This document shows, piece after piece, positions 1-64,000 of a stretch of DNA of 64,000 nt; the first letter of the stretch is position 1, and each line of letters begins with the position of its first letter. Position numbers and translations under genes: made by a program. This DNA is from Promethearchaeota archaeon (GTDB lineage Archaea > Asgardarchaeota > Lokiarchaeia > Sigyniarchaeales > SOKP01), in assembly GCA_030599585.1 (NCBI GenBank), contig JAUVNS010000008.1:1-64000 (forward strand). The letters run 5' to 3'. Under the pieces are notes generated by a model that saw only the letters and a list, made by a program, of their open reading frames with translations, ran no database searches and was not told the DNA's origin.

Positions 1-177
1 ATATATCGTTATCTCATAGGCTGGATTGCGTGGAAAAAGGATGTAAAAACCATAGATCCAATGAACCATGTCTCCAATATCATAACCTATAGCCTGAGTT
101 ACAAAAGTAGGGAAGATAAACCCACACAACGAACAACCAAGCGATAAATAAAAGAATATTTTAATTTTCCAAAGCAT
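1..177 (-). CDS. Hypothetical membrane/secreted protein, 5' part only (runs off window edge)
   Basis: Manual translation MLWKIKIFFYLSLGCSLCGFIFPTFVTQAIGYDIGDMVHWIYGFYILFPRNPAYEITIY..., open to the edge; GGAG SD-like motif just upstream (ctcc at 181-184). Confidence 0.55.
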   Translation of the reverse strand, partial: MLWKIKIFFYLSLGCSLCGFIFPTFVTQAIGYDIGDMVHWIYGFYILFPRNPAYEITIY

Positions 178-515
178 ACGCTCCTTCTCGTTTTATTAAT
201 TGTACAAAAATCTCTTATTAGATAATGTTTTTTGTCAACTTAAATATATTTCTCATGCTTAGAGTAGGGTCTTCAATTTTTTTTTATCCATAGGATAATA
301 AATAACTCATTTTTTTTAAAATCTGTATTATTTCTGTCGGTACGCGGTTTTTTGTGGTTAAACAATTTTTAACGCAAAACAATAACTATATAAGCAAGGA
401 CAGCTAATTTTAAACAAAAAAATAAGATATCGGGTGAAAAATGAATAAATTTCAATTTTTTTGTGATAAAGTAAAATATATATAGGTATATACATAATTA
501 TTAAATAATGTTTAA

Positions 516-529
516 GGGAAAATATTCCC
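516..529. promoter_or_regulatory. Inverted repeat GGGAA-AATA-TTCCC, candidate operator
   Basis: GC-containing dyad in AT-rich intergenic DNA, 40 bp upstream of a putative wHTH gene. Confidence 0.35.
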
Positions 530-568
530 ACAAAAAAAACATTAAAAAAAATTGGATGTGAATTATGA

Positions 569-823
569 ATGATGTTAGAAGAAATAGAAAAAAGCCCTGA
601 AGCTGCAATAATTGCAGTAGAAGAAGTATTTAAGACATACGAGCTAATGTGTTTGGATAAGTTAAAGGAAATTGGAAGATCAACAGCTCGAGATTGGTCT
701 TTCGCAATGGGCTACACACATCGTAGTTCACTTGCGAAAATCATACGAAGAATCACAGAGCGATATCCGGATATGCTTAAAATCTATGATAACAGGTTCC
801 CCCGACTCTATGAAGCCTTATAA
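569..823 (+). CDS. Small putative winged helix-turn-helix DNA-binding protein
   Basis: Pattern LDKLKEIGRSTARDWSFAMGYTHRSSLAKIIRRI...LKIY...PRLY fits a three-helix plus wing wHTH layout. Confidence 0.5.
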   Translation: MMLEEIEKSPEAAIIAVEEVFKTYELMCLDKLKEIGRSTARDWSFAMGYTHRSSLAKIIRRITERYPDMLKIYDNRFPRLYEAL

Positions 824-1002
824 CGCCCATTAAAGGTATGTAAGCTAATATATCTTTTTGGAACAGTTTCACACATTTGATTTCGCACAAATTAGCTATT
901 CAATTTTTTTATAAATATGAAGATCTATTATAAGTGGTTGAAAAATGATAATTAATTGTGAAAATTGTAGATTAGAGTACTATTATGGAGGTGTGATATA
1001 GA

Positions 1003-2652
1003 ATGACAAAATTTTCTATGATTACTCATAAAACAAGCATGATTGGTTCAAGGACAAGGGTTGAAGATTCTTGCGAATCTGGATTATGCCCGATATGTAT
1101 TGCTGATTGTCCTGTGTTCTGTGAGGTCTCGAAATCAGCGTTAAGAGGCCGAGAAGCGCTATACCCTCGAAGAGAATATTTTGGAAATTCAACGGCAGGA
1201 ACACCAAAAGATTTTGGTTTATCCTATGGCGATTTCCAGATTCAATTTGAAGTGCGAGGCGCTCAAGGTATCGAAGCGCATGCAGACAAGGTGATTTTCC
1301 CAAATGTGGATCTAACGATGAGTTGGGGTAATATACTACAAAAATTACCTATCGTGATCGCAGGACTTGGCAGTACGAATGTAGCTAAGCGAAATTGGAA
1401 GGGTTTAGCAATTGGTGCTGCTTTAGCCGGTGTAAGTCTTACAATTGGAGAAAACGTAGTCGGAATGGATCCCTTAGCTCAATTCGCAAATCACAGCGTT
1501 TTTCCGCAAGTCACTGACACAGATGATATGAAATTTCGTGTTAACGCCTATAGAGAGTTTTGGGACGGAAAGCATGGTGATATCATTGTCCAGAAAAATG
1601 TTGAAGACACAAGGCTAGGAGTATTCGATTATGTGATGTCAAAATTGGATATAGAATCACTTGAGATAAAATTTGGTCAAGGAGCAAAAGCAATCGGCGG
1701 GGAAGTAAGGTTATCCTCTTTAGAAAGAGCACAATTACTTCAAAAACGAGGTTATTTAGTATTTCCTGATCCCTCAGATCCCATGGTTATAGATCAATGG
1801 AAAGCAGGGTTAATACCAGACTTTGAAAGACATAGTAGGGTAGGATTGTCAACAACTGAAGATGTTTTAGACGAAATAGACCAAGTTCGTTCTTCAGGAG
1901 CAAAAAACATATTTATCAAAACTGGAGCTTATCGTCCAGCGGCAACAGCATGGTTGTTAAGGTTAGCAGTGGAAGGAAAAATAGATGGAATAACGTTTGA
2001 CGGCGCTGGAGGAGGAACAGGGATGAGTCCCGTGAGTATGATGAACGAAGGTTCAATTCCAACCGTTTATTTAGAAGCTCTTGTAGTTGGATGCTTAGAC
2101 ATGATAAAGAAGAAGAACCCTAATGTTAATATTCCAACCGTAGCGATAGCGGGTGGAATTGCAAACGAGACACAGATCTTCAAAGCTCTTGCCATGGGTG
2201 CCCCTTATGTTAAATGTATTGCCATGGCAAGGGCTCCCCTAACTGCCGCTATGAAATCTAAGTTTATTGGTGAAACGATTTCAAAAGGTACAGTTACACC
2301 AGCGATGTTGAAAAACCTGGGATTTCCTAAGGGTAAGGATCCCTCGAGTTTAAGCCTTAAAGAAGCATTCGTAGAATATGACAAATTGCTGAGGATTTAC
2401 AAAGGAAAAGAAATTCCGCCCTCCGCAGTTGGAGTTTATACGTATTTTGAAAGTAAGCTAGGTATAGGTTTAAAACAATTATTAGCAGGGGTTAGAAAAT
2501 TTAATTTGGATCTTTTAGATCGTCATGATATCGCGTATATTACTCAACGAGCTAAAGATGTGTGTGATAAATGGGATTTACATGTTGAGTCTCAAGAATC
2601 TCTTGATTTTGAATTGGTAAAGAACGAGATATATTCAGGAAACTACGAATAA
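1003..2652 (+). CDS. FMN-binding glutamate synthase family protein (stand-alone GltB FMN domain)
   Basis: EIKFGQGAKAIGGE, IKTGAY, DGAGGGTGMSP, AGGI and KALAMGA motifs; N-terminal Cys cluster CPICIADCPVFC; GGAGGTG SD. Confidence 0.88.
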   Translation: MTKFSMITHKTSMIGSRTRVEDSCESGLCPICIADCPVFCEVSKSALRGREALYPRREYFGNSTAGTPKDFGLSYGDFQIQFEVRGAQGIEAHADKVIFPNVDLTMSWGNILQKLPIVIAGLGSTNVAKRNWKGLAIGAALAGVSLTIGENVVGMDPLAQFANHSVFPQVTDTDDMKFRVNAYREFWDGKHGDIIVQKNVEDTRLGVFDYVMSKLDIESLEIKFGQGAKAIGGEVRLSSLERAQLLQKRGYLVFPDPSDPMVIDQWKAGLIPDFERHSRVGLSTTEDVLDEIDQVRSSGAKNIFIKTGAYRPAATAWLLRLAVEGKIDGITFDGAGGGTGMSPVSMMNEGSIPTVYLEALVVGCLDMIKKKNPNVNIPTVAIAGGIANETQIFKALAMGAPYVKCIAMARAPLTAAMKSKFIGETISKGTVTPAMLKNLGFPKGKDPSSLSLKEAFVEYDKLLRIYKGKEIPPSAVGVYTYFESKLGIGLKQLLAGVRKFNLDLLDRHDIAYITQRAKDVCDKWDLHVESQESLDFELVKNEIYSGNYE

Positions 2653-2717
2653 CAAATTTTATTTTATTTTTTTTTAAGATAAACTAATTAGATGAAAAGA
2701 AAAAAAATAGGAAAAAT

Positions 2718-4508
2718 TTACTTCATTGCTTTTTCAAATTCGTTAACAAATGCTTCATATTGGTTTATCCCTAACTCCCAGAAATCTTGTTTTGTGATAT
2801 CTAATCCAACTATCTCACCTAAATCTTCTGGAGATAAACTACCGCCTGCTGCTAATAATTTTTTAAATTTAGGAACAAAATCCTTACCCTCTTTTTTATA
2901 AGTCTGATACAATGCATATACAAAAAGTTGAGCGTAAACATAGGGATAATTGTAGAATCTAAAATTCGGGATAAAGTAATGCGGTTTCATTGTCCATTCC
3001 CAATCCATCTCATCGAACCATTCAACAGAATCTCCGTAAATTTTATCTCTTCCAGCGCACCAGTATTTTGAAATCGTTTTACCGTCTAAATTTTCACCTT
3101 TTTCAACAGCTTTATACAAATTTTGTTCAAACCATACTCTCGCGCTTACTTGAAATGCTGCTTGTCCTGCGTCGTCTAAAACATGGGCTAGAATAGCTAA
3201 CTTTTCTTCTTTAGAGTTAGCCTTTTCGAGGAGGAGATCTGTCATTAATAATTCTCCAAAAGTGGAGGCTGTTTCTGCAACTGTGTATCCCGGATGAATG
3301 TTAAAATATGTCTGTTTATCATACACAAGATAATCGTGTATTGCGTGGCCAAGCTCATGTATTAGTGTAAAAATTTCAGTCAATTCTCCAGTATAGGTCA
3401 TGAGAATATAGGCTGATTTCCCTTTAAACCAAGAGGCGCAATTTGCCCCATTTCTTTTCCCCTCCCGTGGACTAGCATCAATATGATTACGATTAAACAT
3501 ATCGTTTACAATATCTACACATTCTGAATCGAATCTTCCATAAGCTTGGATTACCAAATCTTTTGCTTCATCCCAGGAATGTTTAGTGTGTGGAACATTA
3601 GGTAGTGGAGCTCTTATATCCGCACAATTTAACTTTGGAAGGTTCAAAACATTTGATTTTAGTTTTAAATATCTACGATAGACAGCTACACCCTTCTCAA
3701 TAGCTTTCATTAAATTATCTATTATCACTTGCGTTGTGTCATTAACTAATAGACTATCGTGCATTGGATCATCATATTTGCGCCTTTTAGAATTATTTAC
3801 CCAATCTCCACATATACTTCTTAGAGCTAAAGAAAAAACAGTTTCCTCTTTCCCTAGTAAGCCGTAAATAGACTTATTCGCTGATATTCGGGTTCCTCTA
3901 TCTGGGTGAGTAAGTAATGCATTAGCTTCCCCGTACGATAATTCTTTATCTTCACCTTCAACATTTACTATGAATTTTCTTGTATTTAACCACTTAGATT
4001 GCAACATGCTCCATGCATTTACTCCATATTGATCTTTTTCAAGAATTATTTGTTCTTCGATTTCAGTTAGATTATGAGGGAATTTTCTTTTAATATTTTC
4101 TAAAATGTGTTTATAATTCGATAAAATGGGATCATTTACTAAAGCTGGGTTATTATTGACATATTTCGCTACATCAAGTTCTACAAAAGCTAGATCCTTC
4201 GATATTTTAGTGGTATAATCTTCTACTTTATTTTTTAATGCTTCACTCTCTGGAATCGTCATTTTTGCACTATACAACCTATTCTTATAGAGGTCGAGTT
4301 CGCTAAAATCAGCCCGAAATTTCTCTTCTCTCTTGAATAAATCTAACAAGTTTTGAGGAGTAAAATTATCTAAAATAATCTTTCCTTTGTAATCGTTTAT
4401 AATATCTTCTGTTTCTTTTAAGAGTCTACTCATTGTTTCAGCTATTTTAGGATCATCATGGCTCGCAAAGATTTCAGTTAAATCCCATGCAATTTCGTTT
4501 TCAGTCAT
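2718..4508 (-). CDS. pepF: Oligoendopeptidase F (peptidase M3B)
   Basis: WDL N-terminus, GKRNGA, HELGHAIH zinc motif, AETAS, FYNYPY; start placed at MTENEIAW. Confidence 0.92.
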   Translation of the reverse strand: MTENEIAWDLTEIFASHDDPKIAETMSRLLKETEDIINDYKGKIILDNFTPQNLLDLFKREEKFRADFSELDLYKNRLYSAKMTIPESEALKNKVEDYTTKISKDLAFVELDVAKYVNNNPALVNDPILSNYKHILENIKRKFPHNLTEIEEQIILEKDQYGVNAWSMLQSKWLNTRKFIVNVEGEDKELSYGEANALLTHPDRGTRISANKSIYGLLGKEETVFSLALRSICGDWVNNSKRRKYDDPMHDSLLVNDTTQVIIDNLMKAIEKGVAVYRRYLKLKSNVLNLPKLNCADIRAPLPNVPHTKHSWDEAKDLVIQAYGRFDSECVDIVNDMFNRNHIDASPREGKRNGANCASWFKGKSAYILMTYTGELTEIFTLIHELGHAIHDYLVYDKQTYFNIHPGYTVAETASTFGELLMTDLLLEKANSKEEKLAILAHVLDDAGQAAFQVSARVWFEQNLYKAVEKGENLDGKTISKYWCAGRDKIYGDSVEWFDEMDWEWTMKPHYFIPNFRFYNYPYVYAQLFVYALYQTYKKEGKDFVPKFKKLLAAGGSLSPEDLGEIVGLDITKQDFWELGINQYEAFVNEFEKAMK

Positions 4509-4607
4509 AATAATCAAAATGTAAATCATCTAATAAATAAAAATGTTTTTTAAAAAGAAAATGATTCTTCACAAAAGAGGACGGGTAGGTCTATATTTTA
4601 AATTCAT

Positions 4608-5324
4608 TTATTTTCTAAGCTTGGGAAGGAACCTACCAGTTTTTTCCATGTATTCTTCGTAGGCTATGCCATAGATTTTCTTGAGACCTTCCTCTGAACA
4701 TCGGGCTTCTGTTGTTATGAATGTAAACTTACCTTCTCGATCACATTCCTCATCAGGGTTTGTACCTACAGTAAAAGCCAAAAAGTAGAAAAGGGACAAG
4801 TAATTCAGGGTTAAAAGGAGAAATCCTACTGGTATGAGGATAAAAGATAGGTAATAAGGATGTCTTATGTATGCATATAAGCCAGTCGTCATCATCTTCC
4901 TCTCCTTGGTTGCTATGGAATAGACATATCTGATAATAGTTTTTCCCGATATTAAGTATAAAATCAAACCAAAAAATATTATGATTAGACCTATAATCTG
5001 TAGATAGATATCAATTGGATTAAAAAATGATAAGTACGGAGAATATAAGATTCCCATCCTATATACCAGACCATCAATAATAAACAATAAAGGTAGGAAT
5101 CTTATAATTGGCTTGTGGATTAAAGCCCAAAATTTAGGTGCAATCTTAATCTTCCGTTTTTCAGATTGATTCGCTTCAAGCTCTTTCTTCCTAGCTTCAG
5201 TCAAGAACTTTTTTTGCCAATATCCGAAGGTTTCGAGTCTTGCACTTCCTGGGAGAAAATCTATTATTATGTGACATATAAAAATAACTAAAATAAGTAC
5301 AGTCAATAATTTCATCTGTATCAC
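4608..5324 (-). CDS. Isoprenylcysteine carboxyl methyltransferase / PEMT-family membrane methyltransferase
   Basis: TM helices; TTGLYAYIRHPYY and EEGL...YG..YEEY..KTGRFLP motifs; ATG start at 5315 also possible. Confidence 0.8.
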   Translation of the reverse strand: MIQMKLLTVLILVIFICHIIIDFLPGSARLETFGYWQKKFLTEARKKELEANQSEKRKIKIAPKFWALIHKPIIRFLPLLFIIDGLVYRMGILYSPYLSFFNPIDIYLQIIGLIIIFFGLILYLISGKTIIRYVYSIATKERKMMTTGLYAYIRHPYYLSFILIPVGFLLLTLNYLSLFYFLAFTVGTNPDEECDREGKFTFITTEARCSEEGLKKIYGIAYEEYMEKTGRFLPKLRK

Positions 5325-5665
5325 GGGATCACCTTACAACAGTCATCAATTATTTTCTCTCTGAGGATTAAAAAAAAAAAAATACCGATGTCTAAAAAAA
5401 TTAATTACTCATCAAATTCATAAAATGACTTAAAAATCTAGCCTTTATAAAAAATTATTAGCGCCGCATAACTAATTAAATTAGAAAGCTCCCTCCTTCC
5501 CTATATTCTAACTTGAATCTTTTAAGAAATGAAATTTGAGTTAGATATTTAGCAAGCAACAGGTTTCGAGGTTAATATCTTAGTTTTAAGTGAAAGAACT
5601 TTAAAAATGCGGCCCTTTCTTAAAGAGTAGATAAAAAGTTAGAAACATATTCACCAGATCTTTCA

Positions 5666-7225
5666 TCATTCATACTCGATCGTGCTTGGGGGCTTATGAC
5701 TTATATCATAAACAACACGATTAATTCCCTTCACTTCGTTTATAATACGAGTGCTAATTTTTTCTAGTAATTCCCAATCAAGTTTAGCAAAGTTGGCAGT
5801 CATTGCGTCTAAAGACTCGACAACTCGTATAGCACAAATATATTCATAGGTACGATAATCTCCCATTATTCCTACGGTTTTTAGAGGCAAAAATACGCAA
5901 AAAGCTTGCCAAACATTATCGTATATTTTTGCTTTCCTGATCTCTTCAATTAAAATCTCATCAGCATCTCTTAAGATGTCTAGTTTTTTCTTTTCAATTG
6001 GGCCAATTATTCTTACTGCCAATCCCGGACCAGGAAATGGATGTCGAAATACAATATTTTCAGGTAATCCTAATTGTAATCCAATTTTTCTTACTTCGTC
6101 TTTATATAGCTCCTTCAGTGGCTCTATAATTTTTAGCATCATGTCATCTGGTAGGGTTAAATTATGGTGAGATTTTATTTTTACGGATGCGTTGCTTGTA
6201 GCACTCGTTTCTACTCGATCGGGATAAATTGTTCCCTGAGCTAAATATTTAATATCCGGATAAACCTTTTCTAATTCGATTGTCTTATTTTCAAAGACTT
6301 CAATAAAAGTGTGTCCGATAATTCGTCTTTTTTCTTCAGGATCATCAATGTTTTCTAACCTTTCTAAAAATAAATCCTCGGCGTTAACATAATGGAAGTT
6401 TTCAAAATTTAAATCTTGTTCAAATGTTCTTACGACTTGTATCTCCTCGTTTTTCCTTAGTACTCCATTATTTACAAATATACTGTGTAACCTGTTTCCA
6501 ATGGCTTTTTGAAGTAGAATTGCGACAACAGAAGAATCTACGCCCCCACTTAGCCCTAAGATAACTCTATTTTTCGGTCCAACCTCTTTCTTAATATTTT
6601 CAATTGAATTTTCTATCCAATTTTCTAAGTTCCATTCTTTTTTAGCGTGAACAATATTCTCAATAAAATTTTTCAAAATCTTCGTACCACTTTGGGTGTG
6701 GACCACTTCAGGGTGAAATTGTACACCAAATAATTTTAAATCTTCATTTGCATAAGCCGCTATTGGACACGTAGCTGTTCTGGCTATTATTTCGAACCCT
6801 TCGGGCATGTTTTCTACTTGATCACCGTGAGACATCCACACAGTCTCCCTATTATTTAGCGATTCTAGTAATTTCCCAGGTTTTATGATTTCCAATTCCG
6901 TTTTTCCATATTCTTTTTTAGTAAATGGTTTAATCTTACCCCCTAAGTGATGGATGATCAAATGTAAGCCATAACATATTCCCAAAACTGGAATTTTGTC
7001 AATTTTTGTCAATTTAAAGAAATCTTTTGTAAGTTGTGGGCTATCTTCTTCATAAACGCTACTGGGTCCTCCTGAAAGGATAATTCCAATCGGTCTATGT
7101 CGCTTTAATTCATCAATCGAGATATTATTGGGCAAAATCTCTGAGTAAACCCCAAGTTCTCTAATGCGTCTAGCTATTAAATGAGTGTATTGAGACCCCA
7201 TGTCTAATATACAAATTTTATCCAT
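5666..7225 (-). CDS. guaA: GMP synthase (glutamine-hydrolysing), fused GATase + ATP-PPase
   Basis: GSQY, GICYG, QFHPE, SGGVDS, KSHHN, HPFPGPGLAVR, KPPSTIEYE. Confidence 0.97.
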   Translation of the reverse strand: MDKICILDMGSQYTHLIARRIRELGVYSEILPNNISIDELKRHRPIGIILSGGPSSVYEEDSPQLTKDFFKLTKIDKIPVLGICYGLHLIIHHLGGKIKPFTKKEYGKTELEIIKPGKLLESLNNRETVWMSHGDQVENMPEGFEIIARTATCPIAAYANEDLKLFGVQFHPEVVHTQSGTKILKNFIENIVHAKKEWNLENWIENSIENIKKEVGPKNRVILGLSGGVDSSVVAILLQKAIGNRLHSIFVNNGVLRKNEEIQVVRTFEQDLNFENFHYVNAEDLFLERLENIDDPEEKRRIIGHTFIEVFENKTIELEKVYPDIKYLAQGTIYPDRVETSATSNASVKIKSHHNLTLPDDMMLKIIEPLKELYKDEVRKIGLQLGLPENIVFRHPFPGPGLAVRIIGPIEKKKLDILRDADEILIEEIRKAKIYDNVWQAFCVFLPLKTVGIMGDYRTYEYICAIRVVESLDAMTANFAKLDWELLEKISTRIINEVKGINRVVYDISHKPPSTIEYE

Positions 7226-7390
7226 ATGGCAACATCTTTAATGATTCACTAAATTAAGTAATTATTAATTTGATACAATAATTAATTTTCTCACTATAGA
7301 ATATATATGATGTACAAATTTGACGCAAATTCAGATAAAAATAACAAATAAAAAGAAGAAATAAATTGAATTTAGAAAAATTATTGGTTC

Positions 7391-8641
7391 TTATAACCAG
7401 CCTCTCAATTTCATAGTGTCAACGACTCGTTCAATGGCAATACTATATGCTCCCATCCTATTGTAGGTGTCATGTTGTTTGGCGTGGTCAACTGTAGATC
7501 GGTAAGCATTAGTCATTACTCTATCTAAAGCTTCAAATACTTCCTTTTCAGTCCAGAAATATAAATAATAGCCTTGGACCATCTCAAAATACGAAACAGT
7601 TACTCCGCCAGCATTGCAGAGGAAATCGGGAATAACTAAAATTCCTTTATCAAATAAAACTTTATCTGCATCAGGAGTAGTAGGACCATTTGCTTGCTCA
7701 GCCAAAATCTTGCATTTAACATTTTGCACGTTTTTACTAGTGATTACATTTTCTAAAGCAGCTGGTACTAAAATATCGACTTCTAATTCTAATAATTCAG
7801 CGTTCGTTATGGTTTGCGTTCCCTCTAAACCAACAACGGATCTGGTTTTCTCTTTGTGTTGACCTGCTTTAAAAGAATCAATTCCGTCCTTGTTTAATAC
7901 ACCCCCTTTAGAATCTGATACAGCAATAATTTTACAGTTAAAGTCGTTTTGTAATAGCTTTGCTGACCAAGAACCGGCATTACCATAACCTTGAACTGCT
8001 ACAGTTGCACCGTTCAAATTTAATCCGATATCTTTTGCTGCTTCTCTAATAGTATAAACGCCCCCCTTAGCTGTCGCTATTGATCTACCCGCACTGCCTC
8101 CTATTTGTAGAGGTTTCCCTGTAATTATGGAAGGAGCGTGTTTTCGAACAATTGTCTCATATTCGTCCATCATCCAAGCCATAATTTGTGGTGTTGTATA
8201 AACATCTGGCGCAGGTACGTCAACATTAGGTCCTAAAACATCTGCAAGCTTTCTTATAAACAATCTTGCAAGAGTTTCAAGTTCTCTATTACTCATCCCT
8301 TTAGGATTGCAGATAATGCCTCCCTTAGCCCCACCAAGAGGTATATCGACAACTGCGGTCTTCCAAGTCATCCATGCGCTTAGAGCTTTTACAAGAGATG
8401 CACTTTCTTCTGGGTGCCATCGAATTCCCCCCTTCATTGGCCCTCTAGCAGAATTGTATTGAGATCTAAAACCTCGGAATGACTTTACTGAACCATCATC
8501 CATTTTCATCGTAAGTCTTACTTCGACGAATCTTTCTGGTTCGCTTAATGCGTCATATATGTCGCTACCATATCCCATAATCTTACATGCATCAGAAAGC
8601 TGATTTTGAGAGATTTTAAATGGATCTAATTCTTCACTCAT
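7391..8641 (-). CDS. gdhA: Glutamate dehydrogenase (Glu/Leu/Phe/Val family)
   Basis: [48 protein letters not shown]. Confidence 0.93.
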
Positions 8642-8922
8642 GTTTTATCATCCTTAACTCGATTGATAATTTAAACAAATTATAGAAGTTTTCTTCTAAA
8701 ATGAATATTTTATAATTTTTAATAATTTAATATTACTTTATTAAACATATTTTAGTTTTAATAAGTTTTCTATGGGAGCGGATTGGGAAAATGTTATGCG
8801 TTTCTCTATGTATGACTGTTTCATAAAGATATTAATTACACCAGTTCAATTAGAAAAATTAAAGTAATATTATTAATAAAGTAAATTTGCAAATATTATA
8901 TTTTTCTAAATGAGGTATTATC

Positions 8923-10179
8923 ATGACTGAAGAAATTAACCCATTTGATGTAGCTAAAACTCAAATTGATATAGTTGCTAAAGAAATGGGATTAGATAAA
9001 AATATTACAGAATATCTAAAAAGGATCGAGCGATCTTTAATTGTTACAATCCCAATTGTGATGGATGACGGTACACTACAAATTTTTGAGGGATATCGAG
9101 TACACCATTCTACAGTTCGTGGACCCGGTAAAGGTGGAATACGATATTCCATGGACGTTAATCTTGACGAAGTTAAAGCTCTTGCGACTTGGATGACGTG
9201 GAAGACGAGTTTATTAAATCTTCCATTAGGTGGCGCAAAAGGCGGTGTTAGAGTAGATCCTAAGCAACTTTCTATGAAAGAATTAGAACATCTAACTAGA
9301 AGATATACTGCTGAAATTATTAACGTAATAGGACCTGATATCGATGTACCTGCTCCTGATATAGGCACTAACGCGCAGGTGATGGCTTGGATGATGGATG
9401 TTTATTCAATGCAGAAAGGTAGATCAGTACCCGGCGTTGTCACTGGAAAACCCGTGGAAATTGGTGGATCTGTCGGCAGAGAGCCAGCGACTGGAATGGG
9501 AATGTTTTTCGTGTTACAGGCTTTTTGTGAGAAATTAGGTTTAGATTTGAAATCTCAAACAATTGTAGTTCAAGGTTTTGGTAACGTAGGAGGAACTTTT
9601 GCAGAATTGCTCTACAATGAAGGTTGTAAAGTTATTGCTGTCTCAGATGTGTCAACAGGAATCTACTATGAAGATGGCTTGGAGATTGAAAAATTACTCG
9701 AATGGGTTAAGCAAGGGAATTATTTGAAAGATTATGAAAATGATAAATATAAGCTCATCACTAATCGTGAATTATTAACTACGAAATGTGACGTGTTGGC
9801 ACCATCTGCAATTGAAAATCAAATAACTCAAGCAAATGTAAATGAAATAGAATGCAAAATCATAGTAGAAGGTGCTAACGGACCAACAACTCCCGAAGCG
9901 GATAAAGTCCTGTTTAAAAAAGAAATACGCGTCTTACCAGATATCTTAGCTAATGCAGGAGGTGTATGCGTCTCTTACTTCGAGTATGTTCAAGGTATTA
10001 ATTCATACTTCTGGAAACTAGATCGGATTAATGAAGAACTTAAACGAATTATACTTGAAGCATTCGAAGAAACATACAAAATCTCAGAAGAGAGGCACAT
10101 CTCTCTTAGAACTGCAGCTTATATCATAGCCGTTTCAAGAATTGCAAAAGCAATTGAGTTAAGAGGGATTTTCCCTTAA
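8923..10179 (+). CDS. gdhA: Glutamate dehydrogenase, second paralog
   Basis: RGPGKGGIRY, MTWK, GGAKGG, PAPDI, GFGNVG, EGANGP, NAGGVCVSYFE. Confidence 0.93.
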   Translation: MTEEINPFDVAKTQIDIVAKEMGLDKNITEYLKRIERSLIVTIPIVMDDGTLQIFEGYRVHHSTVRGPGKGGIRYSMDVNLDEVKALATWMTWKTSLLNLPLGGAKGGVRVDPKQLSMKELEHLTRRYTAEIINVIGPDIDVPAPDIGTNAQVMAWMMDVYSMQKGRSVPGVVTGKPVEIGGSVGREPATGMGMFFVLQAFCEKLGLDLKSQTIVVQGFGNVGGTFAELLYNEGCKVIAVSDVSTGIYYEDGLEIEKLLEWVKQGNYLKDYENDKYKLITNRELLTTKCDVLAPSAIENQITQANVNEIECKIIVEGANGPTTPEADKVLFKKEIRVLPDILANAGGVCVSYFEYVQGINSYFWKLDRINEELKRIILEAFEETYKISEERHISLRTAAYIIAVSRIAKAIELRGIFP

Positions 10180-10204
10180 ATCGTTTTTTCTATTACACTT
10201 TTTT

Positions 10205-11524
10205 TTATAAAGTAAGGGGAATAAGGATTAACAAATAAAGGCATGAAACTCCAATATGAATAAACGCAAATAAAGCTCCTGTTTTTAGTAACCTTTTAAA
10301 ACCTAGGTTTTCAACGCCATTATCTTTAGCAACTTTAAGCGTCATCATATCTGCTGCGGCACCGCTAGGTAAGATATTCCCCCCTATATTTACAGCAACG
10401 ATAAAGGCAAATAGTAGAGGTATTGCTGGAAAGGAAAATTCCTCCATTAAAACATCAATAATCGGTAAAAAGATCAATGCAATTGGCGTATTTGCTATAA
10501 AACCAGAAAGTAGGCTAACAAGAATAAGGATTATAAATACTGTTAATATAGGACCAAAGGCTTCGAATGGAATCAGCCCAATAATATCTCGAAACCCAGC
10601 TTGCAACATGCAATTAATAACCACATACATGGAAATAAAGAAGAATATAATTTCCCATTCAACATCCTTTAAGATTTTCCCCATTGGTTTATTAGTATAT
10701 TTTCTATTAGCTAAAACTAATATTACTGCTGCAATTGCAGCTGTAAGATATAGTAAGGGCAAAACGACAAATAAAGTAATTGTAACGAGTATAGCGATGC
10801 TATTAAAGTAAAACATTGTTTTATTTTTGATCACAACATCTGTACTTATTAATTCTAACACGTACTCTCTCTGTTGCTCTTTAATCTCCGGCTCTTTTGA
10901 AAGCATTAATTTATCTATCAAAAATATAGTTAAAAACAATAATGCAAAAGAAAAAACCCAGAAATATTGGAAAAAAAAGACTGTATCAAGTCCAAACCAA
11001 GTAGAGATAATGATATTCTCCCCGCTTGAGAAGGGCGTAATAATAGAACCGATGTTAATACAAATCGTCATTCCCAATAAGTAAGTACCGGCTCTTATTT
11101 TTAAAAAATGACAAAGGCGAACGACTACAGGTGCTAAAATAATAACCACGACTACATCACTGATAACCGCCGCTAATAATGTAGTAATAACACAAATTAG
11201 ATAAAAAAAATAGCGTTGATTTCCTTTTGAGATTTTAAAAATCTTTACGGCTAGATATTCTAACACGTTTGAATCTTGAGCAATTTTAGATATAATACTC
11301 ATGCTCATTATAATGATTATTGCTTGCCATTCAATAGATAATACGAAATTATCAAACCAACTTTCAAAACTTAATGGTACTTCTAATACCAAACCGGTAA
11401 CAAACGCTGCTACGAACATGCATATGAGGGAGATTGCTACGAAATCTGCATCTTTCATAGAGTAACTTACAATAATTAATGCAAAGACAATAAAAACAAA
11501 AATGAGTAGAGGAAGATTAATCAT
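10205..11524 (-). CDS. Ion transporter superfamily permease (ArsB/NhaD/citrate-transporter-like)
   Basis: ~12 TM segments; NIGSIITPFSSGENIII and SGFIANTP...NIGGNILPSGAAA internal-repeat motifs. Confidence 0.82.
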   Translation of the reverse strand: MINLPLLIFVFIVFALIIVSYSMKDADFVAISLICMFVAAFVTGLVLEVPLSFESWFDNFVLSIEWQAIIIIMSMSIISKIAQDSNVLEYLAVKIFKISKGNQRYFFYLICVITTLLAAVISDVVVVIILAPVVVRLCHFLKIRAGTYLLGMTICINIGSIITPFSSGENIIISTWFGLDTVFFFQYFWVFSFALLFLTIFLIDKLMLSKEPEIKEQQREYVLELISTDVVIKNKTMFYFNSIAILVTITLFVVLPLLYLTAAIAAVILVLANRKYTNKPMGKILKDVEWEIIFFFISMYVVINCMLQAGFRDIIGLIPFEAFGPILTVFIILILVSLLSGFIANTPIALIFLPIIDVLMEEFSFPAIPLLFAFIVAVNIGGNILPSGAAADMMTLKVAKDNGVENLGFKRLLKTGALFAFIHIGVSCLYLLILIPLTL

Positions 11525-11642
11525 TTCTCTAAATTAAGATGATAGTTTTATATTAATATTGGTTAATAAAGAGTTTTTAATAAACCTAATTAAAATACAT
11601 TTTCAAGGTTTTTAGAATACATCGACTATTTCATAGATAAAT

Positions 11643-12491
11643 CTATTTAAATAGAAATAGTTGTAGAAGAAATTTGAATAGGTTTAATTCGTTTAGTAGA
11701 TTGATATTTGAAATTAGATATTCAAAAATGTTCTCTTCAATAAAATAGTGCAAGGTCACATAATAACCTTCTTCTTGCTTTATTTTGCTTACAAGCCGGC
11801 TAATAAGATTAATAATTTGCTTTTCAACGACAAGCATATCGCAATTGGTAGGATCTATATTTATGATATTTATACCAGAAGTGCGACTAAACGATATTTT
11901 ACTTAATTCCGGATTATTTTGAACATATTTGTGATTCAAATAATTAGTAAACATGTCTTCTATCTGATTGTACATTTCGGTTTTTTTCTCAGCCGTAAAG
12001 TGCCCTTCAATTACATTCATGAGTAAATTCAGAATTTGTTGAAAGACTCCTAGAATATCAAAATATTCAGCAATCGTTGAAATATTTTCAGCAGTTAACC
12101 ACTGGGTGTAATACTCATCGATTGTATCTTTAAATGCACTAAAATGTTCGGTGTTGCCTTTCCATAAGCTTTTCCATTCATCTCTATTTTTAGAAACGTA
12201 ACGTTCTAAGAAGGATTGCATAATAATGTTAAGTCGAGCTTTTAACATGTTTGAACTGATATTTTTTTCTGAGGTTGCAACAAACAATAAGTTTGCATCT
12301 TTTTCCTCTAAATATGACCATCTTAGGCCACCCATTTCGATGCTTTCAATACCTTCTTTTAATTCATAGGTCGTAAACTGATTAAGGGCTGCTAGTAAAC
12401 CACTGATAAGATCTTCGTCTATTGGTAAATCCATATATGCCTTGTATAGCAATGTAATACCGCTTTCTGAATCAAGAATCCATATATTCAT
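11643..12491 (-). CDS. Longin-like domain protein with helical C-terminal region
   Basis: IWILDSESGITLLYK...DEDLISGLLAALNQF...IESIEMG...LLFV...FLERY...W.GN..HF..F...IDE matches the longin beta-beta-alpha-beta-beta-beta-alpha-alpha pattern. Confidence 0.7.
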   Translation of the reverse strand: MNIWILDSESGITLLYKAYMDLPIDEDLISGLLAALNQFTTYELKEGIESIEMGGLRWSYLEEKDANLLFVATSEKNISSNMLKARLNIIMQSFLERYVSKNRDEWKSLWKGNTEHFSAFKDTIDEYYTQWLTAENISTIAEYFDILGVFQQILNLLMNVIEGHFTAEKKTEMYNQIEDMFTNYLNHKYVQNNPELSKISFSRTSGINIINIDPTNCDMLVVEKQIINLISRLVSKIKQEEGYYVTLHYFIEENIFEYLISNINLLNELNLFKFLLQLFLFK

Positions 12492-12577
12492 AATATAACG
12501 TGTTTTTAGAAATTACAATTAGATATATAAAAGCACGCGTTAATAAATGATTATTTTTAAATAAAATTTTAAAAATA

Positions 12578-13063
12578 TCACAAAAAATCTTTTAAATCCT
12601 TTATTTTGCAATATTTTTCAATATTTCTTAACATTTCAGAGATTTTATTTTGTAGAACTAAATCACCTACACCGGCTATACTGCGTAATACATCGCTACT
12701 AAGCGTAAAAGTTTCCACAAATACTCCAACTTTTGATTTATTGGGAGATAAAGGTTTGATACGTATTCTTCCTTCCAATTCTCGAATATCTTTATTGTTT
12801 CTCACATTAAATTCGATGAGATGTCCTTTACCTGGATCTTGACCCTTATCAGAAAGTATCAATTCTCCCTCCATTTCGATTGGAATTTTTATTAAGTCTA
12901 CTTCATCGTATATCTTGGTATGTAGTACGTTTGGTGCCGTAAACTTTGCTTCCATTTTTTTGGAGGGGTTAATCTCTTCCCAAAATTCTGCTTTATAAAG
13001 TGCTTTAAGGAGTGTGCCGTCGTTACAGTTATCTATTTCTAAAACTTTCGATATTTTAGTCAT
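12578..13063 (-). CDS. Hypothetical protein, possibly SRPBCC/START-like fold
   Basis: Beta-rich with long C-terminal helix; AAGGTGA SD before ATG at 13063. Confidence 0.55.
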   Translation of the reverse strand: MTKISKVLEIDNCNDGTLLKALYKAEFWEEINPSKKMEAKFTAPNVLHTKIYDEVDLIKIPIEMEGELILSDKGQDPGKGHLIEFNVRNNKDIRELEGRIRIKPLSPNKSKVGVFVETFTLSSDVLRSIAGVGDLVLQNKISEMLRNIEKYCKIKDLKDFL

Positions 13064-13268
13064 AATTCTCACCTTAATTTATAATGAGTATGATTTACTA
13101 ATAAAAATCGAAAGTTTTTAACCTTTTATGTTAATAAATACAAAAGGTAGAATGGTAGCCTCAGACTTCCTTGATTATTTCATTTTTTAGACATTAAATC
13201 ATTTTAAATTTGTCATCATTGGCTCTTATGCAAATCTCTATTATTTAAAAAATAAGATTGATTTTAAT

Positions 13269-13472
13269 TTACTGGTCCCGAAATAGCATACTTTTATCTA
13301 GTTGTCGTTCTTCTTTACAATTGGGGCATATCCAAGTTGCATCGTTTTTTTTTATCGAATTAATGCACACGTCACATACAAACGTGTCGCAAATGCAGTA
13401 ATAGCATCTATCTAGTATATTTTCACAGTTTTTTCCACATATAAAACAAAATGGTGGAGGATTTTTGGACAT
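13269..13472 (-). CDS. Stand-alone zinc finger, C4C4 RING-type spacing
   Basis: C-x2-C-x13-C-x-C-x4-C-x2-C-x12-C-x2-C (CFIC...CIC...CDVC...WICPNC). Confidence 0.72.
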   Translation of the reverse strand: MSKNPPPFCFICGKNCENILDRCYYCICDTFVCDVCINSIKKNDATWICPNCKEERQLDKSMLFRDQ

Positions 13473-13553
13473 ATCTATAGTACGATTTAAATTCTTTTAT
13501 AATATACAGTATTATGTTTATTATTAATTAAATTTAACAACATTCTGAAGATA

Positions 13554-13739
13554 ATGGATAAGCTTAGGTCACGAATTCAATTACTCTCCCTGCTCATAAT
13601 ATTCTTTATATATAAAACGATTTCAGCAGTGTTTGACAATAATTCTCCAGAATTTACGCTTTGGTTTCTGATCTCTATAAGTTATGCGATCTCTCTTATG
13701 ATTTTATATATAGTTTTCAGACGTAGAGAAAATTTTTAA
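13554..13739 (+). CDS. Small two-TM membrane protein
   Basis: 61 aa, two hydrophobic helices, basic C-terminus. Confidence 0.55.
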   Translation: MDKLRSRIQLLSLLIIFFIYKTISAVFDNNSPEFTLWFLISISYAISLMILYIVFRRRENF

Positions 13740-13794
13740 ATCCATTCATTTGGAGCCAAGAAATAAGCATAAATAAATTTTGGGATGTTTTGAT

Positions 13795-14064
13795 TCATTT
13801 GCTTTTTTTTTTAAACATGTCAGGTATTAAACCCTCTATTCCTAAGCTTTTTAATACACTATCCCTAATATCGACTTGAACTCTCATGTCACGCATTACT
13901 TTTAATGTATCACCTAAAGTTTTTGAGAAAGTATCGCTCATTTCCTTTATAGAGTCTGATGTTAGTTTTAGAGATTCACGAATCGCTAAGTTAGTTTCAT
14001 GCAATTCAGCAGTTAACGCTTCCATAGTCTTTCTCATTTCCGAGAGTTCTTCTTTCAGTCCCAT
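13795..14064 (-). CDS. Small coiled-coil hypothetical protein
   Basis: Heptad-rich helical 89-aa ORF. Confidence 0.65.
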   Translation of the reverse strand: MGLKEELSEMRKTMEALTAELHETNLAIRESLKLTSDSIKEMSDTFSKTLGDTLKVMRDMRVQVDIRDSVLKSLGIEGLIPDMFKKKSK

Positions 14065-14231
14065 TTTAACTCAACATTAACAAATATTCTAATAATATTC
14101 TTAAAGTTAGTTTGATTTAAAGTTTTTTTTATCCGAGAGTCTATCTAATAGCTTTATCAAATATAATCAACTATTCTTTTAAGAATCCATTACTATATAA
14201 AATCAATAATAAGAAGAAACTTGTGAATAGT

Positions 14232-14477
14232 ATGTCGGAATGGAAAAGCAGAGTTAAAGAACCAGTTTCAAACGAGTATTACTGTACGGGCTGAAGTATG
14301 GCCGATGGATTTATAAAATTAATCAATTTACTAAAACAAAAACGGAAAGAAAAAAAATCAAAAAAAAATCTCATAGATTAAATCAAAAATATTAGGATTT
14401 TATCTGAAGTTCCGCAAGAGCTCGAGATTCTACCAAAATTGAAGGAAAAAGGAATTTTTAGAAAAAAAATAAATTAG
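14232..14477 (+). pseudogene. Degraded coding remnants including an LRR-like fragment
   Basis: Broken frames MSEWKSRVKEPVSNEYYCTG* and IKNIRILSEVPQELEILPKLKE, the latter resembling an LRR unit. Confidence 0.25.
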
Positions 14478-14587
14478 TTTCGTGAACAATAATAGCCTTC
14501 TAAATCCTTATTTTTTATAAAACGCACCCTTAATAGGCTTATTTTTTCTATATTACTTAATATGTAATATAATAGTGATTAAAACTT

Positions 14588-14728
14588 ATGTCTGAGGAAG
14601 AAAACGAATTTGATTTCGGTTTTGATGATGATTGTTACTCAACCAGTTGATCGTTAATCAGTATGTGGTACTTAAGAGCATTGAAATTACGTAAAACTGA
14701 AGAAAATAAAAAATCCCATAAGAATTAA
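14588..14728 (+). CDS. Small ORF: 20 aa to TGA at 14648, or 46 aa if the TGA is read through
   Basis: GTGAT SD-like motif before ATG; MSEEENEFDFGFDDDCYSTS-(TGA)-SLISMWYLRALKLRKTEENKKSHKN-TAA in one frame. Confidence 0.3.
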
Positions 14729-14831
14729 ACAAAATTAAATCTCGATGGTTAAGTCGTTAAATGGTAGGATTTGATCAATAAGGTCCTCGCAAGGACTTGA
14801 GATAAAACAATTTTTTTTATTTAAATAAATA

Positions 14832-16196
14832 TTAAACAGGTCTTTTGGCACCTTCTCCGACTTTTCGGTAAATGAAGCCTTTTTCTTCAACAGTTTTCTT
14901 ATCAAATATGTTTCTTCCATCAATAATTATTGGAGTATTTACTCTTTTTTTAAGATCATCCAAATCTATATCGTAATATTCAGTATGATTCGTCGTGAAA
15001 AGTAAAACATCTGCGTTATCGACAGCTTCGTTAAAATCGCTTGTAAGATCAGTAAGGTTATAATCTCGCTTTTTTACATAAGGATCGTGTGCTAAATAGA
15101 CGATATTGTGGGAATGGTATCGTGCTTTTAGGATTTTTACAATATTTTCAGTTGGAGTATTTCGGGTATCGTCAGTATTTGCCTTATAAGAAACGCCTAA
15201 AAGAGTGATTTTAATGTTGTCTACTAACTGATGCGAATCTCTAAATACATTTTCCATTAATTCTATCATATGATATGGCATGAAATCGTTTATTTTTCTC
15301 GCATCAGGAATTATTTTCATTTTTGATTCGTTAATTCTTTCGGTATATTTGTTAAAACCGTAGAGTAAGAGCCAAGGATCCTTCGTGAGACAATGTCCTC
15401 CTACTCCTGAACCGGGATAATGCATCATTCTGTCATGACGGTGATTGATTAAAGTTATAATTTCGAATATATTCCTATTGAAATCTTCACATAGTAAAGC
15501 CATTTCATTTGCAAATGCGATATTTACATCTCTATATGAATTTTCTATGCATTTTGTTAGTTCTGCTGTAAGCGTATCCGTTACTTGTAGTTCTTTTTTA
15601 ACGACCTTACCATATAAAAATTTACCTTTTTCATTGGCTTGTTCGCATCCACCTCCTATTACGCGAGGAAAATCCGTAATATATTCAATTAATTTCCCTG
15701 GCATAACTCTCTCAAATGAAAACACTAAATAAAAATCAGAACCTCTTTTTAGTCCACTTTCTTCCTCCAATATAGATTGAACAATGTTATCTGTTGTTCC
15801 AGGGGCTACCGTAGATTCAACTATTATTGTTGCTCCCTTTTTTATATGTTTGGCAATTCTTTTGGATACTTCTTTTAAGGACGCATATCTTGGAACTTTT
15901 TCGTCATCAACGGGAGTTTGAACATCAATCAATATGAAATCAGCCTCGCTTACATCATCGTAGTTATCAGTAACTTTAAATTTTCCGGCTTTTACTACTC
16001 TCTCAATCAGTTCATCTAGACCTGGTTCTTCTCCCTCGTAAGGATTCTTACCGTTATTAAGCCACTCAATTTTCCATGAGGATCTATGTGATCTCCTCTG
16101 AATTCCTGTAACATAAAAATCCTCAACATCAGCCAATAAAGCTGCCATAGGAATCCCAACATATCCCATTCCAATTACTACTATTTTTGTCGTCAT
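14832..16196 (-). CDS. UDP-N-acetylhexosamine dehydrogenase (WecC/WbpA family nucleotide-sugar dehydrogenase)
   Basis: GMGYVG, DVQTP, ESTVAPGTT, ERVMPG, ENSYRDVNIAFANE, GVGGHCL, DDTRNTP, DGRN. Confidence 0.92.
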   Translation of the reverse strand: MTTKIVVIGMGYVGIPMAALLADVEDFYVTGIQRRSHRSSWKIEWLNNGKNPYEGEEPGLDELIERVVKAGKFKVTDNYDDVSEADFILIDVQTPVDDEKVPRYASLKEVSKRIAKHIKKGATIIVESTVAPGTTDNIVQSILEEESGLKRGSDFYLVFSFERVMPGKLIEYITDFPRVIGGGCEQANEKGKFLYGKVVKKELQVTDTLTAELTKCIENSYRDVNIAFANEMALLCEDFNRNIFEIITLINHRHDRMMHYPGSGVGGHCLTKDPWLLLYGFNKYTERINESKMKIIPDARKINDFMPYHMIELMENVFRDSHQLVDNIKITLLGVSYKANTDDTRNTPTENIVKILKARYHSHNIVYLAHDPYVKKRDYNLTDLTSDFNEAVDNADVLLFTTNHTEYYDIDLDDLKKRVNTPIIIDGRNIFDKKTVEEKGFIYRKVGEGAKRPV

Positions 16197-16326
16197 TTTC
16201 TTAAATTAAAAATGAGGTCTATTTTTGAATTATTGAAGTAATATTGAAACAAATTAATCATAATTCAATAAATTATAGGTTAGGAAGTAAAAAAAAAATA
16301 AAAATTTAATTATTTGTTTTTCATAA

Positions 16327-16998
16327 TTACTTCGGCTTTTTCTTATAAGAAGTCCCTTTTACAGCCTTAAACATAAATGCCATTATAGCTCCCGCAACAA
16401 AACCTCCCACGTGGGCAAAGTGAGCTGTTCCAGTTAATTCAAACGAGAAAAATGCGTAGGTTAATTCCGCGATAAAATACGTAATAATAAAATAACTAGC
16501 AGTTACTTTACGCATGTAAGTTCCGGTTGGGAGATAAAACTTATTGGAAGGATAAAGTATTGCATAAACAGCCATAAGACCAAAAATCGCTCCGGACGCT
16601 CCAAGTGAAGGGATAAATTGAGCTATTGTGACTCCCCAAACTGGAATAAAAACCGTGCTCCAAGCGTGGAGTAAAGTGGCAAATATACCCGAGACGAAAT
16701 ACGTTATTAAATAAAAGACATGCCCCATTGCGTGTTCGCAATTATCCGTAATAACCAGAAAAAACCACATATTCATAATTATATGCATTAAATCTCCATG
16801 CATAAACATTGAAGTGAATATAGTCCACAGTTTCTCCCCTGCAAAGAATTCAGCAGGCACAAAAGCGTATTCAATGTGCATTTGCCCCGTAGGATCCATC
16901 ATTTGCCACACAAATACTGCTATGTTCGCAATCAATATTATTACGGAAAAATATTGCTTAAAAAAAGAAATTTTGTCGTCAGTTGCTTCTAAAACCAT
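16327..16998 (-). CDS. Rhomboid family intramembrane serine protease
   Basis: FMHGDLMHIIMNM, catalytic GASG and AHVGG. Confidence 0.92.
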   Translation of the reverse strand: MVLEATDDKISFFKQYFSVIILIANIAVFVWQMMDPTGQMHIEYAFVPAEFFAGEKLWTIFTSMFMHGDLMHIIMNMWFFLVITDNCEHAMGHVFYLITYFVSGIFATLLHAWSTVFIPVWGVTIAQFIPSLGASGAIFGLMAVYAILYPSNKFYLPTGTYMRKVTASYFIITYFIAELTYAFFSFELTGTAHFAHVGGFVAGAIMAFMFKAVKGTSYKKKPK

Positions 16999-17115
16999 TT
17001 TAAATCATCAATTATGTATTATTTGAATAATTATTTAATATATTGAATTGATTTTAAGAGTTATTTAAAATTTTCTTAAATAATTAATAAATACTAATTA
17101 ATGCTTATTTAAACT

Positions 17116-18300
17116 ATGAAACTAGGTAAATCGAGTTTAAACGATATCGCAAAGATACAACCCGATTCCGTGAAAAGAAGAAGAATTTCGAGTTATGACG
17201 CTTCTGGTGGCAACCATGATTGGGTTGATATTGAACCAGAGGAAAAGGTTGTAATAGCCGAAGTGAATGATCCAGGTTGTATTACTCATATTTGGTGCAC
17301 AATTTTATGCAAATCACGCTATTATTTAAGGAATATCATACTTAGAATGTATTGGGATAACGAACAAGAGGATTCTCCAAGTATAGAAGCACCTATAGGA
17401 GATTTTTTCGGATTAGGTCATGCCAAACATAAAAATTACATTTCTTTACCGCTCCAAATGAGTCCTCAGTGGGGAAAAGGATTTAATTGTTGGTGGCCGA
17501 TGCCTTTTTCAAAAGGATTCAAAATTACAGTAGAAAACGATAATTCAAAAACAATGAGGTTCTTTTTCTATATAGATTACGAAATATATCAAGAAGGATT
17601 TGAAAACGAAAAAGATTATGGGCGTTTTCACGCACTTTGGCATCGAGAAAATCCAACGATACCTAAAAAGAAAGATAGTAACACGGGTAAGAAATTCACT
17701 AAAATCAAACCTAAAAACTATGCCTATAGTGGAGATAATATCGAAGACCCTCGATCTCAGAATTACAAAATTCTCGAAGCCGCTGGAAAAGGTCATTTTG
17801 TAGGATGTCATTTAGATATTGATAATATAACATTTCTCCCATGGTATGTAAATTGGCCAGGTGAAGGCGATGATATGATATACATTGACGAGGATATCGA
17901 TAAAGGTATTCCGACTCTCCATGGTACGGGCACAGAAGATTATGTAAACCAATCTTGGGCGCAATTTCAGAAATATCATGCTCCCTATCACGGTACAATC
18001 AAAGCGGGGGGAATAAATTGGTGGGGAAAAATTTCTTATTACAGATACCACATTGAGGATCCAATCTATTTCAACAAAAAAATTCTTGTTACCATTGAGC
18101 ATGGACACGATAATCACCGTAGAGACGATTGGTCGTCCACTGCGTATTGGTATCAGATAGAACCACACGACCAGAATTTATTCCCTACCTTATTGGATAA
18201 AAAAGGAAGAAAACCACGCTTTCACTATGCACATATGGTTAGAAGAATATTTTGTATTGGCTTAATAATTACAATTGCATATTTTTGGATTTTTCTTTAG
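17116..18300 (+). CDS. DUF2961 / glycoside hydrolase family 172 protein with C-terminal TM anchor
   Basis: SSYDASGGNHD, PGCITHIW, PIGDFFG, PMPF, GEGDD, GTGTEDY, YRYH..DPI.F, IEHG, SSTAYWYQ. Confidence 0.88.
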   Translation: MKLGKSSLNDIAKIQPDSVKRRRISSYDASGGNHDWVDIEPEEKVVIAEVNDPGCITHIWCTILCKSRYYLRNIILRMYWDNEQEDSPSIEAPIGDFFGLGHAKHKNYISLPLQMSPQWGKGFNCWWPMPFSKGFKITVENDNSKTMRFFFYIDYEIYQEGFENEKDYGRFHALWHRENPTIPKKKDSNTGKKFTKIKPKNYAYSGDNIEDPRSQNYKILEAAGKGHFVGCHLDIDNITFLPWYVNWPGEGDDMIYIDEDIDKGIPTLHGTGTEDYVNQSWAQFQKYHAPYHGTIKAGGINWWGKISYYRYHIEDPIYFNKKILVTIEHGHDNHRRDDWSSTAYWYQIEPHDQNLFPTLLDKKGRKPRFHYAHMVRRIFCIGLIITIAYFWIFL

Positions 18301-18384
18301 TTTTTTGACTTTATTGTTTAAAAAATGAGCTGAAAAAACCAACAAGTGAAAATTATAAGATATAATACTTTTCACCTAATATCT

Positions 18385-19389
18385 ATGTCAGAAGTTACTT
18401 TAATTAACGCAATTGTTGGAATAATTCTTGCTTTAATCACTACTTTTTGTTTCAATATAGGTATTGTCTATCAAAAAAAAGGTCTGAAAGAAGCTGCATT
18501 AAAGGGTATTGAGATAAAAACTGAAGAAGGCTTGGTCAGCATAATAAAAACGTTTCTGAAGTTATTTAAAGTTAGATCATGGGGTATTGGTGCGATTTTA
18601 GGAGTCGCAGGTTGGTTTCCGTATATTATTTCTATTGGACTGGTTGGAGTTCTAGTTACGGAACCGGTTATGGCGACAGGTTTTATATTTTTTGTATTTG
18701 CAGCTATGAAAGTATTAAAAGAGAGAGTAGGTATTGTCGAGTACATTGCTATAGGAATACTAACGGTTTCACCAATTCTCATTGGAGTTGCCGGGATATC
18801 TGATGTTGAATTAGATCTAGTCGAATTTGTACCTTCACTTGTTATATTTTTAGCAATCTCGGTTTCCCTCAGCGTTATATCTTTGACACTCGCAAGGAAA
18901 AAAAGAGGTAAGAGCTCTGAGGGACTCTTTATAATGTTTGGAGGTGCTATTCTTTTCGCTCTCGGAGGATCTGCTACAAACATATTAGCTCAAGCGTTAA
19001 TTCAAGCAGGTGATTTTCAATGGTATACAATATTCCAATTACCTTTTGGTATATTCTGGTTTATATTTGCAGGAAATTACATTGTTTTATGGGTATTTTT
19101 AGGATTTTGGATGATGGCTGTTTTCAACCTTAGTAGTCTTCCGTATTATCAAAGTGGGTTCCAGAAAGGGAAGATTCTTATAATGTATCCAATATTAGAT
19201 TCAATTGCTTTATTATTTCCCATTTTTGCTGGTATTTTCGTATTTAAGCAAACATTTGCGAATTTTCCGTTATTTTTTATCGCTTTGCTTTTTACTGTTT
19301 TTGCTACAATAGTCTTAAGCAAGTATCAAGTTGCAATCGAGGAAATGGATACTACTGGTAACCCAACTAAGGAAGATCTACCTAGCTAA
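18385..19389 (+). CDS. DMT-superfamily membrane protein (NIPA/EamA-like)
   Basis: ~9-10 TM segments; FNIGIVYQKKG and LKERVG..E motifs. Confidence 0.7.
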   Translation: MSEVTLINAIVGIILALITTFCFNIGIVYQKKGLKEAALKGIEIKTEEGLVSIIKTFLKLFKVRSWGIGAILGVAGWFPYIISIGLVGVLVTEPVMATGFIFFVFAAMKVLKERVGIVEYIAIGILTVSPILIGVAGISDVELDLVEFVPSLVIFLAISVSLSVISLTLARKKRGKSSEGLFIMFGGAILFALGGSATNILAQALIQAGDFQWYTIFQLPFGIFWFIFAGNYIVLWVFLGFWMMAVFNLSSLPYYQSGFQKGKILIMYPILDSIALLFPIFAGIFVFKQTFANFPLFFIALLFTVFATIVLSKYQVAIEEMDTTGNPTKEDLPS

Positions 19390-19494
19390 TTAGATATATC
19401 AATAAAACCAAATTAACATTACAGTTATATTCTATTTTGAAATGATTTTACTAAAAGAAAAAGTTGATTTGACAATTCTTTAATCTATGAATAA

Positions 19495-19878
19495 TTAGTT
19501 ATTTTTTTTTTTTAGGATATTCTTAACATATGCTATAATTTCATTACCAGAAATGGCCTTAACTAAGTAACCATCCGCACCTAATTCCTTACCTTTTTGA
19601 ATGTCCTCAAAAAAATTTTTCACAGAAAACAAAACTACAAGAATTTTTGGATATCTTGCTTTGATCTCCGTTAATATTTCATAGCCGTTCATTCCAGGAA
19701 GCATAATATCAAGCAAAATTAGTGCTATATCGTCATGTTTTTCTTCTACGATATCTAACGCATCGTAACCATTATTACATGTAATTGTTTCGTATTTCTC
19801 CAACTGTAAAAACTTTTCAGTCAGATTTGTAATATCTTCCTCATCATCGACTATTAAAATCTTTTTTACTGCTGACAT
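19495..19878 (-). CDS. Stand-alone response regulator receiver domain
   Basis: ILIVDDE, LLDIMLP (phospho-Asp), GADGYLVK. Confidence 0.93.
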   Translation of the reverse strand: MSAVKKILIVDDEEDITNLTEKFLQLEKYETITCNNGYDALDIVEEKHDDIALILLDIMLPGMNGYEILTEIKARYPKILVVLFSVKNFFEDIQKGKELGADGYLVKAISGNEIIAYVKNILKKKNN

Positions 19879-20046
19879 TGTAACTCTATTTTCAGATAAG
19901 TCTAATTATTATATAAAATCCTTAAATTTTAATCTTAATTTAATAACTACCTAATATAGTGTCATTTTAGTTGTTTAAAAAGTATGTATGATTTGCATGT
20001 TTTGATCCCTAGGCTCGATCAATTTATTTATTTAAAAAGGAGTTAA

Positions 20047-20070
20047 TCCTAATGCGAGTAGGCATTAGGA
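20047..20070. promoter_or_regulatory. Perfect 9-bp stem hairpin/dyad between the two receiver genes
   Basis: TCCTAATGC-GAGTAG-GCATTAGGA. Confidence 0.45.
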
Positions 20071-20113
20071 AATGTTATAAAAGTCCAATAATTTATTGAA
20101 TATTTAATAGAAC

Positions 20114-20494
20114 TTAATTATTTAATACTTCCTTTACATAAGATCGAAGTTCGTTTCCTGAAAATGGCTTAGTTACATAACCATCAGCACCTAATTCTGT
20201 GCCTTTTTCTATATCCTCTTTAAAACTCTTAACTGTAAAAAGAATTACTTTAACATCCTTATAAGTATCCTTTGATCTAATGGTTCTAAGGACCTCAAAA
20301 CCTGAGAGCGCGGGCATCATCACATCAAGTAATATTAATAAGATTTCATCATACTTCTCTTCAAGAATCTTTAATGCTTCTTTACCGTTACTACATGTAA
20401 GGGTATTGTAATTATCGAGTTGTAAAAATTTTTGAACGAGACTAACTATATCTGGCTCATCATCACAAATAAGAATAGAATTTTTATCTGACAT
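20114..20494 (-). CDS. Stand-alone response regulator receiver domain (paralog of 19495-19878)
   Basis: ILICDDE, LLDVMMP, GADGYVTKPF. Confidence 0.93.
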   Translation of the reverse strand: MSDKNSILICDDEPDIVSLVQKFLQLDNYNTLTCSNGKEALKILEEKYDEILLILLDVMMPALSGFEVLRTIRSKDTYKDVKVILFTVKSFKEDIEKGTELGADGYVTKPFSGNELRSYVKEVLNN

Positions 20495-20611
20495 ACCAAA
20501 TCTTGATACTTTTTTTTGATTACTTATATTAAATTTCGTTTAATATATTAGATCAACTTATTTAACTAATTTATATGTATACTTTTTACTATTCTGAATC
20601 AAAATTCTATT

Positions 20612-21271
20612 ATGCCTAAATACGATAGTACTCCGAAGTTCCCTGACTCATATCTTGGGCATAAATCTTTAGACTATGATTCATCAATATGGATGGAGAG
20701 AAATCAAAAAAAAACTACACTCCTCTGTTCACAATATTTGTATGACGAAAGATTAGATGAACTAGAGAAACCGAATTTTTTAAAAGACGAACCTTTTTTC
20801 ATTCTTGATTTAGGCTGTGGAACTGGGTTTTCCACTGAAATTTTATTAGAGTGTGGTTTTAGGGTAATCGGAGTCGATATCCTACACGACATGCTTTCAA
20901 AAGTAAAAACTAAGAAGAATCATATGAAAAACCAAAACAATCTCGAACTACTTTTGGCAGACATAAATTATTTACCCTTAAGAAGTTCTTCAATAAATCA
21001 CGCAATTTCTATCTCAGCCTACAATTTCATCACCCATAGAGCAAAGTCGATTAGAGACAAAACGAAAATTGCAAATAATACTGCAAAGTATTTGTATAAA
21101 TTACTAAAACCAGGTGGAAGAATTATAATTGAATTCTACCCTAAAAACGATCATGAACTGGAAATGTATAGTTCATCTTTTAACAACAATGGGTTTACTG
21201 GGTTTGTCGTCAAACAAAATCCTAATCAAAAATCAGGTCAGACTTTCTTATTACTAAAAAAATGTGATTGA
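20612..21271 (+). CDS. Class I SAM methyltransferase, Bud23/WBSCR22-like SSU rRNA m7G methyltransferase
   Basis: FILDLGCGTG SAM motif plus Bud23-type motifs AISISA, LKPGG...FYPKND and GFTG. Confidence 0.8.
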   Translation: MPKYDSTPKFPDSYLGHKSLDYDSSIWMERNQKKTTLLCSQYLYDERLDELEKPNFLKDEPFFILDLGCGTGFSTEILLECGFRVIGVDILHDMLSKVKTKKNHMKNQNNLELLLADINYLPLRSSSINHAISISAYNFITHRAKSIRDKTKIANNTAKYLYKLLKPGGRIIIEFYPKNDHELEMYSSSFNNNGFTGFVVKQNPNQKSGQTFLLLKKCD

Positions 21272-21273
21272 AT

Positions 21274-21345
21274 ATGGGAATGTGTAAATTTTGCGGCAGA
21301 TTTGAAAAAACAATTTCAAATGTTCTCAGTTTATATAGAAAATAG
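21274..21345 (+). pseudogene. 5' remnant resembling the N-terminus of archaeal PflA-like radical SAM proteins
   Basis: MGMCKFCGRFEKTISNVLSLYRK*, starting 3 bp after the upstream stop; CxxCG...IS.VL pattern then early stop. Confidence 0.4.
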
Positions 21346-21432
21346 AAGATAAAGTTCTTTTAATGTATTAATGATAAAATTTATTACTTTTTAATAATTT
21401 TTCAAACTACTCAATTAAAAAAAGTTTAAATA

Positions 21433-21738
21433 ATGCAGCAAGCACGAATAAGACTTAGTAGCACTCAATTACCAGCTTTGAAAGCTGTGTGTGACCAAAT
21501 TGAAAGCGTATGCAAGAATCAAGGAATTAGAAAACTAGGCCCTATTCCTTTACCTACAAAAAGATTACGAGTTCCAGTGATGAAAGCACCATCTGGGCAA
21601 GGTACCTCAACTTGGGCAAAATTTGAGATGAGAATTCATAAACGCCTCTTTGAAATAACTGCCAATGAACGATCAATGCACCTTATTATGAAAATTCAAA
21701 TTCCAGAGTCTGTCTTAGTAGAAATTGAGTTAATGTAA
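21433..21738 (+). CDS. rps10: 30S ribosomal protein uS10 (archaeal S10 / eukaryotic S20)
   Basis: ARIRLSS, GPIPLPTKRL, GQGTSTW..FEMRIHKRL, IPESVLVEIEL. Confidence 0.95.
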   Translation: MQQARIRLSSTQLPALKAVCDQIESVCKNQGIRKLGPIPLPTKRLRVPVMKAPSGQGTSTWAKFEMRIHKRLFEITANERSMHLIMKIQIPESVLVEIELM

Positions 21739-21808
21739 TAAAACTTCTTTCTTTAGATTTTTAACATTTTTCAAGAGAATTAATATAGTTTGAATTTCTC
21801 CATTATTT

Positions 21809-22318
21809 ATGCCCTTTACACCATTTCATTTTGGTCCGGGTTTACTTATTAGCTTAACATTTCTTTCATTCATTGATATTCCTACTTTCTTAATAGCGAG
21901 TGTAATCGTTGATATTGAACCATTTTTAGTGTTAATTTTTGACCTAAATTATCCTCTTCATGGTTTTTTCCATAGTTTTTTAGGAGGTTTCATCGCTGCC
22001 GTTTTTTTATCGATGGTTATGAGTAAGATTAGAAGGTACTTTACCCCTTTGCTTACATTTTTTAAAATAGAACAATCTATATCGCTTAAAAAAATATTAT
22101 TTTCGAGTATTTGTGGGATTTTTCTCCATATATTATTAGACTCTCCTCTTTATTTGGATATCCAACCATTTTTCCCTTTTGAATTTAATCCATTTTATAG
22201 AAATACCTTCATGCCTGGCTTAATTGAGTATTTAATTTGTGCTTGGTGTTTCATAGGAGCAATTTTTGTCTATATAATTAGGTTGTTTCAACATAAAAAT
22301 AGAAAATTATTTCCTTAA
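21809..22318 (+). CDS. Putative membrane-bound metal-dependent hydrolase
   Basis: MPFTPFH, D.EP, HGFFHS, HILLD, PFFP. Confidence 0.75.
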   Translation: MPFTPFHFGPGLLISLTFLSFIDIPTFLIASVIVDIEPFLVLIFDLNYPLHGFFHSFLGGFIAAVFLSMVMSKIRRYFTPLLTFFKIEQSISLKKILFSSICGIFLHILLDSPLYLDIQPFFPFEFNPFYRNTFMPGLIEYLICAWCFIGAIFVYIIRLFQHKNRKLFP

Positions 22319-22387
22319 AACTTTTAGGATGAATTTAAATCAATGGTTAAATTTTATGTTTATAAGACATTGAGCTCTTTTTAAATC

Positions 22388-23110
22388 ATGACAGATTATC
22401 ATACTAAAACATTTTACGGCCAAAAATCAAGCATTACACTTACAAGCCCTTCTAAATCAGCTCCGTATGTTTTCTTAAGTTGTATAAATCGTAAGAAAGA
22501 TGGTACATGGGAGAACACATCTAAAGGAGAAGGAAAAACAGTTAAAATAAGTACTGAAGAAATCATTTGTATTTTAGAAGTTCTTCTTAAAAAAAGCGCA
22601 AATTGGAGAGGTTTTCACGTCTTTAAAGAGCGTAAAACAGAAATATACGTAGGCTGGGAAAAAGAATCTCGTGAAGTAGTTCAGATCAAAATTGGTGAAT
22701 ATATAAAGAAACTCCGTTTTCCTAATCTAAATTTTTTCACATTAATGCTTGAGCATATATTGAGCGAAAAAATTGAATTTGCTACTAGCGGAAAATCCAA
22801 GATGACATCATCGGACGGAGTTACTCAGGATGAGGGCGAATATGGTGTATTTTCAGAACACATTATTGCACGAAACGGATTACAAGTAGTTGAAACTACG
22901 GAATTTGGTGTTTTAAAAGATACGATCGAGATCAAAGCTAAAGTTAAAGTAGAAAGCCCTAAAGCACTTTTAATAACGCTAGAATCGGATAAAGAATTTT
23001 GGATTCCAAAAAGCACAATTCACAGCAATTACGACATGGAAAACAAAAAGAACTTCCAAACTCTTGTTGTAGATAAATGGATTATAGAAAAACAAAGAAT
23101 ACCCCAATGA
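22388..23110 (+). CDS. Hypothetical protein, possible Whirly/PC4-like N-domain plus phage-type WIPKS domain
   Basis: Repeated beta-strand/helix pattern; C-terminal ESPKALLI...EFWIPKSTI...VDKWI. Confidence 0.55.
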   Translation: MTDYHTKTFYGQKSSITLTSPSKSAPYVFLSCINRKKDGTWENTSKGEGKTVKISTEEIICILEVLLKKSANWRGFHVFKERKTEIYVGWEKESREVVQIKIGEYIKKLRFPNLNFFTLMLEHILSEKIEFATSGKSKMTSSDGVTQDEGEYGVFSEHIIARNGLQVVETTEFGVLKDTIEIKAKVKVESPKALLITLESDKEFWIPKSTIHSNYDMENKKNFQTLVVDKWIIEKQRIPQ

Positions 23111-24354
23111 CAAATAAAGATATAAGTGAAAAATTTTATGGTAAGCCATTATTTGTGAATTTACTATTATTAATTATAAATCTGTTTTTGTTTATCTTCA
23201 AGCTCATTGTTTCTAGTTTAAGTGGAAGCTTAGCTCTTCAAGCAGATGCTTTTGATAATTTAACAGATATAATTATGGTTTTTGCGGCTATAGTTGGAAT
23301 ATACTATGCTAAAAGAAAACCTAATAATAAATTTCCCTATGGTTATTACAAAATCGAAAATATAATTAGCCTAATTATTTCAATGGTCATATTTTTTACA
23401 GCTTATAACATAATTACTACATCGTTCTCTGAAATTTCTGAAACTATTGCTGGATTTCCAAAACAGATAATAGTTACCCCTACAATTTTTCTTTTCCTAA
23501 TAATATCTTTACTAATTTCTTTCTTATCAACTATCTATTTAAAAGTAGTAGGAAAACAGACGAAATCACCCATTATTCAATCTCAAGCTACTGAAAAACT
23601 TTACGATAATCTGATATCTTCTTCAGTAATAATCGGGTTTATTAGTGCTTTATTTAGTATAAACCTTGTAGATTCAATTATTAGTTTAGTTATTGCCTTG
23701 CTTATCATTAAAGGGGGATATGATATTTTCTTAACATCTACTAAAACATTATTAGACGCAGTGATCGATTTTGATAAAAGAAATGAACTCTATAAAATAA
23801 TAGATAGCTATCCAAATGTTAAAGAGATTGAAAACATTGAAATTCGCTCCTACGGGAGATATATTTTTGTTGAAATTGTAATTGAATTAAATAAAGAACT
23901 CCATTTACATCAAGTAGAATTACTAAAAAATAAAATATCAACAAAAATAAAAACAGAGTTCCCTGAAATCTTTAAAATTATAATTATTTCTCAGGCTCAA
24001 CCAAAAGAAATTATTAAAATTGCTGTCCCTTTATTGAAAAACAATGGATTAGATTCTAAAATTTCTGAGCATTTTGGAGAATCTCCTTTCTTTTCTATAA
24101 TGGAATTGCAAGAAGAAAATAATCAATTCAAATTAATCAATCATAACATTGTCCCAAATAAGTTTAAAGACGAAGAAAAAAGGAAAGGAATTTTGATTTC
24201 TGAGTGGTTCTTAGAAGAAAAAATTGATAAGCTTTATTTAAAAAGTGATTTAAAAAAAGGTCCAAAATTGATCTTAGAAAATAGTTTAGTTCAAATGATA
24301 ATTACTAAATTTGAAAGTTTACATGAGATTATCGAACAAGAAACACAAATTTAA
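23107..24354 (+). CDS. Cation diffusion facilitator fused to a NifB/NifX-like C-terminal domain
   Basis: SGSLALQADAFD..TD, PYGYYKIE, CTD; C-terminal KIAVP...ISEHFGESPFF; ATGA overlap with upstream gene. Confidence 0.88.
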   Translation: MTNKDISEKFYGKPLFVNLLLLIINLFLFIFKLIVSSLSGSLALQADAFDNLTDIIMVFAAIVGIYYAKRKPNNKFPYGYYKIENIISLIISMVIFFTAYNIITTSFSEISETIAGFPKQIIVTPTIFLFLIISLLISFLSTIYLKVVGKQTKSPIIQSQATEKLYDNLISSSVIIGFISALFSINLVDSIISLVIALLIIKGGYDIFLTSTKTLLDAVIDFDKRNELYKIIDSYPNVKEIENIEIRSYGRYIFVEIVIELNKELHLHQVELLKNKISTKIKTEFPEIFKIIIISQAQPKEIIKIAVPLLKNNGLDSKISEHFGESPFFSIMELQEENNQFKLINHNIVPNKFKDEEKRKGILISEWFLEEKIDKLYLKSDLKKGPKLILENSLVQMIITKFESLHEIIEQETQI

Positions 24355-24420
24355 GTCTTAGAATAAAAAATATTTACCTAAGAACATTTTATTAAGTACT
24401 TAAACTTTTAATTGATTTCT

Positions 24421-25248
24421 ATGGAATTGGATATTAACTTGTTAAAATTAATTGCATTAAACGTATATGATGCCATACATCCGATCTTAGGCTCTAAGAA
24501 GGCCGCAGAAAAGGCTCAGAGGGGCGCAGGAGGCGATATTTCAATGCAAATAGACCTTATTGCGGAAAAGATCATTGTTAACACTTTGGAAAATGAGAAA
24601 GTAAATCTATTGTTAATTAGCGAAGAATTAGGCGAACAATATATAGGAAATAGAGAAAAAGCAATTAAAAGCCAAAATGTTTTAATTATCGATCCTGTTG
24701 ATGGTTCTAATAACGCAGTGAGAGGAATCCCTTACTGTTCTATATCAATAGCCTATGCAATAGGTAAGAGTATAAAAGACATAAGAAAAGCTGTAGTCTT
24801 AGATTTAGTTTCAAAAGACATTTATTGGGCTGTTAAAGGAGAAGGTGCTTATTTAAACGATAAGAAAATTCGAGTTTCAAATTTGGACCTTTCAGATAAT
24901 TGTTTTTTTGAGCTCAATCTTCCAAAAAATAACGCTTTTACATCTATCGAGAGATTAAAACCAATAATTGAACGATTCTATCGCATCAGAATACTCGGGA
25001 GTAGTGCTTTAACCTTATGTCAAGTTGCCAAGGGTAGTATGGAAGCTTTTATTAATTTGCGAGAATCTAATAGGTTAGTTGACGTTGCTGCTGGCCTTCT
25101 AATACTCAAAGAAGCAAACGGTCAATTTTTCTCTCTTGATGGAATCGAGATTGATCAAAAACTATCTATAGACTTAAAATTTCCCTTTGTAGCTTGTAAT
25201 GCGAAACTAGAACATTTCTTAAAAAACGAGTTAAGTTCCAATTATTAA
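24421..25248 (+). CDS. suhB: Inositol monophosphatase / FBPase (FIG superfamily)
   Basis: ISEE, IDPVDGSNN, RILGSSAL, DVAAGLLILKEANG. Confidence 0.88.
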   Translation: MELDINLLKLIALNVYDAIHPILGSKKAAEKAQRGAGGDISMQIDLIAEKIIVNTLENEKVNLLLISEELGEQYIGNREKAIKSQNVLIIDPVDGSNNAVRGIPYCSISIAYAIGKSIKDIRKAVVLDLVSKDIYWAVKGEGAYLNDKKIRVSNLDLSDNCFFELNLPKNNAFTSIERLKPIIERFYRIRILGSSALTLCQVAKGSMEAFINLRESNRLVDVAAGLLILKEANGQFFSLDGIEIDQKLSIDLKFPFVACNAKLEHFLKNELSSNY

Positions 25249-26324
25249 GATGGGATATTGATAGGATATTTGCCGTATTTTCTCTTTATATTATGCATCG
25301 CTTCAAATCTATCAATTGTAACTGCTGGATTTATACTGTGACCCGAGCTAAATATGTATCCCCCGCCTGGTGCTAATTCTCGTATTAACTTTTTAGCATA
25401 ATCTTCTATCTCTGAAATCTCCCCCATTACTAACATGATGGGACTTAGATTGCCAATAAAAGTTATCTTGTCACCATATTTCTTGTTTAGTTCAAATATA
25501 TCGTAATCCTTATTAGCAGTTGTAGACTCTACAGGATTGATGGCGTCAACTCCACAATTCACAATATCGCTAAAAATTTCCATTAAATCTCCATCCGAAT
25601 GCAAAATAATCTTGCAATCTTGCTTATGAGCGGCATCACATATTTTTTTTATCCATGGAAATATATATTTGCGATATAAACTAGGTCTCATGAATAATCC
25701 GTTTTTAAATCCATAATCATCCCACAATAATACCATCTGAGCGTCATTTTCGGCGAGAATTTTAACTAATTCCAGAGTAAAGGAACCTCTATCATCAAAT
25801 ATTCTTTTTATTTGCTTTTCGTTGCCTAATATTCTTGAAAATGTTTCGATTCCAAAGCCCTCCCAAGCACATTCCATGAGTGCCCCCGTGGATGGAATTG
25901 AAAATACTGTATCATCCATTTCATTTTGTATTTTTCTTCCGCTTTTAAATTGCATTATTCTAGCTCTTAAATTCGGATCTGGCAGTTCCCAGCTTTCATA
26001 GTCCTCAAACGAGTTAAAGTGCCCTCCGTGGTAAGCCATGATCATAGTTTTATCATCAGCATATTCATATTTCATTATTCTACCATATTCGTCTATAAAT
26101 CCTCCCCTAAACATTTTTCGGGGAAATAAGCTTACATAACTAAGAACTAAATCAATTCCAACTTTCTCAAAGAATGCATAAGCACCCTTATAACCTCCTG
26201 ATGTACGTGGATCAATACCGTAATGTCTAATAATTGTATTGTTTGTAAAAGCGCTTTCAAAAGCAGGAACTCGATCCGGTTCTTTGTGCTCAATAGTAGT
26301 TAAAACTCTTTCTGGAGCCTTCAT
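25245..26324 (-). CDS. Uroporphyrinogen decarboxylase-fold protein (MtaA/CmuA-like corrinoid methyltransferase family)
   Basis: PDRVP, DDYG, HSDG, GNL, GGGYIFSSGHSI. Confidence 0.85.
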   Translation of the reverse strand: MKAPERVLTTIEHKEPDRVPAFESAFTNNTIIRHYGIDPRTSGGYKGAYAFFEKVGIDLVLSYVSLFPRKMFRGGFIDEYGRIMKYEYADDKTMIMAYHGGHFNSFEDYESWELPDPNLRARIMQFKSGRKIQNEMDDTVFSIPSTGALMECAWEGFGIETFSRILGNEKQIKRIFDDRGSFTLELVKILAENDAQMVLLWDDYGFKNGLFMRPSLYRKYIFPWIKKICDAAHKQDCKIILHSDGDLMEIFSDIVNCGVDAINPVESTTANKDYDIFELNKKYGDKITFIGNLSPIMLVMGEISEIEDYAKKLIRELAPGGGYIFSSGHSINPAVTIDRFEAMHNIKRKYGKYPINIPS

Positions 26325-26429
26325 TATATCTTCTATTAATAATGTTTTATTAAAATCTTTAATTACCTTAAGAAGGGCTTTAAAATATTTAAAAGTTTAA
26401 TTTTACAAATTTGTAGAGCTGATTCTGAT

Positions 26430-27026
26430 TTGAGTGAATTTAAAAGACTAACAACAGACTTCTTTTCAAGAGGAACAATTGAAGTGGGTAAGGATCTGTT
26501 AGGTAGATATCTAATAAAAGAAACCGAAAAAGGAACTATTATAGGAAAAATAATAGAAGTCGAAGCGTATTTAGGTCTAAATGATAAAGCGTGCCACGCT
26601 TATAAATACAATAAAACCGAAAAAACAAACGCTATGTATATGAAACCTGGTACTTTTTATGTGTATTATATTTATGGCATATATTTTTGCTTTAATGTCA
26701 TTACTGAGCCAATAGACATCCCCTGTGCTATTTTTGTAAGAAAACTTCATCCAATAGAGAGAATTGATTTAATGTTGGAAAATCGAAGTGTAAAAATTGG
26801 AAAAAATAATAAGAATTTGGTTGATGGACCAAGCAAATTGTGTATGGCATTCAATATAACTAAGGAAAATTACAACGGTAAAGATTCTTGCGCAGAAAAT
26901 TCAAAACTCTATTTTGCTCAAGGAAAAAAGATTTTAGATAAACATATTATTTTAGGAAAAAGAATTGGGATCGCTTATGCAGAAGAGGACAAAGACAGGT
27001 TATTGCGGATGTCTTTAAAGGAATAA
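26430..27026 (+). CDS. mpg: 3-methyladenine DNA glycosylase
   Basis: GKIIEVEAYLG..DKACH, YVYYIYG, DGPSKLC, KRIGI; TTG start. Confidence 0.92.
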   Translation: MSEFKRLTTDFFSRGTIEVGKDLLGRYLIKETEKGTIIGKIIEVEAYLGLNDKACHAYKYNKTEKTNAMYMKPGTFYVYYIYGIYFCFNVITEPIDIPCAIFVRKLHPIERIDLMLENRSVKIGKNNKNLVDGPSKLCMAFNITKENYNGKDSCAENSKLYFAQGKKILDKHIILGKRIGIAYAEEDKDRLLRMSLKE

Positions 27027-27034
27027 TAAAGCAA

Positions 27035-27338
27035 AAACCTGGATTTCGATTCCAATTCGAATACTACGACCATATAATGTGCTCCTCCACGACCTTACCA
27101 TAAAGCGTGAACATCTAAACTTACGATTGCTCCATCCCTGGCCTGATCGGTTTTGTTATTACGAGTTTATGCCTTCCCTACGGAAGACCCTACTCTGACA
27201 CCCACCATCATGGGGATCGCTTCGCCGGAACATAAAATTGGATAATATTCCTCATGAAACCTGAATCCAAGCAATTTGCACTAATGAGGACTTTGTGCTC
27301 CGTCCAACAAAGGGACTTTAGGCCACCCCAAACGGCCC
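27035..27338 (-). ncRNA. ffs: Signal recognition particle (7S) RNA
   Basis: Minus strand has helix 8 CGAU-CAGG-CCA-GGGA-UGG-AGCA-AUCG (27124-27149; SRP54 site, GNRA loop), helix 6 CUUCC-GUAG-GGAAG (27173-27186; GNAR loop) and 5' Alu-like hairpins; ~300 nt, GC-elevated, followed by a U-tract; ends approximate. Confidence 0.9.
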
Positions 27339-27410
27339 ATAAAAATAAAATGAATGTATTAATAAAAACTTGATGAACTATTGAGAATAAGAAATGTTAA
27401 AGTTAAGGGA

Positions 27411-27569
27411 TTAATCTAATGTTAATTCTTTATTGATCCTACGGCGTAATATAGATAAAAATTCTTCAGTATCTGGAAAAACATAAGTAATATTGTCTCC
27501 ATCGTCATCAATCGTAACTTCTTTGAAAAATTTACCTTCAATTTTCACTTTCATGTCGTTTAGTATCAT
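27411..27569 (-). CDS. Small hypothetical ORF or gene remnant (52 aa)
   Basis: MILNDMKVKIEGKFFKEVTIDDDGDNITYVFPDTEEFLSILRRRINKELTLD*; protein-like composition, below ORF-track cutoff. Confidence 0.3.
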   Translation of the reverse strand: MILNDMKVKIEGKFFKEVTIDDDGDNITYVFPDTEEFLSILRRRINKELTLD

Positions 27570-27628
27570 ACAAAAAGAATATTAATCGAATTTCAAAAAA
27601 CCACATAACATGGAAGTAATATTACTTT

Positions 27629-28513
27629 CTAATTACCATTCTTGTTGCTATTCGCGACAAAAGCGTTTACAATGTGTGGTATGACTTCACGAGGAAAACT
27701 ATGCCCCATCCCATCTAGAATCAATAATTCTGCCCCAGGTATGGTTGTTGCGATTTCTTTACCCGCTTCAATAAGGTTAAAAGGATCTTCACTTCCATGA
27801 ATAACAACTGTAGGTGCCATTATTGTAGATATATAAGGTTTAATGTTACCCGGAACTGCCATCGCTGCTAATTGGCGGGTTATTCCTTGAGGGTAATAAC
27901 TTCGATCATACTCGCTTGTTCTATACTCTCTTGATTTATCCTCATCATAAGGAAATGTACCATTGATCAGACTATCACGTTTGACCATCTCTTCAATATA
28001 TGCTTCACGCTCGGATGGAACGGGTGCAAAGAAATGCATCAAGATTTCAGGCTTTGAAGGTGGAAGTTCTGGATTTCCAGTTGTGCTCATAATTACTGTG
28101 AGAGATAATAATCGAGAAGGATGTCTATAGGCTATAATCTGTGCGATCATTCCACCCATCGAAGCACCACAGATGTGTGCCTTATCAATATTTAGAGCAT
28201 CCAAGACCCCAACAGCATCCCCTGCCATGTCTTCTAAAGTGTACGGTACTTCGGGTAATTCTCCACGAGTATAGGTAGCATTAATCTCCACAAAGTTTGG
28301 TATACCTGCATCTTCAAATTTTGTTGACAAGCCTATATCCCTGTTGTCGAATCTTATGACAAAAAAACCATGATTTGCAAAATTTTCGCACATCTCGTCC
28401 GACCAAGCAAGTAATTGGCTTCCCAGTCCCGCTATCAATAACAACGGTTTTGAAGTCGGATCTCCGATTGTTTCATATTCAATTTCTATATTATTTACGT
28501 TTGCTTTTGGCAT
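27629..28513 (-). CDS. Alpha/beta hydrolase
   Basis: RFDNRDIGLS, GASMGG nucleophile elbow, HGSEDP, GMGH. Confidence 0.92.
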   Translation of the reverse strand: MPKANVNNIEIEYETIGDPTSKPLLLIAGLGSQLLAWSDEMCENFANHGFFVIRFDNRDIGLSTKFEDAGIPNFVEINATYTRGELPEVPYTLEDMAGDAVGVLDALNIDKAHICGASMGGMIAQIIAYRHPSRLLSLTVIMSTTGNPELPPSKPEILMHFFAPVPSEREAYIEEMVKRDSLINGTFPYDEDKSREYRTSEYDRSYYPQGITRQLAAMAVPGNIKPYISTIMAPTVVIHGSEDPFNLIEAGKEIATTIPGAELLILDGMGHSFPREVIPHIVNAFVANSNKNGN

Positions 28514-28658
28514 TATAGATATTCCTCATTTATCTCTTTAAATATAGTAATTGTGAAGTGTAATATTAAGTTAAACTTTATGTAAAACCAAAAATAAGCT
28601 AAACTATAGTTTAATCATCATAAATTAATGAAATATGAGTAAATTTTAAGTGATTACA

Positions 28659-29762
28659 ATGTCAGAAAAAATAATATATCTAGATGCAGAAACACTTGAA
28701 AGTTTCATGAGAGATGTTTTTATTGGGCTTGGGGTTCCTAAAGATGATGCCCAAATTATAGCTGAAGTGTTAATTGCTTCTGATATTAGAGGAATTGACA
28801 CTCATGGAATACAACGCTGTAAAATGTATTTTGATCGTATAAAGGCGGGTATCTATGAGGTAGATACTAAAATCGATATCATTAAGGATGGTCCAACTAC
28901 TGCTCTTTGGGACGGAAATTGTGGAATGGGACATGTTATTGCTTATAAAGCCATGAAAACTGCAATTGAAAAAGCGAAAAAGTATGGATTAGGCTCTGTA
29001 GCAGTCAGAAATTCAACTCATTTTGGCATTGCGGGCTACTATTCACTGATGGCAATTAAAGAAGGGATGATTGGATTGGCAGTAACTAACGCTCGACCTT
29101 CCATGCCACCTACCTTTGGAGTCGAACCAATGCTTGGCACAAACCCTTTAACTGTGGGTACACCAACAGACGAAAATTTCCCCTTTTTAATTGATTGTGC
29201 TACTACTATTGTTCAAAGGGGTAAAGTAGAGTTATATAATAGAATTAACAAACCTTTACCTGCTGGTGTTGTAATAACAGACAAGGGAAAAATGGAAACT
29301 GACCCCGCTATTATATTGGAAAATATGAGTAAAGGTAAAGCTGCTTTATTGCCTTTAGGCGGTAAGGGAGAAGAAACTTCAGGGTATAAAGGGTATGGAT
29401 ATGCCACATTGGTTGAATTATTATCAGCCGCCTTACAAGATGGAATATATCTTAAAGACACAATAGGAATTGTAGAAGATGGTCAAAAAAGGTTAAAAGT
29501 GGGGCATTTTTTCTTAGCAATTAATATCGAGAGTTTTCTTCCTCTCGATGTTTTTAAAAAAACAGCAGGAAACATCATGAGAGGTCTTCGATCTTCTAAC
29601 AAAGAACCCGGAGCAGATCGAATTTTTACAGCCGGCGAAAAGGAATATGATGCGATGACAAGTAGAGGAAAAACTGGAATTCCTCTTAATAAAAGTTTAC
29701 AAGAAGATATTAAATTTATGCGAGAAGAACTCAATTTGGATAAATACAAATCTCTTTTTTAA
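28659..29762 (+). CDS. Ldh2-family (malate/L-lactate/sulfolactate) dehydrogenase
   Basis: RGIDTHG, NSTHFG, GTNP, GYKGYG. Confidence 0.92.
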   Translation: MSEKIIYLDAETLESFMRDVFIGLGVPKDDAQIIAEVLIASDIRGIDTHGIQRCKMYFDRIKAGIYEVDTKIDIIKDGPTTALWDGNCGMGHVIAYKAMKTAIEKAKKYGLGSVAVRNSTHFGIAGYYSLMAIKEGMIGLAVTNARPSMPPTFGVEPMLGTNPLTVGTPTDENFPFLIDCATTIVQRGKVELYNRINKPLPAGVVITDKGKMETDPAIILENMSKGKAALLPLGGKGEETSGYKGYGYATLVELLSAALQDGIYLKDTIGIVEDGQKRLKVGHFFLAINIESFLPLDVFKKTAGNIMRGLRSSNKEPGADRIFTAGEKEYDAMTSRGKTGIPLNKSLQEDIKFMREELNLDKYKSLF

Positions 29763-29913
29763 TAAAAGGTTCCTTTTTTAATTTTTATTAAGAAAAAAGC
29801 TAATAATTAATAAGTTTAGAGCTGTAAATACGAACTTTCACCTTATATTAGATATGAATTTTATTAAATAGTCTTCTAGATAAATAACTTCTATTGCATT
29901 CAAAGTGGTTATA

Positions 29914-31047
29914 ATGACAAGTACAAAAGCTGATGTTGCATCTAGTTCCAAAGATGTGGTCTACATAGATTTTAGAACGCTTAAGAATTTCATTAAAGAT
30001 GTATTTATTGGTCTTAATGTGAAGAGAGCTGATGCTGATATAATTGCTGATGTATTAATTACATCAGATTTACGAGGAATAGATTCACACGGCATTCAAA
30101 GATGTAAGATGTATTACGATAGGATTAAAGAAGGAATATATAATACAGAAACTAAAATAAAGATCGTTAAAAAAGGGCCAACTACAGCTGTTATTGATGG
30201 TGGGTGTGGATTAGGACCTGTAATTGGTTATAAGGCTATGAAATTAGCTATTCAAAAGGCTAAAAAATATGGTCTTGGGGCTGTAGCAGTGAGAAATTCA
30301 ACGCATTTCGGAATTGCTGGATATTATTCGCTTATGGCGATAAATGAGGGTATGATTGGGATTACTACAACGAACGCTAGACCAGCAGTTCCTCCCACAT
30401 TTGGCGTAGAACCAATGTTGGGAACAAATCCATTCACTGCAGGCGCACCCACAGATGAAAATTTTCCGTTTTTAATTGATTGTGCTACATCGATTATTCA
30501 AAGAGGTAAAGTAGAAGTGTATGATAGGATTCACAAACCGCTCCCAGATGGGCTAATAATTACCACAAATGGAAGATCACAGAATGATCCTCACGAAACC
30601 CTTAAAAATTTAGAAGAAAGCACTGCTGCTCTTTTACCCTTGGGAGGTTTAGGTGAAGGAACATCGGGTTATAAAGGTTTTGGCTATGCGACATTTGTAG
30701 AGATTTTATCCTCAGGTTTGCAAGATGGAATATTCCTTAAAGATACGGCGGGGATTATTGAAGACAATCAAAAACGTTTGAAAGTTGGGCATTTCTTTTT
30801 AGCGATAAATATAAATCATTTTACCCATTTAAAACGGTTTAAGCGAACTACAGGTACTATTATGAGGAACCTTAGAAACTCTAAAAAAGCACCTGGAAAG
30901 TCGCGAATATATACCGCTGGAGAAAAAGAATATTCTTCTGAAAAAAAACGGAAAAACCAAGGCATTCCAATCAATAAAAGTTTACAAGAAGATATTAAAA
31001 CAATGCAGAAAGAATTGAAATTATTTATGTACAATTTTCCGTTTTAA
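29914..31047 (+). CDS. Ldh2-family dehydrogenase, tandem paralog
   Basis: RGIDSHG, NSTHFG, GTNP, GYKGFG; closely similar to the upstream gene. Confidence 0.92.
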   Translation: MTSTKADVASSSKDVVYIDFRTLKNFIKDVFIGLNVKRADADIIADVLITSDLRGIDSHGIQRCKMYYDRIKEGIYNTETKIKIVKKGPTTAVIDGGCGLGPVIGYKAMKLAIQKAKKYGLGAVAVRNSTHFGIAGYYSLMAINEGMIGITTTNARPAVPPTFGVEPMLGTNPFTAGAPTDENFPFLIDCATSIIQRGKVEVYDRIHKPLPDGLIITTNGRSQNDPHETLKNLEESTAALLPLGGLGEGTSGYKGFGYATFVEILSSGLQDGIFLKDTAGIIEDNQKRLKVGHFFLAININHFTHLKRFKRTTGTIMRNLRNSKKAPGKSRIYTAGEKEYSSEKKRKNQGIPINKSLQEDIKTMQKELKLFMYNFPF

Positions 31048-31050
31048 TTA

Positions 31051-32493
31051 CTAGAATATAACTCCATCAGTTCGTCTTTCCAAAGGTTCGGAATGAAGAA
31101 TTATCTCAGTTAAATTTTCAATCTTTAAAGTATTTTTTATTTGTTGCTCTACACTTGTAATCAAAGTATGGACTCGCGAGATGTTAAGAGCACCGTCAAA
31201 AAAGACATGTAGTTCGAGCACACAAAAATCAAGTGCAGCCCAAAATTCCAACCCATGATATCCCCTTACCTCTGGAATCTTTTTTAGTAATTTATCTATC
31301 GTATCTTGAATTTCTCTCTTCTTTTGGGGTTTTATAGGTGTGCAAACTAGATGATCTGTTAAGGATTTTTTCAGTGTGGATTGGGATTCTATATGCGTAA
31401 TGATTCGCGAGATAAATGGAACTTGCTCTTGTAACTGTCTTTCAAACAGACTGCTTAATTCGTGAGCCTCTTCTAAAGATAAATTATCATCAACAACTAT
31501 GGCAACTGATAAGAAGTATTTGTTTTCAATTCTAAACACATTCAAATCTTTAAAATCTGATATTTCTTTAAATTCACTTTTCATAGTATAAAGCAAGTTG
31601 ACTATCTTTTCTCCGAGTGAAGATTCTCCACTTAAAGGATTCATTTCAACCAATGTCTTAACATTGTAAGAAGGAAAAAATTTCTTGCTCAAAGTACGAA
31701 TCGCTTTCGTAATTTCATTCGCATGCACAACAGATATATGATCTTCAACAGCTAGTCTAATTTCTAAAAACAAGGTGTTACCACTAAATCTAACTTTTAA
31801 ATCTTCTACATTGTTTACATGATCAAGATTAAATACGCTTAATTTTATTTCCTCTAAAATTACTGAGTTTATTGGGTTTTCATCGAGTAAGTTTTTAATT
31901 CCTTCCCTAGATAGAATGATTGAATTTGTAATTATCCATATAGCGAGAGCAATACTAAAAAATGGGTCTAAAAATTGGATATTCAAAAATAAAGCAAACA
32001 TGAAATTAATTATAACGACAAGCGCTCTAAGAGAATCTTGGAATAAATTTATACCTTGCATTTTAAGTAATAAGCTTTTATGCTTCTTTCCTTGCCTTAT
32101 TAAAACTCTAGAAAATACCATATTAATGATAAAAGATATCGTTAGTATCACGAATCCCAAATCAGGATTGATAATCCCATATGAGCTGGTTAAAATGGTT
32201 TGAATTGCAATAAAAATAAGAACGCCATAAATGTTGATTAATATAACACCCTGAACCAATCCTCCTACGGAATCAATTTTAGTATGGCCGTACATATGTT
32301 GGAAATCTGGGGGTTTTTGACTCACATAAAGAGAATAGATAGTAAGAAGAACAAAAAAAAGATCCGTCAAAGTATCAACAGTTTCGGTTAAAAAGCTTAA
32401 ACTACCAGTTAATATTACCCCTAATAACTTTATGCTTGATTGAATAAGAATTATAAAAAATGCTATAATTCCATATTTAATTTTAATATCCAT
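31051..32493 (-). CDS. Cation diffusion facilitator with three C-terminal dimerisation-type domains
   Basis: TGSLSFLTETVDTLTD, HMYGH, then three repeats of the SxxxAH...H.E CTD pattern. Confidence 0.85.
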   Translation of the reverse strand: MDIKIKYGIIAFFIILIQSSIKLLGVILTGSLSFLTETVDTLTDLFFVLLTIYSLYVSQKPPDFQHMYGHTKIDSVGGLVQGVILINIYGVLIFIAIQTILTSSYGIINPDLGFVILTISFIINMVFSRVLIRQGKKHKSLLLKMQGINLFQDSLRALVVIINFMFALFLNIQFLDPFFSIALAIWIITNSIILSREGIKNLLDENPINSVILEEIKLSVFNLDHVNNVEDLKVRFSGNTLFLEIRLAVEDHISVVHANEITKAIRTLSKKFFPSYNVKTLVEMNPLSGESSLGEKIVNLLYTMKSEFKEISDFKDLNVFRIENKYFLSVAIVVDDNLSLEEAHELSSLFERQLQEQVPFISRIITHIESQSTLKKSLTDHLVCTPIKPQKKREIQDTIDKLLKKIPEVRGYHGLEFWAALDFCVLELHVFFDGALNISRVHTLITSVEQQIKNTLKIENLTEIILHSEPLERRTDGVIF

Positions 32494-32582
32494 AATCTTC
32501 GGAGATTTACTTTATTCATGAATAAAAAATTTTAAGCAATACTGAGAATTAAATATTTGGCAATAAAAATAAAAAAAAGTTA

Positions 32583-33815
32583 TTATAGATCTCTAGGAAT
32601 GTTAATTTCGAGATCTGTAATGGGATAAGAAGCACAAGGATGAAAATAGTTGAATTTTTTATCTGCACCTTTTCTCCAATCAGAAACCGGATTTATATAT
32701 ACTTTACCATCCATAAGAAGCGATCGACAGAATCCACATTCACCAGAACGGCATTTTGAGGGTGGATTTAAGTTTGCCCTTTCTAAAGCTATTAAAACAG
32801 ACTCGGTTGCTATTGCAGGTATTTCCTTTGTTAAATCACCAATATGAACTTTTATCTTAAATATTTTTTCAGCAACTTCTTTGGGGAAATCTGGATGAGT
32901 TAGGATATCCTTCACTTCACCGAAGGCTTCTCTGCGAATTCTTTTAACAGGCAAGTTAAACTTTTCAAACTCTTCTTCAATGAAATTATACATGACTTGT
33001 GGTCCACAGATAAAAAATGTGCTGGAATTCACATCACAGTATTTTTCAATTATCTCTTTGGTAATGAAGCCCTTTTCACATCCTTCTAATGTAACAACAT
33101 CGCAACTTAAAACATGAACAATTTTAATTTTCGCGGGATTATTCTTTTCCATTTCTTTGAATTCTTCGTAGAAAATGATGTCGTCTTCCTCGGAACTACC
33201 GTATAACAATGTTAATTTTGCATCAATTGTCCCATTGATTATCGCTTTAGCCATCGATCGAAAGGGTGTGATACCGGAACCTCCTGCAATTCCAACTATT
33301 TGGTTCAAATCTCTTAGCTTTTCGTAATAGAAGAACCCTTCGGGTCCAGAACTCTCAATTTTTGTACCTACCTTCCAGTTATCCCAGATGAAATCAGTTA
33401 AAAATCCATGTTCTTCTTTTCGAATAGTTAAATCGTAAAATCCTTTTAATGCGTCCTTAGGTGAAGAGGCTATCGAATAAGGGCGTGTTATCCGCACTCC
33501 CTCTAAATCAACCTTTAAACTAATGTATTGGCCCGGTCGAAAATATGCTAATTCCTTGGTTACAGATTCGGGGTTTGGAGTTAGTTTAAATGTCCTTGTA
33601 GACTTAGTTTCTTCTTTAATCTCGTCAATTATTAAGAATTGCCTATCAGGGTGCAATTTCCACGATAGATCCATAATTGGATCTTCTCTAATTGGTTCAC
33701 TTGAAGCTCTTTCGATTCTCTTTTTCCGATTTGGAACTAATTTAGTAAATGCGAATAAATCCTTTGTGTTGGATCTGACTACTACATTTAGCTTCTCTTC
33801 CTTTTCTTTGCTCAT
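32583..33815 (-). CDS. FAD/NAD-binding ferredoxin reductase with C-terminal [2Fe-2S] domain (Hcr/PaaE/KshB architecture)
   Basis: FRPGQY, RPYS, AGGSGITP, ICGP, CRSGECGFC...C. Confidence 0.9.
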   Translation of the reverse strand: MSKEKEEKLNVVVRSNTKDLFAFTKLVPNRKKRIERASSEPIREDPIMDLSWKLHPDRQFLIIDEIKEETKSTRTFKLTPNPESVTKELAYFRPGQYISLKVDLEGVRITRPYSIASSPKDALKGFYDLTIRKEEHGFLTDFIWDNWKVGTKIESSGPEGFFYYEKLRDLNQIVGIAGGSGITPFRSMAKAIINGTIDAKLTLLYGSSEEDDIIFYEEFKEMEKNNPAKIKIVHVLSCDVVTLEGCEKGFITKEIIEKYCDVNSSTFFICGPQVMYNFIEEEFEKFNLPVKRIRREAFGEVKDILTHPDFPKEVAEKIFKIKVHIGDLTKEIPAIATESVLIALERANLNPPSKCRSGECGFCRSLLMDGKVYINPVSDWRKGADKKFNYFHPCASYPITDLEINIPRDL

Positions 33816-35380
33816 GCTTTCCCACCCTCTTGTAATAGTTTTCCTAATATTATCTGCGCCGAAATCAAACCATCAGATAGACAACTACTATATCCATGCG
33901 CTCGTCTGTTAAACCCTCCTGCAAATTCAAGCCCTTCAATGTATACATCTTTTCCCATCATACTTAATCTCGGTACTATAGAATCCCAAGATTCAGGCTC
34001 GTAGCCATAAAATATCCCGTTATATAACTTCGCATATCTAGCAAAAGTAGCAGGAGTCGCAATCTCTATTTCTTCGATATGATCTCTAAGAGATGTTCCA
34101 GTACCTTTTTCAAACTTTATCAATAATTCTTCAGCAATTTTGTTCTTAAGATCCACATATTCTTCAGGCTTAACATCTTTCCAAGCTTCAGGTCGGTATA
34201 AGGTCGTGATATCCAACATACATGTTCCAGGGGGGGAACAACCAGGAACAGCATTATTAAGAACGACACAAGCCAAACCTTTTGGGGCTTGAAGTTTTGT
34301 CCATGAGTCATAGGCTTCGTCAGTATCCATAGTATCCATAATAAAATACCCATATTCGTGCAATCCTAATTCCTCGGCTGTAGCGTCTAATCCCACATAC
34401 ACAACAAATCCCGTCAGTCCGTGGATTCGAGCATTAATATCTTTGTACGCGATTTCCGGTACTTCAGACTGGGGGTAAATTAGTTTGTTATATGTGAGGA
34501 TTGGAGAAGCGTTACTTATAACGTAATTTGTTTTTATTTTATCCCCGTTAGTAGTTTCGACGCCAACCACTTTTCCCCCTTCCACCAAAATTTTATCTAC
34601 CCTAGTATTGTATTCAATCCTTCCTCCATACTCTCGTATTTTGGCATCAAAAGCGGTTGTATATCCATGAGATCGATTTGTGGGAATCCATCCTCCCTTT
34701 TCAGCATAAACTAACACCATAGATGCATAAAGTGTAAAGTTCATGCGTGACATAGGTAATCCGAGATAAGCCCAGAGTCCATTTAGGATTTTCTGTGCTT
34801 TTTCCGGAATCCCTAATGCGTTTTCTACCTCAGTAACTGAATAAGCGGCTGTTTTAAGAAAATTTGAATACTCCTTGAATAATACTCCCTGATCCGGCTT
34901 TCCTTTCGTTTTTCCTATATAGGAAAAAGCGTCTCTAATCTCTTTAGCTACTTTAAAGAACTTTTCGACTGATTCTTTACTGCCTGGTACTTCTTTTTCA
35001 ATAGTATCAATAAAGTTATCTACTCCAAAAGGCATGGAAACATCCATTTCTTCTCCCGGTTTAGTAACAATTAGCCTAAATGCTTCTGGAACCTGGACAA
35101 ACTCGGCATCTAATTTAAGTTTGTCTTCGAACATTGTTCTAATGCTTCCCCTATTCGATTCAGGACCATAACTAGCAAGCTCATGAAGTGATGTTTCAAA
35201 TTCGAACCGTCCCCTAACAAAACTTGTAGCCACGCCCCCAGGTAAATTATGCTGTTCTAAACATAGAACCTTCACGTCTCTCTGTGCTAAAAATGCAGTT
35301 GCCGACAATCCACCATTACCAGCTCCAATAACTACAACATCATATGAGTCCTCAATTCTTTGTTCTTCACTTTTACTCAT
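33812..35380 (-). CDS. Phytoene desaturase/CrtISO/retinol-saturase-like FAD oxidoreductase
   Basis: VVVIGAGNGG, EQHNLPGG..TSF.RG.FEFE, ATPATFARY...G..YG; ATGA overlap with the reductase gene. Confidence 0.85.
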   Translation of the reverse strand: MSKSEEQRIEDSYDVVVIGAGNGGLSATAFLAQRDVKVLCLEQHNLPGGVATSFVRGRFEFETSLHELASYGPESNRGSIRTMFEDKLKLDAEFVQVPEAFRLIVTKPGEEMDVSMPFGVDNFIDTIEKEVPGSKESVEKFFKVAKEIRDAFSYIGKTKGKPDQGVLFKEYSNFLKTAAYSVTEVENALGIPEKAQKILNGLWAYLGLPMSRMNFTLYASMVLVYAEKGGWIPTNRSHGYTTAFDAKIREYGGRIEYNTRVDKILVEGGKVVGVETTNGDKIKTNYVISNASPILTYNKLIYPQSEVPEIAYKDINARIHGLTGFVVYVGLDATAEELGLHEYGYFIMDTMDTDEAYDSWTKLQAPKGLACVVLNNAVPGCSPPGTCMLDITTLYRPEAWKDVKPEEYVDLKNKIAEELLIKFEKGTGTSLRDHIEEIEIATPATFARYAKLYNGIFYGYEPESWDSIVPRLSMMGKDVYIEGLEFAGGFNRRAHGYSSCLSDGLISAQIILGKLLQEGGKA

Positions 35381-35459
35381 AATCTCTTTCTCTTTTTTTT
35401 ATTTTTTAATTATTAGTATTTCATAGTTCTTGATTTATTTTAAAGAGTATAATAACTTA

Positions 35460-36842
35460 TTATAATTCATTTGGAATTACCTTGAACACATAGACTGGAG
35501 ATTCTATCAAATTTTCAGGAATGTTGATAATCAAATCTTCTTGATCCTGTTCCCATTTTAGTTGATTATCGTAACCAAGCAACATAATTTTTGAATTCTG
35601 AGCGATTTTTAATGCCATTATCTTTAATGTTTTTCCTATTGGGTTATTTAAGAGATGGATGTACAGTAATTCATTTTTATGCGTAAATCTAATTTCGAGA
35701 TTATCCAAAGTGTTGCCCTCAGCTCTTTCCCAAGGGCGAGTGCCATAAATTCCTTCTCCGTTAATCTCTAACCATTGACCTATCCCTAGTAATACTTTTT
35801 TCTGAATTTCGGGTATTGATCCATCTGGTAAAGGTCCAACATTCAATAACAAATTACCATTTTTACTTACAATATCTACAAGCATCTTGATAATCTCATC
35901 GGATGTTAAGTAATCCCCTTCTTTTTCCATTTTATTATATCCATACGAATTTCCAATACCCCGATTTGATTCCCATTTCTTCTTTTTTATGGTGTTATAG
36001 GACTCATATTCAGGAGTAGTAAAATCATAAAAAGGTGTTCTTCTTAACTTGATGAGCTTACCGTCTTCATGATAAAATTTTTCCCAACGATCATTAATTA
36101 CTCCTTCTGGGAATTTATTATAATAATAAGCAAAAAGTTCAAAGAGGCCGAGAAGTGGAGGTGCTCCGATGTCACTCCATAATATCGTAGGGTTATATTC
36201 ATCAATTAATTCATACCAATGATTTTTTACATATTCTGTATATTCTGGAGTTGTAACTCCATTTACCATAAAGCTTAAACGATCTTTAATTGGTTCACGA
36301 TTGAAAGACCAATCAAGAGAGCTTGAATAATAAAAACCCATCTGTAGACCCAATTTTTTTACTTCTTCTGTTAATTCTCCAACGATATTTCTACTGGCAT
36401 AATAACCTTTTTTTTGTGGATGTTTATGTTTACTTGGCCATAGAAGAAAGCCATCATGATGTTTAGTGACTAAAACAACATACCGAGCTCCAGCTTTTTT
36501 AAAAAGAGCGGCCCAATTATCGGGTTTCCAATTCTTTATCTCCTTGTTAAAATCTTTAATAAAATCGTCATAAGAAACATTTTCACCATAAGTCTCATCG
36601 TGATATTTTTGAGTAGGGCTTCCATCAATTCTTAATGTATTAAGATACCATTCTGCATAGGGGTTATTTTTATTGTGATATTCCTCCCCTTCTTTTGATG
36701 ACTCTATGAAATTTAAACCTGTAACTGCGAATGCTGGTACAGAATACAATCCCCAATGAATGAAAATCCCGAATTTTGCGTTGTGAAACCAGTCAGGCAC
36801 TTTGTGTTTCCTAATTGATGTTTTAGTAGGTTCAAAATTCAT
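35460..36842 (-). CDS. Alpha-L-fucosidase (GH29)
   Basis: WF..AKFGIFIHWG, YAEWY, TKHHDGF, LWSD, VINDRW, SKNGNLLLNVGP; start placed at MNFEPT. Confidence 0.92.
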   Translation of the reverse strand: MNFEPTKTSIRKHKVPDWFHNAKFGIFIHWGLYSVPAFAVTGLNFIESSKEGEEYHNKNNPYAEWYLNTLRIDGSPTQKYHDETYGENVSYDDFIKDFNKEIKNWKPDNWAALFKKAGARYVVLVTKHHDGFLLWPSKHKHPQKKGYYASRNIVGELTEEVKKLGLQMGFYYSSSLDWSFNREPIKDRLSFMVNGVTTPEYTEYVKNHWYELIDEYNPTILWSDIGAPPLLGLFELFAYYYNKFPEGVINDRWEKFYHEDGKLIKLRRTPFYDFTTPEYESYNTIKKKKWESNRGIGNSYGYNKMEKEGDYLTSDEIIKMLVDIVSKNGNLLLNVGPLPDGSIPEIQKKVLLGIGQWLEINGEGIYGTRPWERAEGNTLDNLEIRFTHKNELLYIHLLNNPIGKTLKIMALKIAQNSKIMLLGYDNQLKWEQDQEDLIINIPENLIESPVYVFKVIPNEL

Positions 36843-36975
36843 TGTTAAATTCTCTAGGTGCTTATTTATTCTAATAATTATAAAAAAAAATTGGTCTATT
36901 AAAAAATTATATTTTTTAAGATTCTTTTCAATATTAATAATTAAAATCTTTTTAGAATGGAACAATTAAAAGAAA

Positions 36976-38127
36976 ATGGGAATAAAAACAACTCTTAAGC
37001 TTGTCGATATGAATATGGCAAAAGTATTTGCACCTTGGATACTGCGCCATCCTAAGTACTTTTTAGTATTCAAGAAATTAGTAAAATCTTTTAAGAAATC
37101 GTTAGTATTGAGAAACAAAGCTAAAGAAGAAGGCTATTTAGTTCCACCCTTTATGATTCTAAGCATTACTAAGCAATGTAATCTCCATTGTGTTGGATGT
37201 TACGCGGCTGAGGTTGGCACGTTAGATATCGAATCGAGTTCGCAGTTAAAAATCGATGAGTGGAGAAGTATTATCAAAGAAGCAAATGATTTGGGAGTAT
37301 TTGCTTATATTATCGGGGGAGGAGAACCTTTCCTATTTCCAGGATTATTAGAGCTAAGTAAAGAATTTAGTGAAAGACTATTTATTATATTCACAAATGG
37401 GACTGCTATCAAGGAAGACGATTTCAAAGTTTTAAAAAAGCTGAAGAACACTGCAGTAATAGTGAGTTTAGAAGGAGATCGCGAAGCAACGGACTTTAGG
37501 AGAGGTAAAGGTGTGTATGAGAAAGCACTTACTACTTTAAAGCGTTTAAACAAAATTGGAGTATTAAATGGGATATCCGTTACCATAAATGGTTTAAACT
37601 ACGAACACTGGATGAATCCGCAACTCATCGATTCATTGATTAAAAAAGGGATCCGCATTGGGTTCTTTTTAGAATACATTCCCTCAAAAAAGGATATAAC
37701 CTCTTCTCTTATGCTGACTGAACAAGAAAGAAAAGCATTTCGAGCAAAAATCTTGGAATATCGATCAAATAAACGAATTTATTTAATCCATTCTCCTGGA
37801 GATGAAGAACTTCTAGGTGGTTGTGTGTCCGCTGGTCGAGGTTTTGCTCATATTACGCCATCAGGAGATTTAACGCCATGTCCCGTTTCTAATATTGCCT
37901 CTCATAATCTCAAAACCTCCACACTAGAAGAAGGCTTAAAGAGCCGATTGTTTAAAGTAATTAGGGAAAATGAGCATTTATTAGAAACCGAAGGTGTACC
38001 CTGTGCTCTTTTCGCTCACAAGGAAGAAGTAGAAGAACTAGCCTTATCCGTTGGAGGTTATGTCATAAACAATAAAGAAAAGTTAATTGAAATAAAACAA
38101 GTTAAAAAATCTCAAAAAGTCTCTTAA
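36976..38127 (+). CDS. Radical SAM protein with Twitch/SPASM-type C-terminus
   Basis: CNLHCVGC, GGGEP, FTNG, GC.AGRGFAHITPSGDLTPC. Confidence 0.88.
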   Translation: MGIKTTLKLVDMNMAKVFAPWILRHPKYFLVFKKLVKSFKKSLVLRNKAKEEGYLVPPFMILSITKQCNLHCVGCYAAEVGTLDIESSSQLKIDEWRSIIKEANDLGVFAYIIGGGEPFLFPGLLELSKEFSERLFIIFTNGTAIKEDDFKVLKKLKNTAVIVSLEGDREATDFRRGKGVYEKALTTLKRLNKIGVLNGISVTINGLNYEHWMNPQLIDSLIKKGIRIGFFLEYIPSKKDITSSLMLTEQERKAFRAKILEYRSNKRIYLIHSPGDEELLGGCVSAGRGFAHITPSGDLTPCPVSNIASHNLKTSTLEEGLKSRLFKVIRENEHLLETEGVPCALFAHKEEVEELALSVGGYVINNKEKLIEIKQVKKSQKVS

Positions 38128-38208
38128 CATCTTTATATTACGCTTTTTCTAAGCATTTTAATAGGTTCCTACTTGTCAAAAAAAAAAAAGATAAGTTTAT
38201 TTTTTAAT

Positions 38209-38535
38209 TTATTCTGGTGGCTTGAGCCCTAGCACATCCAATGCTTCTACAATTGAGGACATGATTTCGATCTGATATTTATAACCTTCAATACCTTTCG
38301 CTATAAAAATTACGGTATTATTGAGTTGGGCAAGATATTCATTAAGTTTCCCTTCTTTAATTTCAGATGCACTAACACTTTTGTATCCCTCTTTAGTTGC
38401 AGAAATAGCATTATTTAGGAGTTGTTTAGAAAGTGATTTATCTTCTGGAAACTTTTTTGAAGCTTCAAGGAACAGTTTTCCCGCCTCAGAGGCTTTAGCA
38501 TGAGGGATCCATACTGTAGTCATAACTATTACCAT
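38209..38535 (-). CDS. Small hypothetical protein
   Basis: 108-aa ORF with AAGGTGAT SD. Confidence 0.7.
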   Translation of the reverse strand: MVIVMTTVWIPHAKASEAGKLFLEASKKFPEDKSLSKQLLNNAISATKEGYKSVSASEIKEGKLNEYLAQLNNTVIFIAKGIEGYKYQIEIMSSIVEALDVLGLKPPE

Positions 38536-38691
38536 CTATATCACCTTGATTAATTTTTATTTAATTGGAATCGCATCATTTTTTGACAAAAATGACAATT
38601 TTTATATGTGTTTTATCTATATAAAAATATTGTTGCGATTTCAGAAAAATTAAAGAAAATTATCAGTTATATACGGCTCTCTTTAATAGGT

Positions 38692-39801
38692 TCATTCAAT
38701 ACAACCAGAATTTACTATTGAATTATAATTTTCTTTAGTTTTCTTTGAATTATGCCCTGAACAAACCATTTGACAAAAACCACAACTCGCTCTAAAATCT
38801 TCTGCGGCTTTATCATTACGACCTAAAAAAGAATTTTCAACCAGTCTATATACATTTTCAGCTTCATCGCCACCCTTCTCAACAGCTTTAGCAAACATAT
38901 TTTGAACGTAACTTGCAACAGTATCATCAAGAGGAAGTCGCTCTATATCGTCGAAGCGAAAGGGTGACCATGTTGACCATTCTTTAAACTTATTTTGTCC
39001 GGACATACCGCTACAAACAGCAATACAATAGGCATAATTATTTCGTTTAGCTATAGTTTCTTCAATTCCTGCAATATTAATGATTTCTTCATCATCTTTT
39101 GCAAAAAGCCCTCCTTGACACGATTTTTCGCAGAGTTTACAATTGGAACATGGATTTTCTTCCAAAGGGGTATCTGTTTTTAATTTAACAGTCGTAATAA
39201 TCGAATTTAATAATACCCTTGCTCCATAATTTTCAGTGATTAAATTTCCACTCCATCCAATCCTTCCCACTCCCGCAGCTACAGCGACACATCTATGCGA
39301 TAGCGATGGCACAAGATTCATAGGCGTTTTTCTTAAGCCACCCAACATCAATTTTTTTAATGAAGAAAGTGTTTTCTTTTCTCTTTCTGTTAGTTCCACG
39401 CTCTCATCTCTCTCTTTGTTTATTAGATCAATCAATGTTCTTAGAGTAGAAACTATAATTTTACCTTTAGTACCAATATTTCTATAATCGTAATTACAAT
39501 CGCAATTATACGCTTCAAAACCTTTTTCCTCGAGAAATAGTTTAATTTTTTCAGCTATTTTTTTCAGCTTCTTAGTAATAAGACCTTCTTCAAGCATTAG
39601 GGGCTTATGTTCTTCTTTAGAAAGATATTTTTTTACTGCCTCATCACTAAATTTCATAGCAATACTTATTACAGATTGAGCTCCGGGTAATAAAAAGTTC
39701 GGGTCAGAAAAATCTTTATCTTTAATACTATCGGCAGAGCAAATACCTACCAAATCCGCACCAGCTTCTAAAGCTAGCTTTTTAATTTCATCTTCAATCA
39801 T
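38692..39801 (-). CDS. QueG/reductive-dehalogenase-like corrinoid [4Fe-4S] protein
   Basis: GADLVGI, LLPGAQSVIS, SHR..AVAAGVGRIGWSG, CSNCKLCEKSC, CGFCQMVC. Confidence 0.82.
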   Translation of the reverse strand: MIEDEIKKLALEAGADLVGICSADSIKDKDFSDPNFLLPGAQSVISIAMKFSDEAVKKYLSKEEHKPLMLEEGLITKKLKKIAEKIKLFLEEKGFEAYNCDCNYDYRNIGTKGKIIVSTLRTLIDLINKERDESVELTEREKKTLSSLKKLMLGGLRKTPMNLVPSLSHRCVAVAAGVGRIGWSGNLITENYGARVLLNSIITTVKLKTDTPLEENPCSNCKLCEKSCQGGLFAKDDEEIINIAGIEETIAKRNNYAYCIAVCSGMSGQNKFKEWSTWSPFRFDDIERLPLDDTVASYVQNMFAKAVEKGGDEAENVYRLVENSFLGRNDKAAEDFRASCGFCQMVCSGHNSKKTKENYNSIVNSGCIE

Positions 39802-39868
39802 TATAACTCACATAATGTAATTAAACAAACGATATAAAATAATAATAATATTACCCCATTTTAATAAA

Positions 39869-41374
39869 TTAGCTACTTGCTTGCCTTCTTGGAATTTTTG
39901 ATTGAGCTTTTAAATTTTCATGTAAAAGCTTAGTTACTAGTCTTTCCTTTAAATCTCTATCCTTATCCCACAAATTATTTAATTCATCGGGGTCATTTAT
40001 ACGATCATAAATATCGCCAGCATCTTCTAAACCTGCGTATACTGTAATTTTATGAGTTTCTGTAATTAAATGCCTTAGGCGTATCGTTAATGATCCAAAT
40101 TCTTCATCTTCCTCTACTAAGCAGCTATCTCTTACTTTTTCCTCGGGATTTTTCAGTACCGGTGTAAGATCAACTCCTTGAATAAATGGAGAATGAAGTC
40201 GGCCACGAATGTTTGTTAAATGTAAGATTGTTTTTGCAAAATCAATCGAGCTAGCTAAAGAATTTGAGATACTTCCAGGTCTAGTTATTCCTGGAACTCT
40301 CATAATCAAAGGAACATTTAAAACCCCAGTAAAGGGCGAAGGTCCTTTATAAATCATTCCGTGATCTCCCATTAAATCCCCATGATCACTAGTATAAATT
40401 ACTATTGTGTTTTCTGCATATCCTAATTTTTCTAAACTTGCGAGAATTTTTCCAATAGCATTATCAATTAATGAAATTGAACCATAGGTTAAGCGGATAA
40501 ATTCCTTTACTTCATTTTCATCAGATTCTCGAATCATAGCTCCACGAAAAAGTGGATTTTTTATTAATGGGCCTAAAAACTTATGGTTATATATATTTTT
40601 AATATCAGAAAAGGTAGAAGGGAGATTAATCTCATCAGATTTGTACATATCCTTATATTTACCTGGAGGACAGACGGGATGATGAGGATCTGGGATGGAA
40701 CAACAGAGAAAGAATGGTTTTTCTCCAAATTCTCCTTTTGAATGTTTTTCTAAAAATTTTATGGTTCTCTCTTGACAATATGTAGTTGGATAATGCTCAA
40801 CAGCCATATCGCTATCATAATAGACTTGGTCAAAGAATTTCAATGTTAGTCTTTTACGCATCCACCCTGTTGCTCCTGGACGTAATTCTTCTAACCAATC
40901 TAAATAATGTCCACCACATAAGTCACCATGACCTAAAGTAATTTCACATTCTTCAAATCCATAATATGGTTTAGGAAAGTTTTCTTTTGCGCCCTTTGAT
41001 GTTTTTTTACTCATCCAGTCTGCTATCATTTCGACAGATTTTGTTTTTCGCTTAAAAGGGGGGATATAAAATTGTAGATGCATTTTACCAACATTATGAG
41101 TAATATATCCACTCTTTCGCATAGCTTCAACAAAGGTTTCAACGGTATCTGGTAAATTTATGCCATTGCTTCGGCAACCATGAACGTTAGGATAAACTCC
41201 CGTAAAAATAGACGATCTATTTGGCATACACATTGGATTAGCGCAAAAAGCATTTGTAAATCTAATCCCTTCTTTAGCCAGTCTATCAAGGTTAGGGGTT
41301 TTCACAACAGGATTCCCTGAACAGCTCATATGATCAGCTCGATGCTGATCTGTCATAATAAATAAGACATTCAT
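39869..41374 (-). CDS. Formylglycine-dependent sulfatase
   Basis: NVLFIMTDQHR, CMPNR (CxPxR), GKMH, PDPHHP, SDHGD, KG. Confidence 0.92.
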   Translation of the reverse strand: MNVLFIMTDQHRADHMSCSGNPVVKTPNLDRLAKEGIRFTNAFCANPMCMPNRSSIFTGVYPNVHGCRSNGINLPDTVETFVEAMRKSGYITHNVGKMHLQFYIPPFKRKTKSVEMIADWMSKKTSKGAKENFPKPYYGFEECEITLGHGDLCGGHYLDWLEELRPGATGWMRKRLTLKFFDQVYYDSDMAVEHYPTTYCQERTIKFLEKHSKGEFGEKPFFLCCSIPDPHHPVCPPGKYKDMYKSDEINLPSTFSDIKNIYNHKFLGPLIKNPLFRGAMIRESDENEVKEFIRLTYGSISLIDNAIGKILASLEKLGYAENTIVIYTSDHGDLMGDHGMIYKGPSPFTGVLNVPLIMRVPGITRPGSISNSLASSIDFAKTILHLTNIRGRLHSPFIQGVDLTPVLKNPEEKVRDSCLVEEDEEFGSLTIRLRHLITETHKITVYAGLEDAGDIYDRINDPDELNNLWDKDRDLKERLVTKLLHENLKAQSKIPRRQASS

Positions 41375-41407
41375 GTTTTTAGTTATTTTTATCCACTCTC
41401 TTGTTTT

Positions 41408-42586
41408 TTAGGGCATCATTCCAGTTGAGCTAGATTTTCTCCTTATTCTATTCTTATAATCTTTTCTATACCATCTTTGTCTCTTCAGTGGCATTTTTTC
41501 AAACTCTTCCTTTGCTTTATCTGGAGGGAATACTTCTAAAGTGCCATCTTCTCTCTGAATAACACAACCAGAATTAACAAGTGTTTTATAGTTTTTTGCA
41601 GTCTCTTTAGGATCTCCCCAACATATTATTTGGCAATTACCACATGAAAGCTGAACTACATCGTTCTTAGTCTCTTCTGTTGGTAGTGAAGACGCGCCTT
41701 TACCTCCAGAAAATGAGGCTGGAATGTATCCTTTTGAAGAATCTTTAATTAAAGGTCTTTTCCTCTGACCAGCCATAGCTGCGGTTAAAACTCTTGTTAC
41801 TTCCATCGGATTTTCTGGATAGTCGTATCGTCCTGGAGAGAATGTTGAAAATTTTCCGGATTTATGTAATCCATTAAATCCACCACATGTTAGAACACAT
41901 CGTAATTTATTTATACGCTTCGAATAAGAAAATGTCTGACCTCCAAGAGTAACTTCTACTTTTTCATCAGGAGAAAACATCTGAAATGCACAAACTTTTG
42001 TGCAGATTTTACACTCATCACAAAATGAATCTGATTCTGGTATAGGATCTGTAGGTTCAAGTTTCGCATTAGTTATTGTTCCTCCTAAAATTATTACTGT
42101 ACCATATCCTTTTATTCCTACATTACCTGACCAACCAAATGAGGCAACTCCAGATCGTACAGCAAGATATCTTAATGAAATCTCCGGAGGTAAGGTTACA
42201 CTCCAACTCGGATCATCCTCTCTATACTTATTATTTGCTATAACGCTTGCTGCTTCATATCCCTTTTCCACTAAGAATTTAGCTATTGTTCTAGACATAC
42301 TACTTGACTTAATATTTACTTCGATGTTATCCTTTTCATGATCTCCCCTCGCATTAGAATGTGTCTTTCCTAAATAAGGTCGGATTAAATCCATCTGCAT
42401 TGGAATTGCCCAACAAACTGCACTTTCAGCACTCGGAAGCAAATATTTCAAGTTAGCTCCTTCTGGACCACCCGCTAATGTTTCAAGAGTCACAAAACCA
42501 ACTCTGAAAGCCCCTAATTCTTTTAATTTTTGTTCAAGTTCTTCATTTAAAGTTATGATTATAATTTCACCTTTATTTTTAAGCAA
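41408..42586 (-). CDS. QueG/reductive-dehalogenase-like corrinoid [4Fe-4S] protein, paralog
   Basis: LLPSAESA, SLRYLAVRSGVASFGWSG, CDECKICTKVC, CGNCQIIC; true start probably near 42556. Confidence 0.82.
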   Translation of the reverse strand: MLKNKGEIIIITLNEELEQKLKELGAFRVGFVTLETLAGGPEGANLKYLLPSAESAVCWAIPMQMDLIRPYLGKTHSNARGDHEKDNIEVNIKSSSMSRTIAKFLVEKGYEAASVIANNKYREDDPSWSVTLPPEISLRYLAVRSGVASFGWSGNVGIKGYGTVIILGGTITNAKLEPTDPIPESDSFCDECKICTKVCAFQMFSPDEKVEVTLGGQTFSYSKRINKLRCVLTCGGFNGLHKSGKFSTFSPGRYDYPENPMEVTRVLTAAMAGQRKRPLIKDSSKGYIPASFSGGKGASSLPTEETKNDVVQLSCGNCQIICWGDPKETAKNYKTLVNSGCVIQREDGTLEVFPPDKAKEEFEKMPLKRQRWYRKDYKNRIRRKSSSTGMMP

Positions 42587-42629
42587 ATTGAATGAATTAG
42601 ACCATATTTTTTAATATTTTTAAATCGGT

Positions 42630-42819
42630 TTACCTTGAGCGTCCCATCTATTTCTCGCGTGAAGATCGCAGTTGCTAAACCCATTCCTCCGATTAAAGAT
42701 ATTTCATCTTCATTAATGTAATCTTCATGTTCAATGTTTTTTGTTTCTAAATCTATTCTTAAAATTTTTGCGATTTTTTTAACTAATTTTTGCTTTTATT
42801 TGATTATACTAAGTTCCAT
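42630..42819 (-). pseudogene. N-terminal remnant of an aldehyde:ferredoxin oxidoreductase
   Basis: MELSIIK*KQKLVKKIAKILRIDLETKNIEHEDY...LIGGMGLATAIF matches the AOR N-terminal KILRVDL...IGG.GL motif; internal stop and truncation. Confidence 0.6.
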
Positions 42820-42888
42820 CTACATGTTATTTATAGGTTTTCCTCGTGATTATGATGAGCTCAAAGATATAAAAATTCTGAGTTTAAA

Positions 42889-43779
42889 TCACTTTTTAGC
42901 AGGAGAAGCATAGCAATAACCACAGTTATGTCTACATCGAAATATACCTATATATCCACCTATATCTTTAGATTTAGAGCATCCGCAACCTTTTCTTTGT
43001 CCTGTATCTTTTATTTTTTGAATTTTCTCTCCTATTAATTTCTCAATTTTATTGGCGTCTATACAATGAGCTTGTTTTATTCCCGCAGTGTCAATTAAAT
43101 CTGGTTGACAACAAGCTTCCATTTGCATATTGTATTTATCACAAATTTCTAGTAGAGAGTCGAGAATTTCTTTTTTCTTATTTAAAGGGGGATCAACGGG
43201 GATAAAACCTCTCTTTTGCAAGCGATTATTTACTTTTGAATAGAATGTCGCAAAAGAAAATATCATTTCCTTCAATCCAAGAGCAGAAACCCTTTCTATA
43301 ATATATTCGAATTTATCTAGATTACTTCTTATACTTTTTTCATCTTTCCTTTTGTATAAAATGATAGGGTCAAATCGAAAACTGATAGCATTTGATCCAA
43401 ACTCCTTGATCAACCAATTTAATTGAGAAAATCTCTCTTCTAAGGAAATCTTAAGATTTTGCTCTAATTCAGAAGGCGAGTTAATTGTAAATTGAAAATA
43501 GTGCCCCTTATACGCTCTGAAGATTTGAGTGTTTTTTTTATAGGTTTTTATCCATTCTTTAAAGTTCTTACTCCACCACACCCAACATTTTACATTTTCT
43601 GGTGATAATAATACTCTGGATACTTGCTTTCGATTGAACGGATTAATTACATCCACATAGCCGATGTGAATTTTTTCCATTACCCAATCCATCAGGAACG
43701 CTGGTATATCTGTTCTACGAGAGCATGATATTATTGGAGCTTGTATAATTTTACTGAAATTATTTGATTTAGTTTCCAT
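42889..43779 (-). CDS. DUF1848 family protein
   Basis: IISCSRRTDIPAF, WSKN, RFDPI, CID, DTGQRKGCGC..SKDIG...C.H.C.YCYA. Confidence 0.9.
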   Translation of the reverse strand: METKSNNFSKIIQAPIISCSRRTDIPAFLMDWVMEKIHIGYVDVINPFNRKQVSRVLLSPENVKCWVWWSKNFKEWIKTYKKNTQIFRAYKGHYFQFTINSPSELEQNLKISLEERFSQLNWLIKEFGSNAISFRFDPIILYKRKDEKSIRSNLDKFEYIIERVSALGLKEMIFSFATFYSKVNNRLQKRGFIPVDPPLNKKKEILDSLLEICDKYNMQMEACCQPDLIDTAGIKQAHCIDANKIEKLIGEKIQKIKDTGQRKGCGCSKSKDIGGYIGIFRCRHNCGYCYASPAKK

Positions 43780-43800
43780 TCTTCACTTAAACTTTCTTTA

Positions 43801-44670
43801 TTAGACTAATACTCCTATAAGGTAAGACAATACTCCTACCTGCATTATCACAAAGATAAGTTTTCGTAACTTTAAGGTATTTTCTTTTGTTTGATTTTTC
43901 AATAATGAGATTGATAAGAATACATAGGAAATCACTGGTATAAGAATAAGTATAAGAAATAGCGGATCCAAATACAAGCGAGAATCAATTAGAACAAAAA
44001 AGGGTAATGGATCCATAATTATTATTATGAAATAAAAGACAACCGAAACCTTTGCTGCAGTTTTAATCCCAAATTTGTTTGGTATGGAATTAATACCTAA
44101 TTCTTTATCACCTTCAATATCAGCTATATCAAACATGATTTCTGAACCTAAACCAACAATAAAACCCATGAAAGCAAAGTATATGATTATCGGTTCTAAA
44201 ACTGCATCCGTAACAAGAGAACCAAATAGAATAGTTCCAGCATAAGAATAAGCAATTAAAGCATTCTTTACTATTACCAATTTCTTTAGTCCCAAACTGT
44301 AGATATAAAAAGCCGGGATACTGATTAAAGCAAGAAATAACGCTACTCCATTTAGAAATAGAATCAGTAGAAGATTGAATATCATTAATATTATCACAAT
44401 TATCAAAGCTGATTTTCTACTAAGTAAACCTAATACCAAAGGTCGATCACTTCTATTATTTTTAATATCAATTTCATAATCAATGTAATCGTTTATCGCA
44501 AATGCTCCCGCTTCAGATACGAAGATAATTAGAAACCCTACAATATATTCAAATTGAAATCCTATTAGATCTCCCGCAAGTATTCCGGAAACAAAAAAAC
44601 CAATTGTCCCAAATACACATAATTCTATTCTAATTAATTTTAAAAATCCGATTATTTTTTCTTTAAACAT
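43801..44670 (-). CDS. UbiA-family prenyltransferase (DGGGP-synthase-like)
   Basis: AINDYIDYEID..N..DRPL..G, DIADIEGD, multiple TM segments. Confidence 0.85.
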   Translation of the reverse strand: MFKEKIIGFLKLIRIELCVFGTIGFFVSGILAGDLIGFQFEYIVGFLIIFVSEAGAFAINDYIDYEIDIKNNRSDRPLVLGLLSRKSALIIVIILMIFNLLLILFLNGVALFLALISIPAFYIYSLGLKKLVIVKNALIAYSYAGTILFGSLVTDAVLEPIIIYFAFMGFIVGLGSEIMFDIADIEGDKELGINSIPNKFGIKTAAKVSVVFYFIIIIMDPLPFFVLIDSRLYLDPLFLILILIPVISYVFLSISLLKNQTKENTLKLRKLIFVIMQVGVLSYLIGVLV

Positions 44671-44854
44671 ATTAATCACTCATTAAGGGTCGTAGATATG
44701 TAGTAATCTAGAAATTTTTACTAGCGAAATAAACCTTTATATAATTTTTTATAAGTGAAGATTTGGAGCATTTCAGATATGTAATCTTAAAATACAGTTT
44801 TGTAAGAAGATTAACAAATTATAATTTGAATATAATAATAATTCTATTATAAAA

Positions 44855-46501
44855 ATGAATATCGTGGCTTCTAATATTATTTATTCAAAAAAGGTTGAAT
44901 TTGTTCCTTTTAATAAAATTCGTAAAATTCATGGTTCTCAAATCATTTCAACAGATTATCCTGCTTATCTTGTTGATGAAAGTAAATTGGAAGGAACTGC
45001 AGATTGGCTATTTTTTCCAAAATCAGAAGCAGAGATAATCTCAATTATTGATTATTTAAGAGAGAAAAAGATACCTGCATATATTAGTGCCGCTCGGACA
45101 GGAATTGTAGGCTCCAGTGTTCCTAAATGTGGTTCAATTTTTTCTATTGAAAAAATGGATAAAATGCTGGGATTTGGATTTGATGAAAATAAAGGGAACT
45201 ATTTTTGCCGATTCGAACCGGGCATTACCTTAAAAGCAATTAACGATATAATCCTTAAGAAAGAAGTCGAAAGAGTTAAGGAGCTTACTCCAAACACTAT
45301 TTCACGATTTATTGAAGAAAAAAAATCTTATTATTATCCCATGGATCCAACGGAAATGTCTGCTTCAATAAGCGGTACCGTAGCAACAAATGCTTCAGGG
45401 GCAGGAACATATAAATATGGTGCGACAAGGAAATGGGTTAAAAAAATTCGGGTTGCGTTATCAATTGGAGAAATTCTAGAAATTCAGAGAGGGAAATATT
45501 TCGCTTCAAATGATGGAACATTTATTGTAAAACTAACTGATGGAACCGATTTAGTTTTTAAAATCCCCTCCTACGAATTCAATACTAATGTGAAAAACAC
45601 AGCAGGGATATATGCCAAACCGAATATGGATCTTATTGATTTATTTATTGGAAGTGAAGGAATATTCGGTGTTATTACAGAAGTTGAGGTATGGATTATA
45701 GAGAAACGTCCATTAATCTCTAATGTTTTATTTTTTAATTCAGAGGATGATGCTCTTGATTTTGTAAAAAAAATCCGGAATAATCAAGCGGTCAATCCAG
45801 AATTCATAGAATATTTTTCAGGTGAATCTTTGGATCTTCTCAGAAATGTTCAAATTAAAACCCCCGCTGTAATTAACATGCCACAAATCCCTTTTAAAGC
45901 AAGATCAGCATTATTTTTCGATCTTCCATATTCCGAGGATAATTTAGTCTCCTACTTTAAAAAGATCGATAAAATGGCCAAACTATGCCATACAACATTG
46001 GAAACAAGTTGGTCGGGTTATGACAATAGAGAATTTGCACGATTCAAGCATTTTAGACATGCTTTACCTGAAACTGTAAATTCCATTATTGTAGAACGTA
46101 AAAGGCAATATCCCGATTTACACAAATTAGGCACAGATATGTGTGTTCCGGAAGAGAAATTTGGAGAGATGATGAAATTTTATCATTCTGTTTTACGGGA
46201 AGCAGCATTAGAGTATGTGATTTTTGGTCATATAGGTGATAATCATGTTCATCTTAATATTCTCCCAAAAAATACTGAAGAACTAGAACTCGGTCTTAAA
46301 ATTTACGAACAATTTGCAAAAAAAGCGGTCGAGTACGGTGGAAGCGTTTCTGCTGAGCACGGAATTGGAAGAATAAAAGTGGATTTTTTAAAATTCATGT
46401 ATGATGAGAAAGAAATTGAACAGATGCGGGCTGTTAAAAGAGCTCTCGATTCTCTATTAATGTTCAATTGTGGAAATATCTTTGAGATTAAGGGGGTGTA
46501 A
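44855..46501 (+). CDS. FAD-linked 2-hydroxyacid dehydrogenase (GlcD/LctD-like)
   Basis: PMDP...ASISGTVATNASG, GSEGIFGVIT, FGHIGDNHVH, SAEHGIG. Confidence 0.85.
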   Translation: MNIVASNIIYSKKVEFVPFNKIRKIHGSQIISTDYPAYLVDESKLEGTADWLFFPKSEAEIISIIDYLREKKIPAYISAARTGIVGSSVPKCGSIFSIEKMDKMLGFGFDENKGNYFCRFEPGITLKAINDIILKKEVERVKELTPNTISRFIEEKKSYYYPMDPTEMSASISGTVATNASGAGTYKYGATRKWVKKIRVALSIGEILEIQRGKYFASNDGTFIVKLTDGTDLVFKIPSYEFNTNVKNTAGIYAKPNMDLIDLFIGSEGIFGVITEVEVWIIEKRPLISNVLFFNSEDDALDFVKKIRNNQAVNPEFIEYFSGESLDLLRNVQIKTPAVINMPQIPFKARSALFFDLPYSEDNLVSYFKKIDKMAKLCHTTLETSWSGYDNREFARFKHFRHALPETVNSIIVERKRQYPDLHKLGTDMCVPEEKFGEMMKFYHSVLREAALEYVIFGHIGDNHVHLNILPKNTEELELGLKIYEQFAKKAVEYGGSVSAEHGIGRIKVDFLKFMYDEKEIEQMRAVKRALDSLLMFNCGNIFEIKGV

Positions 46502-46504
46502 GAA

Positions 46505-47314
46505 GTGAAAATTATCGTTTCAATCAAGCAGGTTCCTGAGGCAGATAAAGTTGCGGTAAACCCTGAAACGGGGACTTTAATAAGAGAGGGAGTTGAATCA
46601 ATTCTCAATCCATTTTGTGAGTATGCCTTAGATACGGCTGTTAAAATCCGAGATGATAATCCGGACATTGTTGTTGAAATAATAGCAATCTCAATGGGAC
46701 CTCCTCAAGCAAAAATGGCGTTATTGCGTTGTTTAGAACTGGGGGCTGATAGGGCATTTCTACTGTCTGACATGGCATTTGCGGGTTCAGATGTTTGGGC
46801 AACTGCTTTAACCTTAAAAGAAGGTATACGGAAATTTGTACCTAATTTTGATTTGATATTATGCGGAAAGCATGCTATTGACGGAGATACGGCACAAGTT
46901 CCAGCGGAATTAGCCGAAAATTTAGGTATTCCTCAAATTTTTTATGGAATTGATGCAAAAGTCGAAAAGAAAAAGATTAGAGTTAAAAAAGAAACCGAAA
47001 ATGGTTTTCAAATCATTGAAACCCGAACGCCAGCCTTAATAACAATTAGTAAAGGGCCATCTAATATTCGCAGACTTCCATCAATAAAAAATATAATTGA
47101 AGCACGAAATAAGCCTTTAGAGATCATTACTGCAGATGAGTTGGACATTGAGATGGAAAAATTAGGATTAAATGGTTCTTATACACAAGTAATTAGTATC
47201 TTTGCACCACCCGTAAAAGAAACAGGAAAAATTATCGACGGTAGCGATCCTGGTAAAGCAGCCGAACAAATGATGGCATTTCTAAAGGAAAATAAATTGA
47301 TAAAATTGAGGTAG
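46505..47314 (+). CDS. etfB: Electron transfer flavoprotein beta subunit
   Basis: KQVP, NPFC, SMGPP, FAGSDVWATA, GKHAIDGDTAQV, GLNGS.T. Confidence 0.95.
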   Translation: MKIIVSIKQVPEADKVAVNPETGTLIREGVESILNPFCEYALDTAVKIRDDNPDIVVEIIAISMGPPQAKMALLRCLELGADRAFLLSDMAFAGSDVWATALTLKEGIRKFVPNFDLILCGKHAIDGDTAQVPAELAENLGIPQIFYGIDAKVEKKKIRVKKETENGFQIIETRTPALITISKGPSNIRRLPSIKNIIEARNKPLEIITADELDIEMEKLGLNGSYTQVISIFAPPVKETGKIIDGSDPGKAAEQMMAFLKENKLIKLR

Positions 47315-47325
47315 TCTAATATAAA

Positions 47326-48540
47326 ATGCTAGAAATCAATGAAGAAAACTGCATTGGCTGTACAATCTGCGAAAAAGTCTGCCCATTTGGTGCAATATTT
47401 GTTGATCCGGAAGATAAGAAAGCCAAAGTTTTGGATACCTGTACTCTCTGCGGAGCATGCGTGAATGCATGTAGATATGATGCAATCACTATCAAACGTA
47501 AAACAGTTTCAGAGGAAGATTTAGAAAAATATAGCGGAATTATGATTTGGGGTGAATTGGAGAAAGATGAGCTCAAGAATCTACAAATAAAAAATGTGGT
47601 TTTTGAACTCTTAGGAAAAGCTCAAGAATTAAATAAAACTCTTAATGAAACAATATCGGTTGTTATTCTCGGACCTCCGGGAAAAATACCACCGATCGAT
47701 ATATTATATCACTATGGAGCCGATGAAGTTTTTTTATGTGAGCACGAACTACTTGAAAATTACTCAACCGATGGTTTTACAACCGTTATTACAACGTTAA
47801 TTATTAATGAGAAACCGTCAATATTTTTCTACGGTGCTACCGTTAACGGGCGTGATTTAGCACCAAGAATTGCAGCAAGAATTGCAGCTGGCTTAACCGC
47901 AGATTGTACTGCATTTGACATAAATAAAGAAAAGCAGCTTGTTCAAACACGACCTGCATTCGGGGGGAATATTATGGCTTCAATTATATCTCCATTTACA
48001 AGACCTCAAATGGCAACCGCACGACCTAATAATTTCCAAATACCTATAAAAGATACTTCCCGGAAGGGAGATCTTAAAAAATTTGAAGTTAAAATTGAAA
48101 AACAAACCATTAGAACGAAAATTATAGAAGAAACAATTTCCAAAGTTGATACAATAAACATTGAAGAAGCCGATATTCTCGTTTCTGCAGGAAAGGGAAT
48201 CGGAAATAAAGAAAATCTAAAATTAGTAAAAGAATTAGCACGAGAAATAAAAGGAATAATGTCAAGCTCCCGTGCTTTAGTTGACCTAGGTTGGACATCT
48301 CATCCTATACAAGTTGGTCAATCAGGAAAAACAGTAAGCCCAAAATTATATATCGCTTTAGGAATTAGTGGAGCGATACAACATTTAGTTGGAATGAAAA
48401 GCAGCGATATATTAATTGCAATAAATACCGATCCTGAAGCCCCAATATTTAAAGTAGCTGATTTTGGAATAGTAGGTGACATTTTTGAAATTATTCCTCA
48501 ATTTCTTAAACAACTGCGTGCTGAACGAAGGAAAAATTAA
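47326..48540 (+). CDS. etfA: Electron transfer flavoprotein alpha subunit with N-terminal 2x[4Fe-4S] ferredoxin domain
   Basis: CIGCTICEKVCP and CTLCGACVNAC; GLTADC, RPAFGG, QVGQSGKTV, GISGAIQH. Confidence 0.95.
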   Translation: MLEINEENCIGCTICEKVCPFGAIFVDPEDKKAKVLDTCTLCGACVNACRYDAITIKRKTVSEEDLEKYSGIMIWGELEKDELKNLQIKNVVFELLGKAQELNKTLNETISVVILGPPGKIPPIDILYHYGADEVFLCEHELLENYSTDGFTTVITTLIINEKPSIFFYGATVNGRDLAPRIAARIAAGLTADCTAFDINKEKQLVQTRPAFGGNIMASIISPFTRPQMATARPNNFQIPIKDTSRKGDLKKFEVKIEKQTIRTKIIEETISKVDTINIEEADILVSAGKGIGNKENLKLVKELAREIKGIMSSSRALVDLGWTSHPIQVGQSGKTVSPKLYIALGISGAIQHLVGMKSSDILIAINTDPEAPIFKVADFGIVGDIFEIIPQFLKQLRAERRKN

Positions 48541-48583
48541 TACTTAATTTAATTTTTTAAACCTTGCAATATTTAATATTAGT

Positions 48584-49609
48584 ATGATTCCTTCAATTGA
48601 ATGGACCATCGATAACAAAGTTAAGATGATTGATCAAACTCTCCTACCGCATAAACTTGAGTTTTTAGAGTTTAACGATTTTAGATCTGTCGCAAAATCT
48701 ATAAAAGTCATGAATATCAGAGGTGCTCCAGCAATAGGAGTAGCAGCTGCAATGGGAATGGCGTTAGCTACGATAGAATATAAAGAATTAGTAAAAGAGA
48801 AATTCCTTATTAAAATGGAGGACGCTGCTGATGTGATACGCAGTACAAGACCTACAGCATCTAACCTTTTTTGGGCAGTAAATAGAATCTGGAAGATAAT
48901 TAAAGAATTCCCTGATAACCCATTAAACATATCTGATCTTGTTATTGAAGAAGTAAAATTAATGGCACAAGAAGATATCAATGTTAATAAAAACATCGGT
49001 AAAAATGGTGCTGCTTTGTTGCAAGATGGAGATGTGGTTCTAACACATTGTAACGCGGGATCTTTAGCTACAGTTCAATACGGTACGGCTTTAGCACCAA
49101 TTAGAGCTGCTATCGAAATGGGAAAGGAAATAAGCGTTATTGCTGACGAGACGAGACCAAGATTACAAGGTGCAAGATTAACTGCATATGAACTTCAATA
49201 CGATAACATTCCCGTAAAAGTCATATCCGATACTTCTTCTGGACTCTTGATGAGGCTTGGAAAAGTAAATAAAGTAATTGTTGGCACCGACAGAGTCACA
49301 TCAGACGCAGTTTTTAATAAAATTGGAACCTACTTAGTTGCCTTAGCTGCATTTGATAATGGAATTCCATTTTATGTTGCCGCTCCAACATCTACCTTAT
49401 CTCTTCACGAAACGATTGAAGATGTTACTATAGAGCAAAGAGATAGTAGTGAAGTAGGAAACATACTTGGAAAAGTGCAAATCATCCCTAATGGTGTTGA
49501 ATGCTTAAATTATGCGTTCGATATAACTCCCTTTAGATTAGTATCTGGCGTTATTACGGAAGACGGAGTTTTTACACCAGAAGAGTTATTAAAAAAGTAT
49601 AAAGATTGA
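48584..49609 (+). CDS. mtnA: Methylthioribose-1-phosphate isomerase (eIF2B-related family)
   Basis: DQTLLP, RGAPAIG, RPTA.NL, THCNAGSLAT, ETRPRLQG, NKIGTY, FDITP. Confidence 0.9.
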   Translation: MIPSIEWTIDNKVKMIDQTLLPHKLEFLEFNDFRSVAKSIKVMNIRGAPAIGVAAAMGMALATIEYKELVKEKFLIKMEDAADVIRSTRPTASNLFWAVNRIWKIIKEFPDNPLNISDLVIEEVKLMAQEDINVNKNIGKNGAALLQDGDVVLTHCNAGSLATVQYGTALAPIRAAIEMGKEISVIADETRPRLQGARLTAYELQYDNIPVKVISDTSSGLLMRLGKVNKVIVGTDRVTSDAVFNKIGTYLVALAAFDNGIPFYVAAPTSTLSLHETIEDVTIEQRDSSEVGNILGKVQIIPNGVECLNYAFDITPFRLVSGVITEDGVFTPEELLKKYKD

Positions 49610-49657
49610 CATTAATTTACTTTAAATAGTTATTTAAAAACTTAAAAGGTTAACATA

Positions 49658-49906
49658 ATGGCGCTTAGTGAAAAACAAAAAGATACTCTCTTTAAGGTAT
49701 TTCTTTTTGGTATAATTGAATTCATTTGTTTTGTTGTCTTTATTACAATTTCTGGACTCGCAGGTCATTTCTCTTGGACAATTGAACAATTAACTACCAC
49801 TCCAATGGGAATGGTCATACAGATAGTCAATCTTATTATAGTCGTTGATGGAATAGTTATGTTTTTGTATTTTCTTGCCTTTATCATAATGTTTATAGCG
49901 GGTTAA
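49658..49906 (+). CDS. Small two-TM membrane protein
   Basis: 82 aa, two hydrophobic helices. Confidence 0.6.
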   Translation: MALSEKQKDTLFKVFLFGIIEFICFVVFITISGLAGHFSWTIEQLTTTPMGMVIQIVNLIIVVDGIVMFLYFLAFIIMFIAG

Positions 49907-50889
49907 TTCAAACTATTGATTATTTGATGTAATTCCTCTAAGCTTTTTGTTTTTGAAATTTGTGTTCTTAAGCTAATTGAGTCTTGAATGTTTTTTATAA
50001 ACCATATTGCATTTCTTCTCAATTCCATAAACTTAAATTTCTCGTGTGAAAAAGGCATATCGATTATATCGTCTAAATACTCATCCACACATTCCTCGTA
50101 CAACTTGAAATATTTTCTCACTTTGAAGAAACTATTTTCGAGATTAGACTCTATTCCCTTTGTAAGATATTGATTAATTTGTTGAAAGATTTCGGGATTT
50201 CCCATTGAAGCTCTTCCAACCATAAGGGCGTCAACATTTGTAATTTCTAAAAATTTTTCCGCTGTTAACCCTCCCTCAATATTTCCATTTCCAACCACAG
50301 GAATCTTGACTAAAGATTTTATTTTCTTTATAGTATTAAGGTCAAGGGTTGAGTCAAGGTATCGGCCTTTTACTGTTCTTCCATGAATTGTTAGGAAGTC
50401 AATACCTGAACGATTTACAATATCAGCTATTCTTTCGATATTATTTGTATTATTAAAACCAGTTCTCATTTTAAGCGAAACTGGTCGCGAAGAATATTTT
50501 ATCGAAGTTTTGAGCAAAGTTTCCAATTCATCGAGATTCTTGAGGAGATAGCCACCTTCTTTAGCTTTTATCGCTCTTCTGGAAGGACAACCCGCATTGA
50601 TATCTAAAACATCAAAACTATAGCTTTCCAGAAAGTCGATGGAACTTTTTAACGCGTCTAAATCTGAACCAATTAATTGTACACTTACCGGTCTTTCTTC
50701 CTCAATTTTGTGTAAAAATCTCAAGACAGTTCGGGAATGAGTTTCAATCCTTTTAGTATAAAGCATTGGAACGCTAACTAGCCCAATATTACCGAATTTC
50801 CTACAAAACAGTCTAAATGGCGCTGTAGATACTTGTAGCATTGGGGCTAAAATTAAGTTATTTTCTAAAAAGAGCGTTCCTAATTTCAT
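49903..50889 (-). CDS. dus: tRNA-dihydrouridine synthase
   Basis: LAPM, VQL.G, DINAGCP, K.RTG, IHGRT, GNGNI, MVGR. Confidence 0.92.
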   Translation of the reverse strand: MKLGTLFLENNLILAPMLQVSTAPFRLFCRKFGNIGLVSVPMLYTKRIETHSRTVLRFLHKIEEERPVSVQLIGSDLDALKSSIDFLESYSFDVLDINAGCPSRRAIKAKEGGYLLKNLDELETLLKTSIKYSSRPVSLKMRTGFNNTNNIERIADIVNRSGIDFLTIHGRTVKGRYLDSTLDLNTIKKIKSLVKIPVVGNGNIEGGLTAEKFLEITNVDALMVGRASMGNPEIFQQINQYLTKGIESNLENSFFKVRKYFKLYEECVDEYLDDIIDMPFSHEKFKFMELRRNAIWFIKNIQDSISLRTQISKTKSLEELHQIINSLN

Positions 50890-51033
50890 TTTATTTGTAA
50901 AGTATTATTTTCTTATCTTTTACTTTTCATAAACAAGAATTTTTTAAGAAACTTCAATTTTACTAAAATAGTAAGAATAAGTTTAATCTATATTACTAAA
51001 GAACTATATCACATTATCGAAAAATTGCTTAAA

Positions 51034-51537
51034 ATGTCAACTAACTTAAAGGAGTACGTTTTCAAGTTAAAACCAACTGAAATTACATATTTGGATAAAG
51101 ATCCATTAAAATTAAACAAAGATTTTATTTTCTTTCACAATAAAATAAAATTTAGGAAGGAAATTACTCAATTACAAAATCTATTCAATAATTATACAAA
51201 AATTGCGCTTCAAGCTTCTGGAATACGCGATTCATATTTAAAGGAAGAGTTTTCAGAAGCCTTCTATATCATTGTTTTTACTACGCACGATGTGGTAAGA
51301 AAAACAAATGAAATTATTGGACCTCATAGTCATATCGAATTAAATAAAGGATGTTATTATCTAGAATCGACACCTGAGTATATTCTTTTGCTTGCAAAAG
51401 ATCTTGCTGGGATTAAATCTGGAGTAATTACATTGGAAGACATTTTTCATCAAACTTTTGAAGATTATTTCGCTCAGAAAAATAATGATGATTATGTAAA
51501 AATTAGATCGTTTAAGCTTTTCAATTGTATTGAATAA
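51034..51537 (+). CDS. Protein resembling GH20 domain 2 (non-catalytic hexosaminidase N-terminal domain)
   Basis: GCYYLESTPEYILLLAKDLAGIKSGVITLEDI resembles the EGY.L.....I.I.A....G..YG..TL.Q signature. Confidence 0.55.
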   Translation: MSTNLKEYVFKLKPTEITYLDKDPLKLNKDFIFFHNKIKFRKEITQLQNLFNNYTKIALQASGIRDSYLKEEFSEAFYIIVFTTHDVVRKTNEIIGPHSHIELNKGCYYLESTPEYILLLAKDLAGIKSGVITLEDIFHQTFEDYFAQKNNDDYVKIRSFKLFNCIE

Positions 51538-51577
51538 TTTGCTTACTAAATCTAAGAAATTTAATATAAAGAAGTAA

Positions 51578-53299
51578 TTATTTTACAAATTGCCACGGTT
51601 TTTGTTTTCTGAGGTTATACGCTTTTTTAGCGTATTCTTTCATCATCCGATTAGTGTTGAAAAAAGCTGTTAAAGCTATAGCATTCTTACTTCTAAACAA
51701 CCAATCTTCGTGGTTTAAATAAGTTGGAATAATTTCGTTTTCGAGAATCTCATATATTGCCTTCGAATCAATATCCCAATCATTAGAAACTCCCGGATCA
51801 TTTGGTTTTGAGTCGTCAGGACCAATTGCCCAACCCGCCATAGGATTCTTATGGTATCCTTCTAACCACCAACCATCTTGAACGCTAAAGTTTAAAACAC
51901 CATTTAATGCTGCCTTCATACCACTGGTGCCACTTGCTTCGCGATATCTCTCAGGAGTATTTAGCCAGATGTCACATCCAGATACTAACATATGAGATAG
52001 ATCCATATTATAATTTTCCATCATCACAACCTTTACTCCGTAATTATCATAAAGGTATTCACCAGATTTATAGATTTCCTTAATATAATCCTTTCCCATT
52101 GTGTCCTGGGGGTGTGCTTTTCCAGCAAATATGAATTGAATTTTGTCTTTGCAAATACTCCCAAGTCTATCAATATCCTCAAATATTAAAGTAGCTCTTT
52201 TATAGGTAGCGAATCGTCGAGCAAATCCTATAGTAATGCGTTCCTCGTCTAAAAGATTCCAACTATGTCCCTTCTGATAACTTATTAGATTAAATTTATT
52301 TTCGATATGTGCGTCAAATATGTCCAAGTCATCAAGTTCAATTGCATTTTGAAGAATCGACGGATTTGCTTTCCAATTAGGCCATTTTTTATCAAAGATT
52401 TGACGAAATGGTCGACTAACCCAATATCCTAAATGAATCCCGTTTGTAATAGAATCGACTTCATACTGAGGAAACATTTTTCTGGAAATATCACCGTGTT
52501 TTTTTGCGACCCCATTCCTATATCGAGAAAGCCCCATCCCTAGATATGTCATGTTAAATTGGCCATTATCTTCAGCAATTTTGCTTATTTCAGAAGGCAT
52601 CCTATGTTCAAATACCTTATTTACCAAATCTTTATCGAATCTATCGTGTCCTGCTGGTACAGGAGTGTGAGTTGTGAATACAACCTTATCCCGAACTTTG
52701 TCAAGATCTCCGTTTAACATGTCATATAGTTCCACTATAGAAAAAGAACCGTGTCCTTCGTTTAGATGGTAGGTTTCTATGTTGTTATATCCTTGAGAAT
52801 TTAGAAGTTTCACGCCCCCAATTCCGAGTATCATTTCCTGTACAATTCTATTCCAGCGAGATGTGGAATCGTATAAGGAACCCGTCATTTTTTTCATCCA
52901 ATCTTCGTTGCCTTCTATATCTGTTGTTAATAAGTAAATCGGTAGTATGTGACCTGATTGACCTATTACTCGGTATAGCCAAGCAGATACTAAAACTTCT
53001 TTATCTTCAATTTTTATCTTTATTGGGTTTTCAATTTTTTCAAACTCGTAAAAAAAGTTCCACTCAATTTCTTTTTCTTTTTGCTCACCATTTTCATTAA
53101 AGAACTGATAAAAATAACCTGAGCTGTAGCATAAGCACAAACCTACCATGGGCAGCTCTAAATCTGCTGCAGCTCGAACAGTATCACCAGATAATACTCC
53201 CAATCCGCCACTATAAGTTGGAATGTTTGAATCTACAGCGATTTCCATAGAAATATATGCAACTTTAGTACTACTTTTTAAATCTTTGTCAACTTCCAT
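51578..53299 (-). CDS. glgP: Alpha-glucan (glycogen/maltodextrin) phosphorylase
   Basis: YSGGLGVL, HLNEGH, TTHTPVPAGHD, ARRFATYKR, AGKAHP, EASGTSGMK. Confidence 0.95.
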   Translation of the reverse strand: MEVDKDLKSSTKVAYISMEIAVDSNIPTYSGGLGVLSGDTVRAAADLELPMVGLCLCYSSGYFYQFFNENGEQKEKEIEWNFFYEFEKIENPIKIKIEDKEVLVSAWLYRVIGQSGHILPIYLLTTDIEGNEDWMKKMTGSLYDSTSRWNRIVQEMILGIGGVKLLNSQGYNNIETYHLNEGHGSFSIVELYDMLNGDLDKVRDKVVFTTHTPVPAGHDRFDKDLVNKVFEHRMPSEISKIAEDNGQFNMTYLGMGLSRYRNGVAKKHGDISRKMFPQYEVDSITNGIHLGYWVSRPFRQIFDKKWPNWKANPSILQNAIELDDLDIFDAHIENKFNLISYQKGHSWNLLDEERITIGFARRFATYKRATLIFEDIDRLGSICKDKIQFIFAGKAHPQDTMGKDYIKEIYKSGEYLYDNYGVKVVMMENYNMDLSHMLVSGCDIWLNTPERYREASGTSGMKAALNGVLNFSVQDGWWLEGYHKNPMAGWAIGPDDSKPNDPGVSNDWDIDSKAIYEILENEIIPTYLNHEDWLFRSKNAIALTAFFNTNRMMKEYAKKAYNLRKQKPWQFVK

Positions 53300-53495
53300 A
53301 ATTCATCATTTCTCTTATGGTTTTTAATTTAGAATTGCGATTTCTCCTATTTAATACTATCTATATTATTTTTAACACTCTTGTTTTAAAATCTTATGTT
53401 AAAAAGAATAGTATGTAAGTTTTAATCTAGTAAGTATTATTTTAGGCTTAAAGTTAGGGATTGTCAGTAAAATAAAAAGAGTATTTAAATCATAG

Positions 53496-53867
53496 CTAAT
53501 CTTCATCAAGTTTTACCGTTGGACTTTCAAGTTTAATTTTCTTTGAAATTCCGTGAGGATCCAATCCTTTAAGATCTAAAGCATCTAATTTTTTCATAAA
53601 ATCTTTATTTTCAAAAGTAGGAATTTTAGTTATAAGGTTTGGCACAGGTAATGGATTTATGATATTTGGCCTTAATATTGTATTATTTTTTGTGAGGTAT
53701 TCTTCACTTTGTTTTTTTTTTTCAATATAATTTTTAAAGAATGGATTTCCGGGCCTTAAATTTTCGATTTTGACAGAATTTTTAGCTATTGGAGTGTTAG
53801 GGATAGTAGATTTCGATATTCGGCAAATAGGGCAGTTATTATTATCCAAACCGTGTATACATGACAT
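53496..53867 (-). CDS. Hypothetical protein with N-terminal CxH...CxxC zinc knuckle
   Basis: MSCIHGLDNNNCPIC followed by a low-complexity Pro/Asn/Lys region. Confidence 0.6.
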   Translation of the reverse strand: MSCIHGLDNNNCPICRISKSTIPNTPIAKNSVKIENLRPGNPFFKNYIEKKKQSEEYLTKNNTILRPNIINPLPVPNLITKIPTFENKDFMKKLDALDLKGLDPHGISKKIKLESPTVKLDED

Positions 53868-53963
53868 TTTATATCACTATTTTTAATTTGACTACTGAAT
53901 TGTTTAAATTAATTTTATCTTATATTTTTTTTTATAATATATAATAAAACATGAATTAATTTT

Positions 53964-55055
53964 ATGGGGATAGTTATGACTAATAATTTTCTTAAAGAAA
54001 TTAAATCTCAACCTCAAGCGTTAGAAGATACCTTAAAATATATCATAGGCGATGGTAGACCTCAATTTTTAAAGATTAGAGATTTTATAAAAAAAGGAGG
54101 GATAACTAAATTAATTTTTACAGGTATGGGTTCAAATTACATCAGTTCATACCTGCCATATTATATATTGAACCAATACGGAATTGCTGTTGAAATGCGA
54201 GAGGCAGGAGAATTCTTGTTTAATACTTTTCCACGAGTTAAGCAAACCTGCTTTAAGGATACAGGAATCATAATAATCTCTCCGTCTGGTGATTCTGAAG
54301 TAATCCGGGAGCTCCTAAGAGATATTAATACTATATCTATAGAGAATAAACCATTAACGATTGGTATCACTAATAATCCGGAAAGTTATCTTGCTTACAT
54401 GACCGAATTGCAAATTTTAATGAATTTTGACGAAGAAGTTTCGGTCACTTCAAAGAGTTATGTGTGTACTCTGCTAATGCTTTACATAATGGCCAAAACT
54501 ATTATAGGAGAATTTTTTACCTCTGAAGAAGAAAAACAAGGCGTAGAAGAGGTTTTAAGGGAAATTAGAGGTTTATTGCAGAACCAAAAACAAATTAACA
54601 AACTTTGGAAAGACTTTGTACCTGTTTTTGGAGAAAAGATTGATTTTTTAGAATTTCTCTCGAGAGGTTCTTCACTTACGACTGCTCATCAAGCGGCTTT
54701 AAATTTTAAGGAAATTGTTAAATCTTATTCGGAAGCAAATTCTATATCAACTTTTGAACATGGGAGTATAGAATGCTTAAACGAAAATACGAATTTAGTA
54801 ATTCTCTCGTCTGATAAAGACAATTTTGATTTGAATGTTCAATTTATTGAAAATCTAGTAAAAAAATGGGCATTTGGGAAATTACTACATATTACCAATC
54901 AAGATTTTGATGAGAGAGTAAAAAAATTACACGATAACTCCAAAATTTTTACATACAAGCATGGAATTAAAGATCCACACCTCGCACCTATTATGGAAAT
55001 AATTGTTCTCCAACTAATTTTTTACAAGATTGCAGAAAAAAAGGGAATTGATTAG
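53964..55055 (+). CDS. Double SIS-domain sugar-phosphate isomerase/deaminase (GlmS C-terminal/AgaS/FrlB-like)
   Basis: EIKSQP, TGMGSN, ISPSGDS, ITNNPES, SKSY, ALNFKE, FEHG. Confidence 0.82.
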   Translation: MGIVMTNNFLKEIKSQPQALEDTLKYIIGDGRPQFLKIRDFIKKGGITKLIFTGMGSNYISSYLPYYILNQYGIAVEMREAGEFLFNTFPRVKQTCFKDTGIIIISPSGDSEVIRELLRDINTISIENKPLTIGITNNPESYLAYMTELQILMNFDEEVSVTSKSYVCTLLMLYIMAKTIIGEFFTSEEEKQGVEEVLREIRGLLQNQKQINKLWKDFVPVFGEKIDFLEFLSRGSSLTTAHQAALNFKEIVKSYSEANSISTFEHGSIECLNENTNLVILSSDKDNFDLNVQFIENLVKKWAFGKLLHITNQDFDERVKKLHDNSKIFTYKHGIKDPHLAPIMEIIVLQLIFYKIAEKKGID

Positions 55056-55121
55056 AAAAATTAAGATATTATCATAAATTATGAGTAAATATCAATTAAT
55101 TCTTCTCAGTCATTAGGAAAT

Positions 55122-56381
55122 ATGCAATCAACCGCTTCATCACAATCATTTAAAAATTATCTTTTCTTTTGGTCAGGTCAGCTTTTTTCGTTGCTAGGTT
55201 CTACTATTGTTCAATTTGTAATAATTTGGTGGATTACCGTTGAAACTCAGGATCTTACAATTATCTCAGTGGCAGCCTTCTTCTCATTTCTCCCACAATT
55301 CGTTTTTGGGCCATTAGCAGGTGTGTTTGCAGATCGCTGGAATAGAAAAATCATGATAGGGCTCTCTGATTTCTTTCAAGCTATCACGACTTTTAGCTTA
55401 GTATTATTGTTTTTTTTTGATATTCAAGAAGTCTGGATGATTATTTTAATAAACAGTTTCAGAGGATTATTTCAAGGATTTCATTGGCCTGCAGTAAACG
55501 CTATAATTCCTTTAATGATACCAAAGGAACATTTAAGCAGGATGAACGCTATTAATTATATTTTCACAGGTTTAGTTAATACTATGGGACCTGTTATTGC
55601 AGGTACTTTCCTATTAATCTTACCAATAGATCAAATTTTATGGGTTGACATTTTGACTTTTCTTTTTGCTATTGTACCTCTTTTATTAATAAAAATACCT
55701 CCACTCCCTAAAAAAGAAAATATCAAAAAAGAAAAGTCTTATATCGGAGAATTTAAGAACGGATTGAAAGCAATCAAAATTGTTCCAGGTTTGCTTACTC
55801 TCCTTTTTGTAGCAACAATTTTGAATTTTCTCGGAAACCCTTATGGTACTTTAATGGTATATTATGTAGAAGTGACACATTTTGGGACTGTTGAGAACAC
55901 AGCTATCGTCCTTGCTTCAATCCAAGCAGGAATGTTCGTTGGGGCTATCATCGTCGTTATCAAAAAAGTCTGGAAGAGAAAGATATTAATCATATTTCTG
56001 GGCATTTTTGTAGGGGAAATCGGTCATTTGATATTATCCTTCGCTCCGCCACAAAATTTCCTCGTTATAAGTATTGGTGGTTTTATCTTTGCGTTTATTG
56101 TTCCTTTTGTTAACACCATGTTTTTAACGATTCTGCAGACAGTAATCCCTCCAGATAAGCAAGGTCGGGTCATGTCAAATGTGATTACTATAGTTACGTT
56201 AGTATCACCGTTAGCGATGATAATTTCAGGGCCGCTAGCAGAGGTAATAGGCATCACGACTCTTTTTATGTTAAGTTCGTCTTTAAATATCCTATTTATC
56301 GCAATTGTTTGGTTGTTTTCTAATATCAAAAACACAGATTACGATAGAGTATATGAATTAGATGAGAATAATAATAATTAA
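55122..56381 (+). CDS. MFS transporter (Mef/DHA3-like)
   Basis: WSGQLFSLLGS, AGVFADRWNRK, QGRV; 12 TM segments. Confidence 0.9.
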   Translation: MQSTASSQSFKNYLFFWSGQLFSLLGSTIVQFVIIWWITVETQDLTIISVAAFFSFLPQFVFGPLAGVFADRWNRKIMIGLSDFFQAITTFSLVLLFFFDIQEVWMIILINSFRGLFQGFHWPAVNAIIPLMIPKEHLSRMNAINYIFTGLVNTMGPVIAGTFLLILPIDQILWVDILTFLFAIVPLLLIKIPPLPKKENIKKEKSYIGEFKNGLKAIKIVPGLLTLLFVATILNFLGNPYGTLMVYYVEVTHFGTVENTAIVLASIQAGMFVGAIIVVIKKVWKRKILIIFLGIFVGEIGHLILSFAPPQNFLVISIGGFIFAFIVPFVNTMFLTILQTVIPPDKQGRVMSNVITIVTLVSPLAMIISGPLAEVIGITTLFMLSSSLNILFIAIVWLFSNIKNTDYDRVYELDENNNN

Positions 56382-56448
56382 AATAGTTTTTAAAAAAAGT
56401 CTTTTTAATTATTTTATACATTCCAATATTAACTTTTTTTGAAAAAAG

Positions 56449-57585
56449 ATGACAAAAGCAATTATACTATCGGGAGGATATGGAACCCGCTTACGGCCAT
56501 TATCATGCACAGTACCAAAATCTTTAATGCCAATAGTCAACAAGCCTGTTATGGAGCGACAGATTCTCCTTTTAAAATCAGCAGGGGTTAAAGAAATCGT
56601 TCTGGCTGTGAGCGTGATGGATGAAATTGTTAAAAATTATTTTAAAGATGGTTCCCAACTAGGAGTTAGAATACATTATACAGAAGAAAAACATCCTTTA
56701 GGAACCGCGGGGGCAGTTAAAATAGCTGAGCCCTATTTGGAAAAGGAAAATTTCTTCATGATAAACGGGGATGTGATCTTAAACTGCGATTTAAATAGAA
56801 TGCTGAATTTTCATATAGCTAAAAAAGGTATTGGAACTATTGCTGGAAAGGTTGTTGACGATCCTTCACGATATGGTGTATTAATAGAAAATGAGAATAC
56901 TCACCAGATATTGGAATTCCTAGAAAAAGACGAATATTCTCCTCCTAACGGCAAGATTATCCCCATGCCAATCAATGCAGGAGTCTATCTATTAGAACCC
57001 GAAATTTTTACTTATATTGAACCACATAAAAAAGTATCAATAGAGAGACAAGTATTTCCCGATGTAGTAAAAAAAGAACAACTATACTATCACCAAATAA
57101 GTGGTGTATGGAAAGATATTGGAAAACCATACGATTTACTCGAAGGTAATATGATTTTAATGGTGGATTTAATGAAAAATTTAGAAACTAATGTTAAAAA
57201 TTTAATAGATCAATCTGCTGACATCCACCCTAGCTCAAAAATTTATTCACCGTGTACCGTAGGTGAAAATGTGGTAATTCGAGGTAATAGTACAATCGGT
57301 CCGAATGTAATAATAGGAGATAATGTATTTATTGATAGCAATGTCGAACTCAGAGATAGCGTAATCTATAACGATTCATATGTATCAAAGAATGTTAAGA
57401 TCGAAAAGGCAATTATCGCCGATAATTGTCACATTCAAGAAAATGTAACGCTAAAGGGAAATAATGAGAACCTCGTAATTTTAGCGTCATATGTTGAAGT
57501 GTTAAAAAATCTCGAAATTTTAGCACCTAAAACAATTTCGTTAACAGTGTGTCACCACGAGGTTTTGAAGGAAAGTATGAAATAA
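56449..57585 (+). CDS. NDP-sugar pyrophosphorylase (mannose-1-phosphate guanylyltransferase-like) with left-handed beta-helix
   Basis: GGYGTRLRP...PK, PLGTAG, NGD, FLEK, INAGVY, WKDIG; hexapeptide repeats. Confidence 0.9.
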   Translation: MTKAIILSGGYGTRLRPLSCTVPKSLMPIVNKPVMERQILLLKSAGVKEIVLAVSVMDEIVKNYFKDGSQLGVRIHYTEEKHPLGTAGAVKIAEPYLEKENFFMINGDVILNCDLNRMLNFHIAKKGIGTIAGKVVDDPSRYGVLIENENTHQILEFLEKDEYSPPNGKIIPMPINAGVYLLEPEIFTYIEPHKKVSIERQVFPDVVKKEQLYYHQISGVWKDIGKPYDLLEGNMILMVDLMKNLETNVKNLIDQSADIHPSSKIYSPCTVGENVVIRGNSTIGPNVIIGDNVFIDSNVELRDSVIYNDSYVSKNVKIEKAIIADNCHIQENVTLKGNNENLVILASYVEVLKNLEILAPKTISLTVCHHEVLKESMK

Positions 57586-57588
57586 GTT

Positions 57589-58392
57589 ATGAAAGACCAT
57601 CCAACACCAGAGAGTATTTACTCTAAATATGTTGATAAAAAGATAGGAACGAAACAGGCTCTAAAATTATTTGAATCCATTATTAACAAGAGCGACAATG
57701 AAGAAATCAGAGTAAATGTGTTAGAGTACATCGGTAAATTAACAGTTGATGACGAATTAGCCTTCAGCATTATTGAAAATTGCCTAATTTCTGATGAATC
57801 GCCTATTGTTAAATTCGGTGCTGCGAAAACTTTGATCCATTACTTTACTGGACGTGAAATAAAACCGTTAATATGGGCAATAGATAACGAAAATTCAATA
57901 TACTTTCTTAAAAATTTGATCAACTTATTGGAAACTCAAGAATATCCTCAATTTGAACAAATTCGGAAAAGAATTTATAAAAAAATAACAACTAAATATA
58001 ATTTAAATTCATTCGACTCGAAATTTATCCTAGATATTGAGTATCTTGATTTCATGAAATTTCAAGCCGATTTTAATAATTTTCTCGAGAAATTTGAATT
58101 ATCTGATGCAGATAAACTTACTTTGCTTAAAGAAAACACTGAAATTGGAAATAAAGGCTTGGGGAGAGTTAAGAAAGCTGAGGGAGGTTTTATAATAAGT
58201 TTGGTTCTTACGGATCTTAATGAAATTCCTTCCTCAATATGTAACTTAAGAAATTTGCAGGAATTAGAAATCTCCAATTGTAAAATAGAAAAATATCCTG
58301 AAAAATGTCCAAAACTCTTGTCACTAAAACGGATTATATTCAAAAATAACACAATAGATAAAGTTCCTAGTTGGATTCGAAAAAATAATTAA
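57589..58392 (+). CDS. HEAT-repeat + leucine-rich-repeat protein
   Basis: ENCLISDESPIVKFGAAK HEAT-like; C-terminal LNEIPSSICNLRNLQELEISNCKIEKYP and LKRI.F.NN.I.KVP LRRs. Confidence 0.8.
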   Translation: MKDHPTPESIYSKYVDKKIGTKQALKLFESIINKSDNEEIRVNVLEYIGKLTVDDELAFSIIENCLISDESPIVKFGAAKTLIHYFTGREIKPLIWAIDNENSIYFLKNLINLLETQEYPQFEQIRKRIYKKITTKYNLNSFDSKFILDIEYLDFMKFQADFNNFLEKFELSDADKLTLLKENTEIGNKGLGRVKKAEGGFIISLVLTDLNEIPSSICNLRNLQELEISNCKIEKYPEKCPKLLSLKRIIFKNNTIDKVPSWIRKNN

Positions 58393-58413
58393 AATTCTTA
58401 TGGAGCATGTAAA

Positions 58414-58701
58414 ATGGAAGATTTAAAAGAAAAAGGTTTAAAAATATATAACGCAATGTTTCAAGGAGAAAAAGAGGTCGAAATTGACGAGATACGCTAC
58501 CCTATAAAGAAATTTTCAAGCGGTATTAAATATGTTGATTTATTTGGGTATCGCTTTATAGAACAAAATTACCGAAAAAAATCAGAATGGGGGAAAAAAG
58601 CTCGAGAAGGACACAAAATCATGTGGATAATTAAAGGTAGGAGATATCTTTCTCAGATTTTAGACGGAAAATATTCTGATTTAAAGAAAAAATCATCCTG
58701 A
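58414..58701 (+). CDS. Hypothetical protein
   Basis: 95-aa ORF with GGAG SD; its 3' end is duplicated at 59893 with mostly synonymous changes, supporting real coding status. Confidence 0.75.
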   Translation: MEDLKEKGLKIYNAMFQGEKEVEIDEIRYPIKKFSSGIKYVDLFGYRFIEQNYRKKSEWGKKAREGHKIMWIIKGRRYLSQILDGKYSDLKKKSS

Positions 58702-58816
58702 GCCTAGGATAATCTTAAGTAAAATCGCTCTTCTAGTCAATCCCTGAAATAATTAAAGAAATTATTTATAGTGATTATCTTTAGTAAACCTGATTCGAAA
58801 ATAACTTCTTCAATCT
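58596..58816 (+). repeat. Direct repeat copy 1 (~220 bp)
   Basis: Aligns by eye with 59893-60116. Confidence 0.85.
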
Positions 58817-59022
58817 AAAATTATAATTAATTCCTAATAATTTTCAGTGTCTTAATTAGGGCTATGATGACCATTAAAGCCCTTGAAAATAATCGAATCA
58901 AAGTTCGATTTTATATATTTCTTACTAACCTTCTAAAATAAGTGAAAGTTTGTTAATGATTATCTCTTATAAAATATAATCTACAAGTGGAAAAAGAAAA
59001 AATCCAACCTGAGTTGTAATAA

Positions 59023-59871
59023 ATGTTTTTTCAGACAGATACACCCCCCATTAATCATTATTTCGCAGTACCAATGTTTATTTTCTGGATAATCTTTTCA
59101 TTATTCGTTATTTTATTAATACGTAAAAAAAAGTTAAGTCGAAATGTGAGAATTGCGATTCTTGTTGTAGCCACGATTTATGCTGGCATAATTTTTGGAG
59201 GTTTTCCTAATCTTATCATGCCTTTTCAACAAGTTTTATCTACTATTGCAGTGAGAGGTGACCTCACCAAACTCTTTCCTGAAGTTTTCGCAGTATTTGT
59301 AGGTTTAATAATTACGACAATTTTCTTTGGTAGAGTTCTCTGTGGTTTTGTATGCCCTTTAGGAACACTACAGGAATTAATCTCACAAATAAATTTCAAA
59401 TCTGATGTAAAAGCTCAAGAAAAAAACAAATTTCATATTGAAACTTCTTCACAAAAAGCAAGTTTGGTACGAAGGTTTTTCCTCCTTATTTTAATACTCT
59501 TAGCGAGTATTTGGAGTATACAAATTCTACAGATATTCAATCCTAATTTAGGATTTTGGTATTTTATTAACTTTTTTACATTCACATCCATTTTCCCTTT
59601 AATCGGGTTGGTTGTAGTATCAATTATTAGTATTTTTATATATCGCCCTTTCTGTAGGTATATATGTCCCGCTGGAGCAGTTACTTCTCTTTGTAGTCGA
59701 GTTACTAGACGTAAATATCGGCGTACAAAAGATTGTGATGATTGTGGATTGTGTGAAAAGATTTGTCCAACTCAAGAAGGATCTACTAACAGTAAAAAGA
59801 ATGAATGTTATTATTGCAATCGATGCATTGACGTATGCCCTAAGGATGCTATAGAATTCTCTAAGTCTTGA
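59023..59871 (+). CDS. Membrane polyferredoxin (NapH/MauN/YccM-like 4Fe-4S-binding protein)
   Basis: GRVLCGFVCPLG, RPFCRYICPAG, CDDCGLCEKICP, CYYCNRCIDVCP; TM segments. Confidence 0.9.
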   Translation: MFFQTDTPPINHYFAVPMFIFWIIFSLFVILLIRKKKLSRNVRIAILVVATIYAGIIFGGFPNLIMPFQQVLSTIAVRGDLTKLFPEVFAVFVGLIITTIFFGRVLCGFVCPLGTLQELISQINFKSDVKAQEKNKFHIETSSQKASLVRRFFLLILILLASIWSIQILQIFNPNLGFWYFINFFTFTSIFPLIGLVVVSIISIFIYRPFCRYICPAGAVTSLCSRVTRRKYRRTKDCDDCGLCEKICPTQEGSTNSKKNECYYCNRCIDVCPKDAIEFSKS

Positions 59872-59892
59872 AAATAGAAGTGCTAAGAAGTG

Positions 59893-60116
59893 AAAAGTCC
59901 GAGAGGGGCATAAAATAATGTGGATAATTAAAGGAAGGAGATATCTTTCTCAAATATTAGACGGGAAATATTCTGATTTAAAGAAAAAATTATCCTAAAC
60001 TTATCTCTATTTTGAAAGGAAATCGCTCTTTTATACAATCTCTGAAATAGTTAAAGTAATTATTTATAGGAATTAACTCAATCAAATCTGATACGGACAT
60101 AACTTCATCGACTTCA
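59893..60116 (+). repeat. Direct repeat copy 2 (~220 bp), including a pseudo-3'-end of 58414-58701
   Basis: Encodes REGHKIMWIIKGRRYLSQILDGKYSDLKKKLS* without a start. Confidence 0.85.
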
Positions 60117-60342
60117 CTTAAGAAAAAAAAGAAGAATAGATGAAGAACTAAAGAAATAAATCACCCTAATAATGGGATACCGTTCCCATTTCAGGGACTA
60201 AGTTGATACAGAATCACATCAATTAGTAATACTCCGATATCTGAACCTGTAAATACTGGACTCCAGTTTATTTTTAATTGTAAATTGCTATTTTATAATT
60301 GTAAGAACATAAAAATAAATCAAAATGGAGAATTGAAAAATC

Positions 60343-60537
60343 ATGAATGAATTGGTAGAAAATAATGTTGAATATTATAAATTCTTGAGTGTCATTCACG
60401 AAATATCGAAAAAATCACATATTATTGCGATACAGAAAGATAGTATCAGAAAAGTTTATCAGAATTATGATTCAAAGCTATATCGATTAAAATTAGAGAA
60501 AGAAATAGCAGAACTCGACAAATTACTTGTTAAATAA
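60343..60537 (+). CDS. Small hypothetical protein
   Basis: 64-aa ORF with GGAG upstream. Confidence 0.45.
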   Translation: MNELVENNVEYYKFLSVIHEISKKSHIIAIQKDSIRKVYQNYDSKLYRLKLEKEIAELDKLLVK

Positions 60538-60679
60538 ATTACCTATTAATTTAAAATCCTTTTTTTATTATAACCCTAATCAAATAAAAAACAATTAGAG
60601 TTACTAATTAGATTAGTTGAGGGTATCTAACAGTTCCAATTTATTCCCGTTTTAATCATAGATAATAATTGAATTATTT

Positions 60680-61948
60680 TTAATTCTTGAGAGTCTTTAT
60701 CTTTAGGATTATTTTTAATACTTGAGAGTCTATTATTGATTGACAATTAAAATTTTTTAAATAATTGTAATTTTTATTAACCCATTCAAAATATTTTCTC
60801 TTTAAATCATCCCAAGAGCGAAATGTCTGCATTCCGATTTTTTTTTTTCTTATTCTACTTATTTTTCCACTAATATCAGATTGAATGTCATTCAATGGAA
60901 CAAATTCCATATTTAAATCATGACTTATTACACAATGAAATGAATATTCTAAATGACGTCTGTTAATCTTTGACCAATATTCATCAATTTTTAATGGATT
61001 CAACAAATAATATTTGATTGGCTTATCATATTCATGATATGAATCATATTCATATCTTATCAGACGAATTAATGTATGTGATGGAAATACTATCGTTTTT
61101 TCTGTATGAACATTTTTCCATTTTCTTTCTGCCCAATTCTCACCTTTATTATTAAATAAAATTTTTCCTTGAAAATGCTTATCAGAATATCTTGAACAAT
61201 TTTCACATGAATCAAACACAATTACATGAATATTTCCAAGTGAAGATTTTCGAATATAGGCGTGTTTATGTCCTTGTATATGATTTTTCATTTTTAGTTT
61301 ATTTTGGGTAGTATCAGCATCCAAGAAAATAGCATTTCTCAGATCCAGTTGTGACACTTCAGCAGAGCGGAGCACGGAATTCTTCGATGTAAGTTTTTGT
61401 TTTTTTTTTTCATTTTTTTGAAGTAAAGGACTCGTATTGACCAAATCCTTATCATTCTTTTTTAAATCAAATAAATTTTTTACTATATCAGGGGTATCAA
61501 TTGAAAATTGTCGTTTATCGGGAAAATATTCATAATCATATACAATCACATTTTTTTTTTTCATTTCCATAACATATTCATTCAATTCTAGTACATCAAA
61601 ATCACATTCTTCAATATATTCACTTAATTTTGGATTATAACCACTGTTTACCCATATTCTATAATAATTTGGATTATTTCGCAAAGCATAGTTTAATGCT
61701 TGATTAGTTCCCGAAGATTCAAAAATTACAACTTTAACTTGATTTTTTGTAGCAATTTTTAGAAATCTATCTACTTCGAGTTGTATGTAATCAAAAAATT
61801 CTTGATATCCCTCATCTTGATTTAATGGGTTAAAATTTAAACGCTTATATATCTGTTTTATATCAAATATATTTGTAATATTCATGAAATTTGTTCTTAA
61901 GAAGGTCTTTCCAGCACCTACTTCTCCAACTAAATGTATTATAATCAT
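60680..61948 (-). CDS. P-loop kinase-like domain fused to an unknown C-terminal domain
   Basis: IIHLVGEVGAGKT Walker A at the N-terminus; VVIFES Walker-B-like strand. Confidence 0.65.
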   Translation of the reverse strand: MIIIHLVGEVGAGKTFLRTNFMNITNIFDIKQIYKRLNFNPLNQDEGYQEFFDYIQLEVDRFLKIATKNQVKVVIFESSGTNQALNYALRNNPNYYRIWVNSGYNPKLSEYIEECDFDVLELNEYVMEMKKKNVIVYDYEYFPDKRQFSIDTPDIVKNLFDLKKNDKDLVNTSPLLQKNEKKKQKLTSKNSVLRSAEVSQLDLRNAIFLDADTTQNKLKMKNHIQGHKHAYIRKSSLGNIHVIVFDSCENCSRYSDKHFQGKILFNNKGENWAERKWKNVHTEKTIVFPSHTLIRLIRYEYDSYHEYDKPIKYYLLNPLKIDEYWSKINRRHLEYSFHCVISHDLNMEFVPLNDIQSDISGKISRIRKKKIGMQTFRSWDDLKRKYFEWVNKNYNYLKNFNCQSIIDSQVLKIILKIKTLKN

Positions 61949-62094
61949 TTCAAGCCCTTTAATATTTCAAATTTGATTTTTTCATTAAAAACCTTAGAGG
62001 TTTCAATTAGATAATCATCCCCTAAATCATTTTTAATTATACCAATTACTTCTTCTTTTAAAATAGCTTTTTCTTCAATTTTTTCCTTTTTTTG
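61945..62094 (-). pseudogene. 5'-truncated gene remnant translationally coupled to the P-loop gene
   Basis: QKKEKIEEKAILKEEVIGIIKNDLGDDYLIETSKVFNEKIKFEILKGLK* has no start; its TGA overlaps the next ATG (ATGA). Confidence 0.4.
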
Positions 62095-62118
62095 CTAATC
62101 TCTGTGTTTTTTGATTTA

Positions 62119-62136
62119 GTAACAATATATTGTTAC
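62119..62136. repeat. Perfect 18-bp palindrome
   Basis: GTAACAATATATTGTTAC. Confidence 0.7.
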
Positions 62137-62310
62137 ATGTGCAATTTAAAATTTAAGATAGTCTCGACTTCAATCAAATTACTACTATTTTTTCTTTTAT
62201 TAATAATTATTTAAATTTAGTTAACTCTAAATTTTTTTTACTTCAATAAAATTGTTAGTAGAAATCATACTCCTCTTCTAAATTCCTACTTTTTAAATTT
62301 AGCTTTCAAT

Positions 62311-62910
62311 TTATACCTTCTTTAATTTATTCATCACTAACTCTAAATATGATGTTCTAATCGATTCTTCCCTTTTAAAGTCAAAACTTTCTAAGAATTG
62401 AAAGAGAATGTCTTTAGCTTTCTCCACTTTATTAATTGATTCAGCTAAAATTTCGACTTCTATGAAATATTGTTCCAATATTGGCAAATAATCGATTAGA
62501 GCTTCTATCCTTGTATCTTGAAATTTGAAATCATATAGTTCTCTTTCTTTAATGACGGTGAATACTTCTTGAAATCCTAATAATTTGAGAAGATTTGCTA
62601 TATTTTCAGTTTCATTTAATTTTACTTCGATTTCTTCTCTTGTTTTGGTTGTTTTATCAATCTTTTTACCTTTATAAGTTATAAAATAATTGATTTTTTG
62701 AGCAATCAAATTATTATCTCTATTAAATTCAATAGACTTTCTTAATCTTAATGCTTCATCAGTCTGTTTAAAATCCCTTAACCCTTTTGGCATGTTAAAA
62801 TAAGTATCCTCATGATGTAAAGAGAGTTTGTATACACCATTTAAATCCTCAAACTTTTTCAGTAGAAGGTTTGGATCGGAGATTTTGACTTTAATCTCAA
62901 CTTCAATCAT
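62311..62910 (-). CDS. cyaB: Class IV adenylate cyclase / CYTH domain protein
   Basis: EVEIK (ExExK), DTYF, ALRLR, ITYKG, REEIE, KERE.Y, FIEVE, SYLEL. Confidence 0.9.
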   Translation of the reverse strand: MIEVEIKVKISDPNLLLKKFEDLNGVYKLSLHHEDTYFNMPKGLRDFKQTDEALRLRKSIEFNRDNNLIAQKINYFITYKGKKIDKTTKTREEIEVKLNETENIANLLKLLGFQEVFTVIKERELYDFKFQDTRIEALIDYLPILEQYFIEVEILAESINKVEKAKDILFQFLESFDFKREESIRTSYLELVMNKLKKV

Positions 62911-62984
62911 AATGCTAATCTTTTTTCGATTAATAACAAATATATAAAATTAATTTTTATTAGTAATAATAGTTTCACTTAGAG

Positions 62985-63959
62985 TTGATTTTTATATCTC
63001 TGAATTCTAAATCTATTCAAAAACTCGCAGAACAATTTGGATATCTACCCTATATGATTGAAAGGTATTTTCAATTCTTAGGAGAAGATCAAACTAAACA
63101 ATTATTAGAAGCAAATGAAAAGCCATTAACACCTTCAATAAGAGTTAACGCGCTTAAAATAGACAAAGAAACTTTAAGAAATAGACTGGAAAGCAAAGGA
63201 ATTAAGTTAGAATCGATTGATTGGATAAATTACGGATTCAAAATTAGAAACTCTCCTATAAATTTAGGATCGACTCACGAATATCTTCAAGGATTTTATT
63301 ATTTGCAGAGTGTTGCTCCAATGTTACCATCTTTAATTCTTAACCCTAAACCAAATGAGGTTGTGATTGATATGTGTGCTGCTCCAGGCGGAAAAGCAAC
63401 TCACTTGGCACAAATTATGAACAACGAGGGAAACTTAATATTAATAGAAAGAAATAGAAATAGGATACCTGCTCTAGAGATTAATCTTAGAAGATTGGGG
63501 GTTTCCAACTCGATTATTATCAATAAGGATGCTGTGAATCTGTCAAAAATGAATTTGAAGGCAGACAAGATTTTATTAGACGCACCGTGCACCGGAGAGG
63601 GACTGATCAGGCAAGATTCTAGTAGAAAACGGAGTAAAACCATGAAAGATATCAATAAATTAAGTAGTATTCAAAAAAAATTACTGAAAAATGGTTTAAA
63701 TTCCTTAAATCCAGGAGGACAACTATTATACAGTACCTGTTCGATCGCGCCAGAAGAAAACGAATTAGTTATAGATGATGTGTTAAAAGATAATTCAGAT
63801 TTCGCCATTGTTAAGATACCCGGTAATTACGGCGTGAAAGGAATAATAGATGTTTACAATAAAACGCTCAGAGAAGATATAAAATATTCTCAGAGATTAT
63901 ATCCGCACTTACATAATACAATTGGTTTTTTTATTAGTTTAATTCAAAAAGTCAAGTAA
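62985..63959 (+). CDS. NOL1/NOP2/Sun-family RNA m5C methyltransferase
   Basis: DMCAAPGGK, DAPC (motif IV), YSTCS...ENE (motif VI), GFF. Confidence 0.93.
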   Translation: MIFISLNSKSIQKLAEQFGYLPYMIERYFQFLGEDQTKQLLEANEKPLTPSIRVNALKIDKETLRNRLESKGIKLESIDWINYGFKIRNSPINLGSTHEYLQGFYYLQSVAPMLPSLILNPKPNEVVIDMCAAPGGKATHLAQIMNNEGNLILIERNRNRIPALEINLRRLGVSNSIIINKDAVNLSKMNLKADKILLDAPCTGEGLIRQDSSRKRSKTMKDINKLSSIQKKLLKNGLNSLNPGGQLLYSTCSIAPEENELVIDDVLKDNSDFAIVKIPGNYGVKGIIDVYNKTLREDIKYSQRLYPHLHNTIGFFISLIQKVK

Positions 63960-64000
63960 AATTCACGAATAAATTGAATCCGAGATTCTTTATTGTCTTT

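Follow-up and report, generated by a model that had tools for sequence, protein, structure and literature searches.

The window analysed here is a stretch of 64,000 nucleotides, positions 1-64,000 of contig JAUVNS010000008.1 in assembly GCA_030599585.1 of a Promethearchaeota archaeon, a member of the Lokiarchaeia. The gene flagged in it is referred to below as copy B (subfamily B, or 'NF/E' type), and a second copy found elsewhere in the genome as A. The features of the B locus are listed below; the SAM-site segments and those with altered residues were placed by alignment.

20612-21271, + strand: Bud23-like methyltransferase, subfamily B, catalytic core only; 219 aa, ATG start
20651-20707, + strand: N-terminal segment Tyr14-Gln32 of B; Tyr14, Tyr22 and Gln32 as in Bud23, Trp27 and Asn31 for Arg27 and Ile31, without Arg-Pro-Glu
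20807-20827, + strand: SAM-binding motif I, Asp66-Gly72 of B, intact
20876-20878, + strand: Asp89 of B, intact, equivalent to SAM-site residue Asp77 in yeast and Asp82 in human
20996-20998, + strand: Asn129 of B, at the position of yeast Asp112 and human Asp117 (the Trm112 salt-bridge residue); Asp in 39% of subfamily B
21008-21028, + strand: Ser133-Phe139 of B; both serines retained, Asn138-Phe139 for Bud23 Gln121-Trp122
21131-21142, + strand: Glu174-Phe-Tyr-Pro177 of B; Tyr-Pro retained, Glu174 for Bud23 Gln157
21274-21345, + strand: relic of a radical-SAM gene, 23 codons and then a stop; the start of a gene that most relatives in this taxonomic family have after B
21433-21738, + strand: ribosomal protein uS10, sole copy in the genome, 161 bases after B and its conserved downstream neighbour

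The relic corresponds to the first 23 codons of a radical-SAM gene of ~380 aa with weak AmmeMemoRadiSam/PflA-like matches, and no full copy of that gene was found in the host genome. Divergent from B lie two tandem genes for stand-alone response-regulator receivers (19495-19878 and 20114-20494, both on the - strand); L042 and L043 have a receiver gene at the corresponding position. A scan for bacterial-type promoters gave results at chance level.

Pfam and NCBIfam assign B to generic methyltransferase families only, and no NCBIfam equivalog cut-off was reached among the 25 best matches listed. In a PDB sequence search, all five Bud23/WBSCR22 entries came out on top (E 9e-19 to 3e-14), followed by the next methyltransferase at 1.5e-8. 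Foldseek with the AlphaFold model of B (pLDDT 73) likewise put eight Bud23 chains at the top (E 9e-14 to 9e-13), the next match being Trm11 at 1.4e-9, and the ESM Atlas structure search with the same model recovered eukaryotic Bud23 clusters. In VIA-align over PDB representatives, BUD23 (Z 17.4, rmsd 3.0, 176 aligned) ties with unrelated class I enzymes. The closest named relatives of B are proteins of Lokiarchaeota/Promethearchaeota at 82-88% identity, in agreement with the Asgard host proposed in the earlier note, and JGI annotates some close relatives as '18S rRNA (guanine1575-N7)-methyltransferase'.

Yeast Bud23 (PDB 4qtt/4qtu) and human BUD23/WBSCR22 (6g4w, 7wtt) are the methyltransferases that form m7G1575/1639 in 18S rRNA. 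B is 24-28% identical to them over about 200 columns, belongs to the same clade and shares the class I fold, the SAM site, Tyr14/Tyr22/Gln32, Ser116/Ser118, Tyr159-Pro160 and the C-terminal strands. It differs in having Asn-Phe for Gln121-Trp122, Glu for Gln157 and Asn for Asp112, in lacking Arg-Pro-Glu and the PF12589 tail, and in being a paralogue within a genome that has another copy. The earlier note had matched several motifs of this reading frame to yeast Bud23, and these matches hold in a HMMER alignment to PDB 4qtt_B over residues 62-215. The N-terminal Y/Y/Q pattern is real as well, Tyr14, Tyr22 and Gln32 of B being aligned with eukaryotic columns that are 94-98% conserved. One of the motifs in the note agreed as far as ISISA and no further: the next residues are Tyr-Asn-Phe in B but Ile-Gln-Trp in Bud23. 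The reported lack of the basic C-terminal extension was borne out, as B ends at residue 219 without a match to PF12589, whereas the eukaryotic controls do match that family.

Conservation was scored in an alignment of 200 proteins, whose rows include 52 eukaryotic, 23 Loki-A, 51 other archaeal and 41 B sequences. Gln121 and Trp122 (yeast numbering) occur in 100% of the eukaryotic, Loki-A and other archaeal rows; in B rows these positions are Asn (98%) and Phe (100%). Gln157, found in 98-100% of rows outside B, is Glu in 93% of B rows, and subfamily B has also exchanged Arg27 for Trp and lost the Arg-Pro-Glu start. SAM residues are retained in 95-100% of B rows (Gly70 and Asp89 of the window's B match yeast Gly57 and Asp77), the C-terminal family motifs are kept, and Tyr14, Tyr22, Gln32, Ser116, Ser118, Tyr159 and Pro160 are common to B and the Bud23 family. 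In the work of Letoquart from 2014, the pocket of yeast Bud23 that takes up guanine is reportedly formed by Ile31, Ser118, Trp122 and Tyr159. On that basis, the altered residues of B presumably occupy base-pocket positions; what was tested here is their conservation. According to a review, a purine pocket of Bud23 was modelled and then checked by mutation (PMC5372719). A change fixed throughout the subfamily beside an intact SAM site suggests that B has been retained as an active SAM-dependent methyltransferase with a changed target. Judged by its sequence, B is a real Bud23-like protein but an altered paralogue, and it is not filed here as Bud23 proper because three defining features that were tested are absent, namely Gln-Trp/Gln157, Arg-Pro-Glu/Arg27 and the C-terminal extension.

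The genome encodes two Bud23 relatives, and the one that scores higher against eukaryotic Bud23 lies on another contig:

L032:5026-5658 (= G000:C24:284025-284657), + strand: copy A, canonical Bud23-like gene, divergent from eS25

A and B are 30% identical at the protein level. A matches human BUD23 over its full length (E 3e-26) and retains Arg-Pro-Glu, Gln121-Trp122, Gln157 and Asp112, with a tail-less length like that of B. A profile built from 52 eukaryotic Bud23 cores and run over the genome's 33,163 reading frames scored A at 154.5 bits, B at 112.8 and the next frame at 43; with the same profile, B forms score 111-147 bits and 33 generic enzymes 25-71. By these scores both copies are Bud23-like and A is the closer one; of the two, A is the stronger candidate for making m7G. 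The proposal that B is an m7G1575-type enzyme is left unsupported, because a closer copy exists on contig C24 and B is altered at three residues that are 96-100% conserved elsewhere. Both copies are retained together in almost all genomes of the host's order, and B appears to be the product of an old duplication, forming a sister subfamily of Bud23. One genome, 91% complete, has B without A, so B alone could do the canonical job. G170, from the same taxonomic family, 92% complete and in 10 contigs, has neither A nor B when all candidates are scored, which may reflect loss or an assembly gap. In L044:3075-3695(-), A is interrupted by a stop and B is whole, and five more genomes have one stop within the A match. 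P0142 encodes a protein of 382 aa in which an A-type domain precedes another methyltransferase domain of a different kind.

Phylogenetic trees were inferred with IQ-TREE under LG+C20 from 82 and 45 sequences, with fragments and very gappy rows excluded. In the two trees, the archaeal and eukaryotic Bud23 proteins form one clade as opposed to the generic enzymes (support 100/99 and 99/99), and the B clade is recovered at 98/99 and 94/74. The eukaryotic sequences branch with the Gln-Trp forms of archaea and not with B (98/92 and 97/93). The tree was the check named in the earlier note, and it places B with Bud23 at a clade support of 99-100; nesting of B among generic Methyltransf_11/25 enzymes was rejected by the AU test with full-length outgroups (p-AU 0.008), while with truncated outgroups it fell short of significance (p 0.14). 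The AU test rejected neither a sister relationship of B to eukaryotic Bud23 (p-AU 0.12 and 0.32) nor one to Loki A (p 0.15). Judged from these trees, the placement of B in the Bud23 family is firm and the deep branching order inside the family is not.

Among 400 Asgard genomes searched, strong family matches were obtained in nearly all of the 154 genomes of the host's order, in two of three genomes of a Helarchaeota-related family and in three of four Odin-like genomes. One additional genome gave a strong match for B alone; NCBI labels proteins of its lineage as Heimdall- or Hodarchaeota. The Helarchaeota-related single copy L040:3957-4556(+) is the most yeast-like archaeal form in PDB searches (E 8e-34 to yeast Bud23, residues 5-195). 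In the other 235 Asgard genomes, which lie outside the class, the search did not find the family and gave generic matches only (E 1e-27 or weaker), a result that leaves absence unproven; in a recheck of 13 of those genomes, for which every candidate was scored, nearly all matches ended before the C-terminal motifs. Gln-Trp forms also come from Aenigmarchaeota and Micrarchaeota (DPANN), so that the family does occur in Asgard archaea, as the earlier note had it, but is not limited to them.

As to precedence, Van Tran and colleagues found no Bud23 orthologue in archaea generally, and no such m7G in archaeal 16S rRNA (PMC6144793; 2018). Birikmen and colleagues list BUD23 for Asgard in Table S10, where it survives the abundance filter and is lost at the domain-architecture filter, and do not mention Bud23 in the main text (PMC8481954; 2021). 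With that table and the JGI names on relatives, the family's presence in Asgard is already tabulated. A full-text literature search, which left most subscription papers outside its reach, found no paper on Asgard Bud23 or on two paralogues.

Gene order was compared across 54 B loci, which are related to each other, so the counts that follow are not independent. The uS10 gene lies downstream of B, on the same strand and within 5 kb, in 43 of the 54; A is directly upstream of B in 13, eS25 belongs to the locus in 13, and uS10 or eS25 is near B in 48, a linkage that spans four taxonomic families. The link to uS10, to which the earlier note had pointed, is conserved among B loci. In the L035 genome, which we take to be that of the cultured organism Promethearchaeum syntrophicum MK-D1, eS25 (divergent), A, B and uS10 stand in a row. 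A and B were ancestrally adjacent; in the window's taxonomic family the block is split, B remaining beside uS10 and A, now divergent from it, facing eS25. In about 33 of the 54 loci a radical-SAM gene comes after B, and in the host the B-uS10 linkage survives the loss of this intervening gene. A marine archaeal contig carries B and then A in tandem. On a JGI contig (P0121, 3300042731), a RIO1 kinase gene is immediately followed by a fusion of the two, whose product of 412 aa has a B domain and then an A domain. Odin-like single Gln-Trp copies (L052:1480-2094(-) and L054:1363-1947(+)) are divergent from uS7. One more archaeal Bud23-like copy sits in an EF2-uS7-uS12 cluster. The neighbours in these loci are small-subunit head proteins and factors, and it is the head region of the small subunit that BUD23 binds (PMC9723619, PMC7758049). 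B genes outside the host's order are often without ribosomal neighbours, and distant ones have metabolic neighbours.

Bud23 acts with Trm112, the gene for which was located in the host:

L071:3719-4339 (G000:C11), - strand: Trm112, 207 aa; PF03966 at 32.6 bits (cut-off 22), NF038101 at E 6e-13, under its cut-off

This protein has a long insertion between the two zinc-knuckle halves and is far longer than the 60-aa archaeal form; Trm112-type frames of 207-229 aa recur across the host's order. It was missed by a genome-level PF03966 search and recovered by a motif search and by Pfam run on the protein. Complex prediction scored B with the host Trm112 at 0.90 and a control with an unrelated protein at 0.74; these scores are not counted as evidence here. 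Asp112 of yeast Bud23, Asn in B, is the residue that forms the salt bridge with Trm112 (PMC4516353). Archaeal Trm112 activates Trm11, Mtq2, Trm9 and Hvo_0019 (PMC6144793), which have a class I fold like B but belong to other families and act on other substrates.

The sole 16S gene (L001) has two Gs at 1297-1298, between helix 42 and helix 29, the second of which, at 1298, we take to be the equivalent of yeast G1575. Genomes that lack the family have these Gs too, so the target G does not discriminate, and a comparison of 16S sequences between genomes carrying two copies, one copy or none revealed no feature that tracks the family.

We tentatively favour, at somewhat less than an even chance, a reading in which B attaches to the head of the immature 30S subunit and modifies a purine close to the junction of helices 42 and 29, on a base or atom other than the G1575-equivalent N7, a target that would fit A. 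B would dock on the head as Bud23 does, flip a purine near this junction into its pocket and then methylate it. Because the pocket differs from that of Bud23, the target would most likely be a nucleotide or ring atom other than N7 of 16S 1298. More speculatively, the loss of the tryptophan NH together with the gain of a glutamate might favour an amino-bearing base, for instance the neighbouring adenine. The eukaryotic tail of Bud23 holds helix 18 (PMC9723619); since the C-terminal tail is missing from both copies, neither A nor B is expected to keep helix 18 open in the manner of eukaryotic Bud23. In yeast, the core of the human protein by itself is cytoplasmic and without activity (PMC4516353).

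Alternatively, B itself could make m7G at the 16S equivalent of G1575, redundantly with A or under other conditions, with Asn-Phe and Glu as compensatory changes that keep the specificity for guanine. Glutamate can read N1 and N2 of guanine, the equivalents of Ser118, Tyr159-Pro160, Gln32 and Tyr22 are retained, a B-only genome exists, and a clade of B with eukaryotes was not rejected by the AU test. However, redundancy hardly explains why A and B are kept together across an order, Gln-Trp and Gln157 are maintained by every other family member, archaeal and eukaryotic, and both trees place eukaryotes with the Gln-Trp archaeal forms. We consider this alternative unlikely.

A shift of B to a different substrate, whether tRNA, 23S rRNA, a protein or a small molecule, with the adjacency to uS10 being inherited gene order, seems to us about as unlikely. 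It would accommodate the differences in the pocket and in the RNA-facing N-terminal residues (Trp27 for Arg27, no Arg-Pro-Glu), the metabolic surroundings of distant B genes and the radical-SAM gene that stands between B and uS10 in most relatives, but not as readily a uS10/eS25 linkage that extends over four families and outlasts the loss of the intervening gene in the host, nor the retention of the C-terminal family motifs.

Slightly less likely again, in our view, is a role for B mainly as an assembly factor or partner of A on the pre-30S head, with SAM binding kept and methyl transfer secondary. In yeast and human, catalysis by Bud23 is dispensable and what is needed is that the protein be there (PMC4472018, PMC7758049), and the tandem and fused A-B arrangements and the poorly kept Trm112 salt-bridge Asp of B would fit such a role. 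Yet the SAM site and the altered pocket positions of B are near-invariant, a pattern typical of an enzyme that has a substrate of its own, B is without the helix-18 tail that does the structural job in eukaryotes (PMC9723619), and the A and B genes are apart in the host's taxonomic family. That B is a generic Methyltransf_11/25 protein with a chance likeness to Bud23, as the generic Pfam/NCBIfam assignments and the VIA-align tie might suggest, is scarcely credible in view of the gap of ten orders of magnitude among the PDB sequence matches, and is ruled out by the reciprocal profile (111-147 versus 25-71 bits) together with the p-AU of 0.008.

Extended to the pair, the favoured reading of B as a head-binding methyltransferase with its own target leads to a broader and more doubtful picture. 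Lokiarchaeia and some other archaea may possess a Bud23 module of two enzymes, in some cases fused, from which the P/E-site ridge of the small subunit receives two different methyl groups, A adding the eukaryote-type m7G and B a neighbouring modification so far undescribed in any ribosome; eukaryotes would have kept the A type alone and added the tail, turning it into an assembly checkpoint factor. B resembles A and the single Gln-Trp copies of Hel- and Odinarchaeia and DPANN in family and in lacking the tail, and subfamily B predicts a second specificity on the Bud23 scaffold.

The occurrence of the family in Loki-, Hel- and Odinarchaeia and in DPANN runs against the stated absence of Bud23 from archaea (PMC6144793). 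Its range is patchy, with no match in most other Asgard genomes searched, which calls for caution against describing Bud23 simply as a eukaryotic signature protein. The tail-less archaeal enzymes would represent a natural minimal Bud23, and they raise the question of why the modification is kept when the presence of the protein suffices in yeast and human. The predictions for both A and B could be tested in cultured Promethearchaeum syntrophicum MK-D1.
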